Shown: piece by piece, positions 1-64,000 of the stretch
Numbering within the stretch: the stretch's first letter is position 1
Layout of the letters: each line of letters opens with the position of its first letter
From: a virus
Taxonomy: Duplodnaviria; Heunggongvirae; Uroviricota; Caudoviricetes
Reading direction: 5' to 3' (one strand)
Virus record (IMG/VR): IMGVR_UViG_2645727901_000008
DNA: 64,000 bases
The notes under the pieces: model-generated
Databases searched by the model: none
What the model saw: only the letters and a program-made list of their open reading frames with translations
Told to the model about the DNA's origin: nothing
Made by a program: the position numbers and the translations under genes

Positions 1-3000
1 AAACAAAGAGCCAAGCACCCCCTTATCTTCACCATCAATTACCTTGTATCCATTGTCATAAACTGGAATCCCCCTTGAGTTTACAGAGATTTTTTCACTC
101 TCACTTGCCGAAGAAACACCGGAGAGAAGATCCACTGAAGGCATATCGCGTTCAGCTTTTGGTCTTTTTTGTAAAGCGTCTCTTATATCAGTTACCTGGC
201 TTGCTTTTTGAAATCCAAAAGATTTACCGGTTAAGCTGGATATCTTTTCAGTAAGAGCCTGATCCATTCCTTTCGCTTTTTCGGAAAGCGAAGATATGGA
301 ACCAAACGAAGTCGCCGACGCAAAATCCTTAATCAGGCCAAGGTTTGTACCAGCAAGGCTGGTAGCCGCACCTCCAAATAAATTACCTACCCCGCTGTCA
401 TTTATAGCGATTAATCTCTCAAGCAGACTTGATGGCGAGCCAGTATTAACATCAACAATCTCTGGATTAATCGGTTGCGATTGATTGCCTGTTTTTTGTG
501 GCTTTTTGACTGCCTGGGCATGTTGTGCAACCTCAATTGGCTGTTGTGTTGCTGTCGGAACGGCATTCAAAACTGGTTGAGCTGGAGATTTTCCATTAGC
601 ATATTTTACCTTGCGACCAACACTATATTGCGAATCGCGGGCAATTAGCTGACCACCATTTTCTTTCTGAATTTTATTAATCCGCGCCAATGTTTCGTCA
701 GAGAATTGTCCCTCCCATCGACCAGTGTTAGTGTTAAATGCTCCAAGTGCATTCTTAATGAACTCATTATTAACTGCCGGATTTCCGCCTTCTTTCGTCG
801 CAATTGCACGAACTAATTGCGTCATAACCTCTGGGTTGCTGACATCTATTTTTTCATTAGGCGATACACCAAGATATTTACTGACGTTATCAATATATTG
901 GTTAGTATTGTTCTCATTTGGCGGTGCCCATTTTGAAATGATGCTGGATACCGTCTGTAACTTCTGATATCCCGCTGCAGCACTGGTGCCGTTGTAATAG
1001 CTGGAAACCTGGTTTGCCAGTGCCCTGATCCCTTCTTCAGGTGTGTTAAATCGCGCAAAACGTTGTTCACCCTTTGCATTTGGCGATTCCAGCGTCGCCC
1101 CTTCCTGGTTGGCAAAAACAAGATTACCGAGATTATTATTTCGGTAATTGCGGTTTTTAGCGTTGCTGCCGCCAATATTCAGATCCGCTGCAATGGTGTT
1201 GTTGGCAGGTGCACTAAATTCAGTTGGAGAAGTATACCCGTGCTCACCAACTCCATCCTCGCCATTACGCCCACCTTGTAATTGTTCACCTAGAGAATGA
1301 ATCGCATCGACAGTTTTTTTGGTGCCGTCTTCAACAGCTTTTTTTACTTGTTTCGTGTTTTCGTCAGTGGATAAAAATGTATCCTTAAGGCTACCAAAAA
1401 CAGATTTGGTGATATCTACCGCGCCGTTAACACCACGAGCAATATCTCCGGTATCAAAATTCTGAAGTTTTTCACCTGCTCTTTCAAATCCTAGCGCAGA
1501 AATTCCTTTCCCTATCAAGTTCGTTGCGCCCGACACCAAGCCACCCATATCGAGCACATTAGCTGTTGCGTAAGCCGTTTTTTGCTGTTCGGATACAGCA
1601 TCATCGTCACTTAAACCAAAGGCTGCCTTTTGCGCCTCTGTATCTGTGTAACCATCTATGGCGTCATATCCAGCCATTGCCAGCGAACCGATGATAGGGA
1701 CCGCTCTTGCCGCTGTGGATGCTGCTGATTTAACACCTATTTTTGCTGCACTTTTGAGGGCTACAGATTCAGTTTTTTTCTTTGCAATGACTTCGCCGGT
1801 TTTAATGGTGGCATCTTCAGCCACAACACCAGCTGACTTCACGGCCTTAGCAGTATTTTTTGTTTCCTTTGCAATCCCCTTTGATGTATCGCTGATAGTG
1901 CTTACATCTTTGGGTTTGCTGATCTTATTTTTAACTACTTTTGCTGCTCCGACACCAGTGCCAGCCGCAGCGCTACCGGCAGCAACTTTTTCGCCAGCGG
2001 AGAGTGCTTTTTTCCCAAGATTGCGGCCTTTCCTTTTCGATTTGTTCCGTTTATTTTTTCCCGTCTGATCACCAATATTGATTTTATTTCTTCTGCTTGC
2101 TCGATTTTTCCAGAGATCACTTAAGCCGAACTTATTTCCAGAAGACACTGATTTCCGAAGCTTAACTATCTCGTCAGAAACATTTTCCAGACCATCAATT
2201 ATTTTGTTGTCATTGGTCTGAAGGATTTTGGTTTGCTCTTCTACTGCTTGTGCGGATTTTGTCTCAACAGCGTTATTGAATGCTTTTGCAGATGTTGCTT
2301 TTTGAGAATTCACCGCCGCCGGATAAGTAATTACTGGTGATATCGCTTTCGAGGTTGATGTTTCTTTTTTCCCCTTTTCTACCAATTCTTTAAGAGATTC
2401 TGCTTTACCTGTGATCTCTTTAGTTATGTCGTACATGCCACGAGCCGCCATCCATAACGGCCCACCAGCACCGACACCAGCTGCATTTGTTAAAGACTCT
2501 TCACTGGAAGACTGATTGCCATCTACCCCCATAATGGAACCTAGCTTTCTGAGAAAGCCAGCTTGTAATTTTGCGTCGGCTTTACGTGCGTTCTGCAATT
2601 CTTTTTTTCTGGCTACATCCTCATTGCTTTTTTGGGATACAAAACGTCCATTACTATCCCGCAGCGGGCCTTTTAGACTTTGGGGGGATTGTGGTTCAAG
2701 AGGGGCTGAATTAGCAGCTACCGGTATAAAACCGTCCGATTTTCGGATGGTCTGACGTGATTGCACGGAGCGAACACTTTCTTGTGTGTTCGTTGCAACG
2801 ATAGAGCGGTCCACGGTTTGGTTTATCGGTGCCCTTTCCTTTTTAGCAGGGAGACGTTTTTTATATGGGTTAGTTTGGACATCTCTAACGCTATCAGATG
2901 TACTTTGCTCGTAGTCTTTACGCCTGCGTGATAGTCTGTTGCTAACTCTGCCTTGCCTTTCGTCCTGTTGAGTTATGGTGCTTGCCCCAGAAAGAATGGC

Positions 3001-3222
3001 GTCTTTTACCTCAGCAAGAGCTTTAAGTTCGTTTGTGCTCGCCTCCTGAATAGCGTCAATTATTGCGATACGGTTTTTATTCTCTTTCAAAATAACCTCT
3101 CTTTTACCAGCGCGATCAACGTTTCCCGGCTTGAGCTTTGTATTTTTCTTCCAGGGCTTTTGACATATGGAGTGCTCGCCATTGCGGTAATTGTTCAACG
3201 TCGCTAACGGGCTGATATCCAT
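1..3222 (-). CDS. sit: Tape-measure-like protein (P1 Sit-like), C-terminal part lies outside the window
   Basis: Uninterrupted minus-strand frame from ATG at 3222 to the window edge (over 1070 codons), Gly/Ala/Lys-rich repetitive sequence; absent from the ORF track because the stop is outside the window. Confidence 0.6.
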   Translation of the reverse strand, partial: MDISPLATLNNYRNGEHSICQKPWKKNTKLKPGNVDRAGKREVILKENKNRIAIIDAIQEASTNELKALAEVKDAILSGASTITQQDERQGRVSNRLSRRRKDYEQSTSDSVRDVQTNPYKKRLPAKKERAPINQTVDRSIVATNTQESVRSVQSRQTIRKSDGFIPVAANSAPLEPQSPQSLKGPLRDSNGRFVSQKSNEDVARKKELQNARKADAKLQAGFLRKLGSIMGVDGNQSSSEESLTNAAGVGAGGPLWMAARGMYDITKEITGKAESLKELVEKGKKETSTSKAISPVITYPAAVNSQKATSAKAFNNAVETKSAQAVEEQTKILQTNDNKIIDGLENVSDEIVKLRKSVSSGNKFGLSDLWKNRASRRNKINIGDQTGKNKRNKSKRKGRNLGKKALSAGEKVAAGSAAAGTGVGAAKVVKNKISKPKDVSTISDTSKGIAKETKNTAKAVKSAGVVAEDATIKTGEVIAKKKTESVALKSAAKIGVKSAASTAARAVPIIGSLAMAGYDAIDGYTDTEAQKAAFGLSDDDAVSEQQKTAYATANVLDMGGLVSGATNLIGKGISALGFERAGEKLQNFDTGDIARGVNGAVDITKSVFGSLKDTFLSTDENTKQVKKAVEDGTKKTVDAIHSLGEQLQGGRNGEDGVGEHGYTSPTEFSAPANNTIAADLNIGGSNAKNRNYRNNNLGNLVFANQEGATLESPNAKGEQRFARFNTPEEGIRALANQVSSYYNGTSAAAGYQKLQTVSSIISKWAPPNENNTNQYIDNVSKYLGVSPNEKIDVSNPEVMTQLVRAIATKEGGNPAVNNEFIKNALGAFNTNTGRWEGQFSDETLARINKIQKENGGQLIARDSQYSVGRKVKYANGKSPAQPVLNAVPTATQQPIEVAQHAQAVKKPQKTGNQSQPINPEIVDVNTGSPSSLLERLIAINDSGVGNLFGGAATSLAGTNLGLIKDFASATSFGSISSLSEKAKGMDQALTEKISSLTGKSFGFQKASQVTDIRDALQKRPKAERDMPSVDLLSGVSSASESEKISVNSRGIPVYDNGYKVIDGEDKGVLGSLF

Positions 3223-3236
3223 ATAGAGTCAGGTTG

Positions 3237-4058
3237 TTAATAATGGTTAGCCATCCATTCAGATCTAATTGATGGGATAAACTCTCTATTGAGAAAGGGG
3301 ACGTACAGTGTGGTTGTCACATCTGCACCCTCCTTAGCGTTTTTGCAATGTTGCGGAGGCAGGATCAGTCGGCTTGTGCCTCTCTCAATAGACATTTTCA
3401 GGCCGTGGCGTAGGTCTTTTTGCATAAGCTGTATGCGAGCCACAAGCGGTGTAAACTCGGTTTCAAGCGCCATGCTTTCAATGATGTCGAAGCGTCGGTT
3501 AGCTGCTTGAGTGAAGTCTTCCGGATCGTCGTCCAGTGCTGTGCATAAAGCGAGTTCTGCAATGCGCATACGGGCCACGCCTGCACTGTATTCAGGGCTT
3601 TTCATATCAGGAAGTGACGCACGCATACGTTCAAGGAGTTCCGCGCCTTTCCCGGTTAATGGTTTAAGTATCCAGTCAGTTGGTACGCCGTTTACCGGTA
3701 CGTTGGTTTTTACGTAAGGCGGTACAGTGAGTATCTCTACTGTTTGAGCCAGATCGCTCAGGTTTATATCGGCGTGATGCGTATTACCGCAGTGACTGCA
3801 CTCATAGGAGTAGGTCATTACTGCATCGGGGCGCGAATTAACAAATATCCACCAAAGAGCAGTTCTGCGATCCTGAACTGTCCAGTTAGCACTGTCGTTA
3901 ATTTCACCATCCTGCATAGAGTTAAGGTACTCTGTAGTAGTTGCCTCATCTTCTGCCGGGTTCAGGTCAGAATATTTCAGCGCATCCTTCACGGTAGGGG
4001 CGTGGAACTGAATTTCTGTCTCAGGACGGGAAGGCAATGGGAATTTTGGAATGTTCAA
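3237..4058 (-). CDS. Hypothetical tail morphogenesis protein, Cys/His-containing
   Basis: 273-aa ORF directly upstream of sit; TTG start preceded by GGAGG; CSHCGNTHH motif. Confidence 0.45.
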   Translation of the reverse strand: MNIPKFPLPSRPETEIQFHAPTVKDALKYSDLNPAEDEATTTEYLNSMQDGEINDSANWTVQDRRTALWWIFVNSRPDAVMTYSYECSHCGNTHHADINLSDLAQTVEILTVPPYVKTNVPVNGVPTDWILKPLTGKGAELLERMRASLPDMKSPEYSAGVARMRIAELALCTALDDDPEDFTQAANRRFDIIESMALETEFTPLVARIQLMQKDLRHGLKMSIERGTSRLILPPQHCKNAKEGADVTTTLYVPFLNREFIPSIRSEWMANHY

Positions 4059-4162
4059 TTATTCCTCCGAAAAGCAGGTATCTGTTCATTTTCCAGAGGA
4101 TAGGGAGTGTGTGATTTGCGATGGGGATTGAATGAAGATCTTTGCTAGTCGAGAAGCGATTA

Positions 4163-4304
4163 TTGAGGGTGATTTTTACACCTTAAGTGACGCTACTCAC
4201 ATATCCACAGAGTATTTTTATAAACCTTTTTCCATTTTTAATCCTTTTTAGATCCTTTTTAGGCGTCGCTGGAGCCAGTAGTGGCGCGGGCTGTAGAGGA
4301 GGCT
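4163..4304. promoter_or_regulatory. Putative replication-origin flank: DnaA-box-like ATATCCACA, GATC sites, inverted iteron copy
   Basis: ATATCCACA near 4201, GATC at about 4137 and 4250, iteron-like ttgagggtgatttttacacc near 4163. Confidence 0.4.
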
Positions 4305-4432
4305 GGTGTAAGATTTGCCCTCAATTAAATACGATCGGTGTAAGATTCGCCCTCAAAAGGTGTAAGATTTGCCCTCAAAAGGTGTAGTAATTGCCCTCAA
4401 AGTGATGTAAAAATTGCCCTCACCATTCGAAG
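4305..4432 (+). repeat. Five direct ~20-bp iterons upstream of repA (incC-like)
   Basis: GGTGTAAGATTTGCCCTCAA and close variants at about 4305, 4337, 4359, 4381, 4402 with 21-22 bp spacing. Confidence 0.8.
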
Positions 4433-4446
4433 GAACACACAGGGTT

Positions 4447-5202
4447 ATGAACAGAGCGGAATTAACAGCAAAAGCCGTCAGCCTGATTGAGTCAGCGACA
4501 CCTATTAGTCGTAGTTTGGCACAAGCCAATGAGATCACGGAGGCTGCTTATCACCTGACTCGCGACCAAAAGCGACTGTTGTTTATTGTGGTGGGAAGAC
4601 TTCGCTATGCTTCTAAGGATGGCGTTCTTGGTTCAGGTGCCTGTGAGTTGACGGTCAACGAATATGCAGAGATGTATAATTTGCCCTCTGCTGAAGCCAG
4701 CAAGGATATTCGTAAGGCCATTTCAGGGCTTAGCGAGAAGAAAGTTACGATATATAACCCTGATGAATCGACCGAATCAGAAGACAGTTATGAGTCTTAT
4801 CCTTGGATGATTAAGGATGCCTATTCACCACGGCGCGGGACTTACATTATTCATCTTAATCCATATCTCATGCCGTTTTTTACTCTGCTTGATAAGAGAT
4901 TCACGAGGCTGAATTTTACCGAAGTATCTCGCCTTACAAATCCTTATTCTATGCGGCTTTATGAGTCCTTATGCCAGTACAGGAAGGATGATGGAAGCGG
5001 CTTTGCCATACTTGGCGTCGAATGGATGCGGGAGCGTTATGGGTTACCAAAAAGCTATCAGCGGTATGCCGAATTTAAGAGAAGTTTTTTAACGAAGGCT
5101 GTAGCAGAGATTGAAAAAAATACAAAAATGAAAATAGTCTTCTCAGAGGTGACGGAAGGCGGAAAAGTTACCAGGATAAAATTTACCTATCAGCAGTCTT
5201 AA
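4447..5202 (+). CDS. repA: Iteron-binding plasmid replication initiator RepA-like
   Basis: Flanked by iteron arrays on both sides; ATG at 4447 follows the last iteron (the track's TTG at 4414 lies inside an iteron). Confidence 0.75.
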   Translation: MNRAELTAKAVSLIESATPISRSLAQANEITEAAYHLTRDQKRLLFIVVGRLRYASKDGVLGSGACELTVNEYAEMYNLPSAEASKDIRKAISGLSEKKVTIYNPDESTESEDSYESYPWMIKDAYSPRRGTYIIHLNPYLMPFFTLLDKRFTRLNFTEVSRLTNPYSMRLYESLCQYRKDDGSGFAILGVEWMRERYGLPKSYQRYAEFKRSFLTKAVAEIEKNTKMKIVFSEVTEGGKVTRIKFTYQQS

Positions 5203-5537
5203 GGGCAATTTTTACACCCTTCTCAAGGTGTAGAATTTGCCCTTAACGATCGGCAATTGAGGGCAATTTTTACATCTTAATTGCATGTATCTTGTTATTA
5301 GCAAGTTGTGTTTTTATATAACGTATTGATATGTAAGGATTATGTAAAAATCACCCTCAACCAATATCGTGCGTATCGTGCATTCTTATTGCGCTTTTTT
5401 ATTATCATTCACTGTGTTAACTGATTGATATTATTGAAATGTGTAAAGAATGCCTTCATTACAGATGAATTGATGATGTAAAAAATGCCCTCAAAATTGC
5501 GCTACCTTCCCTACCCGCTATCGTTGAGGGCGTGGGT
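5201..5537. repeat. Downstream iteron cluster in both orientations (incA-like copy-control locus)
   Basis: At least six copies of the GTGTAAAAATTGCCCTCAA family in both orientations after the repA stop. Confidence 0.7.
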
Positions 5538-5583
5538 GCTGACGGGAAATGAGCAACCCTCCAGCACACATAATTAAAGCGCT

Positions 5584-6291
5584 TCAGAATTTAATCACTC
5601 CACTCACAGCTCCCTTTAACGCACTTGTAGCCATGCCTGCGGCACCGTTGACCAAAGCAGAAACACCTGAGCCTGCGGATGTGTATTTCTGGAAAGTGAT
5701 TGGGTATGACAAGAACTCTGACACCTGATCACGTGAGCGAGTGATTTCCCCAAGTTGTGTAGGAAATACGCGCATTTCTTCTTCCAGTTCTTTTCCGCCG
5801 TCCTGAGTCACCCGGTAGACACGGATTTTCATCAGATATTCAGGAGGAAGGTTTATTGTTCCATCAGGGTTTGTTACACGAGAACGACGCTCTTTGAACC
5901 AGTCCATGATCTTGCCATCTTCGGTATCCCTCACGGTCATAGTGACCGGTCCGGCGCTAACATAGGTTGGCTTGCTGAATTCTACGCTGCCGATCACCTT
6001 GCTTTCTGTCTCAATGTTTCCACTGCTGTAGGTGATATCCTTCACGAACATATCGAAGCCGTTCAGGCCATCCACTTCAACGGTCCACTGCCACCCCTGG
6101 GCGTAACGGATACGCATAGCGGCAGCAACAATATTTTTCCCGTAGGCAATATCGCTACTGTAATTCCCGCTTACCCCGCCGCCTGATATGGCTTTATCAA
6201 GAATGTCGCTAATGAGGTTGCTGGTGAATGATTTCGTGTTAAATGACAATGCGGTGGTCAACGTTCTACCAACGCTGCTGAAAATACTCAC
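5584..6291 (-). CDS. Putative tail structural protein
   Basis: 235-aa ORF, GTG start with GGAGG RBS, in the tail gene block. Confidence 0.4.
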   Translation of the reverse strand: MSIFSSVGRTLTTALSFNTKSFTSNLISDILDKAISGGGVSGNYSSDIAYGKNIVAAAMRIRYAQGWQWTVEVDGLNGFDMFVKDITYSSGNIETESKVIGSVEFSKPTYVSAGPVTMTVRDTEDGKIMDWFKERRSRVTNPDGTINLPPEYLMKIRVYRVTQDGGKELEEEMRVFPTQLGEITRSRDQVSEFLSYPITFQKYTSAGSGVSALVNGAAGMATSALKGAVSGVIKF

Positions 6292-6306
6292 TCTGCGCCT
6301 CCAGCG

Positions 6307-6858
6307 TTAAAAAATGGTAGCCCCCGGAATAATGGCCCGGTTTGAGGACATTTTTTCCTCTATCTCCTGCACTCGGGCATATAGCGTGGCTTCATCGGGC
6401 AGATCGGAGTAGTCAAATTTCCCGTCGATGGACGCTCTACGCTGCCGGGCGACATTTCTGACATTGATAAGCGCCTCCAGATATTCCTCCAGCATTCCAA
6501 TGATTGCAGGAGGCACTTGCCATTCATCCAGCTTTCTGTCGCGTAGATTAACCAGATAGAGCATCCGAAAAGGCCAGCGTTCTGAACCTGTTAGCTCTAA
6601 TTCAATAAAGCCGGATAATTCATCCGAATAGACCAACAGGCCATTGTTGTCGGTAACATGAACCAGAGAGAGATAATCTTCTGGCAATGGAATTGCAGTA
6701 CCACCAGCTTTTTCAAGTTTTAACGTTTTCACTACCCCTGCCCTGTCCTGATACGTGGTCAGAGCTTTGATCAGGAAGGCTTTCAGCGTTTCTTCTTCAC
6801 GCACAAGCAGTGGATTAAATCGTGCTTTAACGCTTTCTAATAATTCGGTTGGTGTCAT
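6307..6858 (-). CDS. Hypothetical tail-assembly protein
   Basis: First ATG (6858) with GGAG RBS; the track start at 6897 is TTG. Confidence 0.4.
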   Translation of the reverse strand: MTPTELLESVKARFNPLLVREEETLKAFLIKALTTYQDRAGVVKTLKLEKAGGTAIPLPEDYLSLVHVTDNNGLLVYSDELSGFIELELTGSERWPFRMLYLVNLRDRKLDEWQVPPAIIGMLEEYLEALINVRNVARQRRASIDGKFDYSDLPDEATLYARVQEIEEKMSSNRAIIPGATIF

Positions 6859-6912
6859 CGTGCCTACAACTCCAAAACAAAGATGTTCCCGCCACAAGGG
6901 CGGGAGCGGGGA

Positions 6913-7404
6913 TTATTCTGCCCAGTTGTAAACAATACGCAGAGAAGGTTTAACAACAGCCGTTACGTCTTCGGAAGAGAAGTCCACGGCGTCGGAATAC
7001 ACTTTGCAGTGAGAATATGTGCGGATCAGACCTTTATGGTTACCGCTATTCGATTCAGCCGCCGCCTGTAAGGTAATTTCCAGATATTCTTTTCCGTATA
7101 CCATCTGTTTTACAGCGGCGAGAACTGCGCCTTCGATAGTTTCCGCGCATGTGACCTGAAATTCACCAGAGTTGCGTAATGGTCCGTGCTGGTTGAATTT
7201 CATGCCACCAGGGGCGTAATCCTCCACATCTTCACGTGTCATTTCTGGTAACTGAGCTGTACGAACTAGTACAGACAGATGTTCGTAACCCTTAATGGTC
7301 ATCCAATATTCAGAACCAATAAGTTTTTCGCCTGCAGCCAGGTTTTTATTAAACCGGGATTTTAGAAAGGCCATATCGGCTTTTGTATTTGCAAAACCGG
7401 ACAT
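6913..7404 (-). CDS. Putative tail tube protein (T4 gp19-like size and C-terminus)
   Basis: 163 aa, downstream of the sheath-like gene, GGAG RBS. Confidence 0.45.
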   Translation of the reverse strand: MSGFANTKADMAFLKSRFNKNLAAGEKLIGSEYWMTIKGYEHLSVLVRTAQLPEMTREDVEDYAPGGMKFNQHGPLRNSGEFQVTCAETIEGAVLAAVKQMVYGKEYLEITLQAAAESNSGNHKGLIRTYSHCKVYSDAVDFSSEDVTAVVKPSLRIVYNWAE

Positions 7405-7412
7405 AAATACTC

Positions 7413-8003
7413 CTACACAAAAACAGATGAGATATTGCTACGGTTGATCGATGTGTTACCGCTGCATTGCAGGGTTACCGTGTTATGAGTGAAATAGCCT
7501 TCCGGTGTGCGCGGGGCGTCCAGTTGGTAACTCACGCTTTTGATAACAACGTCGGTAAGGGCTATGTTCCTACCTATGTTTAACGTTACTGTCTCCGGGC
7601 GACGACCGAATGGCGCTACATTGTTCAGTTCCGGCGATTCCATCTTCAGCAATGCTGTAATGGCTGCGTTCACTTCAAGTTGCGCATTCACTGTCGCCAT
7701 GAAATCAATTACCAGATTAAATTCAGGCGGTTGCTGACCTTCCCAAACAAGCATTGAGTTGAAGAGGGTTTTTGTTGTTACGCCGGTTGCGGTCTGAAGC
7801 GTATCTGCAAGAGAGCCAGCCGCAGCGCTAATACCGCCAAGCAAACCTCCTACTGACTGGTTTTCAAATGGTGATTGCCACATTGATGACAGTTCTGCGG
7901 TAGATCCTTCACCGATATAACCGACGACCATATCCTCTGAAGAGAGGATATAAACCTTCATTAACGGACTTATTCCGTCAGGCATTATCGCGCCGCAAAT
8001 CAA
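7413..8003 (-). CDS. Hypothetical tail protein
   Basis: 196-aa ORF in the tail block, TTG start with GGGAG RBS. Confidence 0.4.
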   Translation of the reverse strand: MICGAIMPDGISPLMKVYILSSEDMVVGYIGEGSTAELSSMWQSPFENQSVGGLLGGISAAAGSLADTLQTATGVTTKTLFNSMLVWEGQQPPEFNLVIDFMATVNAQLEVNAAITALLKMESPELNNVAPFGRRPETVTLNIGRNIALTDVVIKSVSYQLDAPRTPEGYFTHNTVTLQCSGNTSINRSNISSVFV

Positions 8004-8052
8004 ACGCTATTTCTCCCAGGTAGAGGCCACCTTTGCAGGCGGCCTGTGTCAC

Positions 8053-8787
8053 TTACAAACCGCGTTTTTTGCGAATGCGCATTGATTTTTTGCGGTTAAT
8101 ATTCGCTACGGATGTATGTGCTTTGCGGCGTGCTTTTTTCAGCGCCTGTTTTTGCAATGACGTCATGCGGCGAGGACGCGGGCGTTTACGGATGATGGTA
8201 ACCTTGCCATCACGAACCACTTTTTTACGTACCGCTTCCAGCATTGCGCTATCACCACCAGCAACGGTGTAAATGGCAATAGCTGTTTCCATCATGTCGG
8301 TGTCGCTTTCGGAAAGAGCGTCATAAACACGTTCGGCAGCTGAGTCATCTTCATCGTCGATCATTTCGGTTACATCGTCCTGATCAGCGCCAAGCGCAAC
8401 AGCTGCATCAGCAAGAGCTGCGAGAGCATCGTTATAAGCATCGATTTGCTCATCGGTGAAATCGGTGTCTTCATCGATATCAGCCAGGCCAGCCATAGTG
8501 ATTGCTAATGCATCAAATGAGTCAGCCTCCGGATCACCATCTTCAACCCAACCAGCAAGCATGGAAGCTGCCAGGCTACGCATATCACCTTGTGCACGGG
8601 ATTCAACCGCTTCCATCATCGCGGTTTCAATGTCGTCTTTGGGCTTTGGTTGAGTGTCCTTTCCTTTCTGTCCTGCGCTTTCCAGCATGGCGTTATCATT
8701 ATTGTCCTGCGTGGATTTATCACCGCTTTCAAAGCAGCCAGAACCGAAAATCGCACGCATAAAAGGATCAGCAGTATAATTTTTCAT
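8053..8787 (-). CDS. Highly acidic protein with basic C-terminal tail
   Basis: Asp/Glu-rich over about 200 aa then KKARRK...RKKRGL; ATG at 8787 with GAGAGG RBS. Confidence 0.45.
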   Translation of the reverse strand: MKNYTADPFMRAIFGSGCFESGDKSTQDNNDNAMLESAGQKGKDTQPKPKDDIETAMMEAVESRAQGDMRSLAASMLAGWVEDGDPEADSFDALAITMAGLADIDEDTDFTDEQIDAYNDALAALADAAVALGADQDDVTEMIDDEDDSAAERVYDALSESDTDMMETAIAIYTVAGGDSAMLEAVRKKVVRDGKVTIIRKRPRPRRMTSLQKQALKKARRKAHTSVANINRKKSMRIRKKRGL

Positions 8788-8832
8788 ATTCAAACCTCTC
8801 TCCCCCGCATCATTTAGCGGGGGGGTTATAAA

Positions 8833-10491
8833 TCAGCGCATCAGAATTGGCTTACCGACGATTCGGCGAGCTGTACCGGTCGGACAAACAGACCAGGACA
8901 CTTCCCACAGATCGATGTCCTTTTGGACAACCTGAACAACATATGGATCTTCGCCCTGGGACTTGTCACGTGGAGTAACCAGCGCACCGGCTGCAACGTA
9001 ACGGTCAAGCAATTCAGTCATTGCTTTCATTAGCGTTTCTTTAGTAATGCCATCTGGTTCATGCTTAATTGTCTGAGCAACTTCATAGAAATTGCGGGCA
9101 ATAGCATTCATCAGAGACGAAACGTGCTGGAATCGCAGGTAGTTGTTTTTACTGAAAGTAGTTAAAGAGTCGTCGATGTAGACAGAACCATCAGCAGCAA
9201 CAGAAACTGGATTAATGCGCGCAAGAACGAACGCTTCACGATCAACTGCACCGATATTTGGAATTCGGGCAATGTTCTGTCGATCAATAATCGCGCGTGA
9301 TATACCTGCCGGTGCGTAATGCCAACCACCAACATCCGGTACCAGCGCCACTCCTTTTGCCTTCGCTACGAATGCGTCGCAGCTAATGCCATAGACGACA
9401 TTCATTCCAGTGAAAGTATCTCGGCAGGAGAGTGGGAAGTAGTAACGGCTTGGTTGATGTGAGCCGCCAAAACTATGGCTTTTCGCTTCTGAAATAGCGT
9501 TTTCAGGTGTCTGGTTGCCCTTCAGGTCATAGAACATGTCTACGCGAACATCTTCAGCCAGCTTTTTGATTGCGGCTAAGGCGGATGCGTCATAACAGCC
9601 AAGTGACAGCAATGCGGTGTAATTAACCTCTGAAGCTTCGAGAACCTTTAATGCTTCCAGATAGTCTGCAGCGTTAATTTCGGACAGATTTCCATCAGTA
9701 CCACCTTCAAAAGCTACATCCTCAAAAATGAGTTGAGCAGCGGATGCTTCTGCATTATCTGCCAGTACGGCACCAATGCGAGAGGACTGGCTTTCAAGCA
9801 GTGTCGGAATCCATGCTGGTTGGCCCATGTCGTTGGTGCCTTCTGGATTGAAAGACACTTGGTGACTTTCCAGCACCTCAATGGACCCATCGGTTTGTTT
9901 TTCTTTCAGCGTCAGCGTAAAGAGTTCGCTTTCTTCATCATCGCGAGTTAGTGATAACGTGCGATTTTGAGATGCATCACCATCTTTGATGAAGAATAAT
10001 GCCTTCTCTCCACTTTTAATCTGGGGCGTCTCTTTGGGTGTGAAGGTCACTGATTGAGTCGTTGCAGTTGAAGCAACACCAACGCTTAATGTGTCACCTG
10101 GATTTACTGTGGTTTCAGTAGGTTCAACGGAAAGTTCTTTGCTCGCCTTTGCCGCTTTTGCTTTGCCCACAACGGAAACAGAAATACCCGGCACCTTCAT
10201 GTCTTTAGCGCAAACTCGAACGACATATCCAGAGCCGCCTTTTACTGCACGCTCCACGTGGCGATATGGTTCAAATGCCGCGCCCTGGCGAGGGTGAATC
10301 GGTGAACCTAATACGCTTTGATAAGTCGTATCGTCAACTTTCAGTACCTTACCCGGTGCGCCACGACGCGATATTACAAGCCCAGCAAAGACGGATGCGC
10401 CACCGCTGGTATTGGTGAGGGTAGCGTCAGCATTTACTGACATTACAGCAACGCCAGCTGCCTGCCCTACCGAAAAACTAATCTTATTCAT
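8833..10491 (-). CDS. Putative contractile tail sheath protein
   Basis: 552 aa, position next to tube-like and head-like genes (P1 gene 22-like by size and synteny). Confidence 0.5.
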   Translation of the reverse strand: MNKISFSVGQAAGVAVMSVNADATLTNTSGGASVFAGLVISRRGAPGKVLKVDDTTYQSVLGSPIHPRQGAAFEPYRHVERAVKGGSGYVVRVCAKDMKVPGISVSVVGKAKAAKASKELSVEPTETTVNPGDTLSVGVASTATTQSVTFTPKETPQIKSGEKALFFIKDGDASQNRTLSLTRDDEESELFTLTLKEKQTDGSIEVLESHQVSFNPEGTNDMGQPAWIPTLLESQSSRIGAVLADNAEASAAQLIFEDVAFEGGTDGNLSEINAADYLEALKVLEASEVNYTALLSLGCYDASALAAIKKLAEDVRVDMFYDLKGNQTPENAISEAKSHSFGGSHQPSRYYFPLSCRDTFTGMNVVYGISCDAFVAKAKGVALVPDVGGWHYAPAGISRAIIDRQNIARIPNIGAVDREAFVLARINPVSVAADGSVYIDDSLTTFSKNNYLRFQHVSSLMNAIARNFYEVAQTIKHEPDGITKETLMKAMTELLDRYVAAGALVTPRDKSQGEDPYVVQVVQKDIDLWEVSWSVCPTGTARRIVGKPILMR

Positions 10492-10558
10492 GCTGGTTCT
10501 TATCCTCTAAAGCGAGAGAACGAGGCAAGGCTACCCACGGTTAATGGGCAGCCTCTGA

Positions 10559-10837
10559 TCAGGATTGGCTTACCGTGAAGTTATCGCCTACGGTTACTTC
10601 TTTCGTAGTTGGTTCAACACTGACGGTGCTTACGCTTTTATGTGCCTCCCTAACAGTGACTGTGCACTGTGCGGTTTTATTGCCGTCATTTGTTTTGATT
10701 GTCAGCACTGCCTGCCCGGCCTTAAGAGCGGTACATGTAGTGCCATCAACCCGGACAATATCAGGGTGATCTGACTCAACAGTGAAAGATTTGTCTGTTG
10801 CGTCAGATGGCGTGATAGTTACTTGAATGTTTGCCAT
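10559..10837 (-). CDS. Bacterial Ig-like domain protein
   Basis: 92 aa beta-rich TVTV/TVSV repeats typical of Big_2-like domains; GGAG RBS. Confidence 0.5.
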   Translation of the reverse strand: MANIQVTITPSDATDKSFTVESDHPDIVRVDGTTCTALKAGQAVLTIKTNDGNKTAQCTVTVREAHKSVSTVSVEPTTKEVTVGDNFTVSQS

Positions 10838-10983
10838 TTTTTCTCCTGAACGCCCCTTAATCAGGGGCGTGTTTTTGCCTTACTTCTGCTTTGTTTTTTT
10901 CTGTGCCTTTGAAGTGTTCGCGGCGATAGTTTCACCTTCATCTACGTCAAGTGACGTTGGTGATACCGACACGTTCGCCACCA

Positions 10984-12681
10984 TCACTTTTTTTCGTTAA
11001 CCTTGCCTGTCAGCATGTCGATAGCACCTTCTTTGGCACGAGTCAGACGCAGGCGGGTGAAGTAGTTTTCACCGTTGCGAGGATGTACTTCGTTGATGGC
11101 ACTGCCCCAGAGAGTGGTACGGTTAACGAGAGACGGATTGGTTTCGTGAACGTAAGGGATTGCTGGGACTGCATCACCAGCAATCAGACCGGCTTTACCA
11201 ATGCCTTCGCCACGCCCATAGAAGAAGATGTCATCCAGCCCGAAGTCATATCCCTGTGCCTGGAATTGCTCACAGACAGGTTGCGGCACTTCGTAAATAC
11301 GAATCGTGCCAAACAGGGTGCCGATGTACTGTACATACGGCGACTGAACGTAACCTGGTGCGATCTGGAAGTGCTGTGGAGGCAGAGAGCGCAGGAAGTT
11401 CGCGGCGTCACCACCAGCAAAGCCGCCACGAATACCCGTTGTCAGGGTACGATTTGCCATTTCTTGAGACAGAGCGTTTACTACGTGACGCAGGAGGCCG
11501 ACCCAGGACTCATAGTTTTGAGCTTCCGGCAGAGCCACATCAAATTCACGACCATAAACGGTATGGAATACCAGGGTGCGCAGACGCATGATGTCGGTTT
11601 CATGGGAGATCCAGTTACGCATCGCGGAGAACTGAAGTGCCGCTAATTCAAGGCCGTGCTCACGGCTTAAATCGGATGCGGACATTACCGTGTGTTCGGA
11701 AGCAATTACGTACTGGGACGGACGAACTTCGTACTTACGCATAGCCTGGTTGATCACCGGAATCAGGCTTGGATTGCGCTCGATGTTAATTTCGACCTGA
11801 ACAGCAATTTCAGTCCCTTCTGCTGGCGCTTGAGTGAAGGTAATGTCGATGACACCAGTGTCATAGGCAACTTTGGCAGTCGCTGAGAAAGCATTACCTT
11901 TGCTGTCTTTAGCATTGAAATAAAGGTTGCCATCGCCGTCGTCAACTTTGGACGGTTTGCGGTTGATCAGCAGTTTGTTATAACCAGCGCGAAGCGGGCA
12001 GGATTGTCCCTCAAAATTTTGGATGTCGAACTGGAAGGTTTTGGTGCTGCCATCCCCTTTAGTGGAAAGGGTATACAGGCGCTTCATTTGAGAATAAACA
12101 CCAGCTGACTGCATATTCAGTTCGTCACCTTGTTTGAAGGTGCCGAATTTTGTGCCTGCTACGTTGACCAGTTCATAAATATTTGACTCGTCACGATCAC
12201 AAGGAACAAAAGTACAGGCATCACTGGTAGCAGCGCCCAGAGAGGCAGGCAGAATTAGAGCAGCATATTGAGCAACTTTCATTACGCCGTCAGAGCTACG
12301 CATTGATTGCGCGACAGACTCAAACATTGCCTTACCCGTGCCTTCATGGGTATCACTGGCACATTCAGTCATCAGGCGTTCAAGAGCCATGTGTGCGTTC
12401 GCCAGGATGTCACTTGCCGGGTAATGACCATGTTGACGTTTATACTCATGCAGAGACATAGCCCACCCACCAGTGATCTGACGAGCGACCTCTGGATTTA
12501 CGCCTTCAAACATAGGCACTTTCTGGATTGCTTTATCCAGGTTTTCCATCATTACTGCCTGGTCAGCAATCATGTTGCCTGCTGCATCGGTGGTCGGATC
12601 GACGGTCATAGCCATGACGCTTGCCGCCCGATTCATAATCTCGCGCTCGCGATCACGAGCTGGCTGAATGTTTTTATTCAC
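10984..12681 (-). CDS. Putative major head protein (P1 gene 23-like by size and position)
   Basis: 565-aa ORF, GTG start, upstream of the sheath gene; assignment by synteny only. Confidence 0.4.
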   Translation of the reverse strand: MNKNIQPARDREREIMNRAASVMAMTVDPTTDAAGNMIADQAVMMENLDKAIQKVPMFEGVNPEVARQITGGWAMSLHEYKRQHGHYPASDILANAHMALERLMTECASDTHEGTGKAMFESVAQSMRSSDGVMKVAQYAALILPASLGAATSDACTFVPCDRDESNIYELVNVAGTKFGTFKQGDELNMQSAGVYSQMKRLYTLSTKGDGSTKTFQFDIQNFEGQSCPLRAGYNKLLINRKPSKVDDGDGNLYFNAKDSKGNAFSATAKVAYDTGVIDITFTQAPAEGTEIAVQVEINIERNPSLIPVINQAMRKYEVRPSQYVIASEHTVMSASDLSREHGLELAALQFSAMRNWISHETDIMRLRTLVFHTVYGREFDVALPEAQNYESWVGLLRHVVNALSQEMANRTLTTGIRGGFAGGDAANFLRSLPPQHFQIAPGYVQSPYVQYIGTLFGTIRIYEVPQPVCEQFQAQGYDFGLDDIFFYGRGEGIGKAGLIAGDAVPAIPYVHETNPSLVNRTTLWGSAINEVHPRNGENYFTRLRLTRAKEGAIDMLTGKVNEKK

Positions 12682-12814
12682 GGTTAAGCCCTAAATTCGG
12701 GCGCGGCGTGAAGGTTCTTTTGACGGGCTAACAATACCTACTTTGTGATTTAGTCAATAGGTTTAGTAAAATAAAATCTATTAACACTCATGTTGTTATG
12801 TGGTTTAATTTTAG

Positions 12815-12828
12815 TTTTCTAACACAAA
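12815..12828. promoter_or_regulatory. C1-type operator-like site TTTTCTAACACAAA
   Basis: Member of a recurring TTTTCTAACA motif family; immediately upstream of ATG 12840. Confidence 0.5.
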
Positions 12829-12839
12829 TCATTAGAGTT

Positions 12840-13232
12840 ATGGCGTATCGAATCTTTGTTTCGTATAAAAATGGCGCTAAGAGCCACTCTCTGAACACAA
12901 CAAGTCGCTTTCTTGTTGAGGCGCAGTTGGCATCAATTCTTGCCGAAAGTGAGATACTCTCGCTCGCTGAACGGATCGTTATCCAGTTTTCTGGTAGAGA
13001 TATACTCAATGTCCCCGCCCTCACCCCGGCCTCCGAAGTTATGGAATCAATTAAATGGCCTGTATGCGGATGTCCTGCCAGGGTTGAAGAGCCGGTAACA
13101 GCAACGCTCTACATGCCGAAAGCAGTAAGAGATTGGCTTGCTATGGTTGGTAATGGGAAAGTCAGTGCTGGACTTCGCAAGTTAATTGAAATGGCAGATA
13201 TTCCTGAGTTAAAAAACGCATGGCGACAATGA
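12840..13232 (+). CDS. Hypothetical protein, operator-controlled
   Basis: ATG 12840 downstream of operator motif. Confidence 0.4.
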   Translation: MAYRIFVSYKNGAKSHSLNTTSRFLVEAQLASILAESEILSLAERIVIQFSGRDILNVPALTPASEVMESIKWPVCGCPARVEEPVTATLYMPKAVRDWLAMVGNGKVSAGLRKLIEMADIPELKNAWRQ

Positions 13233-13248
13233 GTAAACAAGGGACAAA

Positions 13249-13707
13249 ATGAGCCACGTTAACCCATCAAAAACACAATATCGCTTAATGCTGGCGATCG
13301 CGTCAGCTATACCAACCAGCCTGAATCCCCCGGCAGGCTATCCCGCTGTTGTTGATGATTGTTTTCAGTATTACGGAGAAGACATCCTGAGCCAGTCCAA
13401 AGCGCTCAAGCAGTTATGTAAGGCAGGTATTCTTCACTGTATCGGAGATCCGGACGATTTTGTTGTTATGCTGGCGGATCGTGACTCTTTTCTACTGTCC
13501 TGGAAAGCCGGTGCGCGCGAAGCACGTTTGGGGAATGGTATTGGTTACATAGACTATAGTGATTGTCCGCTGGCATTTGCTGGTGGATATATGCATTGGC
13601 ATGAGCGAAATAGAGGCCGTCAGCGTCAGTATCGCTTGAGTGACTTTAACGTCTGTCACGGTTTCGAAGAAGCTGACAGCCAGGACATCTGGCTTCAGGA
13701 GCCTTGA
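13249..13707 (+). CDS. Hypothetical protein
   Basis: 152-aa ORF with ATG start. Confidence 0.45.
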   Translation: MSHVNPSKTQYRLMLAIASAIPTSLNPPAGYPAVVDDCFQYYGEDILSQSKALKQLCKAGILHCIGDPDDFVVMLADRDSFLLSWKAGAREARLGNGIGYIDYSDCPLAFAGGYMHWHERNRGRQRQYRLSDFNVCHGFEEADSQDIWLQEP

Positions 13708-14027
13708 TCCCCCTTCCCTTCCCAAATCTCCCTGTTTCTTTGGTTATTCAGTGCGTTTCGTTGGTTGCATTCGTCGATCGTGCTGAATAACTGTTCAGCG
13801 TATGTCGGATACTTGTTTAACAGCACTGGCGTGTCCTCTGGCACTAAACAAGGGGAGTAATCAATCAGATTTGCCTGCGGCTTGCTGGTGGCTTCTACGG
13901 TAATTTTCACTGGCACGCTGGTTGATGGCTTTTGCCCGTTCCCGCTGCATCCTGATAACGTCATCAGGCACACGCACATCGTTAATCCCAGCACGGCGTA
14001 ACGCATTTTCAAGGCGAGTGATTTCAT
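13695..14027 (-). CDS. Outer-membrane spanin subunit (Rz1-like lipoprotein)
   Basis: Signal peptide with lipobox LSGC; overlaps the 3-prime end of the i-spanin gene in another frame. Confidence 0.6.
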   Translation of the reverse strand: MKSLALKMRYAVLGLTMCVCLMTLSGCSGNGQKPSTSVPVKITVEATSKPQANLIDYSPCLVPEDTPVLLNKYPTYAEQLFSTIDECNQRNALNNQRNREIWEGKGDQGS

Positions 14028-14334
14028 TCTGGCTTTCCTCTCGTTGTTTGATTAGGTTGGCATTCAGTTCTGCTGTTTTGCGCTGGTACTCCTTTTCCAG
14101 TGCTTTAATTCTTTCGTTTTCGGTCAGCATGGCTGAGCGAGCGTTCTCACTTAACTGTAATGCGGTAGAAAGCGTGTTGTTCGTGCTTTCCAGTTGTGAT
14201 TTTGAGTCTTCAAGCGATCGGACATACCTGATGTGTTCGATAACTGCCGTCGTTGTTCGGTAAATTCCAGAAATGGCTAAAAGCGCAATTACAATCAAAA
14301 TTATCTTTTTCAAAACCATCCTCTCCAGGTTCAT
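13861..14334 (-). CDS. Inner-membrane spanin subunit (Rz-like)
   Basis: N-terminal TM helix then long coiled-coil; overlapped by the o-spanin ORF. Confidence 0.6.
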   Translation of the reverse strand: MNLERMVLKKIILIVIALLAISGIYRTTTAVIEHIRYVRSLEDSKSQLESTNNTLSTALQLSENARSAMLTENERIKALEKEYQRKTAELNANLIKQREESQNEITRLENALRRAGINDVRVPDDVIRMQRERAKAINQRASENYRRSHQQAAGKSD

Positions 14335-14389
14335 TTTTGGTGTTAAACATGTACCAATTTACATCCTTTTGTGTGCCTAAGTGGTGTTT

Positions 14390-15196
14390 CTATGGTTCCT
14401 TTTTGGTGTTCTTTTGGAGCGCATCGATAACGCCTTGTGGCATGATTAAACTGATTGCCGGACTCATTACTGCATCATCCAGTAGAGAACCAGTTAACGT
14501 GATGGCGACAGCGTTCTCTAAACCTCTGGTTGCCTGAGTGGTTGACGTTTTAATGCGACCTGTAAGGGCTACGACACCCTCACTTGCTGAGTTAATTTCG
14601 GAGAGTAAAACTTCGGCGGCTGTCACTGCTTCCCGTAAAGCATCAATTTCATCCTGAGTAATGACTGGAGCCTGAGCGCCCCCAGCACCACCCTGTCCAC
14701 CATTGCTTTCACCACCACCAGCACTTCCGGTAGCTTCAATTTTTGCGTTAATGGCGTTCATGGCGGTTTTCAGAGCATCAAGTTTTAGCGCCGTCAATGC
14801 GTCCGTCAGAGATTGCGGAATGGAAACATTCCCCATTCCCTCAACAAGGGCGAAAGCAGGTATGGGGGTCAGCTCGTTACCTTTTGCGTAGCATTCCCAG
14901 CCAATCTTCATCTGTAACAGCTCTGATGGTTTGGTGTATGGGGAAAGAGAATCAGCCAGTAATGAAGACGCTTTGCTGGCCTCATTGAGCTGTTCAGAAA
15001 AGCCAAGCAATTGAGTAGTCCAGGCCGAAACAGAATCAGGATAGGTTTTATCGGCGTGAACTATTCCCTGTATGGCGCTGGCGAGCGATGAGGCTTTTAC
15101 AGAAGCTGCCCGGCTTATGGTTATAGATTCTGGTGTAGAGATACCGGCATCTGACAGAATTTTGAAGGCTTTAACTTCACCTATTGAATCAAGCAT
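14390..15196 (-). CDS. Hypothetical alpha-helical protein coupled to the PAAR gene
   Basis: ATG at 15196 overlaps the PAAR stop (TAATG). Confidence 0.45.
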   Translation of the reverse strand: MLDSIGEVKAFKILSDAGISTPESITISRAASVKASSLASAIQGIVHADKTYPDSVSAWTTQLLGFSEQLNEASKASSLLADSLSPYTKPSELLQMKIGWECYAKGNELTPIPAFALVEGMGNVSIPQSLTDALTALKLDALKTAMNAINAKIEATGSAGGGESNGGQGGAGGAQAPVITQDEIDALREAVTAAEVLLSEINSASEGVVALTGRIKTSTTQATRGLENAVAITLTGSLLDDAVMSPAISLIMPQGVIDALQKNTKKEP

Positions 15197-15480
15197 TATG
15201 CAACCTGAAAAATATCCTCGCCGTTGGCGATAACAGAACCACAAGAAAGCGGATCGCCTACACAGACAACTCCCTTTCCACCTATCGAAAACCATACTCG
15301 CGTCGATACAGCTGCCCCTGGATGTGCACTGTTACCGTCAGTGTGACTGGGAAACATGGCACCATCTACAACAACTGGCTTACCGTTAACGGTGAACCAG
15401 GGAACGGTTTCAGCTACCAGTCGCGGCGGAAATCCTCCGTGACCAGAACAAAGGGTGTCGCTGGTGGCTATTGCGCTCAT
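15196..15480 (-). CDS. PAAR-repeat spike-tip protein
   Basis: 94 aa with PAAR-like repeats (GHGG, SHTDG, HPGAAV); AGGAGG RBS. Confidence 0.7.
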   Translation of the reverse strand: MSAIATSDTLCSGHGGFPPRLVAETVPWFTVNGKPVVVDGAMFPSHTDGNSAHPGAAVSTRVWFSIGGKGVVCVGDPLSCGSVIANGEDIFQVA

Positions 15481-15565
15481 TCTTCACCTCCTGGTTATCC
15501 TCCTATTGTCATCACTTTGTTATTTCGTCATTCAAACGGAGAGTTAAATTTCGGAATATTTTTGT

Positions 15566-15724
15566 ATTCTCAATTCGTTCTCAAATAAATCTCACTGTCA
15601 GACCATCATTCGGTGGGTGATTAAGATATTCTCAAAATAAACTCAACAATCGCTCTTTTTATCTCGTTTGGTGTGGATTTTTGGGTGCTTCTCTTTTAAA
15701 ATTACATTTTGGTTCTCAAATGTG
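15566..15724. repeat. parC-like centromere: iterated TTCTCAA(A/T) repeats upstream of parM
   Basis: At least four TTCTCAA copies between 15566 and 15724. Confidence 0.5.
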
Positions 15725-15745
15725 TCTCAGAAGTGGAGCAAGAAG

Positions 15746-16702
15746 ATGCGCATTTTTATCGATGATGGTTCAACCAATATCAAAATGCTGTGGGAGCACG
15801 ACGGGGAAACTCGCACTCACATCAGCCCTAACAGCTTTAAGCGCGGATGGTCAGCAACATTTGGTGCTGGCAAGCCATTTAACTATGTCATTGACGACGA
15901 AAAGTATTCGTATGATTTGATCTCGCCAGATGTTCTGCCGACGAATAACGTGGAATGGCAATACAGCCCGCTTAACGTCCTGGCTGTTCACCATGCCCTG
16001 CTGACAAGTGGCATTGAGCCGCAGGAAGTAGAAATTGTGGTTACGCTGCCACTGGCGGAGTTTTACGACGACGACGCGCAATACAATCTCGATAACATCG
16101 AGCGCAAGAAAGCCAGCCTTATGCGCCCCGTCACGCTGAATAAAGGCAATGTATTCACGATTAAGAAAGTTACGGTACGCCCGGAGTCTATTCCGGCAGG
16201 AATTGGTCTGTGCGACAATCTGAACCCTGCCCACTCTGTTCTTATCGTCGATTTGGGTGGAACTACCCTTGATGTTTCAATGGTCGCCGGGCAAATGACG
16301 GCAGTTTCCCGTGTTTTTGGCGATTCGAATCTTGGTGTATCACTGGTCACCAGGGAAGTAAGGCAAGCACTTGCCAGAGCCAATACCGAAACGTCAAATT
16401 ACAATGTCGATCAGCTCATTATTAACCGCCACGATGAAGATTATCTGAACGACAATATCAATGACCCATCAGCGGTTGGTGATGTGAAAAAGGCCATTGC
16501 CGCAAGCATTGACCGTCTGCGTACCCGCGTTCTTGATGTGATTGGCGACTTTAAAGGATATACGCATGTCATGGTGATCGGTGGTGGCGCACCGCTGGTG
16601 GCAGATGCAATTCGCGAGCAAGTTAATATTCGTGATGACCGTTTCTTCGTGGCGGATGACCCGCAACTTGCTCTTGTTCATGGCCTGAAAGCAATCGGTT
16701 AA
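15746..16702 (+). CDS. parM: Actin-like plasmid segregation ATPase (ParM/StbA family)
   Basis: Actin-fold motifs IFIDDGSTNIK, IVDLGGTTLD, MVIGGGAP; GGAG RBS. Confidence 0.75.
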   Translation: MRIFIDDGSTNIKMLWEHDGETRTHISPNSFKRGWSATFGAGKPFNYVIDDEKYSYDLISPDVLPTNNVEWQYSPLNVLAVHHALLTSGIEPQEVEIVVTLPLAEFYDDDAQYNLDNIERKKASLMRPVTLNKGNVFTIKKVTVRPESIPAGIGLCDNLNPAHSVLIVDLGGTTLDVSMVAGQMTAVSRVFGDSNLGVSLVTREVRQALARANTETSNYNVDQLIINRHDEDYLNDNINDPSAVGDVKKAIAASIDRLRTRVLDVIGDFKGYTHVMVIGGGAPLVADAIREQVNIRDDRFFVADDPQLALVHGLKAIG

Positions 16703-16715
16703 CGAGGTAATGTCC

Positions 16716-17054
16716 ATGTCTCAGGAACGTAAGAAAGTGATGATTTATCTTCGCCCAGAGGCTTATGCCAATGAAAAGGCGGCGAGCGAGAAGATAAAAA
16801 AACATAGCGATATGGCAAGAACCGCATTGTTGGCAGGGCTTGCGCTGGGAGAAGTCGATAGCAGGCTTCCAGGATTACTGGCTTCCCTGCTGACCGAAGA
16901 CAATAACCCGGAGCTGATCCGAAAAATGCTGGCATCCTTCCTGGAACTACCAGCTGCGGTTGAGGAGCGCCCTGCCTCCATTGAGCCAGTGAAGGAGCAA
17001 GTTGTTGCCAAAAGCGCGTCGGCGCGTAATCTTGCTGATTCTCTACCTGATTGA
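16716..17054 (+). CDS. parR: ParR/StbB-like centromere-binding adaptor
   Basis: Small ORF immediately after parM, ATG 16716 with GAGG RBS. Confidence 0.5.
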   Translation: MSQERKKVMIYLRPEAYANEKAASEKIKKHSDMARTALLAGLALGEVDSRLPGLLASLLTEDNNPELIRKMLASFLELPAAVEERPASIEPVKEQVVAKSASARNLADSLPD

Positions 17055-17071
17055 TGGTCAAAACTCTATTT

Positions 17072-17097
17072 TAAGGCTGCAAATTGCAGCCTTTTTT
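17072..17097 (+). terminator. Rho-independent terminator after parR
   Basis: GGCTGCAA-ATTGCAGCC hairpin followed by TTTTTT. Confidence 0.6.
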
Positions 17098-17106
17098 GTT
17101 CCTTTT

Positions 17107-17300
17107 TGGTGTTAAAATGGCATCAAAGCGACACCAAATGGGAGTCGTTAATGTACTGGTGCATACTTGGTGCTAATTTAGTGCTATTCAGGCGCAAAAC
17201 GTGTACCAGTATCCATCGGATTTGATGTTATACTTCCGGCATTAAGAATGGTGCTATTGCTGTACCGTTGATGTGTAAATGTGGTGCTGTTTTAGTGTAA
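17107..17300. repeat. Centromere-like iterated GGTGCT(A)TT repeats upstream of parA
   Basis: At least five GGTGCT-containing repeats; similar GTGCCATAATG repeats and a CGTGTACCAGT box recur at 18270-18335. Confidence 0.45.
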
Positions 17301-17326
17301 AAATAGAGCCAAAATAAAGCCGAGGT

Positions 17327-17974
17327 ATGGACATGATTATCCTGGTAGCAAGTCAAAAGGGAGGCTGTGGCAAGTCAACCACCAGCGTCAATATTTGTGC
17401 CGAGCTGGCCCGAAAAAACAAAGATGTCGTCTTGATTGATGCTGATAAGCAGGGAACGGCAGCTCGATGGGCGTCAGACCGTAATTCGTCCGAAGTGACA
17501 CCAGTTATTCATTGCGTCCAGAAGTTTGGAAATATTCGAGAAACTCTGCTCGATCTTAACAATCGATATGAATACGTGGTTGTTGATACCGCAGGTCGTG
17601 ATAGTAAAGAGATGCGCACAGGTATAACGGCGGCGGATATTCTATTGGTTCCATTCAGGCCGTCTCAGCCAGATTTGGACACGCTGGCACACTTTGTTGA
17701 GGTGTTTGAAGAGGCTTTGGATCTGATGCCTAATCCCAATATTAAGGCGTGCGCAGTCTTAACTATGGCCCCGTCAAATCCGGTTGTGAATGAAGCAAAT
17801 GAGGCCAAAGAGTATCTGGCAGAATATCCGCAACTGAAATTGCTGAAAACCATTATTCGCGATCGCAAGGTTTACCGCGACTGCATGGCTGAAGGAAAGG
17901 GTGTTGTTGAGATGGATAACGGTAAGGCGAAAGGTGAAATTCAGATGTTAGTTAAGGAGTTGCTAAGTGATTAA
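17327..17974 (+). CDS. parA: ParA/ParF-type partition ATPase (small deviant Walker-A)
   Basis: KGGCGKST deviant Walker A motif, 215 aa. Confidence 0.8.
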   Translation: MDMIILVASQKGGCGKSTTSVNICAELARKNKDVVLIDADKQGTAARWASDRNSSEVTPVIHCVQKFGNIRETLLDLNNRYEYVVVDTAGRDSKEMRTGITAADILLVPFRPSQPDLDTLAHFVEVFEEALDLMPNPNIKACAVLTMAPSNPVVNEANEAKEYLAEYPQLKLLKTIIRDRKVYRDCMAEGKGVVEMDNGKAKGEIQMLVKELLSD

Positions 17975-18251
17975 ACGTCGAGAACCAGCTAAAGCGCCTA
18001 AGGCTACTGATCCGGAACTTGAGCGAAGAATTGAAGAGTTCGCCAGCAAAGCGGATTTAATCCCGGATGAAATTACAACGGGGAAGGTGCTTGATAAAGA
18101 TGCGCCGCGCGACTTTAAATCCATACGCGTGAGCTTTAATGAATATGAGTACGGGGTGCTCGATGCGTTAAGCAAAAAGCTTAACCGCAGCAAATTGAAC
18201 CTGATTCGACATGCCATCCTCATGCTTGCTGAGTCAGAGGATGCTAAATGA
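17967..18251 (+). CDS. ParG-like small partition DNA-binding protein
   Basis: 94 aa, overlaps the parA stop, C-terminal ribbon-helix-helix-like region. Confidence 0.5.
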   Translation: MIKRREPAKAPKATDPELERRIEEFASKADLIPDEITTGKVLDKDAPRDFKSIRVSFNEYEYGVLDALSKKLNRSKLNLIRHAILMLAESEDAK

Positions 18252-18370
18252 TACCGATTTGATGCCTTATTGGCGTCTATCGTGTACCAGTGCAATAATG
18301 TGTCAAAGTGGTGCCATAATGGTGTTAATATACAGCCATATTGATATCAAATTGACACTGTATCGGCATC

Positions 18371-18396
18371 AAAAAGCCCCAGGCGGGGCTTTTTCT
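18371..18396. terminator. Bidirectional rho-independent terminator
   Basis: A-run, GCCCC-AGGC-GGGGC hairpin, T-run between convergent parG and dam-like gene. Confidence 0.6.
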
Positions 18397-19300
18397 ATTT
18401 GAGCGTTGCAATGATATCGTTAGCGACTATTCGCGTGGATGCTTTGCATGACACGGACCGTCTGGCTGGCATGTGGTACAGCTTAAAACCGTTTCTTTCG
18501 TACAATTCGCGAATTTTTGGCGCGCCACTGTTTGTTATTACTATCTTTGCACCGCGCTGGTGGGCCGCCACCAACAGTGATACAAGCCGTTTTTGTTCAT
18601 CGAAAAGGAAGCTATTTCCTGAATAGCTGGTAAATCCCTCTGTATCTGGCAGCGGCTCATACGGCGGGTCACAAAAAATCACATCGTCTTTACCAGCCGC
18701 CTCGATGACACCAGCAAAGTCACCTGATACAAAGGAAGTGTTTTTGAGTACGTCATCAGCCAAAAATGCCTTCATCTCTGCATGTGGGAAGTAGGGCGCT
18801 TTGTATTTGCCATACCCCACGTTGAACTCGCCATTTTGGTTGTACCGCGTTACGCCATTAAAACAGTGACGATTAAGGTACAAAAATGCGGCAGCATGAT
18901 GTAGTTGGTCATACTTTCCTCTGTTAAATGCCTCACGCACTTCGAGGTAAGCGTCAGCGTTGTTGTAATTTTTGAAAAAACTATATGACAGCGTGACGAG
19001 CGAATGTCCTTCTCGCTGCAATGTCTGATAGAAGTTAATCAGGTCACCGTTAATATCATTAAGCAGGTTGTGGCGAAATCCTGCATTCGTAAATACGGAA
19101 CCGCCACCAACGAATGGTTCTATTAACCGCTTACCGTGTGGTAGATGCTCAAGCACTGTAGGCAATTCTGAGAATTTACCACCTACCCATTTGAATATCG
19201 GACGCTCATATTCATCCGGAGTCCGAATGGTGCGCATATAGCTAATTTCAGCCATCGTATCCTGTTTTTCTATGGCTATGCTTGCTATAGATTTACTCAT
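18395..19300 (-). CDS. dmt: Dam-type N6-adenine DNA methyltransferase
   Basis: FKWVGGK motif I and DPPY catalytic motif; ATG 19300 overlaps the upstream stop by 8 nt. Confidence 0.75.
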   Translation of the reverse strand: MSKSIASIAIEKQDTMAEISYMRTIRTPDEYERPIFKWVGGKFSELPTVLEHLPHGKRLIEPFVGGGSVFTNAGFRHNLLNDINGDLINFYQTLQREGHSLVTLSYSFFKNYNNADAYLEVREAFNRGKYDQLHHAAAFLYLNRHCFNGVTRYNQNGEFNVGYGKYKAPYFPHAEMKAFLADDVLKNTSFVSGDFAGVIEAAGKDDVIFCDPPYEPLPDTEGFTSYSGNSFLFDEQKRLVSLLVAAHQRGAKIVITNSGAPKIRELYERNGFKLYHMPARRSVSCKASTRIVANDIIATLK

Positions 19301-20045
19301 AGAGCACCCCCTTATTCGCTTCGAAAACTGCCTTTGCGAATCCATGTGGAGTAGCACTTCGAAAATTAGCCCTGTCAGGCCCTGGTGGCGCGGCATGGAT
19401 TCTGTTATCTGGCTTGCCTAATGATTCGTCCATTAGGGCATCAGGCATGACAAAGCCCTGGCCGCTCCAGAGGCATGTTTTTTTTGTGTAGTTATCTTCC
19501 TGACAATATGCAGTGAAGAAGTAAGGGTGAAAGATGTGATCTGGCTTACGCCAGAATGTCGATATTTTGCTGACCGGATTTTCAATCATGTACGGACAAC
19601 CGATCATCTTTGCAATGTCATAACACTGCCAGACAACCTGCATTGCTTTGAACTGGAAAACCGGATCTTTATTAGCCTTGTCCGAAAACCAGCGCGCGCC
19701 GGAAACAGCCAGGTCAGTACACGGTGGGAACCCGGCCAGAAACACGATGCGCTGCAAATTCTTACGGAGAAAAGCGTATACTTCATCGCTATCGATGATC
19801 GCACTAATACGCGTCAGAACGGCACCTGATTGCATCCGCTCGTCACTGGTCGATAAGTGCTGTGGATCGACGATAGCGGCATCGACACCGTATTCCAGCC
19901 AGGGGGCAACCATTGCCCCCGTAAAATCACAAAGACTCACAACAAGCTGTCGGTTATTATCGTTCTGCTTCACCGCCAATGGCCTCCACCAGCGCGTTAA
20001 ACAGTGCAGATAATTCGCCCGTAAAGAGCACGAAATCAGCATCAA
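19293..20045 (-). CDS. C5-cytosine methyltransferase-like protein (catalytic-domain motifs only)
   Basis: Motif I-like [10 protein letters not shown] motif FAGFPPC, ENP motif; overlaps hrdC 3-prime end and the dam-like start. Confidence 0.5.
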
Positions 20046-20862
20046 ATCGTTGTGCTACATCCTCCCGGTCGATATCGTCGTTCTGGTCATAGAGATCATC
20101 ACAGAATGTCAGGGCTTTGATACTCATATCATCGTTGACTCTGAACGACGCACGGTCCATCCAGTTAATTGCAACGGTCGTAGCTACTTTCCCCGCCTCA
20201 ATGTGAGACATAATCTCGTCGGACTGTAGATCAACTTTGTTGCAGCGAACGGCACCACCATTATCGAGCAGACCCTTTAATGTGGCGTCTTCACCTGCTG
20301 TAAATCCGGCAGGGAAGCCGCTTTTAAACCACTCGGTCATTGTAATTTCCAGCGGTTCGCGTGGTGTGAATGGAATGACAGGCAGGCTGCCGAGCGACTT
20401 TCGCAATAAAGCCAGCTGGTCCTCTGCCTTTTTGGCGCTGCTTGCCTCAACGAATACCAGATGGTTGCTGCGGTCGATCAGGATTTTGGCGAGTGATTTT
20501 CTCGTGAACGCGCGAGGCAAAAGTGAATGCAGGACTTCATCTTTAAGACTGTCTCTTTCCGTTTTCTTCAGCTTGCGGGCTTGCTCTTCTTCGAGTTTCA
20601 GGACTTTTTTCTGCAACTCTTCCTTGAGCACCTGCGAGGGGAGAATTTTTTCTTCTCGCTTATGCTGTATTAGCAGAAAACCCTGGTATTCATGGGTGAG
20701 GTTGTCACCAAGAACAGGTGTCCAACCGACTTTAGCTGTGTCCTGAGAACCGCAAGGAGTAAACACGAATTTGCTAAGAGCATCGGATACTTCTGCGGCA
20801 CTCCAGTTAACTTCACGTGAAAGACGATAGATGAAGATGTTTTTGAAAGCGACTGATCTCAT
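19957..20862 (-). CDS. hrdC: RdgC-like recombination-associated protein (P1 HrdC-like)
   Basis: Translation aligns along its length with E. coli RdgC as recalled ([32 protein letters not shown], [15 protein letters not shown]). Confidence 0.85.
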
Positions 20863-20868
20863 GTTTCA

Positions 20869-20912
20869 CCAATTGTGTTAGAAAATTCTATTCAATTATC
20901 TAACACAATTGG
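20869..20912. promoter_or_regulatory. Palindromic pair of C1-type operator-like sites upstream of hrdC
   Basis: CCAATTGTGTTAGAAAATT / AATTATCTAACACAATTGG near-perfect palindrome. Confidence 0.55.
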
Positions 20913-20921
20913 ATGTGTTTT

Positions 20922-21575
20922 CTATCCCTTCTTGAAATCAAAGTTGCTTGCGATGGCCTGGAAGGTGCCTCCAGCCTTGAAATCAATATTTTCGTCGGCT
21001 GTCACAGTAATGTTTTTGCCATTAACGCTGATGTTATCGGCTGATTTGACGTTAACACTCCCTCCCGCATTCACTACTACATCAGCCGGACCAATGATGT
21101 ATATCTGCCCTGATTCATTCATTCCAATCCTTGAGCCTGCTGCCGTATTCGCTATTTCATATCCACCGCCAGCCGTTCGCACTTCGAGCACATTGTTGCG
21201 GTGAATCACGAAATCTTTTGTCGCCGAAAATTGCGGGCGGGGAGGCGCTCCGTCTACTTCTGGTGGCGTCCAGCCGCTACCATTGCCTGACGCCTCCGGC
21301 GCGACGTTTGGTACTCCTCCAGGCGCATCCTGAGCTGCGCCAACTATCATTGGGCGTCTGGTATCAATTCGACCATTAACATCCAGATAAGGAAACTCTA
21401 CCCATACCAGGTCGCCTTTTACTGTAGGTACAAACGCGTTACCTATGGGTAACAGGTATTCTGCCCAGGGTAGATCGTCATCAGGAACGCCATTCCAGTC
21501 TGGTAAAACACGGACCTGAGCACGCATAAGCCCTGCCGGGTGCACAGTTCCAACAATTTGCGCTCTACGCTTCAT
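20922..21575 (-). CDS. Baseplate central spike protein (gpV-like)
   Basis: N-terminal OB-fold-like region then Gly-rich beta-helix-like C-terminus. Confidence 0.55.
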   Translation of the reverse strand: MKRRAQIVGTVHPAGLMRAQVRVLPDWNGVPDDDLPWAEYLLPIGNAFVPTVKGDLVWVEFPYLDVNGRIDTRRPMIVGAAQDAPGGVPNVAPEASGNGSGWTPPEVDGAPPRPQFSATKDFVIHRNNVLEVRTAGGGYEIANTAAGSRIGMNESGQIYIIGPADVVVNAGGSVNVKSADNISVNGKNITVTADENIDFKAGGTFQAIASNFDFKKG

Positions 21576-22552
21576 TTGTTCGGCACTCCTAATATCATTC
21601 GTGTTGTGTAGCCTACGCGGTCTTCAAAGTGCGCAACATTTTTTACTATCAGCTTGCGGGGCATTGATTCATCAATGCGGTTTTCCTGGTCATAGCGGTA
21701 TACGATAATCTCTATTACCATTCCCGGTTTTATATCCGGATTGCCTGCGACTTCTATATCCATTTTGGGGACGAGAGACAGCTGCATATTGCGAAGAGTT
21801 TCCATATCAGAATCGGATATATAACGCACTGGGAGTGAGCTATCGCCATATTCGACGTAGCCATCGGTCATGGAATACCCAACAAAACGATATTGATTCT
21901 TTGCTGTTGTCGCATGTTCCTGTTGGAGTAGGCGCATTTTGGACAAAGTGTATTCTGCTTTAGGGTTATTCCCCTCGTAGGTAAATGATGGCGTTTGCTT
22001 CATCAGATCAGCCAGGGTGTAAAAGTTAAATTCCCCACGGCATACCCAACATAATGCACCTTTGTCTCGCGCTATCTGCGAGAGCATTTTTGACGGTTTG
22101 TCACCGGCATTCAGATGATATGTAACTGCGCGTTTTAGCACGCTGCTGGTAATTTTAAGCTTGCCGGAATATGCCTTGAATATAGCGTCTGGTGTTTTGT
22201 TGGTATGTAAATTTGTGCGCGGGGAGGGGATCTTAAACCTGCGCACGTCTTCACTGACAGCAATAACGGTAACAACATCACCAGCCAGCATTGCAGACGT
22301 AACAAAGAAGTCTGTTTTAAAAGTGCCTGCATTACCGTTTGGATCGCCCATTTCAGCCACCAGCGATGCACCGTATTTGGCTTTCCAGTCATCAATTACG
22401 GTGCCGGTAGCGTCATGAATTTCCAGTTTTAGCAAAGGGGCTTTGAGGCTGGTTTTTTCTACATATACTGCGGTAAAAATCCAGTCTCGTGGCACTTTGT
22501 TATCGTTAATGAGCACTGACTGTAGAAAATATTGTTGTAACTCCTGGGCCAC
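21572..22552 (-). CDS. Putative baseplate protein
   Basis: 326-aa ORF coupled to flanking baseplate genes. Confidence 0.4.
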   Translation of the reverse strand: MAQELQQYFLQSVLINDNKVPRDWIFTAVYVEKTSLKAPLLKLEIHDATGTVIDDWKAKYGASLVAEMGDPNGNAGTFKTDFFVTSAMLAGDVVTVIAVSEDVRRFKIPSPRTNLHTNKTPDAIFKAYSGKLKITSSVLKRAVTYHLNAGDKPSKMLSQIARDKGALCWVCRGEFNFYTLADLMKQTPSFTYEGNNPKAEYTLSKMRLLQQEHATTAKNQYRFVGYSMTDGYVEYGDSSLPVRYISDSDMETLRNMQLSLVPKMDIEVAGNPDIKPGMVIEIIVYRYDQENRIDESMPRKLIVKNVAHFEDRVGYTTRMILGVPNK

Positions 22553-22555
22553 TTA

Positions 22556-23323
22556 TCACCCCATAGATATCGAGGTTTCGGTAATAATACGTTTTGCGTC
22601 CAACTCCCATGCTGTGATCACGTCTGCAATCACACTTATCGGCGCTTGTGTGGCATAAATACGCTCTTCTCCAATTGGTGCCGAAACATCCGTAAATCCG
22701 ACTTCTTTGGCATCCTGTATCGAGCAAATCAGCGGGACCGGGACACGAACAAGGTGAGTGGTTGCTTCAAATTGTGTACCTGTCATCAGGCGAAGCCGTG
22801 CGCCCAGCGAATTACACATCAGACTCATGGTCGCTTTATCAGTTGACATTAACGTAACGTCATACGTCAGAATGGCCTGGGTGTATTCCAGTTCTGCTAA
22901 AGGCATTCCGGTATCCGGTTCGCAAAAACTGGCTACTTTTTTGCGGTCAATCTGCTGATCATCGTTGATATAATTGATATCCATAGTGCGTGAGATATTG
23001 ACCAGGGGGAGAGCATCCCGGTTAATGTTCTGGTTTTCAGGTTTTCTCCCTTGCCCGGCATTTGCGCGACGAACTGCTTTAAGAAACTCGATCGCATTGT
23101 CGAAACGGGCCACATAGACACGCTCTGCTGGTGGACGATTCAGGAATGACGCAAAGCGTTTTTCTTCCGGCGCGGGGGCCACCAGTAAGATATCAGAAAA
23201 GATATTGCTGATTAGCGTAGCAAACGCGTTATCCACGTTTTCAAAGCCCGTGGTCTGGAATTTCCCTGTGCGTGAGGTTTGCCATTCACCTGTTCGCGCC
23301 AGGAGGGTTTTATTTGAAGTCAT
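22556..23323 (-). CDS. Putative baseplate/tail protein
   Basis: 255-aa ORF in the same operon. Confidence 0.4.
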   Translation of the reverse strand: MTSNKTLLARTGEWQTSRTGKFQTTGFENVDNAFATLISNIFSDILLVAPAPEEKRFASFLNRPPAERVYVARFDNAIEFLKAVRRANAGQGRKPENQNINRDALPLVNISRTMDINYINDDQQIDRKKVASFCEPDTGMPLAELEYTQAILTYDVTLMSTDKATMSLMCNSLGARLRLMTGTQFEATTHLVRVPVPLICSIQDAKEVGFTDVSAPIGEERIYATQAPISVIADVITAWELDAKRIITETSISMG

Positions 23324-24121
23324 TCGATCACTCCGTTTTGAGTCGTATCAAAATTCCTGGCAGGTATGCAGTAGTAAAGCGAACCAACATGCTGTGTGCC
23401 GTAGCTAAAAATACGGTGCACGTACCACCAGCGGCGGGCTACGCCGTTTACCATCTCTTCATTCCATTCAAGAATTGATCCGACGGGGACGTTATTTGCT
23501 GCAATACGCAGAATCAGAACATCATCGGTTAAGCCATCCTGCTCACCGTCTGCGTCAATCGCATGGAAAGAGTCACGCCCGTCCGGGTTATCCAGCACAT
23601 AAACGATTTCAGGTTCCTGGTAAGTCAGTTCGCGCTGGTTGTTATCCAGTTCAGTGAATGACTCTTCTCCTGTTTCGTCGCTGACTACCCCATATGTGCC
23701 AACATCTGGTCGATATAAGAGAGCCTGAAACGCGTCTGGGCTGGATTCAATAATCAGCATCCAGTCTGCGCGGATTTGGTCGTTAAAGGCTTTATGCCCG
23801 TTATAGCGTGCTTTTAGCTGTGGAGTTGGTTCTCTGCCAGCCAGGGAAGGTGGAAGTATGGCTATATCTGATTCGGCAGCATCCGGAGTAAGGCCAGCGT
23901 TGCTATCAGCAAAATTATCATGGCTATCAGCTTTGGCGGCGGGTTGCTCTTCCAGAATGCTGAATGAATCCGAACCGGTATTGCCATGTTCCGGCGCGCC
24001 TCCTGCATTCGCTTCAATCGGCGCTGGCGTTTCTCTCTGCGTGCTGTCATGTTCTGACTCATTACTTGCCAGGTTTGCATCGTCAGCAAACCATTCGTCA
24101 AAACGGCCCATAAGCATCCTC
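23320..24121 (-). CDS. Hypothetical acidic tail-associated protein
   Basis: ATG 24121 with GAGGA RBS (track start 24153 is further upstream). Confidence 0.4.
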
Positions 24122-24181
24122 AAAGGTCGATTTATCAGGTATCGAGGGTGCATTGTCTGGAGATTGTGATTTCAATTCATA

Positions 24182-24226
24182 TCCCAACATGGGACTAAAG
24201 TGCTTTACATTGTCCCATATTGGGAC
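24182..24226. promoter_or_regulatory. Two short palindromes upstream of higB (putative HigA operator)
   Basis: TCCCA-ACA-TGGGA and GTCCCA-TAT-TGGGAC inverted repeats. Confidence 0.45.
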
Positions 24227-24256
24227 TACTATACTTTCAGAGAGAAGGAATCTGTG

Positions 24257-24559
24257 ATGAAAATAATTTCGGTAAAAACACTAAGGGATTTCTGGGCGAA
24301 GAATCCCGATGCAGAACAGCCATTAAAGGCATGGGTTGATGAAGCAACAAAGGCTGACTGGAAAAATCCGGCTGAGATCAAAGAACAGTACCGGACAGCC
24401 AGCATCCTTAAAAACAGGCGCGTGGTGTTCAATATTAAGGGAAATGATTACAGGTTAATTGTCGCAATTGCTTATCAGCGAGGATGGATGTTCGTTAAGT
24501 TTATTGGAACACATAAGGAATACGATGCCATTGAAGCGGATACAATAGAACTGGAGTAA
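24257..24559 (+). CDS. higB: HigB-family mRNA interferase toxin
   Basis: 100-aa RelE/HigB-like sequence; toxin-first order with downstream HTH antitoxin. Confidence 0.75.
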   Translation: MKIISVKTLRDFWAKNPDAEQPLKAWVDEATKADWKNPAEIKEQYRTASILKNRRVVFNIKGNDYRLIVAIAYQRGWMFVKFIGTHKEYDAIEADTIELE

Positions 24560-24562
24560 ATC

Positions 24563-24922
24563 ATGAACATTAAACCTATCCGTACAGAACAAGATTATGA
24601 GGCCGCACTGCGTGCGGTCGAACCGATGTTCGATAACGAACCGGAAATGAACACACCGGAAGGCGATTTCTTTGAAGTAATGTGCCTGCTCATTGAAGAG
24701 TACGAGAAAAAGCATTACCCAATTGAGCCACCATCACCTATTGAAGCCATTAAATTCCGTATGGAACAGCAAGGGCTGACCGTGAAGGATCTGGAACCGG
24801 CGATTGGTAAGTCAAATCGAGTTTACGAAGTGCTTAATGGGACACGAAATTTGACGTTACCTATGATTCGTCGTTTACATGCCCAGTTTGGTATTCCACT
24901 GGAAAGTCTGGTTGGTGTTTAA
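24563..24922 (+). CDS. higA: HigA-family HTH antitoxin
   Basis: 119 aa with XRE-type HTH in C-terminal half, 3 nt after the higB stop. Confidence 0.75.
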   Translation: MNIKPIRTEQDYEAALRAVEPMFDNEPEMNTPEGDFFEVMCLLIEEYEKKHYPIEPPSPIEAIKFRMEQQGLTVKDLEPAIGKSNRVYEVLNGTRNLTLPMIRRLHAQFGIPLESLVGV

Positions 24923-24972
24923 GTTTGGCGGTCTGGAGGACCGCTTTTTATCTAAAATAAAAATTAGAAGGT

Positions 24973-25722
24973 TTGATAGCTTGTATGGGCAAAAATTCAT
25001 CAACAGAAAACACATCTACAATTGACTCAATCAAGGGCACAATGGATGAAGCCATAAAAGATAAATTATTTAATAAATTATTTGCATATGTGGTGGTTTC
25101 ATTTTTTGTCGTTAATTGGCAAGAAATACTAATTTTGTTTAAATCTAAATATGATATATACACAACACTGTCTATAGTATGGGTAGGGGATAAATATCAA
25201 ATCCCTTATTTTGGAACCTTCATTGTATCTCCGTTTTTAGCTCACTTTGTGATGCCGTTTATATATGGCACTATTGCGTCCATAGTGATGCCTTATATTA
25301 CTATGCGTATATCAAAACTCACTGGTAGAAATTATGCGCAAATAAGATACATTGACCATGAATTTGACTCAGAAGAGAAAGCAAGAGTAAAGGCGTTGCT
25401 GAGAAACCTAAAGAAAAAAGAGGAAGAGCTTTTAAAATTAGAGGAACAAATAGAAGGTCAACAAAAAATACTGAATACAATCGAAGAAAAGAAGAGAGAG
25501 ATTGAGAGTGCCAGAGTGGCTCTGTATCACGGTATAAAAGTAATTGTTGATATATATAAAGCAAAAGATAAAAGGATTTCCACCAAAGAAGATTTTGCCG
25601 ATTTATTAAAAGCAATTGAAGAAAGTGATTTTTATAAAGACACTGGGTTGTGGGGTATTAATAAATTAATAGATGACGTGGAGACAATATATGAGTCTCA
25701 ATCGACATCAAAGGACAAGTAA
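24973..25722 (+). CDS. AT-rich membrane protein with cytoplasmic coiled-coil
   Basis: Two or three predicted TM helices then Lys/Glu-rich coiled-coil; low GC; start may be ATG 24985. Confidence 0.5.
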   Translation: MIACMGKNSSTENTSTIDSIKGTMDEAIKDKLFNKLFAYVVVSFFVVNWQEILILFKSKYDIYTTLSIVWVGDKYQIPYFGTFIVSPFLAHFVMPFIYGTIASIVMPYITMRISKLTGRNYAQIRYIDHEFDSEEKARVKALLRNLKKKEEELLKLEEQIEGQQKILNTIEEKKREIESARVALYHGIKVIVDIYKAKDKRISTKEDFADLLKAIEESDFYKDTGLWGINKLIDDVETIYESQSTSKDK

Positions 25723-25755
25723 TATAAAAGGCGGGATAACCGCCTTTGTTGTAAA

Positions 25756-26952
25756 TTAAGAACCTTTCTTCACATACTCCATGAACATTTTTTCAGCTTG
25801 TGCAGGTGGTGTTCCTGCCATGACCAGCGCATCAATGAACGCCTGCTTCTTCAGTGCGAACTGATCGGCCAGGCGTTGCTGAAGCTCCTTGTTTTTCTGT
25901 TTCTCACGTTGCAACGCCGCTTCTTTTGCTGCCGCCCGTTTTTTCTGTGCGTCTGACAACTTTCTGGCCTTGGTCAGTTGGTCACGTAGCTTGTCAATCT
26001 TGCCGTTGTCCTTTGCCAGTTTTGTGCTTAAAGCGGCCTGGCGCTTCTGATAGAGCCTCCATTCGCGCTTGGCAGCGTCAACGTTTGTTTTACTGTTGCG
26101 ATTGCGATTAAACTCCCTCTCGTCTTCTTTTGAGAAGTGTTTGGTTGTACGGCGGCGATCGTCACCAAATGCAATTTGCGTTGCGGCCTTTTGTAACGCA
26201 CGAGCAATACTCATTTGCCAACTAGCGGACTGTAACCGCGTCATTGAGTGGATCACGTGTTTACAGGCGACGCCTTGTAGCTTAGGGTTACGAACTTTTG
26301 GATAGGCGTATTCTTTTGGCGGGGCCAGGGCAAAGTTACCCGCAGTAGCGATGTAACGATACCAGTATTGATGACGACCACAGTCACAATCGAAAGACAC
26401 CCGCCCGGCGCACAGTGATTTAGTGATTTTCAGAGCTGATTTATCGTCTTCTGCGATGTCATCGACCATCTGATCCCATTCTTCAAAGCGTATCCGGACG
26501 ATATGGTGCTGGTGGACGGATATATCCGATGCTTCTACGCGGATATGAATCACGTTGTGGCGAAGAGATACGGGTGTAGCTCTTTTGATACCAGATCCGT
26601 CATCCACGGCGTTATTTGCACGCTTAATATCGATTGCCTGGCTGGATGCCACCAGCTGGGCGTATGTGATGCCAGCCGTCTTGCTGTCATATTTTTCGCG
26701 TGTTTTACTCCGTAGCTTTTCGAAACCTTTCAGGTCGTCTCGCGTGAAGAACGTGCCGCCTTTTTTCTTCCCTAACTTGAGAATATCTTCGGCGGATTTG
26801 TTCCTCAGTCTACCTGGCGTCAGCGTCCGGTGAGCTTGTCGGCGCTTACGGGTTTGTTCTTTCCTGATAAGGTCGAATAAACGCGTGAAGTCCTTAGAGG
26901 ACAGGCCGTCAGTGATATAGCGCCCGTCCTGGTTTTTCAGGAAATCAGGCAT
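25756..26952 (-). CDS. SWIM-type zinc-finger protein with basic coiled-coil C-terminus
   Basis: CxCx(n)CxH pattern FDCDCGRH...ACKHVIH; 398 aa. Confidence 0.5.
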   Translation of the reverse strand: MPDFLKNQDGRYITDGLSSKDFTRLFDLIRKEQTRKRRQAHRTLTPGRLRNKSAEDILKLGKKKGGTFFTRDDLKGFEKLRSKTREKYDSKTAGITYAQLVASSQAIDIKRANNAVDDGSGIKRATPVSLRHNVIHIRVEASDISVHQHHIVRIRFEEWDQMVDDIAEDDKSALKITKSLCAGRVSFDCDCGRHQYWYRYIATAGNFALAPPKEYAYPKVRNPKLQGVACKHVIHSMTRLQSASWQMSIARALQKAATQIAFGDDRRRTTKHFSKEDEREFNRNRNSKTNVDAAKREWRLYQKRQAALSTKLAKDNGKIDKLRDQLTKARKLSDAQKKRAAAKEAALQREKQKNKELQQRLADQFALKKQAFIDALVMAGTPPAQAEKMFMEYVKKGS

Positions 26953-27274
26953 TTTCTATCTCCGGTTCCGCGCTCGCGTAATCACGGATCTTGTTCCTCA
27001 GCCATGCCACATCAGGAAGAGTTAACGTGGTCCCGGCGGGCATTTCTTCCATTTCTGACTCATGGCCCACCAGCACCCGGAATACCCAGCGCAAATCTGC
27101 ATTGCCATACGCCCTGTAGGCTGCAAGGTCTGAACGATATACTTCATCAATCTTTATCGTGTACTGGAAATTATCAGAGTGATACTCCGATACCCGCTTA
27201 ATCATTTCCTGGTGAAACAGCGCACGAAAAATATCGTCTTCAATGTACCTATCGTCGAGTCTGCTATAGCCCAT
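26945..27274 (-). CDS. Hypothetical protein
   Basis: 109-aa ORF coupled to the SWIM gene. Confidence 0.4.
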   Translation of the reverse strand: MGYSRLDDRYIEDDIFRALFHQEMIKRVSEYHSDNFQYTIKIDEVYRSDLAAYRAYGNADLRWVFRVLVGHESEMEEMPAGTTLTLPDVAWLRNKIRDYASAEPEIENA

Positions 27275-27467
27275 AACAAAGCCTCTCAGTCATAACATGG
27301 GGGAAACTGTATGCAGGGTGTGAAATGCGAGAAACAGACAGGCCACCAGTTCAGGGGGATGTGGTTCATAAATCCCCTCACTGGTGACAAGTGACTTTCA
27401 TTAATCTTTATGCGGGGGCCAGCTTCATTTGCTGGCATTAGATTAAAAATTAAACGGAGTGAATGAC

Positions 27468-27611
27468 ATGGATGTTATTCTAGAATTGTTAAAGCTTATT
27501 GATCTGTTTATGAACGCCTCATTGACCACTCAAATACTGGCGTCAATATTTTTGTTACTCTTCTACCTGGTATTGAGGGAGTTAACAAAGCTACTAATGT
27601 GATCAAAGTAT
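27468..27611 (+). CDS. Small hydrophobic peptide (47 aa), not in the ORF track
   Basis: ATG preceded by GGAG; hydrophobic core ILASIFLLLFYLVL; 3-prime end overlaps the convergent gene. Confidence 0.3.
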
Positions 27612-28256
27612 CACGGTATCTTCATCAACTTCTTTCCCAGCCAGTGACTTTGGCTGGGAGGTGCCTGCTTTAACTTTTTCATGCCCAATAATGGAAAGGA
27701 ACGAAGCGAGTATGCCTGTTTTTTGCTCTTTCTCGACTGTACCGGTCATCTGCTCTACATAATCTGCACTGGCAACGTTGTGGTATACGGTCGCGTAGCA
27801 ACACAGGATCATCAGAATATGCTCCGGCCTGATATCCTGCCAGTTCACCCTGTAGACTTCTTCTCCGTTACCGTTGTATTCGGTATCAACGATAGAGTCG
27901 GGGATTTCGAAAGCACCTTTGTTATTTTGCGGCAGGGATAATAGTTTCTGGAGTTTTAACTCTCTGTATCTTTCCATCCCGACGATGATTGCTGCTCTTC
28001 CATCGGCATGACGGGTCTTGAGAGTCACCTGACTTGCTCCGGTGCCAGCGGAGATCGTTGGCGTAATTTCGTCTACCAGTACCTTAAATTTGCTTTTCCG
28101 CAGGGCTGCTATAGCTGGAGGAATTTTTTGCTTTTGCTCCAATGCTGACGCGGGAAGGGGTTTTACTTCGTTAATAATGAGAGCACCGTCTTTCAGTATT
28201 GCAGTGAGCATTTGAGGCTTGCTGGTGGTCAGGCTGAATATTGCGATCTTTTCCAT
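27603..28256 (-). CDS. Hypothetical protein
   Basis: ATG 28256 with GGAGGAAGG RBS. Confidence 0.45.
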   Translation of the reverse strand: MEKIAIFSLTTSKPQMLTAILKDGALIINEVKPLPASALEQKQKIPPAIAALRKSKFKVLVDEITPTISAGTGASQVTLKTRHADGRAAIIVGMERYRELKLQKLLSLPQNNKGAFEIPDSIVDTEYNGNGEEVYRVNWQDIRPEHILMILCCYATVYHNVASADYVEQMTGTVEKEQKTGILASFLSIIGHEKVKAGTSQPKSLAGKEVDEDTVIL

Positions 28257-28524
28257 TGTCCTTCCTCCACGGATGACGGATACAAAAAAAGGCCGCACAT
28301 GGCGGCCTGCTTTGGCGTTATGACTCCCTACCGCGCTTCGGCTGAAAGTTAATCGTCAAAAGAACCTTCAACGGGAGCCGTTAGCGCGATGGATTATGTG
28401 CAGTTTGTGATTTCCAAAATAGTGTCAACCACTTTTTGTGGATTTTATTTTTTGACCGAAATTTGGCCTAAATCATGTTGATGTAGTTAATTGTTTTTAT
28501 AACATAAAACTTCATTTTGTTTAC

Positions 28525-29148
28525 ATGAAGGATGGTGTAGTGAAGTTAAGGGTTTTAGGGGCCGCGCTCGCGGCTATGTTGGGATGCGTATCTGCTAATA
28601 CTGCCAATGCAACTGCGTTACCTGCACAATTCAGGGCAGGGCAGCAGGTTATGAATAATGCTGGTGGGGATCATTCACAAGCGGCCATTATGGACTTTTG
28701 CAAGAGGGAGGGCATTCCATTACGGCCTGTTGGAACTCAGTTTATTGGTAAAACTGACTTTTGCGTTTTTGCATATACAGCATATCTGACGGACAAAGCT
28801 ATAACAAAAACAGGTTATTCAACCAAAGATACTCTTTCCAGATTAAGTCAGGGATGGCAGCAATTCGAAGTGTATCGCCAGCAAGGATTAGGTGAGTTAT
28901 TGCAACCACTTTTTATGCTTGCGTTGGTGCCCGAGGGGCAGCAATTTTTGGTTAAAAAGGGAATGCTTCGCCAAAGTGATATTGCCGGGTTCGATAGCAT
29001 GATGGCTTATGAGCGCAAACTAACCGAGCAGCGAAATAAAAAACCATCTGCTTCATGTGTGCAAAGTAAAACAGCAGAATACAGTGCAGTAGCCGGGCCT
29101 TTAGCCAAACAAATGGCAGAGCAATGGTGTAAAAAATACGGGCAATAA
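28525..29148 (+). CDS. Secreted protein with cleavable signal peptide
   Basis: N-terminal signal peptide ending ANA. Confidence 0.5.
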   Translation: MKDGVVKLRVLGAALAAMLGCVSANTANATALPAQFRAGQQVMNNAGGDHSQAAIMDFCKREGIPLRPVGTQFIGKTDFCVFAYTAYLTDKAITKTGYSTKDTLSRLSQGWQQFEVYRQQGLGELLQPLFMLALVPEGQQFLVKKGMLRQSDIAGFDSMMAYERKLTEQRNKKPSASCVQSKTAEYSAVAGPLAKQMAEQWCKKYGQ

Positions 29149-29168
29149 GTTACGCAGCGGAGGCAGAA

Positions 29169-29561
29169 TTGAAAAGATTGACTATTGCTTTACTGGCGTC
29201 TTTCCCTTTGATCGCGAGCGCCGGAAATTTACAAGTTAAGTGCGGTCGGTTTGATATAAAAATCTATCCAGATGCCATATTTCTGAATGGGAATAAGGTT
29301 GATAACGTACACCGAAAAACTAAATCTGACGTAATGAGCTATGTGTTCCAGGAGTATGCGGAGATGGGGGGAACTTACACGCTGTACTCGCTGGATGTTC
29401 CTTCTCGCGGTGATATGACATTATCCCATCAATGGCAGAACGCCGATGGCGAAGCTCTGCGCGAAGTTAAAACAGAAAAATGCGGCACTTTCCATTCTTT
29501 TAAAGGGAAAGTGCCAAATGTTAAATCTGTGCTTGAAAAACAGCGCGCAGGTGATTTTTAA
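29169..29561 (+). CDS. Small secreted protein
   Basis: Signal peptide MKRLTIALLASFPLIASAG. Confidence 0.5.
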   Translation: MKRLTIALLASFPLIASAGNLQVKCGRFDIKIYPDAIFLNGNKVDNVHRKTKSDVMSYVFQEYAEMGGTYTLYSLDVPSRGDMTLSHQWQNADGEALREVKTEKCGTFHSFKGKVPNVKSVLEKQRAGDF

Positions 29562-29584
29562 ACTGCGTTAGCACTTTGAACATG

Positions 29585-29627
29585 GCGACAACACATCTTG
29601 GTGGCTGCGTTGTCGCTGTATGTTTTT
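29585..29627 (+). terminator. Rho-independent terminator after the secreted-protein genes
   Basis: GCGACAAC / GTTGTCGC stem then T-run. Confidence 0.5.
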
Positions 29628-29649
29628 ATAATATAAAGCATTAAAGTTT

Positions 29650-30267
29650 TCATTTTTGTCGGATCTTTTCCAGCATATTTAATTCATTATCACTTTCTGC
29701 TGCTGAGACGGTTGGCCTCACATTTCCGAAATATTTCCTGTGAGACTCATGACTTATGTATTCACCGACAGTTTCATTCTTGAATATACGAATTTGACAT
29801 ATGCGAGATCCAACAATAAGTTCTACAGGGCTATTCCCATGATTAAATAACTCTAAAGATATACAGCCTCTGTACCCTGGTTGTATCATGGTATTTAATG
29901 AAAGACCAAGCCTTGTATAGCTGCTTCTGGACAATACATCAGCGTAGCAATCTGGTGGCAAACAAACATATTCTAATGTTGTTGCCAGTACCACTTGATT
30001 CGGGTAAACAATGAATCTATCCCCAAGATCTCTCCTTGTTTCCTGGAAAAATGTTCTGATTGGTTGATGAGTATCATTGTTTTTTGATGGAATTAACTCT
30101 ATTGACGGCTTCCTTGTCATAATAGACACTAAAAAATCGTAACCAAGTCTAAGGTCTATGGTGAAGTTCCCAATTTGGTTTTTATTTAGAAGAGGTTCAA
30201 TGAACAACGACTCAGGTTCTTCTGATTCATAATATTGCAGCAATTCAGCTTTGCTTAGGAGATTCAT
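29650..30267 (-). CDS. Standalone dCTP deaminase-like enzyme (dUTPase fold)
   Basis: VLATTLEYVCLP, RSSYTRLGL and IQPGYRGCISLELFN align with E. coli Dcd motifs as recalled; ATG 30267 overlaps the upstream stop (ATGA), GGAG RBS. Confidence 0.7.
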   Translation of the reverse strand: MNLLSKAELLQYYESEEPESLFIEPLLNKNQIGNFTIDLRLGYDFLVSIMTRKPSIELIPSKNNDTHQPIRTFFQETRRDLGDRFIVYPNQVVLATTLEYVCLPPDCYADVLSRSSYTRLGLSLNTMIQPGYRGCISLELFNHGNSPVELIVGSRICQIRIFKNETVGEYISHESHRKYFGNVRPTVSAAESDNELNMLEKIRQK

Positions 30268-31337
30268 TGTGCACTCCATTTTTCAAGAATCATTACGTTT
30301 CGAATCGATTTTTCAACCAAATCATTTATAGTTTTTTCTATGGCTTCTTGTGACAACCCAGACCATATACCCGTAGGTTTTTCCCATTCAGAGCATAAGT
30401 ACTGCCAGCTGCTGTTAATAAAAGCATGCATTTCATTGTGGTCGCGAATAACAAAAGGACGCACATTATCAAAAGCTGATTTCACATCAAGCAAAGGTGT
30501 CGGCAATGTCAAACAAGGAGAAATAATCTGCCCACCATTATGTAAGGCTGATATCACAGCATTGAACATGCCAACAACTGGATTTTCCACTTTGTTCAAA
30601 AAGTCGCTTACAATTTTAACTCTATCTTCTGTGGATGGGTGAGTATAGCTTGCAGGATGAGAGCCAGCTAATTTGTATAAGAAATCTACCCCACTTTTTC
30701 CAATAAATTGGGCACTAAATAGATCTGCAAAATATTCTCTGCAATGATTTATCCAAATAACATCAGGTAGATTACTCCATTCTGGTCCAGGAAGTGTGCC
30801 TTTGTCCTTGGAACGATAGTTAAGACAGGCAAGCTCAGAAATACCTTTGCTAATATCAACGAAATGTCCCAATTCGTGATATAAAGGTATAGAGCATAAT
30901 GGTCGTCTTCTGTACATTTCAGGTAATGAAATCTGAATTAATTCGACATCGAATTTGACATTTAAAACTTCGTCAAATAAAGAATACAAATTCTTGTTTA
31001 CAGACTTAAAATAAAACCCATGCATATCTGGAGATAGGGCTGTGGTTATAAGTGTTTTTTCACTTATCCATTTTTTACAGGCATCATTTAAGCAATAGAC
31101 AATCTCGTAGGGAATTTTCTTTGTAGTACTGCCAGTGAAAAAATTAACTGCATCGGTGATAAAAAAAGTACAATCCGCAATTATTTTATCAGCAACATTC
31201 ACATGGTTTTCATAGAGCTTATCCACCGCTTCTTGTAGAACAGCAAGATATTCATGCATGTCTTTAGAAAAATAGGGAGATTCTGATATCTCCCTTAGCT
31301 TATTTCGAACTAATGTAAGTTGTGTAAATGCAAGCAT
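30264..31337 (-). CDS. HExxH metallopeptidase-like protein (ImmA/IrrE-like HELGH motif)
   Basis: PLYHELGHFVD motif in a 357-aa protein; start overlaps the upstream stop (TAATG). Confidence 0.55.
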   Translation of the reverse strand: MLAFTQLTLVRNKLREISESPYFSKDMHEYLAVLQEAVDKLYENHVNVADKIIADCTFFITDAVNFFTGSTTKKIPYEIVYCLNDACKKWISEKTLITTALSPDMHGFYFKSVNKNLYSLFDEVLNVKFDVELIQISLPEMYRRRPLCSIPLYHELGHFVDISKGISELACLNYRSKDKGTLPGPEWSNLPDVIWINHCREYFADLFSAQFIGKSGVDFLYKLAGSHPASYTHPSTEDRVKIVSDFLNKVENPVVGMFNAVISALHNGGQIISPCLTLPTPLLDVKSAFDNVRPFVIRDHNEMHAFINSSWQYLCSEWEKPTGIWSGLSQEAIEKTINDLVEKSIRNVMILEKWSAQ

Positions 31338-31642
31338 TAAATGTACTCTAATACATTCCGGGCCATTACGGGTTCTAACATATCTTCGCTAGTTACTTTG
31401 GTTAGCACCTGGGCGAGCGCCTTAGTGTGGCGTATCTCTACCGCGAGCGAGATGGACTCTCTGTGAGAAGGAATCTGTAATTGATCACCTTTATCTACAC
31501 TTAAGTTTGAGGCTTCTCTGATCACCTCATAAACCCGTAACTTTAACTGCTGTGACACTTCTTGTTGAGATGCTATAAGCTGAAGTACAGTCTTGATCAA
31601 CTTCAAAGAATCAGAAGCTTGCTGAGGAACCGCATAGAGCAT
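31337..31642 (-). CDS. Small protein, first gene of the three-gene cassette
   Basis: 101-aa ORF translationally coupled to the HExxH gene. Confidence 0.45.
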   Translation of the reverse strand: MLYAVPQQASDSLKLIKTVLQLIASQQEVSQQLKLRVYEVIREASNLSVDKGDQLQIPSHRESISLAVEIRHTKALAQVLTKVTSEDMLEPVMARNVLEYI

Positions 31643-31779
31643 AACCCCTCCTTTCCCTTATCTATAACCGCTTTCTTTTTTCTGTGTATGTTAAAAGTAG
31701 AAGCGGTTTTTACCTTTTGTAATATATATAGTGTCTAAAACTAACTTTGGCACTATATATGGCATGATATCTATGTTTT

Positions 31780-31821
31780 AAAGACACAAAAGCTCTGTTA
31801 AAACAGAGCTTTTGTGTCTTT
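31780..31821. repeat. Perfect 20-bp inverted repeat with 2-nt spacer
   Basis: AAAGACACAAAAGCTCTGTT-AA-AACAGAGCTTTTGTGTCTTT. Confidence 0.8.
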
Positions 31822-31967
31822 AACTTGATCATTTTCTCGCTGAAGTGTATGTCAGGCTTAGCTCATAATCAAGTTGCTTCCAAGCTAAAAATGAGCTAGC
31901 TCCCTGAAACACTAAGAGCGGGGTGTTTCATTTATTAGCGTTGGGCCTGACGGTGTGTAGGTGAATT

Positions 31968-32255
31968 TTAGCTCATTACTCGATAACGACGGGGAATGGA
32001 ATTCTCCATCAGGCCACGAATTACTCCCGCCTCACGTAGTTCCTCTGTCTCCCAGTATCTGTTTGTCACCAGATCGAGGCTGGCTATGACCTTGTGCCGG
32101 TCATTCGGCATAGCTAATTTTTCTGCTATAACCATCAGTGAAAACTCTTCATCCAGTAGAATTTGATAGCAGTTTTTTGATAGTTCCACTTCCCTTATGA
32201 GACTGAAACGTCGCTGGATTGTGGCAGTAGAGTAAGTGAAATCTATTTTCTTCAT
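31968..32255 (-). CDS. Hypothetical small protein downstream of ant
   Basis: 95-aa ORF. Confidence 0.4.
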   Translation of the reverse strand: MKKIDFTYSTATIQRRFSLIREVELSKNCYQILLDEEFSLMVIAEKLAMPNDRHKVIASLDLVTNRYWETEELREAGVIRGLMENSIPRRYRVMS

Positions 32256-32314
32256 CGTGCGGAGAATCCGATTATTTAGCAGTTAAAGCCCCGGACAGGC
32301 CGGGGCAACAGTAA

Positions 32315-33241
32315 TTAACTAACAATCCAGTCCATAGCAACCATATCCTCTGGCGCTAAATCAATAGCATGGATTTTCCCATCCCGGATAGTGCGCCAGT
32401 GCTTCCTTGATCCGCCTTCGGGCCATACCCATACACCTTCAGACCATGAGGCGCGACGGCATACCGTTGCATATCCACTTCTGATCTTCTCTCTGGCGGT
32501 ATGCAGTGACAGATTATCTTTTGGGATTTCCGGTAAAGGATGATGGATTGCCTGAAACAGCCCCATCTTGGGATGATACCAGCGTTTGTTGCGTGGTTCT
32601 GCCTCCGACATAACCTGCTTGAAGGCTTTCTGGAAGGGGGCCAGGGCCACAATGGAGCGTCGCGCAAGCAAACCATCTGGAGTTAAAAACTCATGCGTAT
32701 CGGTGGGAATCCGGAAAGCGTTAACCAGGTTGCGACATTTGGCTTCGGTCAGGCCACATTTCGCCGCCAGCTGGCGGTAGCCAATGTAGCCTTCCGGAAT
32801 ATTGCCTTTCTTTATTTGCTCGAGTGTTTCAGCGACCATCGATACTTGTGCTGATACCTCGGCTACCTGGGCATTTACGGCGTTGATCCGGCGTTCATGC
32901 TCAAGATGCATTTGCGCCATTTCAGCCAGGATTTCGGCTTTTGATTTTAACTGTACCCGGGCATTCTCCAGTTCGCGCCAGCGGTCCACCAGCCGGGCGG
33001 TGAATTCGGGAGAGAGCTGCGCGACGACGACAATACTATCGCGCTTGCCTTGCTCGCCTTCGAAGACGTAATAGCTCGCCGGGCGGCCTGCGGTGGGCTT
33101 TTCCTCAATTTGAGGAAAAGATATTACGCCCCGTTCCGCCAGGTGTTCAATGGTGCGTTTAACGTTATCAGGGCGCTTACCTACCAGTTCCGCGATCTCA
33201 ATGCTGGTCATTGTCGCTTTTTGAGAGATGGACAGATTCAT
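32315..33241 (-). CDS. ant: Antirepressor-like protein (Rha-like N-terminal region)
   Basis: N-terminal TSIEIAELVGKRPDNVKRTIEHL; start overlaps the upstream small ORF stop (ATGA); GGAGG RBS. Confidence 0.55.
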   Translation of the reverse strand: MNLSISQKATMTSIEIAELVGKRPDNVKRTIEHLAERGVISFPQIEEKPTAGRPASYYVFEGEQGKRDSIVVVAQLSPEFTARLVDRWRELENARVQLKSKAEILAEMAQMHLEHERRINAVNAQVAEVSAQVSMVAETLEQIKKGNIPEGYIGYRQLAAKCGLTEAKCRNLVNAFRIPTDTHEFLTPDGLLARRSIVALAPFQKAFKQVMSEAEPRNKRWYHPKMGLFQAIHHPLPEIPKDNLSLHTAREKIRSGYATVCRRASWSEGVWVWPEGGSRKHWRTIRDGKIHAIDLAPEDMVAMDWIVS

Positions 33242-33456
33242 CAGTGCGCCTCCACGCAGTTCATCGGCAGATTCCAGTAATTGAGGATCTCCATCGCATC
33301 AAGAGTGAAGCGAGCAGCAAAAATGCAGGGTTCTTCGGGAAGGTATGAGCGCGCCTCTGCTTCGGTAGCAGCCATGACGCAGATATACAGGTGTTTTTGG
33401 CAGGAATAGAAACGCCAGATAAATTCAGAATGAGTTGGGGTAGGGATAGTAGCCAT
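33241..33456 (-). CDS. icd: Icd-like small protein upstream of ant
   Basis: 71-aa ORF with AGGAGG RBS, positioned like P1 icd. Confidence 0.4.
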   Translation of the reverse strand: MATIPTPTHSEFIWRFYSCQKHLYICVMAATEAEARSYLPEEPCIFAARFTLDAMEILNYWNLPMNCVEAH

Positions 33457-33631
33457 ATTGGCAGCCTCCTTTGACTAAGTTAAGGAGCTACCGCGTGAGG
33501 TTCCAATCTCAATGGCGGTAGCACTGACTGGGTTGGAACTACCGGCGTCAAAGGGAACCGGCCTGCCTTTCGGCAGCCCAGCCAGCACTACCATTGATCT
33601 CTGAGCTAAACGCTACGTATGGCTGTGCGAT

Positions 33632-33720
33632 GGCATGACACAAAAAAAGACGCTTTCGGCGTCTGTGTCGCCTTTGACATTATCCGGGGTTCCAATCCCG
33701 GCACCCGTTTTTCTAAGGTG
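33632..33720 (-). ncRNA. Candidate c4-like antisense RNA
   Basis: Promoter-like region with operator-like GTAGAAATATA, then on the minus strand a hairpin (AGACGC-CGAAA-GCGTCT) plus U-run about 80 nt downstream; GGTTCCAATC-type elements recur in the icd leader. Confidence 0.35.
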
Positions 33721-33772
33721 CCGTAGAAATATACCCCACGATAATGCCAGGGCGCAACAGTCAGTATTTTAT

Positions 33773-33937
33773 GCTTTGGCGGATTTCTTCCGGGCTTGCT
33801 TGCAGGCGTAGGCCATTGCTTTAGCTTTCACTTCATCCAGCTTCCCGGTGATCGCTTCTTTTCCGAGAGTGACAAACCAGTCATAGCAACCGCCAGTGAT
33901 GTTCTGGATTTGAAAGTTGAGGTAGCGAACGGTCATT
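33773..33937 (-). CDS. Small hypothetical protein (54 aa), not in the ORF track
   Basis: ATG with GGGGGTG RBS-like upstream. Confidence 0.3.
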
Positions 33938-34256
33938 TTGACACCCCCAGCGCGAGTAAAGAATGCAGATTATCGCGTGAGTGGCGGACAACGAGTGATG
34001 GGAAAAGACAGTAGCTGTTCATAGTGTAGTGACTCCTTGCTTTCGGAGCCGCCATCGACTGTTCCACGGTCTGGTGGCGGCGCAATAAAGGCTGGAACAC
34101 CGTGAGTCAACGGGGGCTTTTCAGCCACCTATATTGCACCGCCATAGGTATAGCGGCGGCAATAATACGAAAAACTAAACAGTTTGTCTCAAAAAGTTGA
34201 CCGGTGTGCCAATCGGTAGTGAATGTACATCGGAGAAATTTACAATTCAACTTAAA

Positions 34257-34271
34257 ATGTTAGAAAACTAA
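34257..34271. promoter_or_regulatory. C1-type operator-like site ATGTTAGAAAACTAA
   Basis: Nearly identical to the site upstream of the c1-like gene; faces the sim-like/c4/icd/ant region. Confidence 0.45.
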
Positions 34272-34846
34272 TTTATCAATTCAATCGCCATCTGATACAA
34301 CGTCATTTCATCGGCATTGTGCCGCATGAAATCTGCTTTTCCGCCTATTTTTCCGTCAGCATGAACAGGGACCAGCCAGGGATATTGTTCTCGGACCTCG
34401 GCTGGCGCTGCGTACTGGTGGTGCCATTTACACAAAGGGAGGACATATTTATGCGCGTTCTCTGCCGTTCTCCCGAAGATATGGTGCAGGGATACTACTG
34501 GGCTATGTTGTCCGTGAATATGGCAGGCAATGCAGGGGAGAGTACCGATAGCGGTCTGTATCCGGCGTTCATCAGCTGTGAGTGATCTGCCCTTCAGGCC
34601 GCGTGACGTGCGTGTTTTTTTGGGCGGAGCGGATACAGCTTTATCTTTTCTCCGCTGTTCATATTGCTTTGCTTTTTCAATTTTCTTTTGCCGATATTCA
34701 GGCGATGCGGCTTTTTCTCTCGCTCGCTGCTGCTGGCGTTGAGCTTGTTGAAGGCGCTTTGCCCTTTGTTCCTCTCGCCAGGCCGGGTCAGCCAATTTTT
34801 GCATGGCTTTTTGTCTCTGTTTCTCCCAATAGCTCTGTTTCTGCAT
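34268..34846 (-). CDS. ref: Ref-like HNH endonuclease
   Basis: Lys/Arg/Gln-rich N-terminus then HNH-like core CIACHIHG...HHIFGR...CKWHH. Confidence 0.7.
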   Translation of the reverse strand: MQKQSYWEKQRQKAMQKLADPAWREEQRAKRLQQAQRQQQRAREKAASPEYRQKKIEKAKQYEQRRKDKAVSAPPKKTRTSRGLKGRSLTADERRIQTAIGTLPCIACHIHGQHSPVVSLHHIFGRTAENAHKYVLPLCKWHHQYAAPAEVREQYPWLVPVHADGKIGGKADFMRHNADEMTLYQMAIELIN

Positions 34847-34893
34847 GATGGCAGTCTCTTACTTTTCAATGATTTTTCTATGATTGATCAAAA

Positions 34894-34929
34894 CTGTTAG
34901 ATATTCAAAATTGATTTTCTAACACAAAA
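34894..34929. promoter_or_regulatory. Pair of C1-type operator-like sites in the divergent ref region
   Basis: CTGTTAGATAT and TTTTCTAACACAAAA. Confidence 0.5.
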
Positions 34930-35118
34930 CATTAATATCATTCCTGATAACTGTTTGGAGGACATGATGCTTATAGCTTTAAGTGCGATCCACCAGCCAT
35001 CTGTGAATGAAATTGGCCTGTTCTATGTGTTGTTTTTCGGGGCGTTGGCGCTACTTGAGCTTGGTATTGAGCTTTTCGCAGTGCTTATGTTTTGCGTCAC
35101 GATTTTGGGGAAATTTTG

Positions 35119-35742
35119 ATGGTGAAACGAGTTTTGAAAATTTACATCGCGGGGCCGATGACTGGTTATCCAGATTACAACCGTGCTGCGTTTAATGCGA
35201 AAGCGAGCGAGCTGATGGCTGAAGGGCATATCGTTCTGAATCCAGCTGTGTTACCTGGTGGCCTTTGTCAGAGTGAATACATGGATATTTGCCTGGCAAT
35301 GGTGCGTTCTGCTGATGCGATCTACTTGCTCAATCGATGGGAGGAATCGATTGGTGCTCGTGCAGAGCACGCGCTGGCTGAAAAGCTGGGGCTGACTGTA
35401 ATTTATGAATCACCAACCAACATTGAATGCCAGGTTGCTCCGCATATTTACCGGGAACTGGTCAATGCGTTACGTGATGTTGCTATTGAATGTCACGGCA
35501 CGGATCAGCTTCGCGCTCGCTTAAGCCAAACCCTTTCCAGTTACCTGTCTTTGGCTGAAGGATACAACCTCCGACAGCGAAGAATGGTCAAATTAATCAC
35601 TCTTTTATCGCAATCCCTTGCAAATGCTGAACCAACCAATCCGCTACCTGGTGACGCAATGAATTATCTGAAGTCATGCGGTGTTGTTTCTGAAGATGCA
35701 GTTCGTTTTGTGGAGTTTATGTCTCGGAGGATGTCGGCGTGA
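35119..35742 (+). CDS. Nucleoside 2-deoxyribosyltransferase-like (DUF4406-like) protein with distinct C-terminal module
   Basis: N-terminal KIYIAGPMTG...NP motif; C-terminal about 35 aa paralogous to the 43835 protein. Confidence 0.45.
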   Translation: MVKRVLKIYIAGPMTGYPDYNRAAFNAKASELMAEGHIVLNPAVLPGGLCQSEYMDICLAMVRSADAIYLLNRWEESIGARAEHALAEKLGLTVIYESPTNIECQVAPHIYRELVNALRDVAIECHGTDQLRARLSQTLSSYLSLAEGYNLRQRRMVKLITLLSQSLANAEPTNPLPGDAMNYLKSCGVVSEDAVRFVEFMSRRMSA

Positions 35743-36056
35743 GCTGGCGGGGATGGGGAAGGGCAGAAATCATGATACTCCGCCAGTGCGCCGGAACTAT
35801 GACGGTAGAGAGTATTGGGAAGCTGATCGGTCGTACCGGTGATGCCGTCAGGACTAAAGCGCGGGAGCTGGGGATCAGCATGATTCTGAAAGGAGACTTT
35901 CATCCGTCAGCCAAATACCGGCAGAGCGATATAGAACTGGCACGGCAGCTTCATCAGTGTGGTGTTCCCCGCCGTGAGATCGCGGAAAAACTCGAAATGC
36001 CCCTGGGCATGATTAATCAGTACGTTTATTTCGAAAGGAGAGTACATGAAGTCTGA
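35739..36056 (+). CDS. Small HTH-like protein
   Basis: 105 aa, overlaps the upstream stop. Confidence 0.4.
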   Translation: MSWRGWGRAEIMILRQCAGTMTVESIGKLIGRTGDAVRTKARELGISMILKGDFHPSAKYRQSDIELARQLHQCGVPRREIAEKLEMPLGMINQYVYFERRVHEV

Positions 36057-36471
36057 AGGTTTAACGCCAGAGCAACTGGCGGAGCGTAACGCTCAGTATG
36101 TGACGGAAATTTCCCGTCTTGAGAAAGAGCGCGCGGCGCTGGCGGCGGAGAATGCAGGGCTAAAGGCGATATGTGATGACTGTCGCAGGTTCATCATGAA
36201 TGGTGTGCAGATGGGTTATATCAAGGTGCCAACAGCGGAAACAGATCCAGACCTTGAGACAATACGTATTGCTATATCACCACAAAAGCCCATTCCAGCC
36301 ACCGATGCTTTTCTGGCTGAAGTCCGGGCACAGGGATTGGAGATGTTTGCTCAGAAATGTAACTCAAAATCAGAACAGTCGATTGCATCTGATATACGCG
36401 ATAACTGGAAACTACTCGGTGAACATGCCACTGACTTTGCCGCAGAGCTTCGCAAGGGAGGGAAACAGTGA
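36046..36471 (+). CDS. Hypothetical protein
   Basis: 141-aa coupled ORF. Confidence 0.4.
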   Translation: MKSEGLTPEQLAERNAQYVTEISRLEKERAALAAENAGLKAICDDCRRFIMNGVQMGYIKVPTAETDPDLETIRIAISPQKPIPATDAFLAEVRAQGLEMFAQKCNSKSEQSIASDIRDNWKLLGEHATDFAAELRKGGKQ

Positions 36472-36716
36472 GTAATTCAGCACGACTACAGCTTGGTTTT
36501 TCACCGCTATCAAAAACCATCGTGTTGGCAAAAATGCGTGACTTAGGGGATGGAACAAAACGTCGTGTTGGCAATGATCGCGGTCGTGATGTAACCAACG
36601 AGGCCGCTCAACTCGTCTGGCATCTGGTCATGGCAGAAGGCGGTGAAATTAATTGGGAGCTGGATGATGGTTCGCGCATGGTATTGAAGGCAGAAAAGCA
36701 GGAGCCACCACAGTGA
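36468..36716 (+). CDS. Hypothetical protein
   Basis: 82-aa coupled ORF. Confidence 0.4.
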   Translation: MSNSARLQLGFSPLSKTIVLAKMRDLGDGTKRRVGNDRGRDVTNEAAQLVWHLVMAEGGEINWELDDGSRMVLKAEKQEPPQ

Positions 36717-37006
36717 ATATCGACACCACGATAACGATCGATACGGCCCTCAACACAGGTTTGGCCCTGCTCGGTTGGTTTTACATCATGTTCAGTGCGG
36801 GGAAGTGGGCGGCCTCTGTTTTTCTAAAGCAGTGGGGAAAGCGCCGCAAACAGGAGATACGCCAGAAAGCGTTAGAGGCGTTCTATGACGCCTTTGAACT
36901 TAGCCGCATTGAGCCTGGCACAACAGCCAGGGTAGCAACAAAAGATGACCTGATGATCGTGATGTTCCGACAGGAGAAAGCAAATGGCAGCAAAGCGAAT
37001 GACTAA
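36713..37006 (+). CDS. Small membrane protein
   Basis: 97 aa with N-terminal TM helix. Confidence 0.4.
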   Translation: MNIDTTITIDTALNTGLALLGWFYIMFSAGKWAASVFLKQWGKRRKQEIRQKALEAFYDAFELSRIEPGTTARVATKDDLMIVMFRQEKANGSKAND

Positions 37007-37208
37007 TCGCGAACTTGTTGATGCCGCGATTGAACTTGCTGGCGATTTTTATTCCATGATGGGGTACACGCATCGCCCAGGCTTCAAATATTGGGAGTCT
37101 CCGCACCCGCAAGAGCAACGGGTATTTCAAATGGCCTGTCGCGCTTTTGAAGTTATTCGCGGTTCTGATGTGATGGACGCGATTGCTGATTTGGAGGATG
37201 AAGAGTGA
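36984..37208 (+). CDS. Hypothetical protein
   Basis: 74-aa coupled ORF. Confidence 0.35.
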   Translation: MAAKRMTNRELVDAAIELAGDFYSMMGYTHRPGFKYWESPHPQEQRVFQMACRAFEVIRGSDVMDAIADLEDEE

Positions 37209-37516
37209 ACACAATTAAAGAAATGCCGGTAGAACGTGATGAATATGGCTGCTGGACACATCCGGAGTATGAGAAGTTTTGCGCAGGTCGTGAATATATT
37301 TCCACTGAGGAATTTGACGCCTGGATGAAGGAAAATAATCTTCAGTGGACTATTCGCAGTATGGATGAAGATGATTTTGATCTGGACGCAGCTGGTCCCG
37401 ATATTGCCGCCTGGGAACCGGAGCGACCAGAAGGTGAAGGCTGGTTTGTTGGCTCTATTCATGACACTGAAGATGGTCCAGTTTGTATCTGGCTGCGGGA
37501 GAAGGTTGCCGCATGA
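37205..37516 (+). CDS. Hypothetical acidic protein
   Basis: 103-aa coupled ORF. Confidence 0.4.
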
Positions 37517-38205
37517 TCCAAGCTATGCATGAAGTGAATTTATATAGCCGTATTGATGGTTCTGGCTACAGAAACATATGGGTAGTTGGTGATCTGCATG
37601 GTTGCTACACCAGACTGATGTCCGAACTCCATCGTGTGGATTTTGACCCGGCGCAGGATTTACTGATATCGGTTGGCGACCTTATCGATCGCGGTACTGA
37701 AAATGTCGAATGTCTGGAACTATTACAGATGCCCTGGTTCAGGGCAGTAATGGGGAACCATGAGCGGTTGATGCTTGATGCGTTAAGTCCTGATGGCAAC
37801 GTGAATAACTGGCTAATGAATGGCGGACAATGGTTCTTCATGCTGGACACTGATCAGGAAATATTAGCCAAGGCGCTGGTGGAGCTGGTAAAGCGTCTGC
37901 CATATATCATTGAGTTGAACACCGGACATGAAACTATCGTTATAGCCCATGCCGACTATCCAGGTGGAGAGTACCAGTTCGGTAAGGATGTATCGCTTTT
38001 TGATGTTGTCTGGTCGCGCAGTCGCGTCGGTGATTCGATAGATGGCATTGGTGGAGAAATCACAGGCGCAGATCGCTTTATCTTTGGGCACACACCGGTA
38101 CGAAGACCAAAAGCATACTGGAATCAGCACTACATAGACACGGGCGCGGTTTTTTGTGGAAATCTGACGCTAATGCAGGTGAAGGGAGGGCAGCTTAAAG
38201 TCTGA
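37513..38205 (+). CDS. ppp: Lambda-type Ser/Thr protein phosphatase
   Basis: Metallophosphatase motifs GDLHG, GDLIDRG, GNHE; ATG 37513 overlaps the upstream stop. Confidence 0.8.
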
Positions 38206-38228
38206 TCAAATCATTTACGCACTCAAAA

Positions 38229-38263
38229 TGCGTTAGAACATTGATTTTAGTTTTCTAACATAT
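38229..38263. promoter_or_regulatory. Inverted pair of C1-type operator-like sites
   Basis: CGTTAGAACA ... TTTTCTAACATAT upstream of ATG 38303. Confidence 0.5.
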
Positions 38264-38302
38264 TATTTTACCACTCGGAACAAAACAGAGTCGGTATGCA
38301 TT

Positions 38303-39298
38303 ATGAGTGCAATAATCACCCCATATGTCGTAAATGAAACTGGTGTGGCTGTCTTTCCGGTAGACAAGCCCACCAGCAACTACATCGGCGCAGGTCGCCG
38401 TTTCATTATCTCACCACTTCCGCGAGAACAGGCTGAAAACACTCCAGATGGCGTAGTGGATCTGAATTATTCGCTGGTTGCCAACCAGTCGCTGAAACCA
38501 TTTTTTCAAAGCGAGCGCGTATTTAACGCGTTAGGCGGTGAAGATTCGCTTGTTCATTGGGTAAGTTCCAATATCCACGATTGCCAGGCGCACGATAAGC
38601 GCGATTGCAGCCACCAGCTAACCACTCATTTCTATAACGGCTCTGCCGTTCGCCTGTGCTGGAAGCATGATGCGGAATACATGATGAAGGGGTACAGCAA
38701 GCTGGACGACCAGTTATCCCTGAATCGCGCCAACTGGGTTATGAACTGGGCTGCGAGCGAGTTAAAACTACCGCCAGAACGCGATCTGAGCATGGTTGAA
38801 CTCACTTTTTGGGCCATTCGCCGGAATCTGAAAGATGAGCTGCCAGATGAAGCCGGGCGCATTGCATTTTGTCAGCCAAAAACTGAAATCCCTACCGGTA
38901 CGCTGAAAGAATCAGATATCACCTGGGAGCACAGTACCCGCGAGCTGGTGGACATAACCGCAGAGCAGATCGTCAACCTGTCTGTAGATGAGGATTCCGG
39001 CCTGCTTTATATGCGCCGACCAAAAGCGGTCCTCGGTAAAAGCCCAGCTTATCTCCGGTTTGTGGTTTCTCGTCCGTGCATCGGATGCGGTGGCAAAGTT
39101 AACCACCCGTTCATGTACCGCGCCCGCTCGTTAAACGAACACGACCGCTGGGCTGTTCCTCTTTGTGATGACTGCGCCAGAAGCGCAGAACACGATGTCC
39201 GGGCATGGGAAAAAGCACATGGCATACGCCTTTATGTAGCCGCTAACCAGCTTTTCGACTTCGCCATCGAGCGCGGAGTGATCACGTTCAATAACTGA
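38303..39298 (+). CDS. Hypothetical operator-controlled protein with C-terminal Cys cluster
   Basis: 331 aa; CIGCGG...CDDC. Confidence 0.45.
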   Translation: MSAIITPYVVNETGVAVFPVDKPTSNYIGAGRRFIISPLPREQAENTPDGVVDLNYSLVANQSLKPFFQSERVFNALGGEDSLVHWVSSNIHDCQAHDKRDCSHQLTTHFYNGSAVRLCWKHDAEYMMKGYSKLDDQLSLNRANWVMNWAASELKLPPERDLSMVELTFWAIRRNLKDELPDEAGRIAFCQPKTEIPTGTLKESDITWEHSTRELVDITAEQIVNLSVDEDSGLLYMRRPKAVLGKSPAYLRFVVSRPCIGCGGKVNHPFMYRARSLNEHDRWAVPLCDDCARSAEHDVRAWEKAHGIRLYVAANQLFDFAIERGVITFNN

Positions 39299-39311
39299 TG
39301 GGAACAACGCA

Positions 39312-39611
39312 ATGAGTCAAGGTAACGGTGGTGGAGCTGCAAAGTGCAGAATCTCCACTTGTTTGATTAATGGCAGAAAAATAGAACCGTGCGCGGCGCT
39401 GGCACAATCTCTGGAGCAGGATGCTGAATACACGACGCGAAAAGGCCTGCTGAAATACAAAGTCTATAACCATGAATTAATTCATTCACAGGACCTGATC
39501 ATGCTGCGGTCTGGTGAATTTTCTAAATCGCCTATTCGAGTTTCATTTTGCCCATTCTGTGGTGAAAGTCTGAAAACGTGGGAAGCGGAGGCAACCAGTG
39601 AGCAAAATTAA
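39312..39611 (+). CDS. Small Cys-containing protein, paralog of 41104-41367
   Basis: Shared KCRI..G..IEPCA and FCPFCGESLKTW motifs. Confidence 0.4.
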   Translation: MSQGNGGGAAKCRISTCLINGRKIEPCAALAQSLEQDAEYTTRKGLLKYKVYNHELIHSQDLIMLRSGEFSKSPIRVSFCPFCGESLKTWEAEATSEQN

Positions 39612-40056
39612 CTATCAAGAACTGCGCGAGGCGGCGGAACAGGCAACGCAAGATGAATGGGTAGCATATATTTTGCCGGGTCATAACGGCATTTATCCTG
39701 CGCGCACGTCTGAAGGTAGGCATTGCGGATACTTTATTGACTGGCCTGGCATTGATGGACAAAGGAATGCTGGTGCTAATGCCCGTTATATCGCGGCTAT
39801 CCCACCAAAAGTTGCACTGTCACTCCTAGGCGAAATTAAGCGCCTGGAGGACAAAAATATTGATGCCATGTGCCAAATTGCAGAGCTGGAGAGCAATCGC
39901 GCGGCGCTGGCGGCGGAGCATGGTATTCAGATTGCAATAAATGAACTGCTTGCTCTGGCCCCGCGTCTGGATAAACGAGCGATGGATGCACTCTCTGTGG
40001 CTGTGGAGCACCTGTGTAAACTGATTAAGAAGGAGGCAGTCAGTGAGCAAAATTAA
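39598..40056 (+). CDS. Ead/Ea22-like protein (MSKINYQ family, copy 1)
   Basis: GTG start with GGAGG RBS; N-terminus shared with two downstream paralogs. Confidence 0.45.
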   Translation: MSKINYQELREAAEQATQDEWVAYILPGHNGIYPARTSEGRHCGYFIDWPGIDGQRNAGANARYIAAIPPKVALSLLGEIKRLEDKNIDAMCQIAELESNRAALAAEHGIQIAINELLALAPRLDKRAMDALSVAVEHLCKLIKKEAVSEQN

Positions 40057-40723
40057 TTACCAGGCACTGCGTGAGGCGGCAGAAAAAGCACTACATGGTG
40101 AATGGGGTTACGAGGCAGGGGCAATCTGGAATACCTGTGATAGCGGCTATGTTCAGCACATGGCAGCGGTCGAGACTGGCGATGATGTTAGCGATGAAGA
40201 GCATATGAGCAATATGCGTTTTATCACGCTCGCCACGCCAACTGTTGTTCTTGGATTGCTTGATGAGCTTTCTGAAGCTAAAGCTGCCGAAGAGAATGAG
40301 TCCAGTTGTGCTAACAGCGTTATCGACATCGCTATCAACTGGCAGATGCGAGCCAAAGATGCAGAAGCCAAGCTGGAAGCCGCAGAGAAGCGCATTGCGG
40401 AACTGGAAACAAAAGCGAACCAGCAAACCAGAATAAGCGATAAGAATCTGACCAGGCTGATTGCCGATGCTGACAAAATGCTGGGTATGCGTTCGCCGGT
40501 TATAGACAGCGAGTGGTGGACGCTTTTACGGCAGTTCCTGATTGAACTTCAGGATCGCCGCAGAAACAGCATTTCTGAATCTGGAATCCGTGCTGAAACC
40601 CTGAATGATTTAATCCGACATATTGACAGAAACCTGGATATTGACGCGATGAAATCGCCGTTTGAACTGTCATCTGAAATTGTGGATTACGTTAATAGGC
40701 AACTGCACAAGGAGAATTCGTAA
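40043..40723 (+). CDS. Ead/Ea22-like protein (copy 2)
   Basis: Same N-terminal module; coiled-coil centre. Confidence 0.45.
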   Translation: MSKINYQALREAAEKALHGEWGYEAGAIWNTCDSGYVQHMAAVETGDDVSDEEHMSNMRFITLATPTVVLGLLDELSEAKAAEENESSCANSVIDIAINWQMRAKDAEAKLEAAEKRIAELETKANQQTRISDKNLTRLIADADKMLGMRSPVIDSEWWTLLRQFLIELQDRRRNSISESGIRAETLNDLIRHIDRNLDIDAMKSPFELSSEIVDYVNRQLHKENS

Positions 40724-40942
40724 TGCAGGTGGCATTTGTTGGCCTGTTACCGCATCCGATCCGCCTTTGGGCGGATATGTCACTCATAAAAACGCATTTT
40801 TTTACTACTGATGGCGGCATTCCGGCACCAAAGCGCCGTCATACCGGTATTGCAGCGGCACGACGAGCAGCAAAGAGACGCAGGAGAGCAAAGCGATGAA
40901 AAACCGTAAAGCAAATAAAGTGGCAAAACAGGAGGCGGCGCA

Positions 40943-41119
40943 GTGAACCAGCAAACCAGAATAAGCGATAAGAGCCTGACCAGACTGATTGCCGATGCGG
41001 ACAAGGTGCTGGAGCGGAACACACCCGTTGCCGATGAGGAATGGTGGCAGGATTTCCGGGCTGCAATGCTGGAACTTCAGGAACGTCGTCGGGAGGAGTT
41101 GAAGTGAGTGAATTAAAGT
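40943..41119 (+). CDS. Short ORF duplicating the C-terminal part of copy 2 (possible gene fragment)
   Basis: About 60-bp direct repeat of 40425-40490; GTG start with AGGAGG RBS. Confidence 0.3.
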
Positions 41120-41367
41120 GTCGAATTAATGGCAATCAGATAGAACCGTGTGCGGTACTGGCAAAAGCACTCGAATATGGAAATCCAGCCTTTAAGAGTA
41201 AAGGCATATTTATCCCGGAACGCGTGAATATAAATACCGGCGAGCCAGGCTTAGACATTGCTCAAATTCACTCCGGCCAATATGTCGGTCGTGGTGTTGC
41301 CATGTGTTTTTGCCCGTTCTGTGGTGAAAGTCTGAAAACATGGAAAAAGGAGGCAACCAGTGAGTGA
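41104..41367 (+). CDS. Small Cys-containing protein, paralog of 39312-39611
   Basis: GTG 41104; same FCPFCGESLKTW C-terminus. Confidence 0.4.
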   Translation: MSELKCRINGNQIEPCAVLAKALEYGNPAFKSKGIFIPERVNINTGEPGLDIAQIHSGQYVGRGVAMCFCPFCGESLKTWKKEATSE

Positions 41368-41914
41368 AGTTAACTATCAGGCACTGCGTGAGGTGGCAGA
41401 GGCCGCGAAGGGGGATACGACGTGGCAGAACCTACAGGCTTTTCATGCTGCGGCAACGCTGGAGGTTGTGCAGGCGTTGCTGGATGAAAACGAAAGACTG
41501 TGTCGCGATCTGATAGCTCGTAATGGTGAGATTGAAGGGCTTCGGGAGTGGGCAGAAGAACTGGAGGCACGGGAAGTGGCTTTGCCAGTAGCGTCATGCA
41601 TTGTTGAAGATGGATGCATGTGTGTTGATGGGTTCAGTGAGTATGTAGGTCACTCGCTACCTGATGGAATGCATGAGCTTTATGCTGCCCCACCAGCGTC
41701 GGTAGTGCCGGAAGGACTAGTTAAAGCAGTGCGTTTCTATGAACAGGTAAAGTGTGAGAATCCGCCAGTCGAAACCGGAGCATGGAAAGACGCTATTGAC
41801 TGGGTGCTCAAAGAGGCTTGCCAGGCTGTAAACATTGGCATCAAAGGAGAGAGATATGGCAACTTTAACAAAAAAAGAACAAGCATGGTTGAACGAATTA
41901 CAGGACGTTCTTGA
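41360..41914 (+). CDS. Ead/Ea22-like protein (copy 3)
   Basis: N-terminus MSEVNYQALREVAE. Confidence 0.45.
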   Translation: MSEVNYQALREVAEAAKGDTTWQNLQAFHAAATLEVVQALLDENERLCRDLIARNGEIEGLREWAEELEAREVALPVASCIVEDGCMCVDGFSEYVGHSLPDGMHELYAAPPASVVPEGLVKAVRFYEQVKCENPPVETGAWKDAIDWVLKEACQAVNIGIKGERYGNFNKKRTSMVERITGRS

Positions 41915-42119
41915 TCGCTGTCCGTCACCGAAAAAAATAGGCTTTTACACCATTGGCGATAAAAACATTTACCTGTATGACCTACGCCGCATGGATGTAA
42001 TCATGGAGGCTCTTGATAATCGTTCGTCGATGGATTGGTGTGCTGCTGTCCATGATATGAATGCCGGATTTGATGAAACGATTTTGTTCCCCTCATCAGT
42101 TGAAAGCACTGCGGGTTAA
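41856..42119 (+). CDS. Hypothetical protein
   Basis: ORF overlapping the previous gene end. Confidence 0.35.
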   Translation: MATLTKKEQAWLNELQDVLDRCPSPKKIGFYTIGDKNIYLYDLRRMDVIMEALDNRSSMDWCAAVHDMNAGFDETILFPSSVESTAG

Positions 42120-42129
42120 GGAGTAACAC

Positions 42130-42513
42130 ATGACCACTATTACCAAAGAACGTATTGAATTGTTCATTAAAAATCCGCTTGAAAACGGACTTACCCGTGG
42201 CGAACAAATGGAACTGGCACGAATTGCACTGGCCTCGCTTGAGGCAGAGCCAGTTGGTGCATTCCACATTGCTGAACAGCAAGTTGACGGCACAAGTGAC
42301 TACATCAAGGATGGGGAGTGGCCTATTGATAATGGGACAATTGAAGTCTACGCCGCCCCGCCAGTACCGGTAGTACCTGCTGCATTACCTGAGAACGACG
42401 ATGAGGACGGGCAGGACATTGATTATCTTGAGCCATCTGAAGTTTACGCGCTTGGGCGAACAGCTGGCTGGAACGCCTGCCGTGCTGCCATGCTTAAGGG
42501 AGATAAATCATGA
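42130..42513 (+). CDS. Hypothetical protein
   Basis: 127-aa ORF with GGAG RBS. Confidence 0.4.
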   Translation: MTTITKERIELFIKNPLENGLTRGEQMELARIALASLEAEPVGAFHIAEQQVDGTSDYIKDGEWPIDNGTIEVYAAPPVPVVPAALPENDDEDGQDIDYLEPSEVYALGRTAGWNACRAAMLKGDKS

Positions 42514-42881
42514 TTAATCGTACCAAGCTGGAGCACATCCTCGAATATGCCAGACAGCAGAAGCGCTTTGGTCAGCATTGCAAAATTCCGCCAGGAGATA
42601 TGGTTGAAATCGTGGAGATTGCCATGCGTAAGGCTGGCAACTATCCGGTAACTCCGGATAGTTGGATAAGCTGTAGTGATCGAATGCCTGAAAAGGGCCA
42701 GAACGTGCTTATTTCGGTGAATTTCGATAGCTCTCTGGTTGAACCGCTAATATGCTCCGCACGCTATACCGGAAGCACCTTTCGGCGCGGAGATGCAACG
42801 ATTAAGCCGGGTAATGGTATTGAGCAAGCAACTCACTGGATTCCGCTACCGGAACCGCCGCAGGAGGTTAACCGTGGCTAA
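42510..42881 (+). CDS. Hypothetical protein
   Basis: 123-aa coupled ORF. Confidence 0.4.
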   Translation: MINRTKLEHILEYARQQKRFGQHCKIPPGDMVEIVEIAMRKAGNYPVTPDSWISCSDRMPEKGQNVLISVNFDSSLVEPLICSARYTGSTFRRGDATIKPGNGIEQATHWIPLPEPPQEVNRG

Positions 42882-43155
42882 CCTGCAACTTGCCGTCAAA
42901 GGTGAATACTTCGATGCCATGATTCGCGGGGAGAAAACAGAAGAATATCGCCTGTGTAATGACTACTGGAATAAGCGAATTATGTTCCGGGAATATGACC
43001 GCCTGATTATCACAAAGGGATATCCGAAGCGCGACGATTCCAGTCGCAGAATAGACGTCCCGTATAACGGATATGAAATCAAGACAATCACACATCCGCA
43101 CTTCGGTGATAAACCGGTAAAGGTGTTCGCGATAAAAGTGAAGATTAATAGCTAA
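42874..43155 (+). CDS. ASCH-like small protein
   Basis: GTG 42874 overlapping the upstream stop. Confidence 0.35.
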   Translation: MANLQLAVKGEYFDAMIRGEKTEEYRLCNDYWNKRIMFREYDRLIITKGYPKRDDSSRRIDVPYNGYEIKTITHPHFGDKPVKVFAIKVKINS

Positions 43156-43178
43156 ATTTCAATTAACACGGAGTAATT

Positions 43179-43472
43179 ATGTGGCGCGGTAATAATCATG
43201 GCGGAAGCCAGATGATACTTACCGAATATACGTTCGACCCCAAAACCTATAAATCACGTTCAGTATATTTGCTTCGGCACAATAGCCGCGTAAGGAATAC
43301 CGTGCTGGAGCAAAATCTGACCGTTGAAATGGATAATTTTGGGAACTTCAAGCCAACAATTGCGCTTGATGATTTTCCGCGTGGTTTAAGCGAAAGAGAA
43401 GCAATGCTGAAATTAGCAGAATGGCTACAAAGATTAAGCATTGCTATTGAAGATAACTGGTCTGAACCTTAA
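43179..43472 (+). CDS. Hypothetical protein
   Basis: 97-aa ORF. Confidence 0.35.
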   Translation: MWRGNNHGGSQMILTEYTFDPKTYKSRSVYLLRHNSRVRNTVLEQNLTVEMDNFGNFKPTIALDDFPRGLSEREAMLKLAEWLQRLSIAIEDNWSEP

Positions 43473-43478
43473 ATTTAT

Positions 43479-43853
43479 ATGATGACACTAAAACATTTTC
43501 TTGACCGCCCATTATGGGCGGCAGCCGCAGGCTATGATTTTAATTATATGGATTGCATGTCTTATACTGCCAATGCATACGACCATTCGTTCAGCCTGCT
43601 GTTTAATTCTTTAAGAATATTGCCGGAAACAGAAGTTGGAGAGCTTCATTTATGGCTATTGGGTTTTATCGCGGCTGTCGTTGGTATTGCTGTATGGCCT
43701 TTTATTTTCTGGCTGGTGGCTGTTGTAGTGTGGTTTAAGTGCAAGACATACCGGAAAAAGTATTTCTTAGGTGATGGAATGACTGATATTGCCAAAATGA
43801 ACATTGAAAAATGGACTAAGGAATGTGAAAAGAAATGGCGCAAAAAGAAATGA
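43479..43853 (+). CDS. Membrane protein
   Basis: TM segment LWLLGFIAAVVGIAVWPFIFWLVAVVVWF. Confidence 0.4.
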   Translation: MMTLKHFLDRPLWAAAAGYDFNYMDCMSYTANAYDHSFSLLFNSLRILPETEVGELHLWLLGFIAAVVGIAVWPFIFWLVAVVVWFKCKTYRKKYFLGDGMTDIAKMNIEKWTKECEKKWRKKK

Positions 43854-44458
43854 CCAGAATCACTGAAGAGCGTATATCAGAGATTATTTCCCGTATCGAA
43901 ATGTATGGTCACGGAGCTGGATATACGGCAGATGAAGTATTGGAAATAGCCCAGCAGATGCTGGCCTTGAGACAAAAAGAGCAACATGAAAGTAATACGT
44001 GTAGATTGAATTTTGAGCAGTGGCTGGAACAGCAACGCGGGAAAATCGATGTGGACTGTGGTTGTGTGTCCACTGAAACATTCATGCACTGGCTGCGGGT
44101 AGCTTACGAGGCTGGCAACTATCCGGATATTCCGGATAGTTCGGCGCAAGCACCAGGGAAGGGGGGGTTCCCCGGAGAGCGGATCCGAATTAAGCCGCAT
44201 GTTTACCGTGAACTGGTTAACCGCCTCCACGATACAGCGATCAAGTGTGCTGGCACCCAGCAATTACGGGAAAGAATTAGCCGCGTTTTGGGCGAAGTTA
44301 TTACACCAGATCGTCATAAACAAGCCGAGAAAAGCGGCCTGGAAAGGAGTCATCTTGAGGCGGCATTAAACATTAAACCGGGGCATACGCTAGGTGTCAT
44401 TGATGCCATGTTGGTTCATGAAATGGCTAAGGCGTTATTGCCACTGGAGGCTGATTAA
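43835..44458 (+). CDS. Hypothetical protein sharing a C-terminal module with the 35119 protein
   Basis: PHVYRELVNRLHDTAIKCAGTQQLRERISRVL vs PHIYRELVNALRDVAIECHGTDQLRARLSQTL. Confidence 0.4.
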   Translation: MAQKEMTRITEERISEIISRIEMYGHGAGYTADEVLEIAQQMLALRQKEQHESNTCRLNFEQWLEQQRGKIDVDCGCVSTETFMHWLRVAYEAGNYPDIPDSSAQAPGKGGFPGERIRIKPHVYRELVNRLHDTAIKCAGTQQLRERISRVLGEVITPDRHKQAEKSGLERSHLEAALNIKPGHTLGVIDAMLVHEMAKALLPLEAD

Positions 44459-44521
44459 ATTCCGGATAAAGCTGATATCTGATCACCATGCTAAAATCCC
44501 CTCAATTCACAGAGGGGATTT

Positions 44522-44794
44522 TTGTATATGTTGCGTAGATTTTTAGGTAAAAGCGTTATTGTCGGTGCGATGTTGGCTATGTCTGGGTGTGCTATGGTGC
44601 AATACAATGACGGAGAAAAGGTTAGCATCCAGTCAGATGGTTGGTATGGCCTGGATAGCCTGCAAAAAACAGCGGATAAAGCCTGCCAGCAATACGGAAA
44701 GTCTAAAGCCGTATATCAGCATAGCGCGAACGCTAACCCTCATCTTGCGCCCGGTTCGGGTGTTCAGAATACCATCTGGAAATGTGAGCCTTAA
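44522..44794 (+). CDS. Small lipoprotein
   Basis: Signal peptide with lipobox LAMSGC. Confidence 0.5.
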
Positions 44795-44796
44795 AC

Positions 44797-45045
44797 ATGA
44801 GCGACTGGAATATTGCAGCCAAAAGTCAGGAAGAACGGGATAAGGTTAACGTAGATCTGGCTGCCAGCGGTGTGGCGTACAAAGAGCGATTGAACATACC
44901 AGTCATAGCGGAACAGGTGGCCAGGGAACAACCTGAGCACTTGCGTGCATATTTCATGGAAAGACTACGTTATTACCGCGAGCAGAGCGTGAAACTACCA
45001 AAAGGAAGTGATCCGGTATATCAAAAGGCAGATCCACAAAAATAA
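44797..45045 (+). CDS. hot: Pol III theta-subunit homologue (P1 Hot-like)
   Basis: [39 protein letters not shown] matches HolE as recalled. Confidence 0.75.
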
Positions 45046-45120
45046 GCCTTTTCAATAAGCTATATCACCACCAGCTAAAAAATACATTCTGACTTGCATG
45101 AAATGCGCCCTTTAGCGATA

Positions 45121-45140
45121 TACTGTATATAAACACAGTA
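45121..45140. promoter_or_regulatory. LexA (SOS) box overlapping the humD promoter
   Basis: TACTGTATATAAACACAGTA fits CTGT-N8-ACAG; TTGCAT and TATACT promoter-like hexamers nearby. Confidence 0.65.
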
Positions 45141-45156
45141 TTTAGGAGGGCGTATA

Positions 45157-45549
45157 ATGGGATTCCCATCACCAGCAGCCGATTTTGCTGAAAGCAGAAT
45201 TTCGCTTGACGCACAATTCATCAAACGACCAACCGCAACATATTTCATGCGGGCCGCCTGCTCACATCTCCGTGAGGGGATTTTGCAAGGTGCAATGCTG
45301 GTGGTTGATTCATCTCTTCCACCACTGGATGGTTCTCTACTCATATGTGCCGTAGAGGGAGAATTTCGCGTAAAGCGATACCGCAAGCATCCTCGCCCAC
45401 ACCTTGAGGATCTGGAAAGCGGAAGACGTGAGTCACTGCCAGATGATGATGACAGCAGCTATTCCGGGAGTCAGGCCATATTCGGGGTAATCACATACAT
45501 CATTAACGATGCCAGGAGTGGGGAATTTGATGATTGCCCGGTGATTTAA
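45157..45549 (+). CDS. humD: UmuD-prime homologue HumD
   Basis: 130 aa S24-peptidase-like core lacking the N-terminal arm; AGGAGGG RBS; LexA box upstream. Confidence 0.8.
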   Translation: MGFPSPAADFAESRISLDAQFIKRPTATYFMRAACSHLREGILQGAMLVVDSSLPPLDGSLLICAVEGEFRVKRYRKHPRPHLEDLESGRRESLPDDDDSSYSGSQAIFGVITYIINDARSGEFDDCPVI

Positions 45550-45621
45550 GCTGCAAAGAGCTGGTGCTTTATGCTTGTGAAGTTTATACTTGTGTACACA
45601 TAACGAGTACACGAGGTGTTT

Positions 45622-45843
45622 ATGCAATCCATTAACTTCCGTACCGCGCGTGGCAACCTTTCTGAAGTGCTCAACAATGTTGAAGCCGGGGAAGAGGTTG
45701 AAATCACCCGCAGAGGCCGTGAGCCAGCAGTAATTGTCAGCAAGGCTACTTTCGAAGCCTACAAAAAAGCGGCGCTGGATGCTGAATTTGCATCCCTGTT
45801 TGACACCCTGGACTCCACCAACAAGGAACTGGTTAACCGATAA
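45622..45843 (+). CDS. phd: Phd antitoxin
   Basis: [49 protein letters not shown] matches P1 Phd as recalled. Confidence 0.95.
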
Positions 45844-46223
45844 TGAGGCATATATCACCGGAAGAACTTATTGCGCTTCATGATGCGAATATAAGCCGCT
45901 ACGGCGGCCTGCCGGGAATGTCAGATCCGGGTAGGGCAGAGGCCATTATCGGGAGAGTTCAGGCCAGAGTTGCCTACGACGAGATCACCGACCTTTTCGA
46001 AGTCTCCGCCACCTACCTGGTGGCTACGGCGAGAGGGCATATATTCAATGATGCCAATAAGCGTACCGCGCTAAACAGTGCGCTGCTATTTCTACGCCGT
46101 AACGGTATACAGGTATATGATTCTCCCGTGCTGGTGGAACTTGCGGTGGGGGCCGCAACTGGTGAAATCCCCGTATCTTCAGTAGCGGAAAAACTACGTG
46201 AATTATTTGGTTCCAATATTTGA
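45843..46223 (+). CDS. doc: Doc toxin (Fic-fold)
   Basis: 126 aa, start overlaps the phd stop; [11 protein letters not shown] Fic-type motif. Confidence 0.95.
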
Positions 46224-46306
46224 AAAGAAGCCCGCTCAACCAGGCGGGCTTCCTACTATCACTCAATGATTTTTTCTGCTGTCAGCCAGCTAATTCGGTG
46301 ATGTTT

Positions 46307-47113
46307 TTAGGCGTCAGCATCAGCATCCTCCGCTACCTCTGCTTCCACATCAGCCACGGCTTCATCGGACGGTTCTTCTTTGGCCTGATCTGCAATCGCC
46401 GCACGGCATTTCGCCCTGGCTGTAGCGATTGCTTCAGCTCGCACATCATCAGGAATCGTTGACGTGATATACATATCCACTTCTTCGGCGCGGAACACTG
46501 TTTGGTCCAGATATTCGCGTAGCATCCAGGTAAATTCGAAATCACACGCGATAATCTCTGCGCTACCTTCTGCACCATTTGAGAAATGAATAAATGCCTG
46601 TTTAGCCAAACCGATAACACGACATGCGGTTGCCAAAACAGCGACAACTAGGTTTACATTTTCACACGCTACGGGCTGATTAACGCCGGAGATTACTCCA
46701 TTTAACTGTCGGTTATATGGAAGGTAGTTTGAGATGCGTTCTACGCGCCATGTGCCAGTCAGGCTGCCATTTTTAAATATAATTGGTGTAACGGATAGCC
46801 CAAGCTCGCGTATAAGTCGTTGCGCTATAGCAGGATCATTAAACAGGTCTAATGCTATACATTCGAAAGACTGCGCAAGGGCAAACAGTTCTTCCAGAGA
46901 GTAGTCTTTGCCCCTGGCGGTGATGTAACGACGAACGCCGCTGTCTGCATCACTCCATATAGCTACGCCATGCTCTTCATTCAGCACTTCATTAAAGCCG
47001 AGATACGTCATGATAGTGCGTTCAATCGTGTCAAACGGCAGTGACATGTCGGCGTTAACAGCCACCAGCAGGCCATTACGCAAGCGGTATTGAATTGTTT
47101 TGGTGCTTTCCAT
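46307..47113 (-). CDS. Hypothetical protein with acidic C-terminus
   Basis: 268-aa ORF. Confidence 0.4.
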   Translation of the reverse strand: MESTKTIQYRLRNGLLVAVNADMSLPFDTIERTIMTYLGFNEVLNEEHGVAIWSDADSGVRRYITARGKDYSLEELFALAQSFECIALDLFNDPAIAQRLIRELGLSVTPIIFKNGSLTGTWRVERISNYLPYNRQLNGVISGVNQPVACENVNLVVAVLATACRVIGLAKQAFIHFSNGAEGSAEIIACDFEFTWMLREYLDQTVFRAEEVDMYITSTIPDDVRAEAIATARAKCRAAIADQAKEEPSDEAVADVEAEVAEDADADA

Positions 47114-47119
47114 GTCAAA

Positions 47120-47797
47120 TCACTCCACTACAAACCAGTCACATGCCAGTAAGTCGCCTACAGAAGGAACCCACGGAACAACTACACCTTGTGCATTTTT
47201 TAAGGCGAAATAAGCACCATACGGAACGAGGTCGCCGGGGAAATATCCCTTAATGGGTTCCATTCGTGCCGGGTACTGTCCTTCAGGAACCAGCCAGCAG
47301 AATTGGTTTTCGCCGTTCCACCCGCGTCGAGCAACTTTCTTGCCATCCTTCAGCCACATCAGCGCGTCAGAAAAGTCGGCTGCTTCAAGGTCGATTTCTT
47401 CTTGCTGGGTGGTGATGCCACCAGCAGAAATAGTTACGCTCCCGGTAAGATTAATCATCACGCCGTTGTCATCCGTAATGATGACCGTGGTTCCATTTTT
47501 GGCGGCGTCGTTAACCAGGCCATAGCGTTCCTCAAATGGTTTCTCCGGGGCATAGAACAAATAACCGTTTTCATAAACGATCAGATACCCGCCAGTTTTT
47601 GGTCGGTGTTTTTGTAAAAACATTGCGTCAACACAAACTGTTGCCCCTTTTGGCTCAACGAGTTCGATGCAGCCCCAAAGTGGGGCATCAGTTACTCCGA
47701 AAATAACAACATTTTTGATTTTCGATGCACTAACGTTTTTGTGAGCTTTGTATTTGGGAAGGAACTTAAAAAGCTCTTTCGTTGCCATGTTATTCAT
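47120..47797 (-). CDS. Hypothetical protein
   Basis: 225-aa ORF. Confidence 0.4.
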   Translation of the reverse strand: MNNMATKELFKFLPKYKAHKNVSASKIKNVVIFGVTDAPLWGCIELVEPKGATVCVDAMFLQKHRPKTGGYLIVYENGYLFYAPEKPFEERYGLVNDAAKNGTTVIITDDNGVMINLTGSVTISAGGITTQQEEIDLEAADFSDALMWLKDGKKVARRGWNGENQFCWLVPEGQYPARMEPIKGYFPGDLVPYGAYFALKNAQGVVVPWVPSVGDLLACDWFVVE

Positions 47798-47811
47798 AGT
47801 CTTTTCTCTGC

Positions 47812-48306
47812 TTATAACTTTTCGTACTGAAGCGGTGAACGCTTAATTTCAAAGTGGCCTTCCGATGTGCTACCAAAGCCACCAGCACCACGTTCCGTTT
47901 CGTTGAGTTCCTCAACCTCGACTAGTGAGACTTGTTCAACACGCTCAAAAATGCCTTGCATGACAGCCATTCCTGGCTTGAGACAAACGCCTTCCCCGCC
48001 GGGATCAGTAATCAGTTTTGCCATGATTTCACCGCGATAATCGGAGTCGATAATTCCTACGCAGTTAGCCAGGCGAGTATGTTTTTTGCAGCCCAATCCG
48101 GATCGCGGATAGAGTTTCAGACACCAGCCGGGCGGGATCTCCATAGCCAGTCCGGTATACACCCACCAGCTTGAGGAAATTGCACCATTGCTATCGACGC
48201 ATGTTTTTATTTCAACAGCCTCAAAATCCATCGCCGCCGATCCGGAGGTGGCATAAGCTGGAAGTTTTGCTGCCGGATGTAGGCGTTTCACTTTTACGTA
48301 AATCAT
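47812..48306 (-). CDS. dut: dUTPase
   Basis: Motifs YPRSGL, GIIDSDYRGE, RGAGGFGSTS. Confidence 0.75.
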   Translation of the reverse strand: MIYVKVKRLHPAAKLPAYATSGSAAMDFEAVEIKTCVDSNGAISSSWWVYTGLAMEIPPGWCLKLYPRSGLGCKKHTRLANCVGIIDSDYRGEIMAKLITDPGGEGVCLKPGMAVMQGIFERVEQVSLVEVEELNETERGAGGFGSTSEGHFEIKRSPLQYEKL

Positions 48307-48779
48307 TGTTTTTTAGCTCTCTGCGTGAAGGTGTAAACCCGACGTTTGATATGTGGAACGGTAGGAACAGGAAGACAGGAACTTTCAATAACCCCTTGCT
48401 CCTCCAGCGATCGCACCGCCCGCAAGAACTGCGACGTGTCGCCGCCAAACTGGCGGGCATAGGTGCTGCCGTTAAGAAGTATTTGAGCTATTACCCGAGC
48501 TTTTGTCTGGCTGTCACGATATGCGAATAGCCGCACGGCCTCTTCTGGCGCAATCGCTAACTGATAGCCTTTACCGGCACGGTGTCGAATGAATCCATGC
48601 GCCAGTAGGTTTTTGAGTTCGTTACGAGTGCGAACAGATCCGTAATCCAGGAAGTGCGGATTAATAACGACTGGCTTAAACCATTCCGTAGGTGCTTTAG
48701 CTAATAGAGCTAACAGCTTTCCGGACAATTCTGGATAGGAAGACGGGTAACAATTCAGAGATGGGTAATAAGTTTTCAC
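48303..48779 (-). CDS. Hypothetical protein
   Basis: 158-aa coupled ORF. Confidence 0.4.
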   Translation of the reverse strand: MKTYYPSLNCYPSSYPELSGKLLALLAKAPTEWFKPVVINPHFLDYGSVRTRNELKNLLAHGFIRHRAGKGYQLAIAPEEAVRLFAYRDSQTKARVIAQILLNGSTYARQFGGDTSQFLRAVRSLEEQGVIESSCLPVPTVPHIKRRVYTFTQRAKKQ

Positions 48780-49120
48780 CGACGCCCCCTTGCAGGATAT
48801 CGACCTGCATCAGTATCCGGTGCGATAAAGCCGGTAGTGGGGCGAGTGAAAGCGAGATTAATCTTCTCGACCATAGTGCGATAATTTTCCTGATAGTGGG
48901 CCAGGAGTTTTTCGGCGGCAATGATGGTTACTTTCCGGACGTAGCTTTCTGCTTCCTCCAGATTTCGCCAGTTTTTTTCGAGGGTAAACACAGGGACGGC
49001 CTCAAGCCCGGTCATGATGCCGAATACAACGACAGCATGACTGTTCTTAACACCAGCAGCGAAGGTTACGGTGTAACCATCCACCTTAAAGCGTCTTGAT
49101 TCCGTGATTTGACTCTGCAA
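48776..49120 (-). CDS. Hypothetical protein downstream of operator
   Basis: 114-aa ORF. Confidence 0.4.
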   Translation of the reverse strand: MQSQITESRRFKVDGYTVTFAAGVKNSHAVVVFGIMTGLEAVPVFTLEKNWRNLEEAESYVRKVTIIAAEKLLAHYQENYRTMVEKINLAFTRPTTGFIAPDTDAGRYPARGRR

Positions 49121-49174
49121 AGCACCCTCCGAAATAGGCGAGGGTACTTTACAGCAAAGATAACAATCTAAAAA

Positions 49175-49190
49175 GATGTGTTAGAAATTT
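49175..49190. promoter_or_regulatory. C1-type operator-like site
   Basis: GATGTGTTAGAAATTT between the cre stop and the next gene start. Confidence 0.45.
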
Positions 49191-49193
49191 AAT

Positions 49194-50222
49194 TTATGAA
49201 TCCATCAGGCGGCTATTAGCCCCCACAGACACGCCGCCACGGCGCAGATACCGCATAAGTGTTTCCGGTTTCTTCCAGGTTCCTTCCTGCATGATCTCCA
49301 CCATAGACACCTGCTTTTCAGCCATATCGATAGCGGCCCCGACACGAGCACTATGCCCGGTCCACGTCCGGTATCTCCCTTTGTTTGGCGTGGCATCTCT
49401 TTTATTCAGCAACACCCAGGCGTCGCTGAATATTTTCTCCATTGCAGGTGCAGTAAGGGGAGTTGTCGTAATCCTGGCCTTATTGCTACGGTGTATCGGC
49501 GGGAACAGCACCGCGTCAGGATGTTCACGAAGCCCGGAAACATCCAGCCAGTCATTCAGCACTGCGGTAGTGCGACGGGAAAGCACCTTATCAAGCCCGG
49601 CGGCGGTCGTTATTGTCTTCGTGTGTGAAATATGTAGCGTGACAGTGTCACCTGTTTGGTCCAGATCTCCTACACGAATACGCGAGATTTCAGACATTCG
49701 CATCAGCGTATTGTATGCAACGAAGAGGAAAGCCCGGTTACGCAGGTCCACCAGCCGTTCTGACCTGGACAACAGGACGTCGAGCAGTTTCAGATCGTCC
49801 CACCGCAGCGGTATAGCCTGGCCTGTTCGTTCGCCTTTTTCCGTTGCCGCTTCGCGCCGGATGCGCCGCATAGCCAGAGAAACACTTTTATCATCCGAAA
49901 GTGGCGGAAGGCCACAATGCGAAAGCAGCATGTTAAGCATGGCGTAGTGCTTATCAATGGTGGTCGAAGCCAGATCAGCATCATGCAGCTGAAGAAAATA
50001 CTCGCGGGCCATCTCTGGTGAGATCGGGAACCAAGCGAGCTGGCGAGCGTGGCACCATCGCGCCCAGGAGTGAAACACTAACCGGAGATCGCGCAAAGTA
50101 TTCGGCGCGTAAGCCCCCTGGTCATTCATGAACCGCATAAAGTTTTCTGCGGCCTCCTGGTACTCTTTGCCAATGTTGCGCAGAAAACCACCGGAGCTGC
50201 CAGAGATAATTAATTCACTCAT
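49194..50222 (-). CDS. cre: Cre-like tyrosine site-specific recombinase
   Basis: Extended similarity to P1 Cre as recalled (HSWARWC, WFPISPE, SVSLAMRRIRRE, WTGHSARVGAA, LMRYLRR). Confidence 0.9.
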   Translation of the reverse strand: MSELIISGSSGGFLRNIGKEYQEAAENFMRFMNDQGAYAPNTLRDLRLVFHSWARWCHARQLAWFPISPEMAREYFLQLHDADLASTTIDKHYAMLNMLLSHCGLPPLSDDKSVSLAMRRIRREAATEKGERTGQAIPLRWDDLKLLDVLLSRSERLVDLRNRAFLFVAYNTLMRMSEISRIRVGDLDQTGDTVTLHISHTKTITTAAGLDKVLSRRTTAVLNDWLDVSGLREHPDAVLFPPIHRSNKARITTTPLTAPAMEKIFSDAWVLLNKRDATPNKGRYRTWTGHSARVGAAIDMAEKQVSMVEIMQEGTWKKPETLMRYLRRGGVSVGANSRLMDS

Positions 50223-50371
50223 GAAACTATTTAACCTCTATATACAGATGACGCTACGCAAAAATATAAAAATGACAGGGTAGCTATAAGTTAATTTTCA
50301 AAATTCAAGCCTTTGATTCGAGGCACGTATTTTTAGTGATGTCAACACTGATCATCTACCCATGATTATAG

Positions 50372-50407
50372 TCTAACTTTAAATAATGCCAATTATCTAA
50401 AGTTAGA
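50372..50407. other. lox-like recombination site
   Basis: TCTAACTTTAAATA-ATGCCAAT-TATCTAAAGTTAGA: 14-bp inverted arms (1 mismatch) around an 8-bp asymmetric spacer, about 150 bp upstream of the cre start. Confidence 0.7.
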
Positions 50408-50493
50408 AACTTAGGAATTTTTTTCCTTTCCCCGTAGATGGGCAATGCATTGCTGGCGTGGGCTTTAAGTTATGCCTGGCAGTTTTTAAGCAG

Positions 50494-50594
50494 AATTTTC
50501 TAAATTGGATGACAAAAAAATGCATCTTGATCCTTTACTCACCCTGTTATTCGGCATAGATTTGTCATAGTAATTTTATGTTAGAAAACTAAAT
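50494..50594. promoter_or_regulatory. Operator-like sites upstream of the c1-like gene
   Basis: ATTTTCTAAAT (about 50494) and ATGTTAGAAAAC (50578-50589). Confidence 0.45.
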
Positions 50595-50606
50595 CGAGTA
50601 GGAATA

Positions 50607-51644
50607 ATGAGTAAGAAGTCGATCGAGAAAGAGTACAAACGGTTCCTGCAAACCGCTGAACGGTGGAAAGAGCTGGTGGTCGCAAACTCTGTTTTCCATG
50701 ATACCAGTTATGCCGGCGAGGAATTCCGCCACGTTGCACTAACACATGATCAGAATGTACTAGAAGAAGCTGAAAAGTGCCTCACAGAATGGAAAGCCTT
50801 TGTTGACTTGTGCCGTAACGCTGACGGCAAAGCGTCCAACATTGTTGAGTCTGTATATTCTCCGATCCCATTCATTATTGAGGACACAAATCAAAGCACG
50901 CATATTGTTGTGCAAAGCGCGACCACCACCCGCTCATTTACGCGCGAAAATCTGCTCAAAAAATATGATGCAATTATAAAGAAAAGCCTGAAAAACAAGA
51001 TATTTTCGCAGATTGTTGGTGCACTTGAAGAAGAGCGCCGTTTTTTCGCATCAGAACCTGAAGGGGAAGTTTACCGGGCGCGCAAAGATGGATACACAGA
51101 TGTAGTGCTTACAACAAACATTGAAGGCAGCAATGCTCTGTCACGATTCAGGGTAGGCGCACACGGAGCCTTAGTGTTCGCAAAACTTCCGAACACCACA
51201 GTGCCCGTTGTTAATAATGTCGGCGAACGTCGCAGCATTACTATTTATTCTGGGGTTGAGTCGATACCTTGCGGCCTGCTTGGTGACTTTAGCCTCTATC
51301 GCGTTCGCGATCTGGAGAAACACCAACCAAGCTATGTTGCGAAGTCATATATCTTGCGAAACATCGACATCCGCAATGAGAGCTTAAAGAACAAATCAGC
51401 CAAAATGCTTGAGGAAGCCGATCCGGCTATTCGCCATATCATTGAGCGTAAAATACAGACAGCACGCGAAGCGATGGCGAGACTGAATAAAATGGATCTG
51501 GAGTTGTTAGACGTAATGATGACATCCGGAGATGACCTGACAGGCATAAAACTGACAGACGCGCGGAAAAGATACGGTAAAACCATAGAAGAACGTTACG
51601 GGTTCACTTTCTCCCAAACACAGCACGCCGCTAAACTCTGGTAA
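50607..51644 (+). CDS. Putative C1-like master repressor (assignment by position)
   Basis: 345-aa ORF between lox/cre and pacB, preceded by clustered operator-like sites; no recognisable motif. Confidence 0.4.
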   Translation: MSKKSIEKEYKRFLQTAERWKELVVANSVFHDTSYAGEEFRHVALTHDQNVLEEAEKCLTEWKAFVDLCRNADGKASNIVESVYSPIPFIIEDTNQSTHIVVQSATTTRSFTRENLLKKYDAIIKKSLKNKIFSQIVGALEEERRFFASEPEGEVYRARKDGYTDVVLTTNIEGSNALSRFRVGAHGALVFAKLPNTTVPVVNNVGERRSITIYSGVESIPCGLLGDFSLYRVRDLEKHQPSYVAKSYILRNIDIRNESLKNKSAKMLEEADPAIRHIIERKIQTAREAMARLNKMDLELLDVMMTSGDDLTGIKLTDARKRYGKTIEERYGFTFSQTQHAAKLW

Positions 51645-51649
51645 TCACA

Positions 51650-51672
51650 AGCCCCGCATTGCCGGGGCTTTA
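51650..51672. terminator. Bidirectional rho-independent terminator
   Basis: GCCCCG-CATTGC-CGGGGC hairpin with flanking A/T runs. Confidence 0.6.
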
Positions 51673-53178
51673 TATATCCAGATCTGGCATTTCCACATCT
51701 GCAAGAACCTGATCGCGGAAGGTAGCCATTTCAGCGCCGATATCTTCATTAGCAGGAACATAGTCCACCAGCATTGTAAAGCAGTAGGTATCCCATCGGT
51801 CAGGTGATTTGATGTTCAGCTTTTGCCGCATGTGCTCCTTGCGCATCATCGCCATCTTCCCTTCTTCATTAAGTAAAAAGGGGATTTTTGACGCTTGCTC
51901 TGCCGTTTTAGGGTCACTGTCTATTCGCATACGACCTGACTTTATGGCATCACGAGCCATAATATTTGCGTAGGCACGTTGGTTAACAAAACGCTCCTTG
52001 TCTTTGTTCGAAAACATGGGTTTCCCCCACCGAATACGTACCGGATTAGCCCCACGGCGCACCAGCTGCGCACAGGTATCTGAACCAAAACCGTCTGCGT
52101 CAACCGCGATTGTAATATTCGGGTATTTATCCGGCGTGCATTCGTTGTATATAAAGTCAGCAAAAGCCAGCGGGTCCATAGTCCCTGGCATTTCCATTAT
52201 CTTAAAGTTAACAACGCGCCGCTTATTCCTGTGACCTGACACCTTGCAGATGTTAAGGACCGACTTGTCTCGCCCGTTCCCAACGTCAGCTGTCGCTACC
52301 CACCCCCAATTTTTCTCCAACAACACCTTGCGCCGCGCAGCGCGATCGCATTCATCACGACCAAGCAAATAGCCGTTAATCTCCCGAGGGAACTGACCAA
52401 GCACCTTAACCATATACTCAATAGAATCGCGCCCGCCATATTCCAGGAGTTTCTGCCTGATGAATTGTGGTGTGACGAACGGTGATTCTTCTGAGTTAAG
52501 AACAATTGCTGTCCAGATCCCTTTCGGGTTGTCTGGGGTTTTAGCTTGAGAATGGTGCGAATCGTAGAAATAACCACTTGGCCTTGTTGGCTGGGATAGC
52601 ATCAACATTCGGTTATCTTCTTCAGTAAGAGCACCGGTCATTACGCCGATCGCCTTATCAGATATACCAGATGCTTCATCCAGAATTAGAAGCAAATGTG
52701 CCGCGTGTTCCCCCGCCAGCGCTTCTTCGTTGCCGAGTCGATAACCTTTGCAGAGAACTTCCCAAATCCCCTTACGGGAGCGCTCATAAAACATGGTGTC
52801 AGAGAGGACAAAATAGGTCTGCAACCACCCATGACGCTTAACTGCATTCGCCCAATACTGTTTAACGTATTTGAATACGCCTGTTTTTACCTGGCCTATC
52901 TTGTTAGCAACAATGATGACACGGGCATCGGGGAACAGGATCATAAAAATCAACAGCAACATCGCGGTAAGGGACGACTTCCCCGTTCCGTGTCCGGACG
53001 TGACGGTAGTCCTACTCCCCGTTTCCTGCACTGACTGAATGATCTGCTGCTGCTGGTGGGAGGGGAACATCCCAAAAATATCGACAACAGCCTGGGTAAA
53101 GTTGTAGCGGTATTTGATTACCATATCGCGCCAGCGTGGATCGCTGGTGACGCATTTAATCTTGCGCCCGCCAGCCAT
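51670..53178 (-). CDS. pacB: Terminase large subunit (PacB-like)
   Basis: Walker A GHGTGKSS; 502 aa; GGAGGATG RBS. Confidence 0.8.
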   Translation of the reverse strand: MAGGRKIKCVTSDPRWRDMVIKYRYNFTQAVVDIFGMFPSHQQQQIIQSVQETGSRTTVTSGHGTGKSSLTAMLLLIFMILFPDARVIIVANKIGQVKTGVFKYVKQYWANAVKRHGWLQTYFVLSDTMFYERSRKGIWEVLCKGYRLGNEEALAGEHAAHLLLILDEASGISDKAIGVMTGALTEEDNRMLMLSQPTRPSGYFYDSHHSQAKTPDNPKGIWTAIVLNSEESPFVTPQFIRQKLLEYGGRDSIEYMVKVLGQFPREINGYLLGRDECDRAARRKVLLEKNWGWVATADVGNGRDKSVLNICKVSGHRNKRRVVNFKIMEMPGTMDPLAFADFIYNECTPDKYPNITIAVDADGFGSDTCAQLVRRGANPVRIRWGKPMFSNKDKERFVNQRAYANIMARDAIKSGRMRIDSDPKTAEQASKIPFLLNEEGKMAMMRKEHMRQKLNIKSPDRWDTYCFTMLVDYVPANEDIGAEMATFRDQVLADVEMPDLDI

Positions 53179-54542
53179 TAATCATCCTCCGGCGGTTCTA
53201 TCGCGATATCATCATCTCCGGCGTCATACCCTGCATCAGATACATCATAATCACCGTAAATTTCAGCCGTTGCCGAAGGGTCAATATCCAGCTCTTCGTC
53301 GTTGGCCTCGAATTCTCCAGCTTTACGCTCGCCATTGCGGTCGTAATCTCCGCACCCCAATTCTTCAACAATGGTTGCCACATCCGCCCGGCGCTCTGCC
53401 AGCCATTGCGGATGGTTAGCCTGAAGCGTTGCAAACTCCCTTGCCTCTTTGTCCAGCTGTTCATCATCAACATCATTGACGTCAGAAACAGGTGGTTCGA
53501 GAAGAGTGATAGCTTTCGCCGCGCGCGCCGCGAGGATAGCCGGGACGCTGACCCCCTGGCGCTCGATGTATTCAGCAACACCGATATCATCCAGTTCCTC
53601 GCGCTCACGCATACGTATAGCGGCGGCGATAACTCTGGCTGCGCGTGCGTCAGCGCCAATGCGATATTCAATCTCTTTGCCACGCTGTTCGGCCTGTAGG
53701 CGTGCTAATTCGAGTTTTTCTCTGGCCTCAGCCTCTTTGAATGCTTGCTGGCGAGCGCTCTGACGAAGCTTTTCATCCCCCTGTCGCAGCTTTTGTTCGG
53801 ACTGATATATAGCTGCCAACCTACTGATAAAATCATTCATGTAGTAGGCCGCGTCACTGATTAGACCGAGAAGACGCTGCCCAGGGTGCATTCCTTCTGG
53901 CTCTTTATCGCCCAAGGCGTCTATTTCCGCCTGTAGGCGTTCGGCCTCCTGATCAACAATGCTTTGATACTGAAGTGCGCGCTCTTGCGCCATTTGAATT
54001 GCTAACCGCAGGTGTTCTTCTGCGCCGTTCTTCATCATATCGCGAGCCACATTCGTAGTGGGCAATGTGGCACGCTGCACAGCACCGTCAGGGATCATTG
54101 CAGAAGATCCCTCAATTTTTGGGGCGCTTTTATCTTCTTCGGGGATCATTTTCGCCATTTTTTCGCGCAATGATCTCCTGACAGATTCTTTTATCTCATT
54201 GTTATTATTTGCATTATTTTCATGATCCGAAGTTTTCTTTCTCGGCATACTTCGGAAAGAACCTGCGCCCTGCGAATTGTCAATTTCTGTAAATTTTGTT
54301 TTTTCTGCACCCTCTTCCAGCTTTTTTGTTGCTCTTCCCGCCCGTTTTTTTTCAGGTGATTTGGTGCTTTTTTTTGTTGTCTTTACCTGCGACCGCACCT
54401 CATTTTTTTTCATATTGAGATGCTTTCTGGCTGTATTGAAGCTAAGGCCATGCTCCTCACAGTATTCCTTTACAGTGATCCCTTTTTCTTCACGCAACGC
54501 TATAAAGCGGGCGCGGTGCTCCTCCCAATTAACCAGACTCAT
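53178..54542 (-). CDS. pacA: Terminase small subunit (PacA-like)
   Basis: Upstream of and coupled to pacB; contains a GATC-rich pac-like region. Confidence 0.7.
   Translation of the reverse strand: MSLVNWEEHRARFIALREEKGITVKEYCEEHGLSFNTARKHLNMKKNEVRSQVKTTKKSTKSPEKKRAGRATKKLEEGAEKTKFTEIDNSQGAGSFRSMPRKKTSDHENNANNNNEIKESVRRSLREKMAKMIPEEDKSAPKIEGSSAMIPDGAVQRATLPTTNVARDMMKNGAEEHLRLAIQMAQERALQYQSIVDQEAERLQAEIDALGDKEPEGMHPGQRLLGLISDAAYYMNDFISRLAAIYQSEQKLRQGDEKLRQSARQQAFKEAEAREKLELARLQAEQRGKEIEYRIGADARAARVIAAAIRMREREELDDIGVAEYIERQGVSVPAILAARAAKAITLLEPPVSDVNDVDDEQLDKEAREFATLQANHPQWLAERRADVATIVEELGCGDYDRNGERKAGEFEANDEELDIDPSATAEIYGDYDVSDAGYDAGDDDIAIEPPEDD
54090..54230. other. pac-like cluster of GATC hexamers inside pacA
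   Basis: Five GATC sites in about 135 bp. Confidence 0.4.
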
Positions 54543-54931
54543 AAAGCAACACCACGCTTTTTAACGGCGGCATTCCACAGCTTATTCGCCATGTCCACCA
54601 GCTCTCGTTGCTCTTTTCGCGCCTGTTCGACTGATTTCCTGCTACAGTTTTTAACCAGTAAGCTACCGTATTCAGGCGTGCGCCCGCGCACCTTGAACTG
54701 ATATCCGTTCAGACCATGTAGCCAATATTTTCGTGGATACACACGATCATCCAGCTCACAGATTGCCCTGCTTGAACGAACAAAATGACGAATGATGTTA
54801 GTTACACTTACTCGTGAAACATGGAGATGAGGGTATTTTTCTTTGGCGAGAGTGGTAATTTCAGTGACTGTCAGATAGCAGTCAGCCCTGATCATGATAT
54901 CCGCAATTTCTGCGCTGCTGATTTGTTCCAT
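54539..54931 (-). CDS. lpa: Putative late-promoter activator (Lpa-like, by position)
   Basis: 130-aa ORF directly upstream of pacA with an operator-like site upstream. Confidence 0.45.
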   Translation of the reverse strand: MEQISSAEIADIMIRADCYLTVTEITTLAKEKYPHLHVSRVSVTNIIRHFVRSSRAICELDDRVYPRKYWLHGLNGYQFKVRGRTPEYGSLLVKNCSRKSVEQARKEQRELVDMANKLWNAAVKKRGVAL

Positions 54932-55005
54932 TAATCCCCCGGGCAGGAAATGACCGAGGGGATGATAATGAGAATGTTAAAACTGTATAGACTGGTAAAA
55001 AGATG

Positions 55006-55026
55006 ATTATATTAGAAAATTAATAT
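55006..55026. promoter_or_regulatory. C1-type operator-like site upstream of lpa
   Basis: ATTATATTAGAAAATTAATAT. Confidence 0.4.
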
Positions 55027-55039
55027 TAAATACCTAACG

Positions 55040-55432
55040 CTACCAGCGAGACAAACGAACAACATGTTTCACTTTTGCGATCCACTTTCCGCGATAACTA
55101 TTGATTACGGCCTGTGCCAGCTTCAAATTGGCTTCAAAATCAGCCTTACTACCATCAGACTCCACCAGCATTCCTCCATCTATTTCTGGTAAACATAGAT
55201 AATCCTGCTCAACCTGCAGCGGCATTGATGGCTCTCTGAATGGCGTTACTTGCTCTGCTTTCCAGCGAAATCTAACCCTCATCCCCCTGGTGGTCATTAC
55301 TAGATAGCCTGTTATAGTGCTTTTATGGCCCACATCAGTACGCGTGGCATTGCATGACACGATCTTACAGTTAGCGATAGACCACTCCATATTGGTGGCC
55401 TGTTGAGTGCTTAATTTGGTAGTCCCGTACAT
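55040..55432 (-). CDS. Hypothetical protein
   Basis: 130-aa ORF. Confidence 0.4.
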   Translation of the reverse strand: MYGTTKLSTQQATNMEWSIANCKIVSCNATRTDVGHKSTITGYLVMTTRGMRVRFRWKAEQVTPFREPSMPLQVEQDYLCLPEIDGGMLVESDGSKADFEANLKLAQAVINSYRGKWIAKVKHVVRLSRW

Positions 55433-56007
55433 CAGAAAGCCTCCCAGTCAGTCGCGATAATATCCACACCAGTTGCAAACCAGTCTGTCTGCGCCTGTAA
55501 ATCACCATTCATCATTACCAGGCGAGGCATCACCATCACATCGCACCCTTCCACAATATCGAATGCCTCTTCCGGCAAGAATTCGAAGAGCTTTTCTTTG
55601 CTGCCAATGCTGCCACGGAACATCGATATATAGCTCCCTTTAGGCCATGATGTCCGCCGGGCATCAAGCCCTTTCATCATCCAGTAAAAAGCCGAGGAAA
55701 AAGGGATATTCTTTTTGCCAATGATTACATTATTCGCTTCTGTGTACTTCAGGAACTTAACTAACCTTACCATTGACTCGGATAACGCAACGTATGGCTC
55801 ATGATTGATTGCTGACACGCTTACACCGTGCAATCCAACGCTTACCACTGTCATATCGCCGCTTTGTGCGGTTTCGATATTGACGCCTTTGCGAACTAAT
55901 GAGGCGTAAAGTTCCTCTCGCTTTTGGGTCCAGCGTTCACGCTTCCCTATGAAGTCACTCAAAATGAGATCTTCTTCTGCATATGCGTTATCGTTCGCCA
56001 TTAACAT
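55432..56007 (-). CDS. Hypothetical protein
   Basis: 191-aa coupled ORF. Confidence 0.4.
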   Translation of the reverse strand: MLMANDNAYAEEDLILSDFIGKRERWTQKREELYASLVRKGVNIETAQSGDMTVVSVGLHGVSVSAINHEPYVALSESMVRLVKFLKYTEANNVIIGKKNIPFSSAFYWMMKGLDARRTSWPKGSYISMFRGSIGSKEKLFEFLPEEAFDIVEGCDVMVMPRLVMMNGDLQAQTDWFATGVDIIATDWEAF

Positions 56008-56461
56008 AACGTCTCCTTTTTTACACGCGCGACTATCCCCCGGAAGTACCGGTAGTGATGTCGTAACTTCGTATTAATTAAGGGGTACAGCCTGAGCGGC
56101 TATATGATGAATTGAAAGGAGTTGTGGCGGTGGTGCCTCCACCTGCCAGGTTAGCCACTCCCGGCGACGTCACTTATCAGAACGTAGTGAATGAAAATGG
56201 CTTCGTCACGAGCGCATAGCCGCAATTACCACAACGGAAACGGCGCTCACGCTAATTAAACGCCTTTTCCTGTTGTGCGCCGTACTCTTCCGGCTGTCAC
56301 ACCGAATCGCCAGGATGGTGAGTCCTCGGTCCGACGATATGAACGGGGCTTGCACATTCCGGCTACCTGGTTTGTTGCCTGAGCTAGGGGAAAAGGTAAC
56401 CCCTTTAACGTCACCAGACCGCTAACGACGCATGTGCCATACGCCGTGTTACAACCAAATA

Positions 56462-56537
56462 TGGTGGCCCCTACCGGACTTGAACCGGTGACCGTGCGAT
56501 TATGAGTCGCCAGCTCTAACCACTGAGCTAAAGGGCC
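56462..56537 (-). tRNA. tRNA-Ile2-like, anticodon CAT (could be Met)
   Basis: Cloverleaf traced by hand; close to E. coli ileX as recalled; CCA encoded. Confidence 0.8.
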
Positions 56538-56547
56538 AATTAGTGTT

Positions 56548-56661
56548 TTATTTTCGACGCCTGAGATTCTTCGCGACTTGTTCTACGCCGTATACGATCA
56601 CAAGTAGAAACAGCAAAAACCATCCAGGGTTCTTATCGATATACGTCCAAAAATCCATCAT
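56548..56661 (-). CDS. Tiny membrane peptide (37 aa)
   Basis: Hydrophobic core; start overlaps the upstream stop. Confidence 0.3.
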   Translation of the reverse strand: MMDFWTYIDKNPGWFLLFLLVIVYGVEQVAKNLRRRK

Positions 56662-56822
56662 GAGTTCCTGAACGCACCTTCAATAATCGGCAATAGCAAT
56701 ACCACAGCTACTGAAACTAATGCCCCATCAGCCAACACCGACATCACTTTGCTGGTGAAATCCACCAGTACGGACAAAACGAGAAAGCCAATGGCGCCCG
56801 CAATACGCGCCTTGCCAATCAT
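56658..56822 (-). CDS. Small membrane protein (54 aa)
   Basis: ATG overlaps the TerB-like stop (TAATG); two hydrophobic segments. Confidence 0.35.
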   Translation of the reverse strand: MIGKARIAGAIGFLVLSVLVDFTSKVMSVLADGALVSVAVVLLLPIIEGAFRNS

Positions 56823-57256
56823 TACAGATAATCTTCCACACGAAGGCCAAGACGGCGACCAACCTCTTCCAGAACCTTATGCTCCGCAGGTTCGATTTCA
56901 CCATCTGCTTCAGCGATCGTGAGCATGTTCACGAAGACTTCTTCCGCTTCTTTGGGATCGTTTTTGATATCTTCAATTTCGCGGAGGATATTCATGCGAC
57001 CAACACGGAAACCAGCTTCCAGTTGCTCAGTAAAACGGGTGATTGTTGCGGTAATTTCGTTGCCAAAATGACTTAAGCGAGGATTAGAGCGGACAAGCTG
57101 ATCAAGTTTCGCTGTTTCTTCCTTTTCGATTTCACCATCTGCGGCAGACACCAGCAAACAGCCACCGATGATGGCCTCCATCAGATCGCGATTCTCAACC
57201 CTTTTCAGCTCTACTTTTGCTGAAGCGACTTTCTTACCGAAAAATTTACCGAACAT
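56822..57256 (-). CDS. TerB-like tellurite-resistance family protein (P1 TciA-like)
   Basis: TerB-like acidic repeats ADGEIEKEE and ADGEIEPAE; ATG 57256 with GAGGG RBS. Confidence 0.7.
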   Translation of the reverse strand: MFGKFFGKKVASAKVELKRVENRDLMEAIIGGCLLVSAADGEIEKEETAKLDQLVRSNPRLSHFGNEITATITRFTEQLEAGFRVGRMNILREIEDIKNDPKEAEEVFVNMLTIAEADGEIEPAEHKVLEEVGRRLGLRVEDYL

Positions 57257-57523
57257 TGGTTTTCCCTCAATAAACATGACGTATTTATTAGGTTGCGGTG
57301 CCTGGTGCCTCCAGGTGACGTTAACCAGTTAACAATTAACGCCGGGATTTTTGTCTTCACAATTAAGGAGGATTGTTTTAACTGTTCCGCGTGCGCTTAG
57401 CCGCATTCACCGCAATGGTAAGAGCACTTGGCTGGCTGGGCGGCGATGACGCCTGTACGCATTTGGTGAACCGGTTCTGCTTCCGGCATTCGCTTAATTA
57501 GCCAAATACTCTTAACGTTGCAC

Positions 57524-57610
57524 TGGCGGAGAGTAATGGAATCGAACCATCATCGCTTGCGCAATGGGACGGTTTTCAAGACCGCTTGAGCACCATGCTC
57601 CCTACTCTCC
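57524..57610 (-). tRNA. Long-arm tRNA-like gene, anticodon loop CUUGAAA (Ser-TGA-like), atypical D/variable arms
   Basis: 7-bp acceptor stem, TTCGATT T-loop, CCA encoded; anticodon stem-loop resembles tRNA-Ser(UGA) but other arms are non-canonical. Confidence 0.5.
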
Positions 57611-57746
57611 CGTTATTGTGGCGACCGGTGCTGATCTCCGGCTTGCGGTTATTTCAGACTCTCACGGGCGTTTAATTGCCCCGCCGAACAGCTCTTTTCC
57701 GCAATAGCTGCAATGTCTTTCGCGCATCAGCCTGCGCATTCACCAC

Positions 57747-57834
57747 AATGTTGAGAACACTGGTTGTCACGCTGCAACGCAACATTTATTCGTAGATTGG
57801 GATATGACCCCGTTACGCCAGTGTTCTCAACGTT
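57747..57834. repeat. 17-bp inverted repeat (16/17) separated by 54 bp
   Basis: AATGTTGAGAACACTGG ... CCAGTGTTCTCAACGTT. Confidence 0.5.
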
Positions 57835-57983
57835 GTAGTGCCGGTTACGGTTCCGGCCAGGCCTCTTCCTCAACGGGTTGTTCTCCATACGGACTACCGT
57901 TTATTGGTCGTTCCTGCGGTTTATGTTGTGAAGCCAGATGCTTATCTTCTGGTTGCTTCAAAGAGCTGCACTTCATCACAACG

Positions 57984-58056
57984 GTAAGGGTACTTCGTAG
58001 GGATTCGAACCCTCTGCCAAGCACGGCGATCTCCGACGTCGCAAAATACCCTTACC
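57984..58056 (-). pseudogene. Degenerate tRNA-like element
   Basis: GGTTCGAATCCC T-loop and 7-bp acceptor pairing, but no canonical anticodon arm and no CCA. Confidence 0.3.
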
Positions 58057-58064
58057 TGTTGCGT

Positions 58065-58140
58065 TGGTGCCGATTAACGGGATCGAACCGCTGACCATTC
58101 GCTTACAAAGCGACTGCTCTACCAACTGAGCTAAACCGGC
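58065..58140 (-). tRNA. tRNA-Thr (TGT)
   Basis: Canonical cloverleaf, anticodon loop TTTGTAA, CCA encoded. Confidence 0.85.
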
Positions 58141-58144
58141 AATT

Positions 58145-58231
58145 TGGTGGGGAGTGATGGAGTCGAACCACCCGAGTCGCAATGACAGTAGATTTACAGT
58201 CTACCCCGCTACCCCTACGGACTAACTCCCC
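58145..58231 (-). tRNA. tRNA-Tyr (GTA), long variable arm
   Basis: Anticodon stem-loop GTAGA-CTGTAAA-TCTAC as in E. coli tRNA-Tyr; CCA encoded. Confidence 0.75.
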
Positions 58232-58236
58232 TAAAG

Positions 58237-58313
58237 TGGCGATGGTGGGTGGATTCGAACCACCGACCGACAGCTTAGAAGGCTGCTGCTCTATCCTACT
58301 GAGCTACACCATC
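58237..58313 (-). tRNA. tRNA-Arg (TCT)
   Basis: Canonical cloverleaf, anticodon loop CTTCTAA, CCA encoded. Confidence 0.85.
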
Positions 58314-58816
58314 ACTTGCCGGGTACGTCTCCGGCGAGGGCTTCCACCTCCGTATGCTTTTCGGCGCACCGCGCCCTGGCTGCAATTCAGTAACAGGGGA
58401 TGCATAACCCTGGCTTCCAGCGTGATTAGCGCCTTCAGCATGACGGGATATACCCGTAACCAACAAACTTTCCCATATACCATCAAACAATGGCTGTTAC
58501 GCGGGAGGGACGTAACAGGTAAGGGCGCTGACCAGAAAGACCTGACCCTTCTCATTCATCTGGTTAATCACACCAGCGCCCTTGCCTGTTATGTCTCCCC
58601 GTTCCCTAATACACAGACGGGGACACTCTGCGGTCGATTTTTTGACGGGGGACGACTCATACCCCGTGGCGTCTGGCTTCTTAGGCCGCTACCATCATCA
58701 GATCATCGTTTGCATTTACTTTAATGGTCGGTTTCTAAACCGCCGCAAAGCCGCTAACCATGACGAAAACCCTAAAAAAGCCCACCCGAAGATGGGCAAA
58801 TACGCTACATCTCACA

Positions 58817-58895
58817 CAAGAAAGAAGCCGACTGCCTGAGCTGGATTCACTTTCAAATGCCCGCAGAAAGGGAACACAAGTCGGCTTCTTTCTTG
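58817..58895. repeat. Perfect 17-bp inverted repeat separated by 45 bp
   Basis: CAAGAAAGAAGCCGACT ... AGTCGGCTTCTTTCTTG in an ORF-poor stretch. Confidence 0.6.
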
Positions 58896-59383
58896 ATGCG
58901 GCACTCTCTCCGCCCGTCACCGTTCTGTCTCGGTTGTCGCGTTTGCCACGCCAGCCGTAACGAGGTTTAAAGTCTTTGCACGTTTCCATCACTCGACTGC
59001 CGTCTGTGGCTGTTCGTTGCAGCGGGGGTGCCTCCCCCTGGGGATATCCCCGGCCTTACCCCATTCTTTCAAGACACAATGCAAGGCCGCATCCGCATAG
59101 GTGCATTACCGCAACATTAAGGAGACTTAGGGCAAAAGGTAATCGCCACAAAAAAAATCCCTATGCCTCCTTAATGTTGAGGATGTGCATTGATGATGAT
59201 TCGATGCGGCGAGTCCCGTTACTCTCTGCCGGACCATCATCAATGAACATCTTAAAAAGACCTTCCGTGGCTCAACATGTCTTGTCGTTTACTCCGTAAA
59301 GTGCTCTCTCTGAAACCACTTTACGCACTAAACCTGCTGAACTTTGGCTTGCTCGGTGCCAAAGCGAGTCCCTGTATGTATGT

Positions 59384-59398
59384 AATTTTCTAACACTT
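59384..59398. promoter_or_regulatory. C1-type operator-like site
   Basis: AATTTTCTAACACTT. Confidence 0.45.
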
Positions 59399-59540
59399 TA
59401 ATTTGTTATTTGCTGGTGGGCGAACAACAACCAATAAGTGACTATCAAGCCCAGCAAGCGAAATGTGGCAACGCTCCACCAGCAAGGAAAATTCTAAGTT
59501 AAGTTACTCTCACAATCAATACGTTCGTTTAGTGAAATTA

Positions 59541-59555
59541 GATTTCTAACATTTT
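59541..59555. promoter_or_regulatory. C1-type operator-like site
   Basis: GATTTCTAACATTTT at the 3-prime end of the 406-aa gene. Confidence 0.45.
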
Positions 59556-60774
59556 ATTTCCCATAAAGATCTTCTACGCCCCCATTCTTCTTGTCCCATT
59601 CGTTAGCCCACACCCGGCAGGCATCAATAATTTCTTGACGACGGTCGCCCTGCATAAAGGGGATGCTTTCATGAAAACTACTTGGGATACAGGCCACGCT
59701 GAATACGGTATCAAACGCAGTCTGTTTGATAGCTTCCAACGTCTCTGGGCGCATTTTCAATTCATCGATCGGCGCATCCTTAGAGTCCATAATCCGGCGA
59801 TGCAGGCGCGGGAAATCAGTCTCCAGGTACGCCATAATTTTATCTGCCAGGCATTCGTCTATATCGGTATTCCAGTCCGTTTCGAAGCCGGGCAGGCGAT
59901 AGTAAAGCGGCGTTCCCCATACTGATGGGATCACATCCATCGTCAGCAGGCGGTTGGTTCTAATTTGTTGATGGTAATTAGCCGTCAACAGAGCTTCACC
60001 ACGCTGACCAGTCTCCGCAACCAGACCATGCGGGTACTCATGGATATAGGCAATAGCATCCACCCCGTCATACATGAGCGGGAATGTCTCTGGCCTTTGT
60101 CCCATACCACAAGCGCGGTTCAGATCATGACCAAGCTGTGAGCACTCTCGTTTCAGCGTTTCAATAATGTTCTGCGCTGTTGCTAACTTTTTACGCAGTG
60201 TGACGCCTTCGCCTTGATACTTAATGCATTGCTGATTCAGCTCTGTTAAACGCTCTTTTAGTTCCCGACGCTCTCTTTTCAGCGCACGGTTATCCTTCTC
60301 CGCAACATCCAGTCGTTTTGACAGACTGGCTGGATAGTCTTTTTTGTAACGACTCAAATCGGCTTCTGCGGATTTGCGCAGTGTGTTTGCCTGTTCAAGA
60401 CGCGCTTCCAGATTACCGATCTCACTACGCATATTCGCGGCAAATTGATTAACAGCATTGCCAAGACTTTCAACTGTCGCTGATACGCCTGTGACTTGTG
60501 AAAAACGGATCAAGCCATCATTAACGGCTTGTTGATATCCCTCAAACTGATCCACCAGCTTGTTGTAATCAACCGTCCCTTCCTCAAGTAGCTGGTTGAT
60601 CTCCGCGACCAGGTTATCAGTAGTGGCAATGACGCTCTCATGTAACCGTCTGGACAGGTCATCCCCCGGATTCCGCTTTTGAATAAGGGCGATCTGTGTC
60701 CGCAGCGTTTCAATCGCGGCTGAGATGATTTCCAGATTAGAAGTATCAGTTTGTTGACTCATTGCAGTTCCCAT
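59554..60774 (-). CDS. Operator-controlled coiled-coil protein
   Basis: ATG 60774 (or 60762) just downstream of the operator; long N-terminal coiled-coil. Confidence 0.5.
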   Translation of the reverse strand: MGTAMSQQTDTSNLEIISAAIETLRTQIALIQKRNPGDDLSRRLHESVIATTDNLVAEINQLLEEGTVDYNKLVDQFEGYQQAVNDGLIRFSQVTGVSATVESLGNAVNQFAANMRSEIGNLEARLEQANTLRKSAEADLSRYKKDYPASLSKRLDVAEKDNRALKRERRELKERLTELNQQCIKYQGEGVTLRKKLATAQNIIETLKRECSQLGHDLNRACGMGQRPETFPLMYDGVDAIAYIHEYPHGLVAETGQRGEALLTANYHQQIRTNRLLTMDVIPSVWGTPLYYRLPGFETDWNTDIDECLADKIMAYLETDFPRLHRRIMDSKDAPIDELKMRPETLEAIKQTAFDTVFSVACIPSSFHESIPFMQGDRRQEIIDACRVWANEWDKKNGGVEDLYGK

Positions 60775-60790
60775 TGTTTTTTGCAAGATT

Positions 60791-60806
60791 AGTTTTCTAA
60801 CATATT
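60791..60806. promoter_or_regulatory. C1-type operator-like site
   Basis: AGTTTTCTAACATATT. Confidence 0.5.
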
Positions 60807-60844
60807 TTATTAGTATGAGAACAAGAGCGAAAGATGTGATAAAC

Positions 60845-60871
60845 AAAAAACCCGCTAATCGGCGGGTTTTT
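60845..60871. terminator. Bidirectional rho-independent terminator
   Basis: A-run, CCCGC-TAATCG-GCGGG hairpin, T-run. Confidence 0.55.
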
Positions 60872-60877
60872 GAGCGG

Positions 60878-61192
60878 TTATTGTGTCATTGCCTGGTAGA
60901 TAAAATACACGATGCATACCGGTACGATAGCCCATTGCAGCAATGAAAGCAGCCTCATGGCTGTCATGGGAGTAACTCCATCTACGTATTCCTTCTCTGA
61001 CATTTTCCCTAACCAACTAACCGACAAAAGGGTCGAGTTCTCCCCCATTTCCAGCTCCCTGAGGGCTTCCCGGATTAAAGGCGCTGTTACCACCTTGCGG
61101 GCAGTGTTGAGCGTAATGCTCCGCGTCCTCCCGGCGTCATCGGCAAACGCCAGGTTCACATGATATTTTTTGCTCAATGTACAAACTCCCAA
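60878..61192 (-). CDS. Small protein with C-terminal TM helix
   Basis: 104 aa; LLSLLQWAIVPVCIVYFIY. Confidence 0.35.
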   Translation of the reverse strand: MGVCTLSKKYHVNLAFADDAGRTRSITLNTARKVVTAPLIREALRELEMGENSTLLSVSWLGKMSEKEYVDGVTPMTAMRLLSLLQWAIVPVCIVYFIYQAMTQ

Positions 61193-61374
61193 TCATTGGC
61201 TTTCGCGCTTTCCGGGGTAATGCATACCTTGTCGCCGGTAACTATGTTTCGGGCTTCTAATGCCCCATCATCCATCTTTTTAAGCTCTATACAGAAAGAA
61301 TGAGGCCATGAGCAGCGACGAGCAACAACGTTAGCACCAGCAGGGATAAGTTCAGCCACGTTAAGTAAACGCAA
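61174..61374 (-). CDS. Small hypothetical protein
   Basis: 66-aa coupled ORF. Confidence 0.3.
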   Translation of the reverse strand: MRLLNVAELIPAGANVVARRCSWPHSFCIELKKMDDGALEARNIVTGDKVCITPESAKANDWEFVH

Positions 61375-61388
61375 AACGATTTCTCCGT

Positions 61389-61832
61389 TTAATCAAGACA
61401 AACATATTCCGTGATAGCTTTTATGGCTTCATCGGCACTGCGCGCCTCAAAGCAGTAATAGCCTGCTTCCGTGAGGCGAGTCATCCAGACGAGCTGTTCG
61501 GGAGTCAGACGGTTTCTCCCGTGCTTCATCTCAATGCGCATTCCGTGATACCCACCACGAGCAAGGTCAATAGAAAGGTCCGGATAGCCCTTCTTCTGAC
61601 CTTCTGCCACCATCTTAATGGCTGTCCTTTTGCCTCTCAGGCCGCCGTTCGGTGTTGAGTGTGTGTGCTCATACACGTATCGCATGTTGCGATACAGCCA
61701 ATCCAGAACGCGAACCTGTTCGTAATGTTCGTAATTCCGTTTTAATAAGTCAGGATTTCTTTCTAACTCTCTCAGTGCAGCAGCGTGCGGGGATATTTCA
61801 GAATACGCACTATGATGCCTGCGTCTTCGCAT
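61389..61832 (-). CDS. VRR-NUC-type (PD-(D/E)xK) nuclease
   Basis: GYPDLSIDL...HGMRIEMK core; ATG 61832 abuts the operator. Confidence 0.65.
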   Translation of the reverse strand: MRRRRHHSAYSEISPHAAALRELERNPDLLKRNYEHYEQVRVLDWLYRNMRYVYEHTHSTPNGGLRGKRTAIKMVAEGQKKGYPDLSIDLARGGYHGMRIEMKHGRNRLTPEQLVWMTRLTEAGYYCFEARSADEAIKAITEYVCLD

Positions 61833-61834
61833 CA

Positions 61835-61849
61835 AATTTCTAACACAAA
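61835..61849. promoter_or_regulatory. C1-type operator-like site
   Basis: AATTTCTAACACAAA immediately upstream of the VRR-NUC start. Confidence 0.5.
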
Positions 61850-62020
61850 CTTACTGAATTCATGAACACGATAATAACAAGAGCGTTAGTTTTATCAAAC
61901 CGAGGGGAATACTACTGAAGAGATAGGCGGATGCAACAGGTCGGACTTGTTTTTAGAGTAAATGGTGATGCGGGTCAACAAGCCGGGTAAATTGTATGTC
62001 ATTTACCCAACTTGTTATTT

Positions 62021-62281
62021 TTAATGGTTTATTTTATCAGGTTCGTTAATTTCCGTAACCGCCTTGTCGATAGCAATCATCCATCCTTCATAGGATAAAT
62101 CATCAACAAGTCCCACCAGCTTATCGTCAGTGTGCGGAAAATAAATCCATCCCCATTTCGAAGGGTTTCCTATATGCCGCAGGGTAAATACCCGCTTATA
62201 ACGGTGGTATTCAAGGGCGTATCCCTTCCCTTGTGAGTACGCTTTTAAGTCGTCGATCGTAAACCTACGATTCTTCCGCAT
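62021..62281 (-). CDS. Hypothetical protein
   Basis: 86-aa ORF. Confidence 0.4.
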   Translation of the reverse strand: MRKNRRFTIDDLKAYSQGKGYALEYHRYKRVFTLRHIGNPSKWGWIYFPHTDDKLVGLVDDLSYEGWMIAIDKAVTEINEPDKINH

Positions 62282-62283
62282 GG

Positions 62284-62718
62284 CTACCCCACGATTCGAT
62301 ATTTCTCTATAGACTCGTCGTAACTTGTGTATACGTATGGCTCTGTATCATCAGCATAAGGCGCGACTTCCAGAGCATGAACGGGATTGTATACCGCGTC
62401 ATTTTCCAGGCGATCGCTCGAATACAGATGCCCGGCTAAAACCGTAAGCGCCGGGCGACTCATTTTGTAGATTTCTGCCACATCACTATCTACAACTTGT
62501 CCAAATGATATGTCGCCACGCTCCAGCAATAACGTTTTAAGCGCAGGCCACCACGGCCCATAAAGATGATAAAGCTGTGGATCTCTTTTCAGCCTTTCCG
62601 CCATGCCATCCAGATATGCATCCAGAAACGCCTCTTCACTCCTGCCATTGAGCGCCTGCGGCAAAATGTCCTCAAGGTAGGATTCCGTCGGTTTTACAGT
62701 GTCAATTAATGTCGTCAT
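62284..62718 (-). CDS. Hypothetical protein
   Basis: 144-aa coupled ORF. Confidence 0.4.
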   Translation of the reverse strand: MTTLIDTVKPTESYLEDILPQALNGRSEEAFLDAYLDGMAERLKRDPQLYHLYGPWWPALKTLLLERGDISFGQVVDSDVAEIYKMSRPALTVLAGHLYSSDRLENDAVYNPVHALEVAPYADDTEPYVYTSYDESIEKYRIVG

Positions 62719-62754
62719 TCAAATTCGGCCCCGGTTGGGGCCGCTCCTTATCTG

Positions 62755-63894
62755 TTAGGCCGCATCGGCGATTATTTTACGCAATTCATCTACCGAGTAA
62801 CGCGTAGATACCATCCATGCAGGACGGTCAAAGTTCACATCAGCAACCGGGTTTGCTTCAAAATTCCAGAAACGCCCGCCAATCTTCTTAATCGCGTCTT
62901 TGGCGTTCCGTATTGTCGAGGAACCAGGTTGGTCGGCAATGAGATAAACCGCACCGACGTCCTCGCTGACACTCCACCAGCGCCCGCGAACACGCGCCTT
63001 AGCGCGAATCGGCTTATCATTAACCACAATGATATAGTCATCATTCGCCGCTTCATCAGCTCTGGCTTCAGCCACTGCCGCCTGCTCTTCTCTTTTGCTT
63101 TCAGCCTGTTCAAGCCTTTCCGCGATCTCTGATTCGGTGGCCCCGCCGTTTTTCAGCGATACATAGTCTTGCCACGTTGCTGATTTGAGCGCATCCGGCA
63201 ACTCATTCACATAGTCACCGTCTTTCAACTCACGGGCGCGGCGGGTAGCCATTTCTACCAGGCGATTAACAGAAACAGCATCAGCAAAATCGTCCTTACT
63301 AATGTGTTTTTCATCAAATGCATTGATGACAGCCCCCACCTTAATCCACTGCGCTGCTGGCGAATCCAGAGGATTATCGGCCTGAACAATGGCTAATTTC
63401 GCTCCATCGACACCATTATTAGCCAGCTGCTCCAATGCCGACCAGCCATCGGCATCGCTGAGTGATTTATATTGCTCAAACAATGCATCGCGCCAGGCCA
63501 CCAGCGCAGCTCGTGTTTTCTCAATTTTCGCCGTAATTTTCGCGGCCTTCACCTGATTAAACATCCGTTCAATGTCATCAGTGTTGCTAAAGGCTTTCAT
63601 CCTGCCCTGGAATAAACGGTATGCCACCACGGTCTTCCAGAAAGATTCCAGCCCTTCTCCGGACGGTTTACGGAACAGGCTAAGAATATCTTCAGAAGTA
63701 ACTTTATTAAGTGAGCGACCGGACAAACCACGCCCTGCCATCCAGTTTTCAAACTCCTGGGAAACATCATCCATCGTGGCCTGTGACCCCCATGCCTGCA
63801 TTCCCTGGATGTAATCATATCCATACAATGCCTGGAGGAATCCCTCGCCGTCCACGACATTCAGCGGGTTATCACTGGCTTGTATTTTTGCCAC
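62755..63894 (-). CDS. Hypothetical protein
   Basis: 379-aa ORF with GTG start. Confidence 0.4.
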   Translation of the reverse strand: MAKIQASDNPLNVVDGEGFLQALYGYDYIQGMQAWGSQATMDDVSQEFENWMAGRGLSGRSLNKVTSEDILSLFRKPSGEGLESFWKTVVAYRLFQGRMKAFSNTDDIERMFNQVKAAKITAKIEKTRAALVAWRDALFEQYKSLSDADGWSALEQLANNGVDGAKLAIVQADNPLDSPAAQWIKVGAVINAFDEKHISKDDFADAVSVNRLVEMATRRARELKDGDYVNELPDALKSATWQDYVSLKNGGATESEIAERLEQAESKREEQAAVAEARADEAANDDYIIVVNDKPIRAKARVRGRWWSVSEDVGAVYLIADQPGSSTIRNAKDAIKKIGGRFWNFEANPVADVNFDRPAWMVSTRYSVDELRKIIADAA

Positions 63895-63897
63895 TTC

Positions 63898-64000
63898 ACG
63901 CTTCAGCGCCTCATCGTTGCCATCAGGGTAAATCCACCGCTCAGGCGCTATATCCGATGCTCGCCCGATTTTTTGACCTATTACGCCATCATAAGCCGAT
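63898..64000 (-). CDS. 3-prime end of a minus-strand gene starting outside the window
   Basis: Open frame running off the window edge, stop overlapping the downstream GTG start. Confidence 0.25.

What the first reader, a model, noticed from the sequence alone, without database searches (positions are those of the whole stretch)
29650..31822. AT-rich three-gene cassette: small protein, HExxH metallopeptidase-like protein and standalone dCTP-deaminase-fold enzyme; candidate undescribed nucleotide-pool defence or counter-defence module
Three translationally coupled minus-strand genes (overlapping stop/start codons) lie in a visibly AT-rich island downstream of the ant module and are preceded by a perfect 20-bp inverted repeat. 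The last gene is a compact (about 205 aa) member of the Dcd/dUTPase beta-clip fold with the catalytic-region motifs intact by eye (RSSYTRLG, IQPGYRGCISLELFN). The middle gene carries an HELGH zinc-metallopeptidase motif of the ImmA/IrrE type, which in other contexts acts as a signal-responsive protease. Known nucleotide-depletion defences that I recall use cytidine-deaminase-fold or dGTPase enzymes, not a Dcd-fold enzyme paired with a peptidase, so this arrangement may be new. The phage also carries a conventional dUTPase elsewhere (47812-48306), so the cassette is not needed for housekeeping.
Basis: partly seen in the sequence, partly recalled or inferred. Interest (0 to 1): 0.9.

Follow-up and report, generated by a model that had tools for sequence, protein, structure and literature searches.

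The report
Mobile three-gene Dcd-like candidate defence cassette
A 2.4-kb insert in an E. coli phage-plasmid carries three tightly linked genes (a small variable protein, a zinc-protease-like protein and a divergent dCTP-deaminase-like enzyme). The same trio recurs in defence islands of distant bacteria, so it is probably an undescribed, untested anti-phage system acting on nucleotide pools.

Summary
Three overlapping minus-strand genes lie in a 2,417-bp low-GC insert (29564-31980): 101 aa, 357 aa with HELGH, and 205/209 aa Dcd-fold. A perfect 22-nt-arm palindrome precedes them. Related phage-plasmids have 31 bp at this site.

The trio is a conserved module, not a chance neighbourhood. In one genome per species, 48 of 50 loci encoding the HExxH protein have the Dcd-like gene immediately downstream. 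Nearly all have a ~100-aa gene upstream. These loci span Proteobacteria and Bacteroidota.

Contexts indicate a conflict system:
- a QatABCD/integrase island in Proteus;
- Tn7-like cargo with an R-M system and a NACHT protein;
- CapH/CapP regulators;
- Type I Bub ubiquitin-like operons in 22 of 48 loci.

The Dcd-like clade keeps the catalytic Ser/Arg/Glu but replaces the conserved Asp of IDPG with Gln. Conservation falls from Dcd-like (48%) to peptidase (33%) to small protein (21%).

The ImmA/IrrE assignment is not supported. PADLOC gave no hit, and no paper on the trio was found.

Best reading: a new protease-regulated nucleotide-pool defence, a variant of known dCTP-depletion immunity. Function and mechanism are inferred, not shown.

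The parts
29564..31980 (-). The whole inserted cassette: 2,417 bp, low GC, containing its own regulatory region plus three genes.
   Evidence: blastn against cassette-free relative L002: homology covers 28001-29563 and 31981-34000, with 31 bp between them in L002. GC profile. 8 of 68 related E. coli replicons and 12 PLSDB plasmids carry it.
31778..31823 (.). Perfect palindrome (22-nt arms, 2-nt centre) at the 5' edge of the promoter-like region. Candidate operator or 5' stem-loop.
   Evidence: The Proteus locus L136 has a 24-nt-arm perfect palindrome at the same position with a different sequence, so both arms changed together. Similar 22-nt-arm palindromes lie upstream of the trio in L033 and L040. 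The leader folds with z = -7.2.
31752..31781 (-). Promoter-like site: TTAAAA, 18-nt spacer, TATAGT.
   Evidence: Consensus scan. Both hexamers align with similar sequence in Proteus. This is a consensus match only.
31724..31760 (.). Second inverted repeat (ATATATAGT ... ACTATATAT) overlapping the -10-like hexamer.
   Evidence: The arms are conserved in sequence in Proteus while the spacer differs.
31337..31642 (-). Small protein, 101 aa. All-helical and fast-evolving, with a conserved N-terminus M-[L/Y/F]-x-[A/S]. A strong Shine-Dalgarno (AAGGAGG) precedes it.
   Evidence: A positional homologue lies upstream of the peptidase gene in nearly all loci. N-terminal motif in 47 of 49 gene calls. 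AF2 model pLDDT 71.5 with five helices. No informative fold match. Mean pairwise identity 21%.
30264..31337 (-). HExxH zinc-peptidase-like protein, 357 aa. H154-E155-x-x-H158, H198, E201, D205 and H233-P234 are invariant.
   Evidence: Alignment A1. AF2 pLDDT 91.3, with three strands followed by the HExxH helix and a Glu-bearing helix. Weak M48 hit at E = 0.01, below cut-off. 512 representatives in 1.84 billion proteins.
29650..30279 (-). Dcd-fold (dCTP deaminase-like) protein, 205 aa from 30267 or 209 aa from 30279. S119, R123 and E143 match E. coli S111, R115 and E138. Q133 replaces D128.
   Evidence: It is the most conserved of the three, with mean pairwise identity 48%.

Best explanation
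The cassette is a self-contained mobile conflict module, most likely an anti-phage or abortive-infection system. It is carried as cargo in a variable hotspot of a P1/D6-like phage-plasmid.

The conserved Dcd-fold enzyme is proposed as the effector. When unleashed, it would deaminate dCTP (or a related cytosine nucleotide) to dUTP. The Asp that dUTPase-type hydrolysis needs is replaced by Gln, so it probably stops at the triphosphate. The effect would be to starve replication of dCTP and raise dUTP.

The HExxH protein is proposed as an active zinc peptidase that controls the enzyme. The rapidly evolving small helical protein would be the variable partner: an inhibitor, a substrate, or the component that meets the phage. 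Its conserved N-terminus, M-[L/Y/F]-x-[A/S], is a candidate recognition or cleavage site.

Expression would come from the cassette's own promoter, which is flanked by a covarying perfect palindrome. In many relatives a CapH/CapP damage-responsive regulator pair sits there instead.

Shown here: gene linkage, residue conservation, genomic contexts and mobility.
Inferred: defence function, substrate, who cleaves whom, and the trigger.
For: Linkage:
- 48 of 50 genome loci with the peptidase have the Dcd-like gene directly downstream. Nearly all have a ~100-aa gene directly upstream. The loci span Alpha-, Beta-, Gamma- and Deltaproteobacteria and Bacteroidota.
- One natural peptidase-Dcd fusion exists (P0372, 631 aa).

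Enzyme:
- Pfam DCD at 1e-30 and TIGR02274 above its cut-off.
- Ser/Arg/Glu are conserved and QPG replaces IDPG in at least 90% of the clade.
- Conservation gradient of 48% / 33% / 21%.

Peptidase: invariant HExxH, E201 and H233; zincin-like strand/helix order in a pLDDT-91 model.

Context:
- Proteus island with AlpA, QatABCD, the trio and an integrase.
- Tn7-like cargo with a PNP-NACHT protein, Type I Bub, CapH/CapP, the trio and a BsuBI/PstI R-M system.
- CapP and CapH confirmed with PADLOC models at 3e-19 and 7e-12.
- Bub E1-JAB within 6 kb in 22 of 48 loci, in at least 8 arrangements.

Mobility: a 2.4-kb insert present in 8 of 68 related replicons.

Precedent: dCTP depletion by deamination is a proven defence.

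Redundancy: the element has its own dUTPase, and E. coli has a chromosomal dcd (established knowledge).
Against: - No experiment exists and PADLOC gave no hit. Defence is inferred from neighbourhood only.
- The D128-to-Gln change and other differences near the sugar/phosphate site mean the substrate may not be dCTP.
- No solved peptidase resembles the middle protein, so proteolysis itself is inferred from motifs.
- A distant variant replaces the Dcd-like gene with a 1,271-aa NACHT/STAND NTPase. This fits equally well with the peptidase being the output and the third gene the sensor.
- In three Hymenobacteraceae loci the trio lies next to ribonucleotide reductase, which could hint at a metabolic role.
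Confidence: 0.55

Rival explanations
1. The protease is the output and the Dcd-fold protein is the sensor. The Dcd-like trimer would bind a nucleotide that reports infection, such as a phage-modified dCTP or a pool imbalance. It would then switch on the HExxH peptidase, which cleaves an essential host or phage protein, as the Lit protease does with EF-Tu.
For: - A distant variant keeps the small gene and the HExxH gene but swaps the Dcd-like gene for a NACHT/STAND NTPase, a typical sensor class.
- The peptidase has many invariant residues beyond the metal site.
- dUTPase-fold proteins acting as signalling partners have precedent: phage dUTPases bind the SaPI repressor Stl (established knowledge).
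Against: - The Dcd-like protein keeps the full catalytic Ser/Arg/Glu set under strong purifying selection. A pure binding protein would not need this.
- Only one swap example was seen.
Confidence: 0.15
2. The trio is an accessory arm of Type I Bub ubiquitin-like conjugation systems. It would be a target, regulator or effector of Bub. The stand-alone copy in this phage-plasmid would then be a detached remnant or a version that works with a host-encoded partner.
For: - A Bub JAB-E1 gene lies within 6 kb in 22 of 48 trio loci, across phyla, in at least 8 different arrangements. In Rhizobiales BubE abuts the small gene by 2-45 nt.
- Bub-positive and Bub-negative loci interleave on the Dcd-like tree.
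- Bub targets are unknown.
Against: - None of 80 metagenomic loci found with a Bacteroidota-type BubE carries the trio.
- 26 of 48 trio loci, and this window, have no Bub gene.
- Co-location in defence islands with shared CapH/CapP control could explain the link.
Confidence: 0.15
3. It is a toxin-antitoxin-type addiction module. It would stabilise the plasmid prophage and other mobile elements without any specific anti-phage role.
For: - It is carried on a low-copy phage-plasmid, integrative islands and Tn7-like cargo.
- It combines a small labile-looking first gene with a potentially toxic enzyme.
- Related plasmids already carry HigBA.
Against: - Three components and a dedicated protease are unusual for simple addiction modules.
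- Association with CapH/CapP and defence systems suggests induction by infection or damage.
- Most related phage-plasmids do without it.
Confidence: 0.08
4. It is a nucleotide-metabolism or counter-defence function serving the phage-plasmid itself. Examples would be supplying dUMP for dTTP synthesis or resetting pools depleted by host defences.
For: - Automatic annotation calls the third gene dcd.
- The element also has a dUTPase.
- RNR genes are adjacent in three Hymenobacteraceae loci.
Against: - Distribution is sporadic: 50 loci among about 100,000 species genomes.
- The gene is obligately linked to a protease-like and a fast-evolving small gene.
- It is almost absent from phage records and viral contigs.
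- Most copies are in chromosomal defence islands.
Confidence: 0.05

Closest known systems
Defensive dCTP deaminase (Tal et al., bioRxiv 10.1101/2021.04.26.441389) and AvcD
   Same: The proposed logic is the same: deaminate deoxycytidine nucleotides during infection to starve phage replication. Both are found in defence islands.
   Different: The known enzymes are single 576-aa proteins with a zinc cytidine-deaminase domain plus a kinase-like domain. Here the enzyme has the unrelated Dcd/dUTPase beta fold, is about 205 aa, and always comes with a HExxH protein and a small protein. It gives no PADLOC hit.
Housekeeping dCTP deaminase Dcd (TIGR02274; E. coli 1XS1)
   Same: Same fold and same catalytic Ser/Arg/Glu. 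It scores above the family cut-off.
   Different: - About 58 bits to E. coli Dcd.
- Asp128 is replaced by Gln throughout the clade.
- The loop before the (I/V)DPG motif is shorter.
- There is a conserved C-terminal extension.
- It is encoded on mobile elements in a fixed trio.
CapH/CapP and ImmR/ImmA (M78 metalloprotease plus repressor) regulators
   Same: A HExxH protein is paired with a small partner upstream of an immune effector. Genuine CapH/CapP pairs sit next to many trio loci.
   Different: The middle protein is not an M78 member. The small protein shows no HTH. Where CapH/CapP occurs, it is additional to the trio.
Type I Bub (6E.1/DUF6527) ubiquitin-like operons (Ye et al. 10.1101/2024.11.21.623953)
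   Same: It is a frequent immediate neighbour, shares CapH/CapP regulators and has the same mobile-island habitat.
   Different: The trio has no Ubl, E1, E2 or BubE domain. It is absent from most Bub loci sampled. The Bub papers do not mention it.
Lit and other protease-based abortive-infection systems; phage dUTPase-Stl signalling
   Same: Lit is a HExxH protease acting as an immune switch. dUTPase-fold proteins take part in conflicts between mobile elements (both established knowledge).
   Different: No sequence or fold relationship was detected. Here the partner is a catalytically intact deaminase-type enzyme.

Membership tests
dCTP deaminase Dcd (TIGR02274 / PF22769) | Profile score above the curated cut-off | tested here: met
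   TIGR02274 at 113.3 bits against cut-off 92.8; PF22769 at 107 bits against 27.
dCTP deaminase Dcd (TIGR02274 / PF22769) | Catalytic Ser111, Arg115 and Glu138 (E. coli numbering) | tested here: met
   S119, R123 and E143 align and are at least 90% conserved in the clade.
dCTP deaminase Dcd (TIGR02274 / PF22769) | Conserved Asp of the (I/V)DPG motif (E. coli D128; the catalytic base in dUTPases) | tested here: not met
   It is Gln (QPG) in the window protein and in at least 90% of 48 clade members.
dCTP deaminase Dcd (TIGR02274 / PF22769) | dCTP-to-dUTP activity, homotrimer, dTTP feedback inhibition | not testable with these tools
   Needs a purified-enzyme assay.
Defensive dCTP deaminase (Tal et al.) / AvcD | Zinc-dependent cytidine-deaminase domain with an N-terminal kinase-like domain | tested here: not met
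   No PADLOC hit for any of the three proteins. Pfam shows only DCD/dUTPase families. Architecture taken.
ImmA/IrrE (Peptidase_M78, PF06114) | Profile similarity to M78 | tested here: not met
   No PF06114 hit at E <= 1. hhalign of A1 against an alignment of 11 CapP/M78 proteins gives 4.6% probability.
ImmA/IrrE (Peptidase_M78, PF06114) | Adjacent HTH repressor substrate | tested here: inconclusive
   The small protein has no significant HTH hit (LacI at E = 0.09). Its model is a generic helical bundle.
Zincin (gluzincin) metallopeptidases in general | HExxH on a helix, plus a downstream Glu ligand on the next long helix, after a small beta-sheet | tested here: met
   H154, E155, H158 and E201 are invariant in 23 sequences. 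The model has strands 95-139, then helix 151-164, then helix 192-212.
Zincin (gluzincin) metallopeptidases in general | Recognisable fold or sequence similarity to a characterised peptidase family | tested here: not met
Type I Bub operon | BubAB (Ubl-E2), BubCD (JAB-E1) and BubE (DUF6527) present | tested here: not met
   phmmer of Bub components against all window ORFs found no hit. They are present next to 22 of 48 relatives.
Any system in PADLOC-DB v2.0.0 | HMM hit to a system component | tested here: not met
   No hits for the Dcd-like and peptidase proteins. The small protein gave only a chance-level hit (Csx1, E = 0.015).

The most novel reading that the evidence does not exclude
The trio is the missing output of a subset of Type I Bub ubiquitin-like systems, whose targets and biological role are unknown. 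It would represent a new immune logic.

In this reading, a protease (and, where present, Ubl conjugation) controls a Dcd-fold enzyme by processing the small protein. For example, removing Met1 would expose the conserved Leu/Tyr/Phe as an N-degron. The released enzyme would then flood the cell with dUTP while removing dCTP.
Probability: 0.12. Interest if true: 0.9.

Novelty: new variant of a known kind. Interest (0 to 1): 0.7.

Why it matters
If confirmed, this adds a third enzyme fold to nucleotide-depletion immunity, alongside the cytidine-deaminase-type dCTP deaminases and dGTPases. It would also be the first in which a dedicated protease-like partner and a hypervariable small protein are obligatory.

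Because the hydrolytic Asp is lost, the enzyme may deliberately produce dUTP. That would link pool depletion to uracil poisoning of replicating DNA.

The strong but one-sided association with Type I Bub operons gives a concrete, testable handle on what these bacterial ubiquitin-like pathways act with.

There is also a practical annotation issue. Genome pipelines currently label this gene as ordinary dcd, which hides the system.

Tried and rejected
- ImmA/IrrE membership of the middle protein was rejected.
- Rfam has no family for the leader or the palindrome.
- megablast and tblastn against phage records found no match. Only 3 IMG/VR loci were found.
- Reverse association test: a BubE alignment across phyla was too divergent to scan. 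The Bacteroidota-only alignment gave 80 loci with no trio.
- Looking for decayed copies to learn which gene is dispensable failed. P0008 (a truncated peptidase) is not on record. The two divergent Salmonella plasmids look like error-rich assemblies.
- Literature searches found nothing on the trio. They used accession numbers, 'Dcd-like', PF22769, DUF6527 and the defence-discovery papers. The Burroughs 2011 paper on 6E operons could not be read. The Bub supplementary tables are not held.
- Cluster c3 in the Rhizobiales islands was considered as a hidden BubAB. Its consensus looks like a GNAT acetyltransferase next to an RHH protein, judged by eye only.
Full report
**Observation**

The region contains three minus-strand ORFs: 101 aa (31642..31337), 357 aa (31337..30264) and 209 aa (30279..29650). 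RefSeq annotation of a 98.9%-identical plasmid starts the last gene at the second Met, giving 205 aa. That produces an ATGA overlap with the preceding gene. The first junction is TAATG.

GC is 0.33-0.41 here against 0.43-0.54 in the flanks. The inverted repeat is real and slightly longer than reported: 22-nt perfect arms at 31778-31799 and 31802-31823. The separate dUTPase at 47812-48306 is confirmed.

**What the replicon is**

The window matches 90-97-kb E. coli and Salmonella plasmids. These encode Ref, Icd, Ant/Rha, RdgC, tail and maturation proteins, so they are P1/D6-like phage-plasmids.

Only 8 of 68 matching E. coli replicons carry the cassette. In the others, backbone homology stops at 29563 and resumes at 31981 with 31 bp between. 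The 95-aa ORF at 31968-32255 belongs to the backbone. The cassette is therefore a discrete 2,417-bp insertion that brings its own upstream region.

**The three proteins**

Dcd-like protein:
- It matches Pfam DCD (1.3e-30) and passes the TIGR02274 cut-off.
- Its best solved relatives are dCTP deaminases at about 60 bits.
- Across 48 relatives, the residues matching E. coli S111, R115 and E138 are conserved.
- The Asp of IDPG (D128) is Gln in at least 90% of them. The equivalent Asp is the catalytic base in dUTPases (established knowledge).
- I infer a deaminase that does not go on to hydrolyse dUTP.

Middle protein:
- It has invariant H154-E155-x-x-H158, H198, E201, D205 and H233-P234.
- Its confident model (pLDDT 91) has a small sheet, then the HExxH helix, then a Glu-bearing helix, which is the zincin order.
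- It is not ImmA/IrrE: there is no PF06114 hit, and hhalign against real CapP proteins gives 4.6% probability.
- No solved structure or PDB sequence resembles it.
- The family is small: 512 representatives among 1.84 billion proteins.

Small protein:
- It is a five-helix protein of moderate model confidence with no informative fold match.
- Its only conserved feature is the N-terminus M-[L/Y/F]-x-[A/S], found in 47 of 49 gene calls.

**Linkage**

A scan of one genome per species found 50 loci encoding the middle protein, in Proteobacteria and Bacteroidota. In 48 of them a Dcd-like gene of the same clade follows immediately. Of the two exceptions, one is cut by a contig end and one is a distant variant. 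A ~100-aa same-strand gene precedes the peptidase gene in nearly all loci.

Mean pairwise identities are 48% (Dcd-like), 33% (peptidase) and 21% (small). One protein, P0372, fuses the peptidase and Dcd-like parts. A single read-through artefact cannot be excluded, because the two genes overlap.

**Context**

- In Proteus mirabilis the trio lies between QatABCD and a P4-type integrase.
- In a metagenomic Tn7-like element it lies among a PNP-NACHT protein, a Type I Bub operon, CapH/CapP and a BsuBI/PstI R-M system.
- Among the 48 genome loci, 22 have a Bub JAB-E1 gene within 6 kb. BubE (DUF6527), Multi_ubiq/Prok-E2_E and CapH/CapP are often present too, in at least eight arrangements.
- Bub-positive and Bub-negative loci interleave on the Dcd-like tree.
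- The association is one-sided. None of 80 metagenomic loci found with a Bacteroidota-type BubE carries the trio.
- The window itself has no Bub gene.
- The Bub papers state that Bub targets and role are unknown, and they do not mention a deaminase.
- A Prevotellaceae variant keeps a small gene and a HELGH protein but has a 1,271-aa NACHT/STAND NTPase as its third gene.

**Regulatory region**

The Proteus cassette, whose proteins are about 66% identical, has a 24-nt-arm perfect palindrome at the same place. Its sequence differs, so both arms changed together. A second repeat, ATATATAGT...ACTATATAT, overlaps a -10-like TATAGT and is conserved in sequence.

Two Flavobacteriia loci also have 22-nt-arm perfect palindromes just upstream. 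Loci with CapH/CapP directly upstream do not. The leader folds far better than shuffles (z = -7.2), and Rfam has no matching family. Whether this element is an operator or an RNA/DNA hairpin is open.

**Interpretation**

Several lines point to a conflict system rather than metabolism:
- sporadic, horizontally spread distribution;
- fixed gene order;
- an effector-like conservation gradient;
- defence-island and transposon-cargo contexts;
- CapH/CapP association.

dCTP deamination is a proven defence strategy. The known enzymes, however, use a zinc cytidine-deaminase domain plus a kinase-like domain, and PADLOC does not recognise any of the three proteins.

I therefore read the cassette as a new, protease-regulated variant of nucleotide-pool immunity, with confidence 0.55. 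The Dcd-like enzyme would be the effector, and the peptidase plus small protein would be the control layer.

Position 2 of the small protein is always Leu, Tyr or Phe. These are the bacterial N-end-rule residues recognised by ClpS (established knowledge). This suggests one testable mechanism: the peptidase removes Met1 and so destabilises an inhibitor. The idea is speculative, and the peptidase's own N-terminus also often starts with ML.

**Alternatives**

The alternatives are listed with tests in the rival explanations:
- protease as output with the Dcd-fold protein as sensor;
- functional dependence on Bub;
- plain addiction module;
- metabolic or counter-defence role.

**Novelty**

No description of this trio was found in the searchable literature or in PADLOC v2. 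The nearest hint is a 'dUTPase' domain listed among unvalidated predicted defence domains by DefensePredictor. I could not check the newest DefenseFinder or PADLOC releases, or subscription papers.

Noticed in passing
L003, L007, L010, L016-L025, L027, L028, L034, L036, L038-L041, L043, L045, L051, L139-L141: Type I Bub (6E.1/DUF6527) ubiquitin-like operons lie within 6 kb of the trio in 22 of 48 genome loci, in many arrangements and across phyla. CapH/CapP often sits between them. The reverse does not hold: 0 of 80 BubE loci have the trio. Published Bub work does not mention this neighbour.
   Followed up: partly
L052:5417-10804: A distant Prevotellaceae variant has a small gene (118 aa) and a HELGH protein (375 aa). 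They are followed by a 1,271-aa NACHT/STAND NTPase (weak PADLOC PDC-M54A match) instead of the Dcd-like gene. This suggests a swappable third component.
   Followed up: partly
P0372 (631 aa, protein library): A single protein fuses the HExxH protein with the Dcd-like domain. It is either a Rosetta-stone fusion or a read-through of the overlapping genes.
   Followed up: partly
L037:3124-5517, L049:3108-5489, L048:6390-7733: In three Hymenobacteraceae loci the trio lies directly beside the ribonucleotide reductase large subunit (PF02867, 2.9e-220), in two different orientations. The cause is unexplained: it could be an insertion hotspot or a link to dNTP metabolism.
   Followed up: no
L033 and L040, upstream of the small gene; L136:9500-9560: Perfect palindromes with 22-24-nt arms and a 0-2-nt centre lie just upstream of the trio in unrelated hosts (Flavobacterium, Nonlabens, Proteus). 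Each has a different sequence.
   Followed up: partly
L055:1-2600 (IMG/VR contig): BubE, the small gene and a peptidase gene that loses similarity after about residue 241. At that point a long opposite-strand ORF (619 aa, phage-like) begins. This is possibly a mobile-element insertion into the trio.
   Followed up: no
L016-L025, L038: about 1,980-2,880: The Rhizobiales islands also carry a ~204-aa protein next to an RHH protein. Its consensus looks like a GNAT acetyltransferase, so this is a possible GNAT/RHH toxin-antitoxin pair. No Pfam hit was obtained and the call is by eye only.
   Followed up: no
window 28525-29148 and 29169-29561 (+): Two plus-strand ORFs (207 and 130 aa) have signal-peptide-like N-termini and no Pfam match. 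They lie just downstream of the cassette and belong to the phage-plasmid backbone.
   Followed up: no
window 47812-48306 (-): A conventional dUTPase (PF00692, 5.7e-15) is encoded elsewhere on the element. It could convert any dUTP made by the cassette to dUMP.
   Followed up: partly
L001:3886-4551; L002:1408-2535: Related phage-plasmids carry HigB/HigA or RelE/HigA toxin-antitoxin pairs about 5 kb from the cassette site. This is another variable accessory region.
   Followed up: no

What the first reader, a model, noticed from the sequence alone, without database searches (positions are those of the whole stretch)
31780..31821. Perfect 20-bp inverted repeat at the boundary of the AT-rich cassette
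A 42-nt element (20-bp arms, 2-nt spacer) is far beyond chance and lacks a flanking U-run in either orientation, so it is not a simple intrinsic terminator. It sits about 140 bp upstream of the cassette start, where a dimeric regulator site, an RNA processing hairpin or a recombination boundary would be expected.
Basis: seen in the sequence. Interest (0 to 1): 0.5.

Follow-up and report, generated by a model that had tools for sequence, protein, structure and literature searches.

The report
Conserved leader palindrome of Dcd cassette
The palindrome is real (22-bp arms). It is a hairpin element that travels with a three-gene dCTP-deaminase cassette, between the cassette's own promoter and first gene, and most likely damps transcription into it rather than marking an insertion boundary.

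Summary
The element is a perfect 22+2+22 palindrome at 31778-31823, by far the longest in the window.

The window is a D6-like P1-family phage-plasmid. An empty-site relative shows a 2.4-kb insert at 29564-31980. It carries three minus-strand genes: A (101 aa), B (357 aa, HExxH, weakly M48-like) and C (Dcd-type dCTP deaminase). The palindrome lies about 157 bp inside that insert, so it is not the boundary.

The same cassette occurs in unrelated contexts in Dickeya, Proteus, Pantoea, Shewanella and metagenomes. Nine of the eleven lineages examined whose B protein is at least 56% identical carry a perfect 21-28-bp-arm palindrome at the same spot. One has lost it and one contig is cut. Arm sequences differ, and one is unrelated, yet all are 100% complementary. 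The central loop is flipped between close relatives.

A conserved promoter (TTGATT-17-TACACT) ends 5-21 nt upstream, and a second covarying hairpin follows. In most variants the inner core (GCTCTG...CAGAGC) is followed by UUUUGUGU.

Best reading, at moderate confidence: a transcribed 5'-leader hairpin acting as an attenuator. Template switching probably keeps the arms perfect. RNase III processing, a DNA-level site and a small hairpin RNA remain open.

The parts
31778..31823 (.). HP1: perfect palindrome, 22-nt arms and 2-nt centre. On the sense (minus) strand: TTAAAGACACAAAAGCTCTGTT-TT-AACAGAGCTTTTGTGTCTTTAA.
   Evidence: Identical in the six well-assembled related plasmids aligned. Perfect counterparts lie at the same position upstream of gene A in other genera.
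31792..31809 (-). G+C core of HP1 (GCTCTGTT-TT-AACAGAGC). This is the only part also kept in Aeromonas.
   Evidence: GCTCT and AGAGC are invariant columns in the six-genus alignment. The core alone folds at -8.9 kcal/mol.
31778..31791 (-). U-rich tract on the sense strand (UUUUGUGUCUUUAA), directly 3' of the core. It doubles as the outer 3' arm of HP1.
   Evidence: 6 U in the first 8 nt in E. coli, gut metagenome, Dickeya, Pantoea, Shewanella and Aeromonas.
31844..31872 (-). Candidate promoter P1 of the cassette: -35 TTGATT (31872-31867), 17-nt spacer, -10 TACACT (31849-31844). Predicted start near 31837.
   Evidence: TTGNNN-17-TANNNT occurs exactly once in each of 8 variants, 5-21 nt before the hairpin. 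Shuffles give a mean of 0.24 of 8, and 0 of 2000 reach 7. It is inferred from conservation and has not been mapped.
31724..31760 (-). IR-2 / HP2: second inverted repeat (ATATATAGTG - 17 nt - CACTATATAT on the sense strand), 17 nt downstream of HP1.
   Evidence: (I5). One pair shows AU:4 / GC:4 and another GC:3 / GU:3.
31643..31837 (-). Predicted 5' leader (about 195 nt) holding HP1, HP2 and a strong ribosome-binding site (GGAGG) before the ATG.
   Evidence: inferred from P1.
31337..31642 (-). Gene A, 101 aa, all-helical, no recognised domain.
30264..31337 (-). Gene B, 357 aa, invariant HELGH motif, weakly M48-peptidase-like fold.
29650..30279 (-). Gene C, 209 aa, Dcd-type (dUTPase-fold) dCTP deaminase.
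   Evidence: PF22769, 1.3e-30; TIGR02274, 113 bits against a cut-off of 92.8.
29564..31980 (.). The inserted module (cassette plus its regulatory region) relative to an empty-site D6-like plasmid. Its right end replaces the 3' end of the pmgF-like gene.

Best explanation
The palindrome (HP1) is a cis element owned by the A-B-Dcd cassette.

Proposed mechanism:
- It lies just downstream of the cassette's own sigma-70-type promoter P1, so it is transcribed as the first structure of a roughly 195-nt 5' leader.
- It folds into a long hairpin. The G+C core followed by a U-rich tract makes RNA polymerase terminate or pause there. This is an intrinsic attenuator.
- Transcription into the deaminase operon is thereby kept low. 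That applies to initiation at P1 and, in this phage-plasmid, to read-through from the ant/pmgF operon.
- Because the element is symmetric, it could equally stop antisense transcription.

The arms stay perfectly complementary probably less through base-by-base selection than through replication template switching. That process copies one arm onto the other and occasionally flips the centre.

Shown: the anatomy, co-inheritance with the cassette, compensatory change, loop flips and conservation of P1.
Inferred: that P1 fires, that HP1 is transcribed, and that it terminates.
For: 1. HP1 belongs to the cassette, not to the phage backbone.
- It lies inside the 2.4-kb insert.
- It recurs at -136 to -196 nt from the ATG of gene A in most of the other lineages found: gut-metagenome contigs, Dickeya, Pantoea, a Pantoea-like contig (L227) and Proteus. 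In Shewanella it lies closer (-104 to -157), and in contig L217 at about -126 to -183 after correcting an N-extended ORF call. In all of them it sits directly upstream of IR-2.
- The flanking genes in these loci are unrelated.

2. Pairing is what is conserved.
- All nine long variants are 100% complementary (arms 21-28 nt).
- 12 of 22 HP1 pairs show changes on both sides. Overall, 91% of cells are paired, against 82% in shuffles (0 of 500 reach it) and 25-58% when the partners are slid.

3. A promoter-like TTGNNN-17-TANNNT sits 5-21 nt upstream in all 8 variants. Its spacer sequence differs in Shewanella, L217 and Aeromonas.

4. The core has terminator anatomy.
- A 6-9-bp core (-7.5 to -10 kcal/mol) is followed by UUUUGUGU, UUUUAUGU or UUUUUGCU (6 U of 8) in 6 of 8 variants.
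- Aeromonas keeps only this core plus the U tract and has no long arms.

5. The downstream repeat HP2 carries G.U pairs in the sense orientation in 3 sequences. This fits transcription coming from upstream of it.

6. Loop flips occur between near-identical relatives: TT in the window against AA in L222, and TTTT in L227 against AAAAA in Pantoea. This is the signature of intra-palindrome template switching, which is documented in E. coli and makes imperfect repeats perfect (PMC7202029, PMC5941160).
Against: - No transcript data are available. P1, the transcription start and any termination are all inferred.
- The tool's terminator scan did not call HP1.
- The core stem is weak, with 4 G-C pairs.
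- After the full stem there is no U tract (0-3 U of 8).
- Two variants have poor U tracts after any truncation of the stem (Proteus 4 of 8, L217 4 of 8). L217's 28-bp arms have no terminator-like core at all.
- Arms of 21 bp or more in every long variant are more than a terminator needs.
- One lineage (L225/L226) has lost the hairpin while genes A, B and C are intact. The element is therefore dispensable there.
- An alternative promoter overlapping IR-2 cannot be excluded.
Confidence: 0.42

Rival explanations
1. RNA processing or stability hairpin. The transcribed HP1 is a perfect double-stranded RNA of two or more helical turns. RNase III cleaves it, or it shields the 5' end, and this sets the half-life or translation of the cassette mRNA, as in the pnp and rnc leaders or the lambda N leader (general knowledge).
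For: - Every long variant has at least 21 uninterrupted pairs (21-28), about the length RNase III needs.
- This holds even for L217 and Proteus, where the U tract is poor.
- HP1 starts at about +1 to +14 of the predicted transcript.
- Pairing, not sequence, is conserved.
Against: - Aeromonas keeps only an 8-bp hairpin with a U tract, too short for RNase III.
- The single-stranded 5' segment before HP1 varies from 0 to about 14 nt, which does not fit a strict 5'-terminal protective stem.
- No cleavage data exist.
- The complete absence of G.U pairs is not needed for RNase III substrates.
Confidence: 0.2
2. DNA-level element. HP1 is an operator or roadblock for a symmetric DNA-binding protein. 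Alternatively it is a cruciform-forming sequence whose extrusion, dependent on supercoiling, modulates the adjacent promoter.
For: - It lies between the promoter and the gene, at about +13 to +58, where roadblock operators sit.
- Complementarity is strictly Watson-Crick, and the centre is A+T-rich in seven of the nine long variants, which favours extrusion. The exceptions are Shewanella (AGTC) and L217 (TC).
- GCTCTG-N6-CAGAGC spacing is kept in 5 of 6 alignable variants.
- Distant relatives carry an Xre-type helix-turn-helix gene next to gene A.
Against: - L217 has an unrelated 58-bp palindrome at the same place, while P1, IR-2 and proteins A, B and C are conserved. That is hard to reconcile with sequence-specific binding.
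- Centre length varies from 0 to 5 nt, and Proteus has a mirrored 1-nt deletion in the arms.
- Half-site changes are mirrored rather than preserved.
- No DNA-binding domain was found in A or B. The model of A is of low confidence.
Confidence: 0.13
3. Small hairpin RNA gene. P1 plus HP1 (as its terminator) make an abundant RNA of about 55-70 nt. This RNA acts in trans on the cassette proteins, in the promoter-RNA-terminator-toxin layout of type III toxin-antitoxin systems. AvcI RNA inhibiting the AvcD deaminase is the functional analogue.
For: - A conserved promoter is followed immediately by a hairpin with a U tract.
- The effector is a dCTP deaminase, and another deaminase defence system uses an RNA antitoxin. 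Type III systems typically have a terminator between the RNA and the toxin (PMC10511110).
Against: - The RNA would have almost no conserved single-stranded or sequence-specific part.
- L217's sequence is unrelated.
- There are no tandem repeats as in ToxI.
- Dcd is a different fold from AvcD.
- L225/L226 lack the hairpin with intact genes. That would be lethal if HP1 were an essential antitoxin.
- Rfam has no match.
Confidence: 0.1
4. Ordinary bidirectional terminator of the phage-plasmid's ant/pmgF (immI) operon that merely happens to lie next to the cassette.
For: - The upstream genes icd, ant and pmgF run in the same direction and end 145 nt before HP1.
- The A-tract/U-tract symmetry is typical of bidirectional terminators.
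- In two distant relatives a classical terminator of the upstream gene precedes the cassette.
Against: - HP1 is absent from D6-like relatives that lack the cassette, which instead join the flanks directly.
- It is present with the cassette in chromosomes and transposons that have other upstream genes.
- A conserved promoter lies between the upstream gene and HP1.
Confidence: 0.05
5. Recombination site or boundary of the inserted cassette.
For: It is a palindrome near one end of an AT-rich insert.
Against: - The insert ends are at 29564 and 31980, and HP1 is 157 bp inside.
- Cassette homology across genomes extends upstream past HP1 to P1.
- There is no second copy at the other end, none elsewhere in the window, and none elsewhere in 5,426 E. 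coli genomes.
Confidence: 0.02

Closest known systems
Intrinsic (Rho-independent) terminators used as leader attenuators, including bidirectional ones with complementary A and U tracts
   Same: A G+C core hairpin is followed directly by a U-rich tract. An upstream A-rich tract is complementary to it, so the element reads the same on both strands. It lies in a 5' leader just after a promoter. The Aeromonas version is a plain 8-bp hairpin plus U tract.
   Different: Complementarity runs 21-28 bp, far beyond the core. The core is weak. Two variants lack a good U tract. No alternative antiterminator pairing is visible. Termination has not been measured.
RNase III-cleaved leader hairpins (pnp and rnc leaders, lambda N leader, lambda sib) - from general knowledge
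   Same: A long, nearly perfect double-stranded RNA stem of about two helical turns in an untranslated region that controls expression of the adjacent genes.
   Different: Those stems usually contain bulges or internal loops and have defined cleavage sites. Here there are no mismatches at all, no cleavage evidence, and one relative has only a short stem.
Type III toxin-antitoxin layout (ToxIN; AvcID deaminase system, PMC10511110)
   Same: A promoter, then a structured non-coding RNA, then usually a terminator, then the toxic enzyme. In AvcID the enzyme is also a deoxycytidine deaminase used against phage.
   Different: There are no RNA repeats and no conserved RNA sequence. The deaminase has a different fold (Dcd/dUTPase-like rather than the zinc cytidine-deaminase fold of AvcD). 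Two further proteins (A and B) are present. The hairpin is dispensable in one lineage.
Perfect inverted repeats maintained by quasipalindrome template switching (PMC7202029, PMC5941160)
   Same: The arms stay perfect while their sequence drifts. Mirrored substitutions and a mirrored 1-nt deletion occur. The central loop is inverted between near-identical relatives.
   Different: This explains how the symmetry is kept, not what the element does. The element's persistence at a fixed place in a regulatory region still implies function.
CapH/CapP-type protease-controlled defence operons (bioRxiv 10.1101/2022.04.27.489752)
   Same: A defence-island operon that includes an HExxH zinc peptidase and has repeats in its promoter/leader region.

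Membership tests
Intrinsic terminator / attenuator | Stable G+C-containing stem of about 5-14 bp with a loop of 3-8 nt | tested here: inconclusive
   The core stem is 6-9 bp with 4 G-C pairs, at -7.5 to -10 kcal/mol. The centre is 0-5 nt, so the innermost A-U pairs must open to form a loop. The consensus scan did not call it.
Intrinsic terminator / attenuator | U-rich tract directly 3' of the stem | tested here: inconclusive
   Met if the stem is taken as the core: 6 U of 8 in 6 of 8 variants. Not met in Proteus or L217 (4 of 8). Not met after the full stem (0-3 U of 8).
Intrinsic terminator / attenuator | Lies within a transcribed region, downstream of a promoter | tested here: inconclusive
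   A conserved TTGNNN-17-TANNNT lies 5-21 nt upstream in 8 of 8 variants. Sense-strand G.U pairs occur in the downstream hairpin. There is no transcript mapping.
Intrinsic terminator / attenuator | RNA 3' ends form in the U tract | not testable with these tools
   Needs Term-seq, 3' RACE or in vitro transcription.
RNase III substrate | About 20 bp or more of uninterrupted double-stranded RNA | tested here: met
   Arms are 21-28 bp and perfect in all nine long variants. This is not so in Aeromonas (8 bp).
RNase III substrate | Cleavage by RNase III | not testable with these tools
   Needs an rnc mutant comparison or an in vitro cleavage assay.
Operator of a symmetric DNA-binding regulator | Half-site sequence and spacing conserved among relatives | tested here: not met
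   L217 has an unrelated sequence. The centre is 0-5 nt. Changes are mirrored rather than preserved.
Operator of a symmetric DNA-binding regulator | A cognate DNA-binding protein encoded alongside | tested here: inconclusive
   No DNA-binding domain was found in A or B. The model of A has pLDDT 55. The 95-aa PmgF-like neighbour does not travel with the element.
Recombination site / cassette boundary | Located at the junction between inserted and backbone DNA | tested here: not met
   The junctions are at 29564 and 31980, and the palindrome is 157 bp inside.
Dispersed repeat (REP or miniature transposon-like) | Many copies per genome | tested here: not met
   There is one copy in the window. 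It is found in only 8 of 5,426 complete E. coli genomes, one locus each, always on the D6-like plasmid.
Any described RNA family (Rfam 15) | Match at or above the family's gathering score | tested here: not met
   Only chance-level hits overlap HP1 (27 and 23 bits against gathering scores of 50 and 249).
Type III toxin-antitoxin RNA | Tandem repeats or a conserved RNA sequence that binds the toxin | tested here: not met
   There are no tandem repeats. The RNA sequence is not conserved in L217. The hairpin is lost in L225/L226 with intact genes.

The most novel reading that the evidence does not exclude
P1 and HP1 form a tiny gene for a perfect double-stranded hairpin RNA. That RNA, or its processing by RNase III, is the switch of a so far undescribed three-protein dCTP-deaminase defence system. 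One version is a labile RNA that holds the system off until phage infection stops host transcription or alters RNase activity. This would be a structure-based counterpart of AvcI/AvcD.
Probability: 0.1. Interest if true: 0.75.

Novelty: new variant of a known kind. Interest (0 to 1): 0.42.

Why it matters
The palindrome turns out to be a landmark for a portable, self-contained regulatory region (promoter, long hairpin, second hairpin). This region accompanies an uncharacterised three-gene cassette of a small helical protein, an HExxH peptidase-like protein and a Dcd-type dCTP deaminase.

The cassette sits in defence-island settings: next to type I restriction genes, in a CRISPR-associated Tn7-like transposon, beside a site-specific integrase, and in a variable slot of P1-family phage-plasmids. 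The defence-system and NCBI naming libraries tried do not recognise proteins A or B.

If the cassette is an anti-phage nucleotide-depletion system, this leader is the obvious place to look for how it is kept silent and then switched on.

The element is also a clean natural example of a long palindrome that stays perfect while its sequence turns over and its centre flips. This is direct comparative evidence for template-switch homogenisation acting on a functional site.

Tried and rejected
- **Rfam, E-value mode, 29000-34500.** Nothing real on HP1. It did find the C4 and isrK-like RNAs of the immI region.
- **Protein family searches.** PADLOC found nothing for any of the seven proteins tested, cassette genes A, B and C included. 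NCBIfam and Pfam found nothing for A or B.
- **Structure of A.** pLDDT was 55, so it was not used for fold search. A profile search against PDB sequences gave nothing.
- **Metagenome scan with the promoter-box pattern TTNAGCYTGACATAMACT.** tblastn against all fetched loci numbered L092 and above found the cassette in only one, L119. The same pattern gave 4 viral contigs, none relevant.
- **P1 C1-repressor operator consensus.** No match in the window at up to 3 mismatches, so there is no sign of C1 control of the cassette.
- **TTAGCTCAT motif between pmgF and P1.** Two copies; 20 of 100 shuffles do as well, so it was dropped.
- **A 40-codon ORF across the palindrome (31710-31832, minus strand).** Its ATG is absent in the gut-metagenome variant, so it was dropped.
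- **A promoter using the perfect TTGACA box (31855-31850).** No conserved -10 follows it in the other variants. TTGATT-17-TACACT is the consistent pair.
- **A promoter inside IR-2.** Candidate -10 boxes exist, but by eye I found no conserved -35. It was kept only as a caveat.
- **Classical terminators upstream of the cassette in Hymenobacter and Janthinobacterium.** These belong to an upstream ribonucleotide reductase gene and are not homologues of HP1.
- **Literature searches.** No description of this cassette was found.

Full report
**1. The observation**

The repeat is real and slightly longer than reported. The arms are 31778-31799 and 31802-31823, 22 nt each, 100% complementary, with a 2-nt centre.

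It is the longest perfect hairpin-type repeat in the window. The next has 11-nt arms, and 30 block-shuffled windows gave at most 8-12. As RNA the region folds at -38.4 kcal/mol, z = -6.6.

It lies 136 nt before the ATG (31642) of a minus-strand gene. The surrounding 29600-32000 stretch is AT-rich, with GC 0.33-0.41 against about 0.5 in the flanks.

**2. Where it sits**

The window is a D6-like member of the P1 family of phage-plasmids.
- The 401 bp around the element match 12 non-mobilisable E. coli or Salmonella plasmids at 86-99.8% (ten of about 90-96 kb, plus two error-prone Salmonella assemblies of 98.5 and 169 kb). They match no phage record at that stringency.
- Longer queries hit phage D6 on both flanks.

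All local genes are on the minus strand:

| Element | Coordinates | Note |
|---|---|---|
| icd | upstream of ant | |
| ant | 32315-33241 | Rha-type antirepressor |
| pmgF-like gene | 31968-32255 | 95 aa |
| palindrome | 31778-31823 | |
| gene A | 31337-31642 | 101 aa |
| gene B | 30264-31337 | 357 aa |
| gene C | 29650-30279 | 209 aa |

Gene C is a Dcd-type dCTP deaminase (Pfam PF22769, 1.3e-30; TIGR02274 above its cut-off).

Gene A is all-helical and matches nothing.

**3. It is not the insertion boundary**

A Shigella D6-like plasmid lacks the cassette. Against it the window carries an insert from 29564 to 31980 that replaces 31 bp. The right junction falls in the 3' end of the pmgF-like gene and changes its last residues.

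The palindrome is therefore 157 bp inside the insert. Other D6-like plasmids, and D6 itself, carry other cargo in this slot.

**4. The element travels with the cassette**

Protein B has more than 200 homologues. The A-B-C gene order is kept in many of the 68 genome loci retrieved from Proteobacteria and Bacteroidota, wherever all three ORFs could be called.

The flanks are unrelated and often defence-island-like:
- a site-specific integrase, with QueC- and TatD-family genes nearby, in Proteus;
- AlpA and integrase-type genes in Dickeya;
- TniQ and Csy2 of a CRISPR-associated transposon in Shewanella;
- a type I restriction subunit plus an HNH protein.

I examined eleven lineages whose B protein is at least 56% identical to the window's. 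Nine carry a long, perfect palindrome directly upstream of the second repeat IR-2. It lies -136 to -196 nt from the ATG of A in the first seven lineages below, -104 to -157 in Shewanella, and about -126 to -183 in L217 after correcting an N-extended ORF call.

| Lineage | Arms + centre (nt) | Note |
|---|---|---|
| E. coli / Salmonella plasmids | 22+2 | this window |
| IMG/VR D6-like contig L222 | 22+2 | centre flipped |
| gut metagenome (L018-20, L119) | 24+2 | |
| Dickeya | 22+0 | |
| Pantoea | 21+5 | |
| L227 | 22+4 | |
| Proteus | 24+2 | about 6 substitutions and a 1-nt deletion per arm, all mirrored |
| Shewanella | 25+4 | |
| L217 | 28+2 | unrelated arm sequence |

Of the other two, one contig (L216) is cut within the element. 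One lineage (L225/L226) keeps the promoter and second repeat, but its left arm has decayed while genes A, B and C remain intact.

Aeromonas (51% identity) keeps only AGCTCTGA-TTTT-TCAGAGCT followed by TTTTTGCTCTTT. Relatives at 49% identity or less have no counterpart.

Within E. coli the element is confined to the D6-like plasmids: 8 of 5,426 complete genomes, one locus each.

**5. Pairing, not sequence, is conserved**

On an alignment of eight leaders, RNAalifold returns HP1 (22 pairs) and a second hairpin HP2 (10 pairs).

Counting on that structure:
- 91.4% of cells are paired, against 81.8% in shuffles (0 of 500 reach it) and 25-58% when partners are slid.
- 14 pairs have changes on both sides (0 of 500 shuffles reach it), 12 of them in HP1.

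All the unpaired cells, and the few G.U-type cells counted in HP1, come from L217 and Aeromonas, whose own hairpins are out of register in the alignment. Taken on its own, every long variant is 100% Watson-Crick, with no G.T pair.

Two pairs of near-identical relatives differ only by an inverted centre:
- TT in the window against AA in L222;
- TTTT in L227 against AAAAA in Pantoea.

Perfect arms, mirrored indels and flipped loops are what replication template switching at quasipalindromes produces (PMC7202029). That mechanism has been proposed to keep perfect inverted repeats conserved in Proteobacteria (PMC5941160). I therefore attribute the perfection to this mutational process. Only the persistence and position of the hairpin need selection. 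This is an inference.

**6. What surrounds it inside the module**

Homology between cassettes from different genomes begins about 45-50 bp upstream of HP1.

In all eight variants there is exactly one TTGNNN-17-TANNNT, ending 5-21 nt before the hairpin. Its spacer sequence differs in Shewanella, L217 and Aeromonas. Shuffled sequences give 0.24 of 8 on average, and none of 2,000 reaches 7.

In the window this is TTGATT (31872-31867), a 17-nt spacer, then TACACT (31849-31844). That predicts a start near 31837 and a 195-nt leader.

Seventeen nucleotides after HP1 comes IR-2/HP2 (31724-31760). It has one fully compensatory pair (AU:4, GC:4) and one pair with G.U in three sequences, in the sense orientation. 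This fits an RNA structure on a transcript that starts upstream, and so supports the idea that HP1 is itself transcribed.

**7. How it most likely works**

In 6 of 8 variants the G+C core (6-9 bp, -7.5 to -10 kcal/mol) is followed at once by UUUUGUGU, UUUUAUGU or UUUUUGCU. The 5' arm supplies the complementary A-rich tract, as in bidirectional terminators. Aeromonas retains exactly this minimal part.

The simplest reading is a promoter-proximal intrinsic attenuator. It would limit transcription into a potentially harmful deaminase operon, both from P1 and from the co-directional ant/pmgF operon of the phage-plasmid.

Weaknesses of this reading:
- The core is weak.
- The tool's terminator scan did not call it.
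- Proteus and L217 have poor U tracts.
- Arms of at least 21 bp in every long variant exceed what termination needs.
- One lineage has lost it.
- Nothing has been measured.

I put this reading at about 0.4.

**8. Rivals**

- **RNase III or stability hairpin, about 0.2.** It explains the minimum of 21 bp and the L217 and Proteus cases, but not Aeromonas.
- **DNA-level operator or cruciform, about 0.13.** It fits the strict Watson-Crick symmetry and the mostly A+T-rich centres. L217's unrelated sequence, the variable centre length and the lack of any detectable DNA-binding domain in A or B argue against sequence-specific binding.
- **Small hairpin RNA acting in trans, about 0.1.** This is the type III toxin-antitoxin layout, compare AvcI/AvcD (PMC10511110). 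It is attractive because the effector is a deaminase, but the RNA has no conserved sequence and the hairpin is dispensable in one lineage.
- **Terminator of the phage operon only, about 0.05,** and **recombination boundary, about 0.02.** Both are contradicted by the comparative data.

**9. Comparison with known systems, and novelty**

No Rfam family matches. The defence-system library does not recognise any cassette protein, and NCBI's naming library does not recognise A or B. The literature searches found no description.

The element works like a leader attenuator or bidirectional terminator, with an unusually long and always perfect stem. I rate it a new variant of a known kind, attached to an uncharacterised candidate defence cassette.

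Interest is moderate. The evolutionary behaviour is neat and the cassette deserves testing, but no long-standing question hinges on the palindrome itself.

Noticed in passing
window 29650-31642 (minus strand); loci L012-L091, L216-L230: The three-gene cassette is conserved as a unit across Proteobacteria and Bacteroidota: A (101 aa, helical), B (357 aa, HELGH, weakly M48-like) and C (Dcd-type dCTP deaminase). It often sits beside restriction, CRISPR-transposon or integrase genes. PADLOC does not recognise any of the three proteins, and NCBIfam does not recognise A or B. It is a candidate undescribed nucleotide-depletion defence system.
   Followed up: partly
window 31724-31760: A second conserved inverted repeat (ATATATAGTG - 17 nt - CACTATATAT on the sense strand) lies 17 nt downstream of the palindrome. 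It is present in all close relatives, including Aeromonas and the lineage that lost the big palindrome. One pair is fully compensatory and one has G.U pairs in three sequences. It could be an RNA hairpin or an operator.
   Followed up: partly
window 31844-31872 (minus strand): A conserved promoter-like pair, TTGATT-17-TACACT, lies upstream of the palindrome. The consensus scan missed it (8 of 12 matches). A perfect TTGACA overlaps its spacer but has no conserved -10.
   Followed up: yes
window 31968-32255 against L009 3059-3370: The insertion replaced the 3' end of the pmgF-like gene. The protein ends ...PRRYRVMS here and ...PRRYRAGNGISVVKGV in the empty-site plasmid.
   Followed up: yes
window 33511-33598, 33643-33721, 34070-34149 (minus strand): The search found a C4 antisense RNA (77 bits), an isrK-like RNA (63 bits, above its gathering score) and a second, weaker C4-like copy (40 bits, below gathering). 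All lie upstream of icd/ant and form the immI control region of a P1-type element.
   Followed up: no
L001 (pEC213_2) against the window: The leader region is 99.8% identical to the window, but protein B of that plasmid is only 91% identical. The cassette is therefore mosaic, with recombination inside it.
   Followed up: no
L086 94-1989 and L089 48-1964: In Hymenobacter and Janthinobacterium the cassette lies directly downstream of a large upstream gene, with near-identical C-terminal DNA in the two loci. In Janthinobacterium that gene is a ribonucleotide reductase large subunit (Pfam); the Hymenobacter one was not scanned. This hints at a link to nucleotide metabolism or a shared mobile block.
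   Followed up: partly
L229 324-542, L230 292-510: In relatives at 46% identity, a 72-aa Xre-type helix-turn-helix gene sits immediately upstream of gene A in the same orientation. There is no palindrome. This branch may use a dedicated protein regulator instead.
   Followed up: partly
window 31905-31930: An 8-9-bp hairpin (TGAAACAC...GTGTTTCA, 8-10-nt loop) lies between the pmgF stop and P1. It is terminator-like only on the plus strand (followed by TTTATTAG). Dickeya and Aeromonas also have a short hairpin at about -290 from gene A, probably the terminator of their upstream genes.
   Followed up: no
L003, L004 (pSa1423 plasmids): These two Salmonella plasmid records carry the region with many single-base indels and fragmented ORFs, including 1-2 gaps inside the palindrome. 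They look like error-prone assemblies and were not used as evidence of variation.
   Followed up: partly
window 31660-31705 (minus strand): There may be a third leader hairpin (AACCGCTTCT ... AGAAAGCGGTT) just before the ribosome-binding site. The gut-metagenome variant has a counterpart (CCGCC ... GGCGG). It has not been analysed.
   Followed up: no

Follow-up and report, generated by a model that had tools for sequence, protein, structure and literature searches.

What controls the antirepressor gene of this phage-plasmid, and which of the RNAs encoded upstream of it acts as the antisense repressor? The whole stretch of DNA that we analyzed (the window; 64,000 nucleotides) is a D6-like E. 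coli phage-plasmid, matching phage D6 at 97.8% and E. coli plasmids at 99.9%. We interpret region 32315-34272 with high confidence as the immI-type immunity module of this D6-like phage-plasmid, with the c4-icd-ant architecture of P1, for which reference features were taken from the P1 GenBank feature table. The main module is already described: the order isrK-c4-icd-rha is annotated for the D6-like plasmid pYU39_89 (PMC6799933 S1 Table). An earlier note on this DNA had placed a c4-like antisense RNA upstream of the coupled icd and ant genes, and such an RNA is present; the transcript of about 80 nt that the note named as c4 is instead a member of the IsrK family, and C4 lies downstream of it (Table 1). 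Family membership, structure, complementarity, covariation, and the conservation of promoters and operator were computed.

The RNA that had been taken for c4 belongs to the IsrK family by its RF01394 score, its own promoter, and its Rho-independent terminator. The note had proposed a hairpin and U-run about 80 nt downstream of a minus-strand promoter, and a terminator scan finds exactly this, with the hairpin ~79 nt downstream of the TTGCGC/TATATT promoter. A comparison of 13 diverse loci shows the −35 and −10 of this promoter at conserved positions; one of these loci is that of P1, whose annotated promoter P1c4/P51b is the positional homologue and likewise has no operator. For the promoter of the IsrK-like RNA we reject the operator-like character suggested in the note: no operator PWM score across 33200-34252 exceeds 3 bits, and the AAAA-rich stretch there forms the loop of IsrK hairpin 1. 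The c4-a1b1 motif (RF03163) reaches 22.4 bits at 33734..33681, under its threshold of 46.7 bits, although the a1/b1 copies are present in this RNA and covary; P1 itself scores 51 bits with the same model.

Could RNA 33721..33643 nevertheless be the c4-type repressor of icd and ant? Its conserved promoter, intrinsic terminator, c4-like size, and a 10-nt element in common with the icd leader argue for this, and the recurrence that the note had seen is borne out: the 64-kb window has exactly two copies of GGTTCCAATC, on the plus strand at 33499-33508 (icd leader) and 33688-33697 (IsrK-like RNA), and between the two lies the complementary element GUUCCAA, in line with the partially complementary element that the note had listed. 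However, this RNA is not antisense to the icd leader, as it carries same-sense copies of GAUUGGAACC and GUCAAAGG, so that the two RNAs cannot pair through their common GAUUGGAACC. Rfam moreover identifies it as IsrK, not C4, and finds C4 at full length 45 nt farther downstream; in the P1 annotation its position is occupied by the a1/b1 target copies; and the covariation described below links the downstream C4 with both flanking target sets. We therefore consider it very improbable that this RNA is the repressor. A second complementary pair had gone unnoticed, formed by GUCAAAGG in the IsrK-like RNA and the icd leader and CCUUUGAC in C4; the 8-mer GUCAAAGG has four copies in the window, three of them in the module region.

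Table 1. Features of the immunity module and its upstream unit, in coordinates of the window.
Feature	Coordinates	Strand	Description
C1-like operator	34272..34258	minus	ATTAGTTTTCTAACA; PWM 30 bits; overlaps ref stop codon 34270..34268
Putative promoter Pa	34250..34222	minus	−35 TTGAAT, 17-nt spacer, −10 TACATT; beside operator
Promoter-like site Pb	34190..34162	minus	GAGACA, 17 nt, TATTAT; scan match; start ~6 nt before c4-like#2
c4-like#2	34149..34070	minus	a' UGUUCCA 34099..34093; b' loop UGACUC 34109..34104; 3' GCCACC
c4-like#2 targets in orf29 leader	34066..34030	minus	a2 UGGAACA 34066..34060; b2 GAGUCA 34035..34030
orf29	34022..33933	minus	ATGA overlap with orf55
orf55	33936..33769	minus	phrog_7786, function unknown
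Sigma-70-like promoter of IsrK-like RNA	33757..33728	minus	−35 TTGCGC 33757..33752, 18-nt spacer, −10 TATATT 33733..33728
IsrK-family (a1b1 leader) RNA	33721..33643	minus	~79 nt; Rfam RF01394 62.7 bits, threshold 50
a1	33695..33689	minus	UUGGAAC; loop of hairpin 2 of IsrK-like RNA
b1	33678..33671	minus	GUCAAAGG; in IsrK-like RNA
Intrinsic terminator	33664..33648, U6 33647..33642	minus	6-bp G+C-rich hairpin; terminator scan
C4 antisense RNA	33598..33511	minus	Rfam RF01695 77.1 bits, threshold 45, full length 1-87
C4 b'	33554..33547	minus	CCUUUGAC; loop of hairpin 2
C4 a'	33539..33533	minus	GUUCCAA; in junction
icd leader	33510..33457	minus	a2 UUGGAAC 33506..33500; b2 GUCAAAGG 33475..33468
icd-like gene	33456..33241	minus	71 aa; 63% identity to P1 Icd, E 5e-28; NCBIfam phage_ICD_like 49.5 bits
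Antirepressor gene	33241..32315	minus	308 aa; Rha N-terminal domain; phrog_63 'anti-repressor Ant'

The C4 RNA proper scores 97.8 bits with our own covariance model R1 and has no terminator of its own. Its minimum free energy fold is the Rfam consensus, a long closing stem with two internal hairpins arranged as a three-way junction (−46.5 kcal/mol, z −5.0), and the family alignment supports it, with pairing in 98.2% of cells against 29-54% in slid controls, and with both sides changed at 19 of the 27 pairs. The RNA ends in ...ACCGCCAUU; its 3' ...ACCGCCA resembles the ...GCCACC of P1 and is a sequence hint of P1-like RNase P and 3' processing. Both C4 itself and the c4-like#2 RNA farther upstream had been missed in the earlier note. 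An ORF runs through C4, 39 aa long in the window and stopping 19 nt before icd. We considered the ORF that begins at the conserved AUGG of C4 (PGAP 'ash family protein', corresponding to orf45 of Gifsy-1) as a general conserved uORF and rejected it because its length and end vary: 14 aa in P1 and in locus L082, 28 aa in a Klebsiella phage, and 39 aa in the window, while in Stx phages it runs on into the downstream gene. Annotation around c4/IsrK-type RNAs is often wrong; the errors near C4 and IsrK include the PGAP 'ash family protein' on C4 and an opposite-strand ORF in D6, and Stx phages carry long 'regulatory protein' ORFs running through IsrK and C4.

C4 is flanked by two sets of matching target sites. 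Exact complements of a' lie at −97 and +5 and those of b' at −80 and +36 relative to C4, and the b2 copy at +36 overlaps the Shine-Dalgarno sequence of icd (AAGGAG, 33471..33466); two single-stranded elements of C4 are complementary to a2 and b2, as is characteristic of this RNA family, and b2 lies on the ribosome-binding site. Covariation between C4 and the two target sets is perfect across 13 specificity types, a sample that took in P1, D6-like, Stx, phiP27, and other elements. In all 13 combinations (10 a', 8 b'), each RNA pairs fully with its own a2 (7/7) and b2 (8/8), and a1/b1 are also fully paired in the 12 types where they are readable, with one b at 7/8, while non-cognate pairs average 4.8/7 for a and 5.1/8 for b. 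The window and phage D6 differ at both pairing sites, and all four target copies have changed to match: a'/b' is GUUCCAA/CCUUUGAC in the window and GUCUCAA/CCUUUUGC in phage D6, as against CUGUCAA/UCACUAAC in P1. These comparisons are site by site, at homologous positions; they replace RNAduplex runs of whole C4 against whole targets, which proved uninformative in that shuffled targets did nearly as well, since the tool unfolds C4. With their fixed positions, the a/b sites provide a natural collection of antisense/target pairs, at least 13 of them, that are non-cognate to one another, and their specificity probably decides heteroimmunity between co-resident P1-like and D6-like phage-plasmids. 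Phage-plasmids of both types are frequent in E. coli and Salmonella strains in which resistance plasmids are also present.

The stop codon of icd overlaps the start codon of the antirepressor gene (UGAUG), an arrangement of the P1 immI type that points to translational coupling. In the scheme that we propose, we infer how the RNA is processed, that translation is blocked and transcription terminated, and what the antirepressor acts on. Transcription would start at ~33721 from the operator-less promoter, and most transcripts would end at the intrinsic terminator, yielding the short IsrK-family RNA with the decoy sites a1 and b1. Read-through transcripts would carry C4; as in P1, RNase P and trimming at the 3' end probably excise it. 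Since b2 overlaps the Shine-Dalgarno sequence, pairing of a' and b' with a2 and b2 would leave icd untranslated; ant overlaps the icd stop, and if untranslated icd RNA is terminated, as in P1, no antirepressor would be made and the C1-like repressor would stay active. The short a1b1 RNA could set a threshold for antirepressor release, either by titrating C4 or, like IsrK in Gifsy-1, by opening the long transcript. In P1, C4 is reportedly processed, blocks translation, and acts through Rho-dependent polarity, and it is by analogy with P1 that we carry these three features over to the module in the window.

The weight given to the short RNA could be shifted further, to a positive control of the Gifsy-1 type, in which C4 would act mainly in cis within a read-through mRNA that stays untranslated (structure A, with a1b1 paired to a'b'), the short IsrK-like RNA would be the main trans activator of icd-ant translation, and processed free C4 would be minor. 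The IsrK match is above threshold and comes with a promoter and a terminator, and a1/b1 are identical to a2/b2, so that the short RNA would compete for the same C4 surfaces; in Gifsy-1, read-through and trans-activation have been shown experimentally, the mechanism by compensatory mutations and 30S binding assays (PMC4825925). However, the module has features of P1 that are absent from Gifsy-1, namely icd with b2 on its Shine-Dalgarno sequence and a C4 3' end in ...GCCA; the c4 of P1 is annotated as a free 77-nt RNA, and the C4-spanning ORF, orf45 in Gifsy-1, is not conserved. We regard the dominance of Gifsy-1-type control as improbable and favor the P1-type scheme; the two models are compatible, and both may operate.

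How is this switch connected to the repressor? The earlier note had proposed an operator copy at about 34257 that would place the whole unit under C1-like control. The operator is there, as one of 13 strong copies of TGTTAGAAAAyTAAT in the window (25-34 bits; maximum in 20 shuffles 17.5 bits), and is kept in the divergent loci L115, L117, and L158; C1-like control is plausible only for the operator-linked promoter Pa. Operator and Pa lie ~500 nt upstream of the IsrK-like promoter, with another module between, in a layout that parallels Oc4/P2c4 of P1. We infer activity of Pa from its hexamers and 17-nt spacing, which are kept in loci L115, L117, L118, and L158 while the spacer diverges. The upstream neighbor of the module in the window is ref, and no AntQ-like antiterminator was found adjoining the module there. 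Another operator copy is located directly upstream of the C1 homologue (50607-51644), which is only 20% identical to P1 C1. The antirepressor gene is annotated in D6 as 'anti-repressor Ant', and its product has no recognizable homology to P1 Ant1/Ant2 (BLASTP against P1 Ant1, E 0.26); action of the antirepressor on the D6-type C1 is assumed, given a non-P1 Ant and the 20% identity of C1. Upon C1 inactivation, Pa could feed extra transcription into the main module, because no terminator-like site is found between orf55 and the IsrK-like terminator.

The module between Pa and the IsrK-like promoter contains a second c4-like RNA (c4-like#2). It scores 43.6 bits with model R1 (E 1.8e-7), and 40.2 bits (E 1.1e-5) with the Rfam C4 model, below the 45-bit threshold, and it folds into the same three-way junction (−36.2 kcal/mol, z −4.6). 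Exact complements of its a' and b' follow at +4 and +35, offsets that match canonical c4 modules, and its b2 overlaps the Shine-Dalgarno sequence AAGGAG (34038..34033) of orf29. Pa is predicted to drive this RNA, which in turn would block the ribosome-binding site of orf29-orf55. The promoter-like site Pb has hexamers that are kept in L115 and L117, and an alternative reading of its spacer is a small hairpin of the leader plus a U-run; RNAalifold gave no consensus structure for the leader between Pa and c4-like#2 (−1.1 kcal/mol). All D6-like loci contain the RNA, as do the divergent L115 and L117. For the orf55 family, the only carriers found are D6-like plasmids of ~90 kb; a scan of genome contigs for orf55 gave no match, and a scan of viral contigs for the loop plus a' of c4-like#2 returned 33 contigs, essentially the D6-like set found via orf55, and so yielded no further specificity types for covariation. 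A 61-aa ORF that follows c4-like#2 in L115 was tried as an Icd-like protein and found no BLASTP support.

Is the upstream RNA a working switch or a remnant? As a decaying duplicate without a regulatory role, it would leave the operator at 34258 simply controlling orf55, as the relative L158 might suggest, in which operator and promoter stand directly upstream of an orf55 homologue with no c4-like RNA. The sub-threshold Rfam score and the degenerate upstream a1/b1 copies fit decay, as does the lack of RNA/target covariation within the group, in which the RNA is 94% conserved and the targets are invariant in the loci found. Against decay, the full three-way fold is kept; the RNA, its 7-nt and 6-nt complements, and the Shine-Dalgarno overlap persist in L115 and L117 despite diverged flanks; the chance of both complements at those offsets is ~1e-6 by a rough estimate; and where variants differ in the stems, pairing is retained or improved (U-G to C-G; U.U to C-G or U-G). 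We rate decay as unlikely, if not strongly so. Our tentative reading, to which we give a little less than an even chance, is that the D6-like region holds two tandem c4-type switches, the upstream one undescribed and gating orf29-orf55; in the plasmid of the window, the two RNAs share GUUCCA in a' and could cross-talk at a while being orthogonal at b, which would make a two-tier, partly coupled circuit. The upstream RNA appears to be new, as neither the D6 nor the pYU39_89 record annotates it between ref and the 55-aa CDS, and as a sub-threshold c4-like RNA beside a repressor operator it is a candidate further layer of control.

The main module is built like the immI operon of P1/P7 (P51a/P51b, a1 b1, c4, a2 b2, icd, ant1/2), and its layout agrees one for one with the annotated P1 features from the promoter to ant. 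In both, the promoter, the a1/b1 leader, C4, a2/b2, and icd follow in one order at the same spacing; the two also share an antirepressor gene that overlaps the icd stop; a C4 of the same Rfam family; an Icd of 63% identity; b2 on the icd Shine-Dalgarno sequence; and an operator beside an upstream promoter, in the window a putative promoter of the operon, with none at the proximal one. Unlike in P1, the antirepressor of the window is of the Rha/phrog_63 type and not homologous to Ant1, the leader has a strong terminator at its end and is scored as IsrK and not as c4-a1b1, the operator-linked promoter lies ~500 nt upstream, past the extra c4-like RNA and two small ORFs, and the operator is TGTTAGAAAAyTAAT, with a C1 that is only 20% identical. 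The CI RNA of P4 causes transcription of replication genes to terminate prematurely instead of blocking an icd/ant ribosome-binding site. In P4 as well, a processed antisense RNA lies between upstream and downstream complementary copies, seqA and seqC, all on one transcript, and seqA has been called a structural homologue of IsrK (PMC4825925). The isrK-orf45(STnc1160)-anrP locus of Gifsy-1 encodes a short IsrK RNA that has a promoter to itself and ends at a leaky terminator; a structured region of the C4 family and an antirepressor gene come next, and the C4-like region is complementary to the middle part of IsrK (PMC4825925); the order isrK-C4-antirepressor is the same as in the window, whereas the window has icd between C4 and the antirepressor gene and is a plasmid prophage whose C1 system is of the P1 type. 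Binding of IsrK to Hfq, and activation of read-through mRNA translation in trans by its short form, are known only for Gifsy-1 (PMC4825925). The D6-like plasmid pYU39_89 (PMC6799933 S1 Table) and phage D6 (NC_050154) have the same series of ref, 55-aa CDS, isrK (79 nt), c4 (88 nt), icd (216 nt), rha (927 nt), and pmgF.

The RNA of about 80 nt that runs from promoter to terminator upstream of the icd and antirepressor genes, taken in the earlier note for a c4-type antisense RNA, coincides with a match to IsrK (RF01394; 62.7 bits, Rfam curated thresholds). It is a leader bearing a1 and b1, and we rejected it as the icd antisense because these same-sense copies of the targets cannot pair with the icd leader. 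The C4 antisense RNA itself (RF01695; 77.1 bits, curated thresholds) is present at full length next to the IsrK match. The terminal hairpin with its U-run was correctly described, as was a promoter about 79 nt upstream of the hairpin, which is sigma-70-like and is absent from the output of a generic scan; it was recognized by aligning 13 homologous loci at the RNA start, where the −35 and −10 hexamers are equidistant from that start in all 13 and the spacers vary. In P1 the aligned hexamers are the annotated promoter P1c4 (former P51b). This promoter had been called operator-like; however, the operator weight matrix finds no site above 3 bits in 33200-34252. The earlier observation is mostly confirmed; of its interpretation, the kind of system (c4-type, upstream of icd/ant) stands, and the identity of the c4 RNA and the operator at its promoter do not. 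The c4-a1b1 model of Rfam matches the IsrK-like stretch weakly (22.4 bits), overlaps IsrK matches in other phages and also matches the P1 leader; the IsrK and c4-a1b1 models are therefore descriptions of one element.

Coordinates of the immunity module, operator motif and neighboring features in the window
Feature	Sequence or size	Position	Strand	Remark
Promoter of IsrK-like RNA	TTGCGC, 18 nt, TATATT	33757..33752, 33733..33728	-	
IsrK-like RNA		33721..33643	-	
a1	UUGGAAC	33695..33689	-	loop of second IsrK hairpin
b1	GUCAAAGG	33678..33671	-	within IsrK-like RNA
Terminator hairpin	AGACGC-CGAAA-GCGUCU	33664..33648	-	then U6
C4		33598..33511	-	
b'	CCUUUGAC	33554..33547	-	C4 hairpin-2 loop
a'	GUUCCAA	33539..33533	-	C4 junction
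a2	UUGGAAC	33506..33500	-	icd leader, 5 nt past C4
b2	GUCAAAGG	33475..33468	-	icd leader, overlaps Shine-Dalgarno AAGGAG 33471..33466
Repeated element	GGTTCCAATC	33499-33508, 33688-33697		
"ash family protein" call	39 aa	33475-33594	-	exactly on C4
icd-like ORF	71 aa	33456..33241	-	
Second c4-like RNA		34149..34070	-	
Junction complement	UGGAACA	34066..34060		+4
Loop complement	GAGUCA	34035..34030		+35
29-aa and 55-aa ORFs		within 33769-34022	-	
Promoter-like site		34190..34162	-	upstream of second c4-like RNA
Operator-adjacent promoter	TTGAAT, 17 nt, TACATT	34250..34222		
ref		34268-34846	-	
C1-like ORF	345 aa	50607-51644	+	
Operator motif		34253-34277		copy at 34258-34272
Operator motif		20871-20910		inverted pair
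Operator motif		34890-34929		pair upstream of ref
Operator motif		38226-38265		pair
Operator motif		12805-12829, 49174-49198, 50574-50598, 55005-55044, 59376-59400, 59532-59556, 60783-60807, 61826-61850		
tRNA genes		56465-56537, 58068-58140, 58148-58231, 58240-58313	-	cluster of four on the phage-plasmid

Alone, C4 folds into the three-way junction of its family (−46.5 kcal/mol, z −5.0), and aligning 21 distinct members of the family gives standard pairs in 98.2% of pair cells and two-sided changes in 19 of 27 pairs, against 29-54% pairs in shifted-register controls. The repeated element proposed from sequence has exactly two perfect copies in the 64 kb, and its complement sits between them. 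The 71-aa ORF that follows is 63% identical to P1 Icd, and across its stop (UGAUG overlap) starts a 308-aa ORF encoding a Rha-N protein (phrog_63, "anti-repressor Ant") that has no homology to P1 Ant1.

Related loci, about 90 in number, were gathered from D6-like and P1-like viral contigs and from P1, phiP27, a Klebsiella phage, and several Stx phages; a covariance model built in this analysis placed C4 in every one. The a' and b' elements are the most variable C4 segments across these loci. Each locus has exact complements of a' on both sides of C4, about 75-97 nt before it and 1-7 nt after it, and a complement of b' 30-36 nt downstream, on the Shine-Dalgarno sequence. In each of 13 specificity combinations (10 a' types and 8 b' types) the RNA is fully paired with the a2 and b2 that belong to it, and pairing with a1/b1 is complete in the 12 readable types save for one 7/8 case, whereas non-cognate combinations average 4.8/7 (a) and 5.1/8 (b). 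A more distant locus, L158, adds a fourteenth type, in which the b specificity of the main C4 is CUUUAGUGG with matching b1 and b2 (1690-1960). The window and phage D6 differ at both sites (GUUCCAA/CCUUUGAC vs GUCUCAA/CCUUUUGC), a change mirrored in all four target copies, and they probably differ in immI specificity. This cognate covariation provides strong in silico evidence that the C4-target pairings are functional. In one P1-like group (L034/L044/L088, e.g., phage vB_EcoM-673R5) the downstream a2/b2 match C4 only via G-U wobbles (a2 UUGGUCU vs a' AGGCCAA), which may reflect weakened or recombinant specificity, and in one viral contig (L040) C4 is present twice at full score, with the copies separated by 1.5 kb (1359-1446 and 2925-3012).

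The conserved AUGG of C4 is the start of an ORF that is the counterpart of Gifsy-1 orf45 and is named "ash family protein" by PGAP. We did not accept it as a conserved coding feature, as its length and end vary among relatives: P1 has 14 aa, the Klebsiella phage 28 aa and the window 39 aa, and in Stx phages the ORF is fused with the gene that follows. Given that the C4-internal ORF is not conserved, the "ash" calls (window; L090, 2207-2326) and a 99-aa opposite-strand ORF spanning IsrK and C4 in the D6 record (L001, 4490-4789, minus strand) look spurious. In phiP27 (L083, 1448-2107) a "transcriptional regulator"/"regulatory protein" CDS begins upstream of or within the IsrK/C4 RNAs, as does one in the Stx-type phage P13803 (L085, 1596-2381); these are likely start-codon miscalls, since the gene downstream shares its reading frame with the C4 AUGG.

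A second, divergent c4-like RNA precedes two small ORFs; its target sites and the operator-adjacent promoter are, like the RNA, on the minus strand. It scores 43.6 bits (E 1.8e-7) with a covariance model built here and 40.2 bits, just below threshold, with the Rfam C4 model (E 1.1e-5, 2.1-kb search); it folds into the same three-way junction (z −4.6), and its 3' end, ...GCCACC, resembles that of P1 c4. Exact complements of its junction (UGUUCCA) and of its second-hairpin loop (UGACUC) lie at the canonical c4 offsets (table), that of the loop overlapping the Shine-Dalgarno sequence (AAGGAG) of the 29-aa ORF. This ORF overlaps by ATGA a 55-aa ORF (phrog_7786) whose family has 16 clusters from E. 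coli/Salmonella contigs, mostly of 50-94 kb, and no Pfam domain. L115 and L117, two divergent relatives, retain the RNA, complements, Shine-Dalgarno overlap, and ORFs, together with the operator and adjacent promoter (hexamers and spacing conserved, spacer diverged). In L158 (1380-1510) operator and promoter stand directly before the 55-aa ORF homolog, with no second c4-like RNA, which argues that the operator-controlled promoter is old and that the segment with the RNA and 29-aa ORF is an insertion or deletion polymorphism. The promoter-like site at 34190..34162 may serve as the RNA's own start, or it may instead form a small hairpin in the leader. Because the RNA and its targets are invariant among the loci found, they offer no covariation test; we regard the RNA as a candidate second switch, probable but unproven.

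The weight matrix was built from 13 copies of the asymmetric motif TGTTAGAAAAyTAAT, which is over-represented in the window and several copies of which form inverted pairs; the 13 strong copies score 25-34 bits, compared with a maximum of 17.5 bits in 20 shuffles. The further copy noted at 34257 was recovered at 30 bits. The gene ref, encoding a Ref-like RecA-dependent nuclease directly upstream of the immunity region, has paired operators upstream, and its stop codon is overlapped by the operator of the next unit. A phrog_1678 ORF is 20% identical to P1 C1 over 239 aa (tblastn, E 8e-6), and the operator copy directly upstream of it fits an autoregulated C1-type repressor that recognizes the motif. 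Its product is probably the prophage master repressor and the motif, by prediction, probably the operator of a D6-type C1, in which case the motif copies would map the repressor regulon. Given that a terminator scan finds no minus-strand terminator-like site between the 55-aa ORF and the IsrK-like terminator, derepression at 34258-34272 could increase transcription entering the main module as well, and it is in the sense of read-through from the operator-linked promoter that the proposed C1-like control may extend to the whole unit.

Over its 1.1 kb the region shares 97.8% identity with Escherichia phage D6 (NC_050154, 74930-76022) and 98-99.9% with E. coli plasmids of about 90 kb. Of 5426 complete E. 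coli genomes, 429 contain it, nearly always on a plasmid; by these identities and its occurrence on plasmids, the window belongs to a D6-like, P1-related phage-plasmid. The E. coli GZ2408P plasmid (L090), the closest relative in the database, is 99.9% identical across the finding, and its Rha-type antirepressor, intact in the window, is annotated as a frameshifted pseudogene (2560-3254). For the D6-like plasmid pYU39_89, a study published in 2019 lists in its S1 Table ref, a 55-aa hypothetical CDS, isrK (79 nt), c4 (88 nt), icd, a rha antirepressor, and pmgF (PMC6799933), in the same order and sizes as in the window, and the main text ascribes to D6-like plasmids an ImmI-like region that contains c4, icd, and an antirepressor. 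IsrK and C4 are also annotated side by side in at least one Stx phage record. The main IsrK-C4-icd-antirepressor module is therefore already known. Neither that table nor the D6 RefSeq record annotates the interval from ref to the 55-aa CDS, where the second c4-like RNA lies; the D6 genome paper may mention this RNA, which is a modestly interesting, testable addition to the known module.

The window has the same order as the P1 record (Oc4, P2c4 (P51a), P1c4 (P51b), a1, b1, c4, a2, b2, icd, ant1/2), and we consider the P1 model the best-supported mechanism for its module. In this model C4 would be excised from read-through transcripts and would block the icd ribosome-binding site, and with icd untranslated the overlapping antirepressor gene would remain unexpressed. 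The short IsrK-like RNA, given that it holds perfect decoy copies of both C4 targets, likely has a titrating or activating role. Experiments in Gifsy-1 established that the short RNA there targets the read-through transcript in trans and thereby turns on antirepressor translation and prophage induction (PMC4825925); the strong terminator and the IsrK homology in the window would add this Gifsy-1 element to the P1 scheme.
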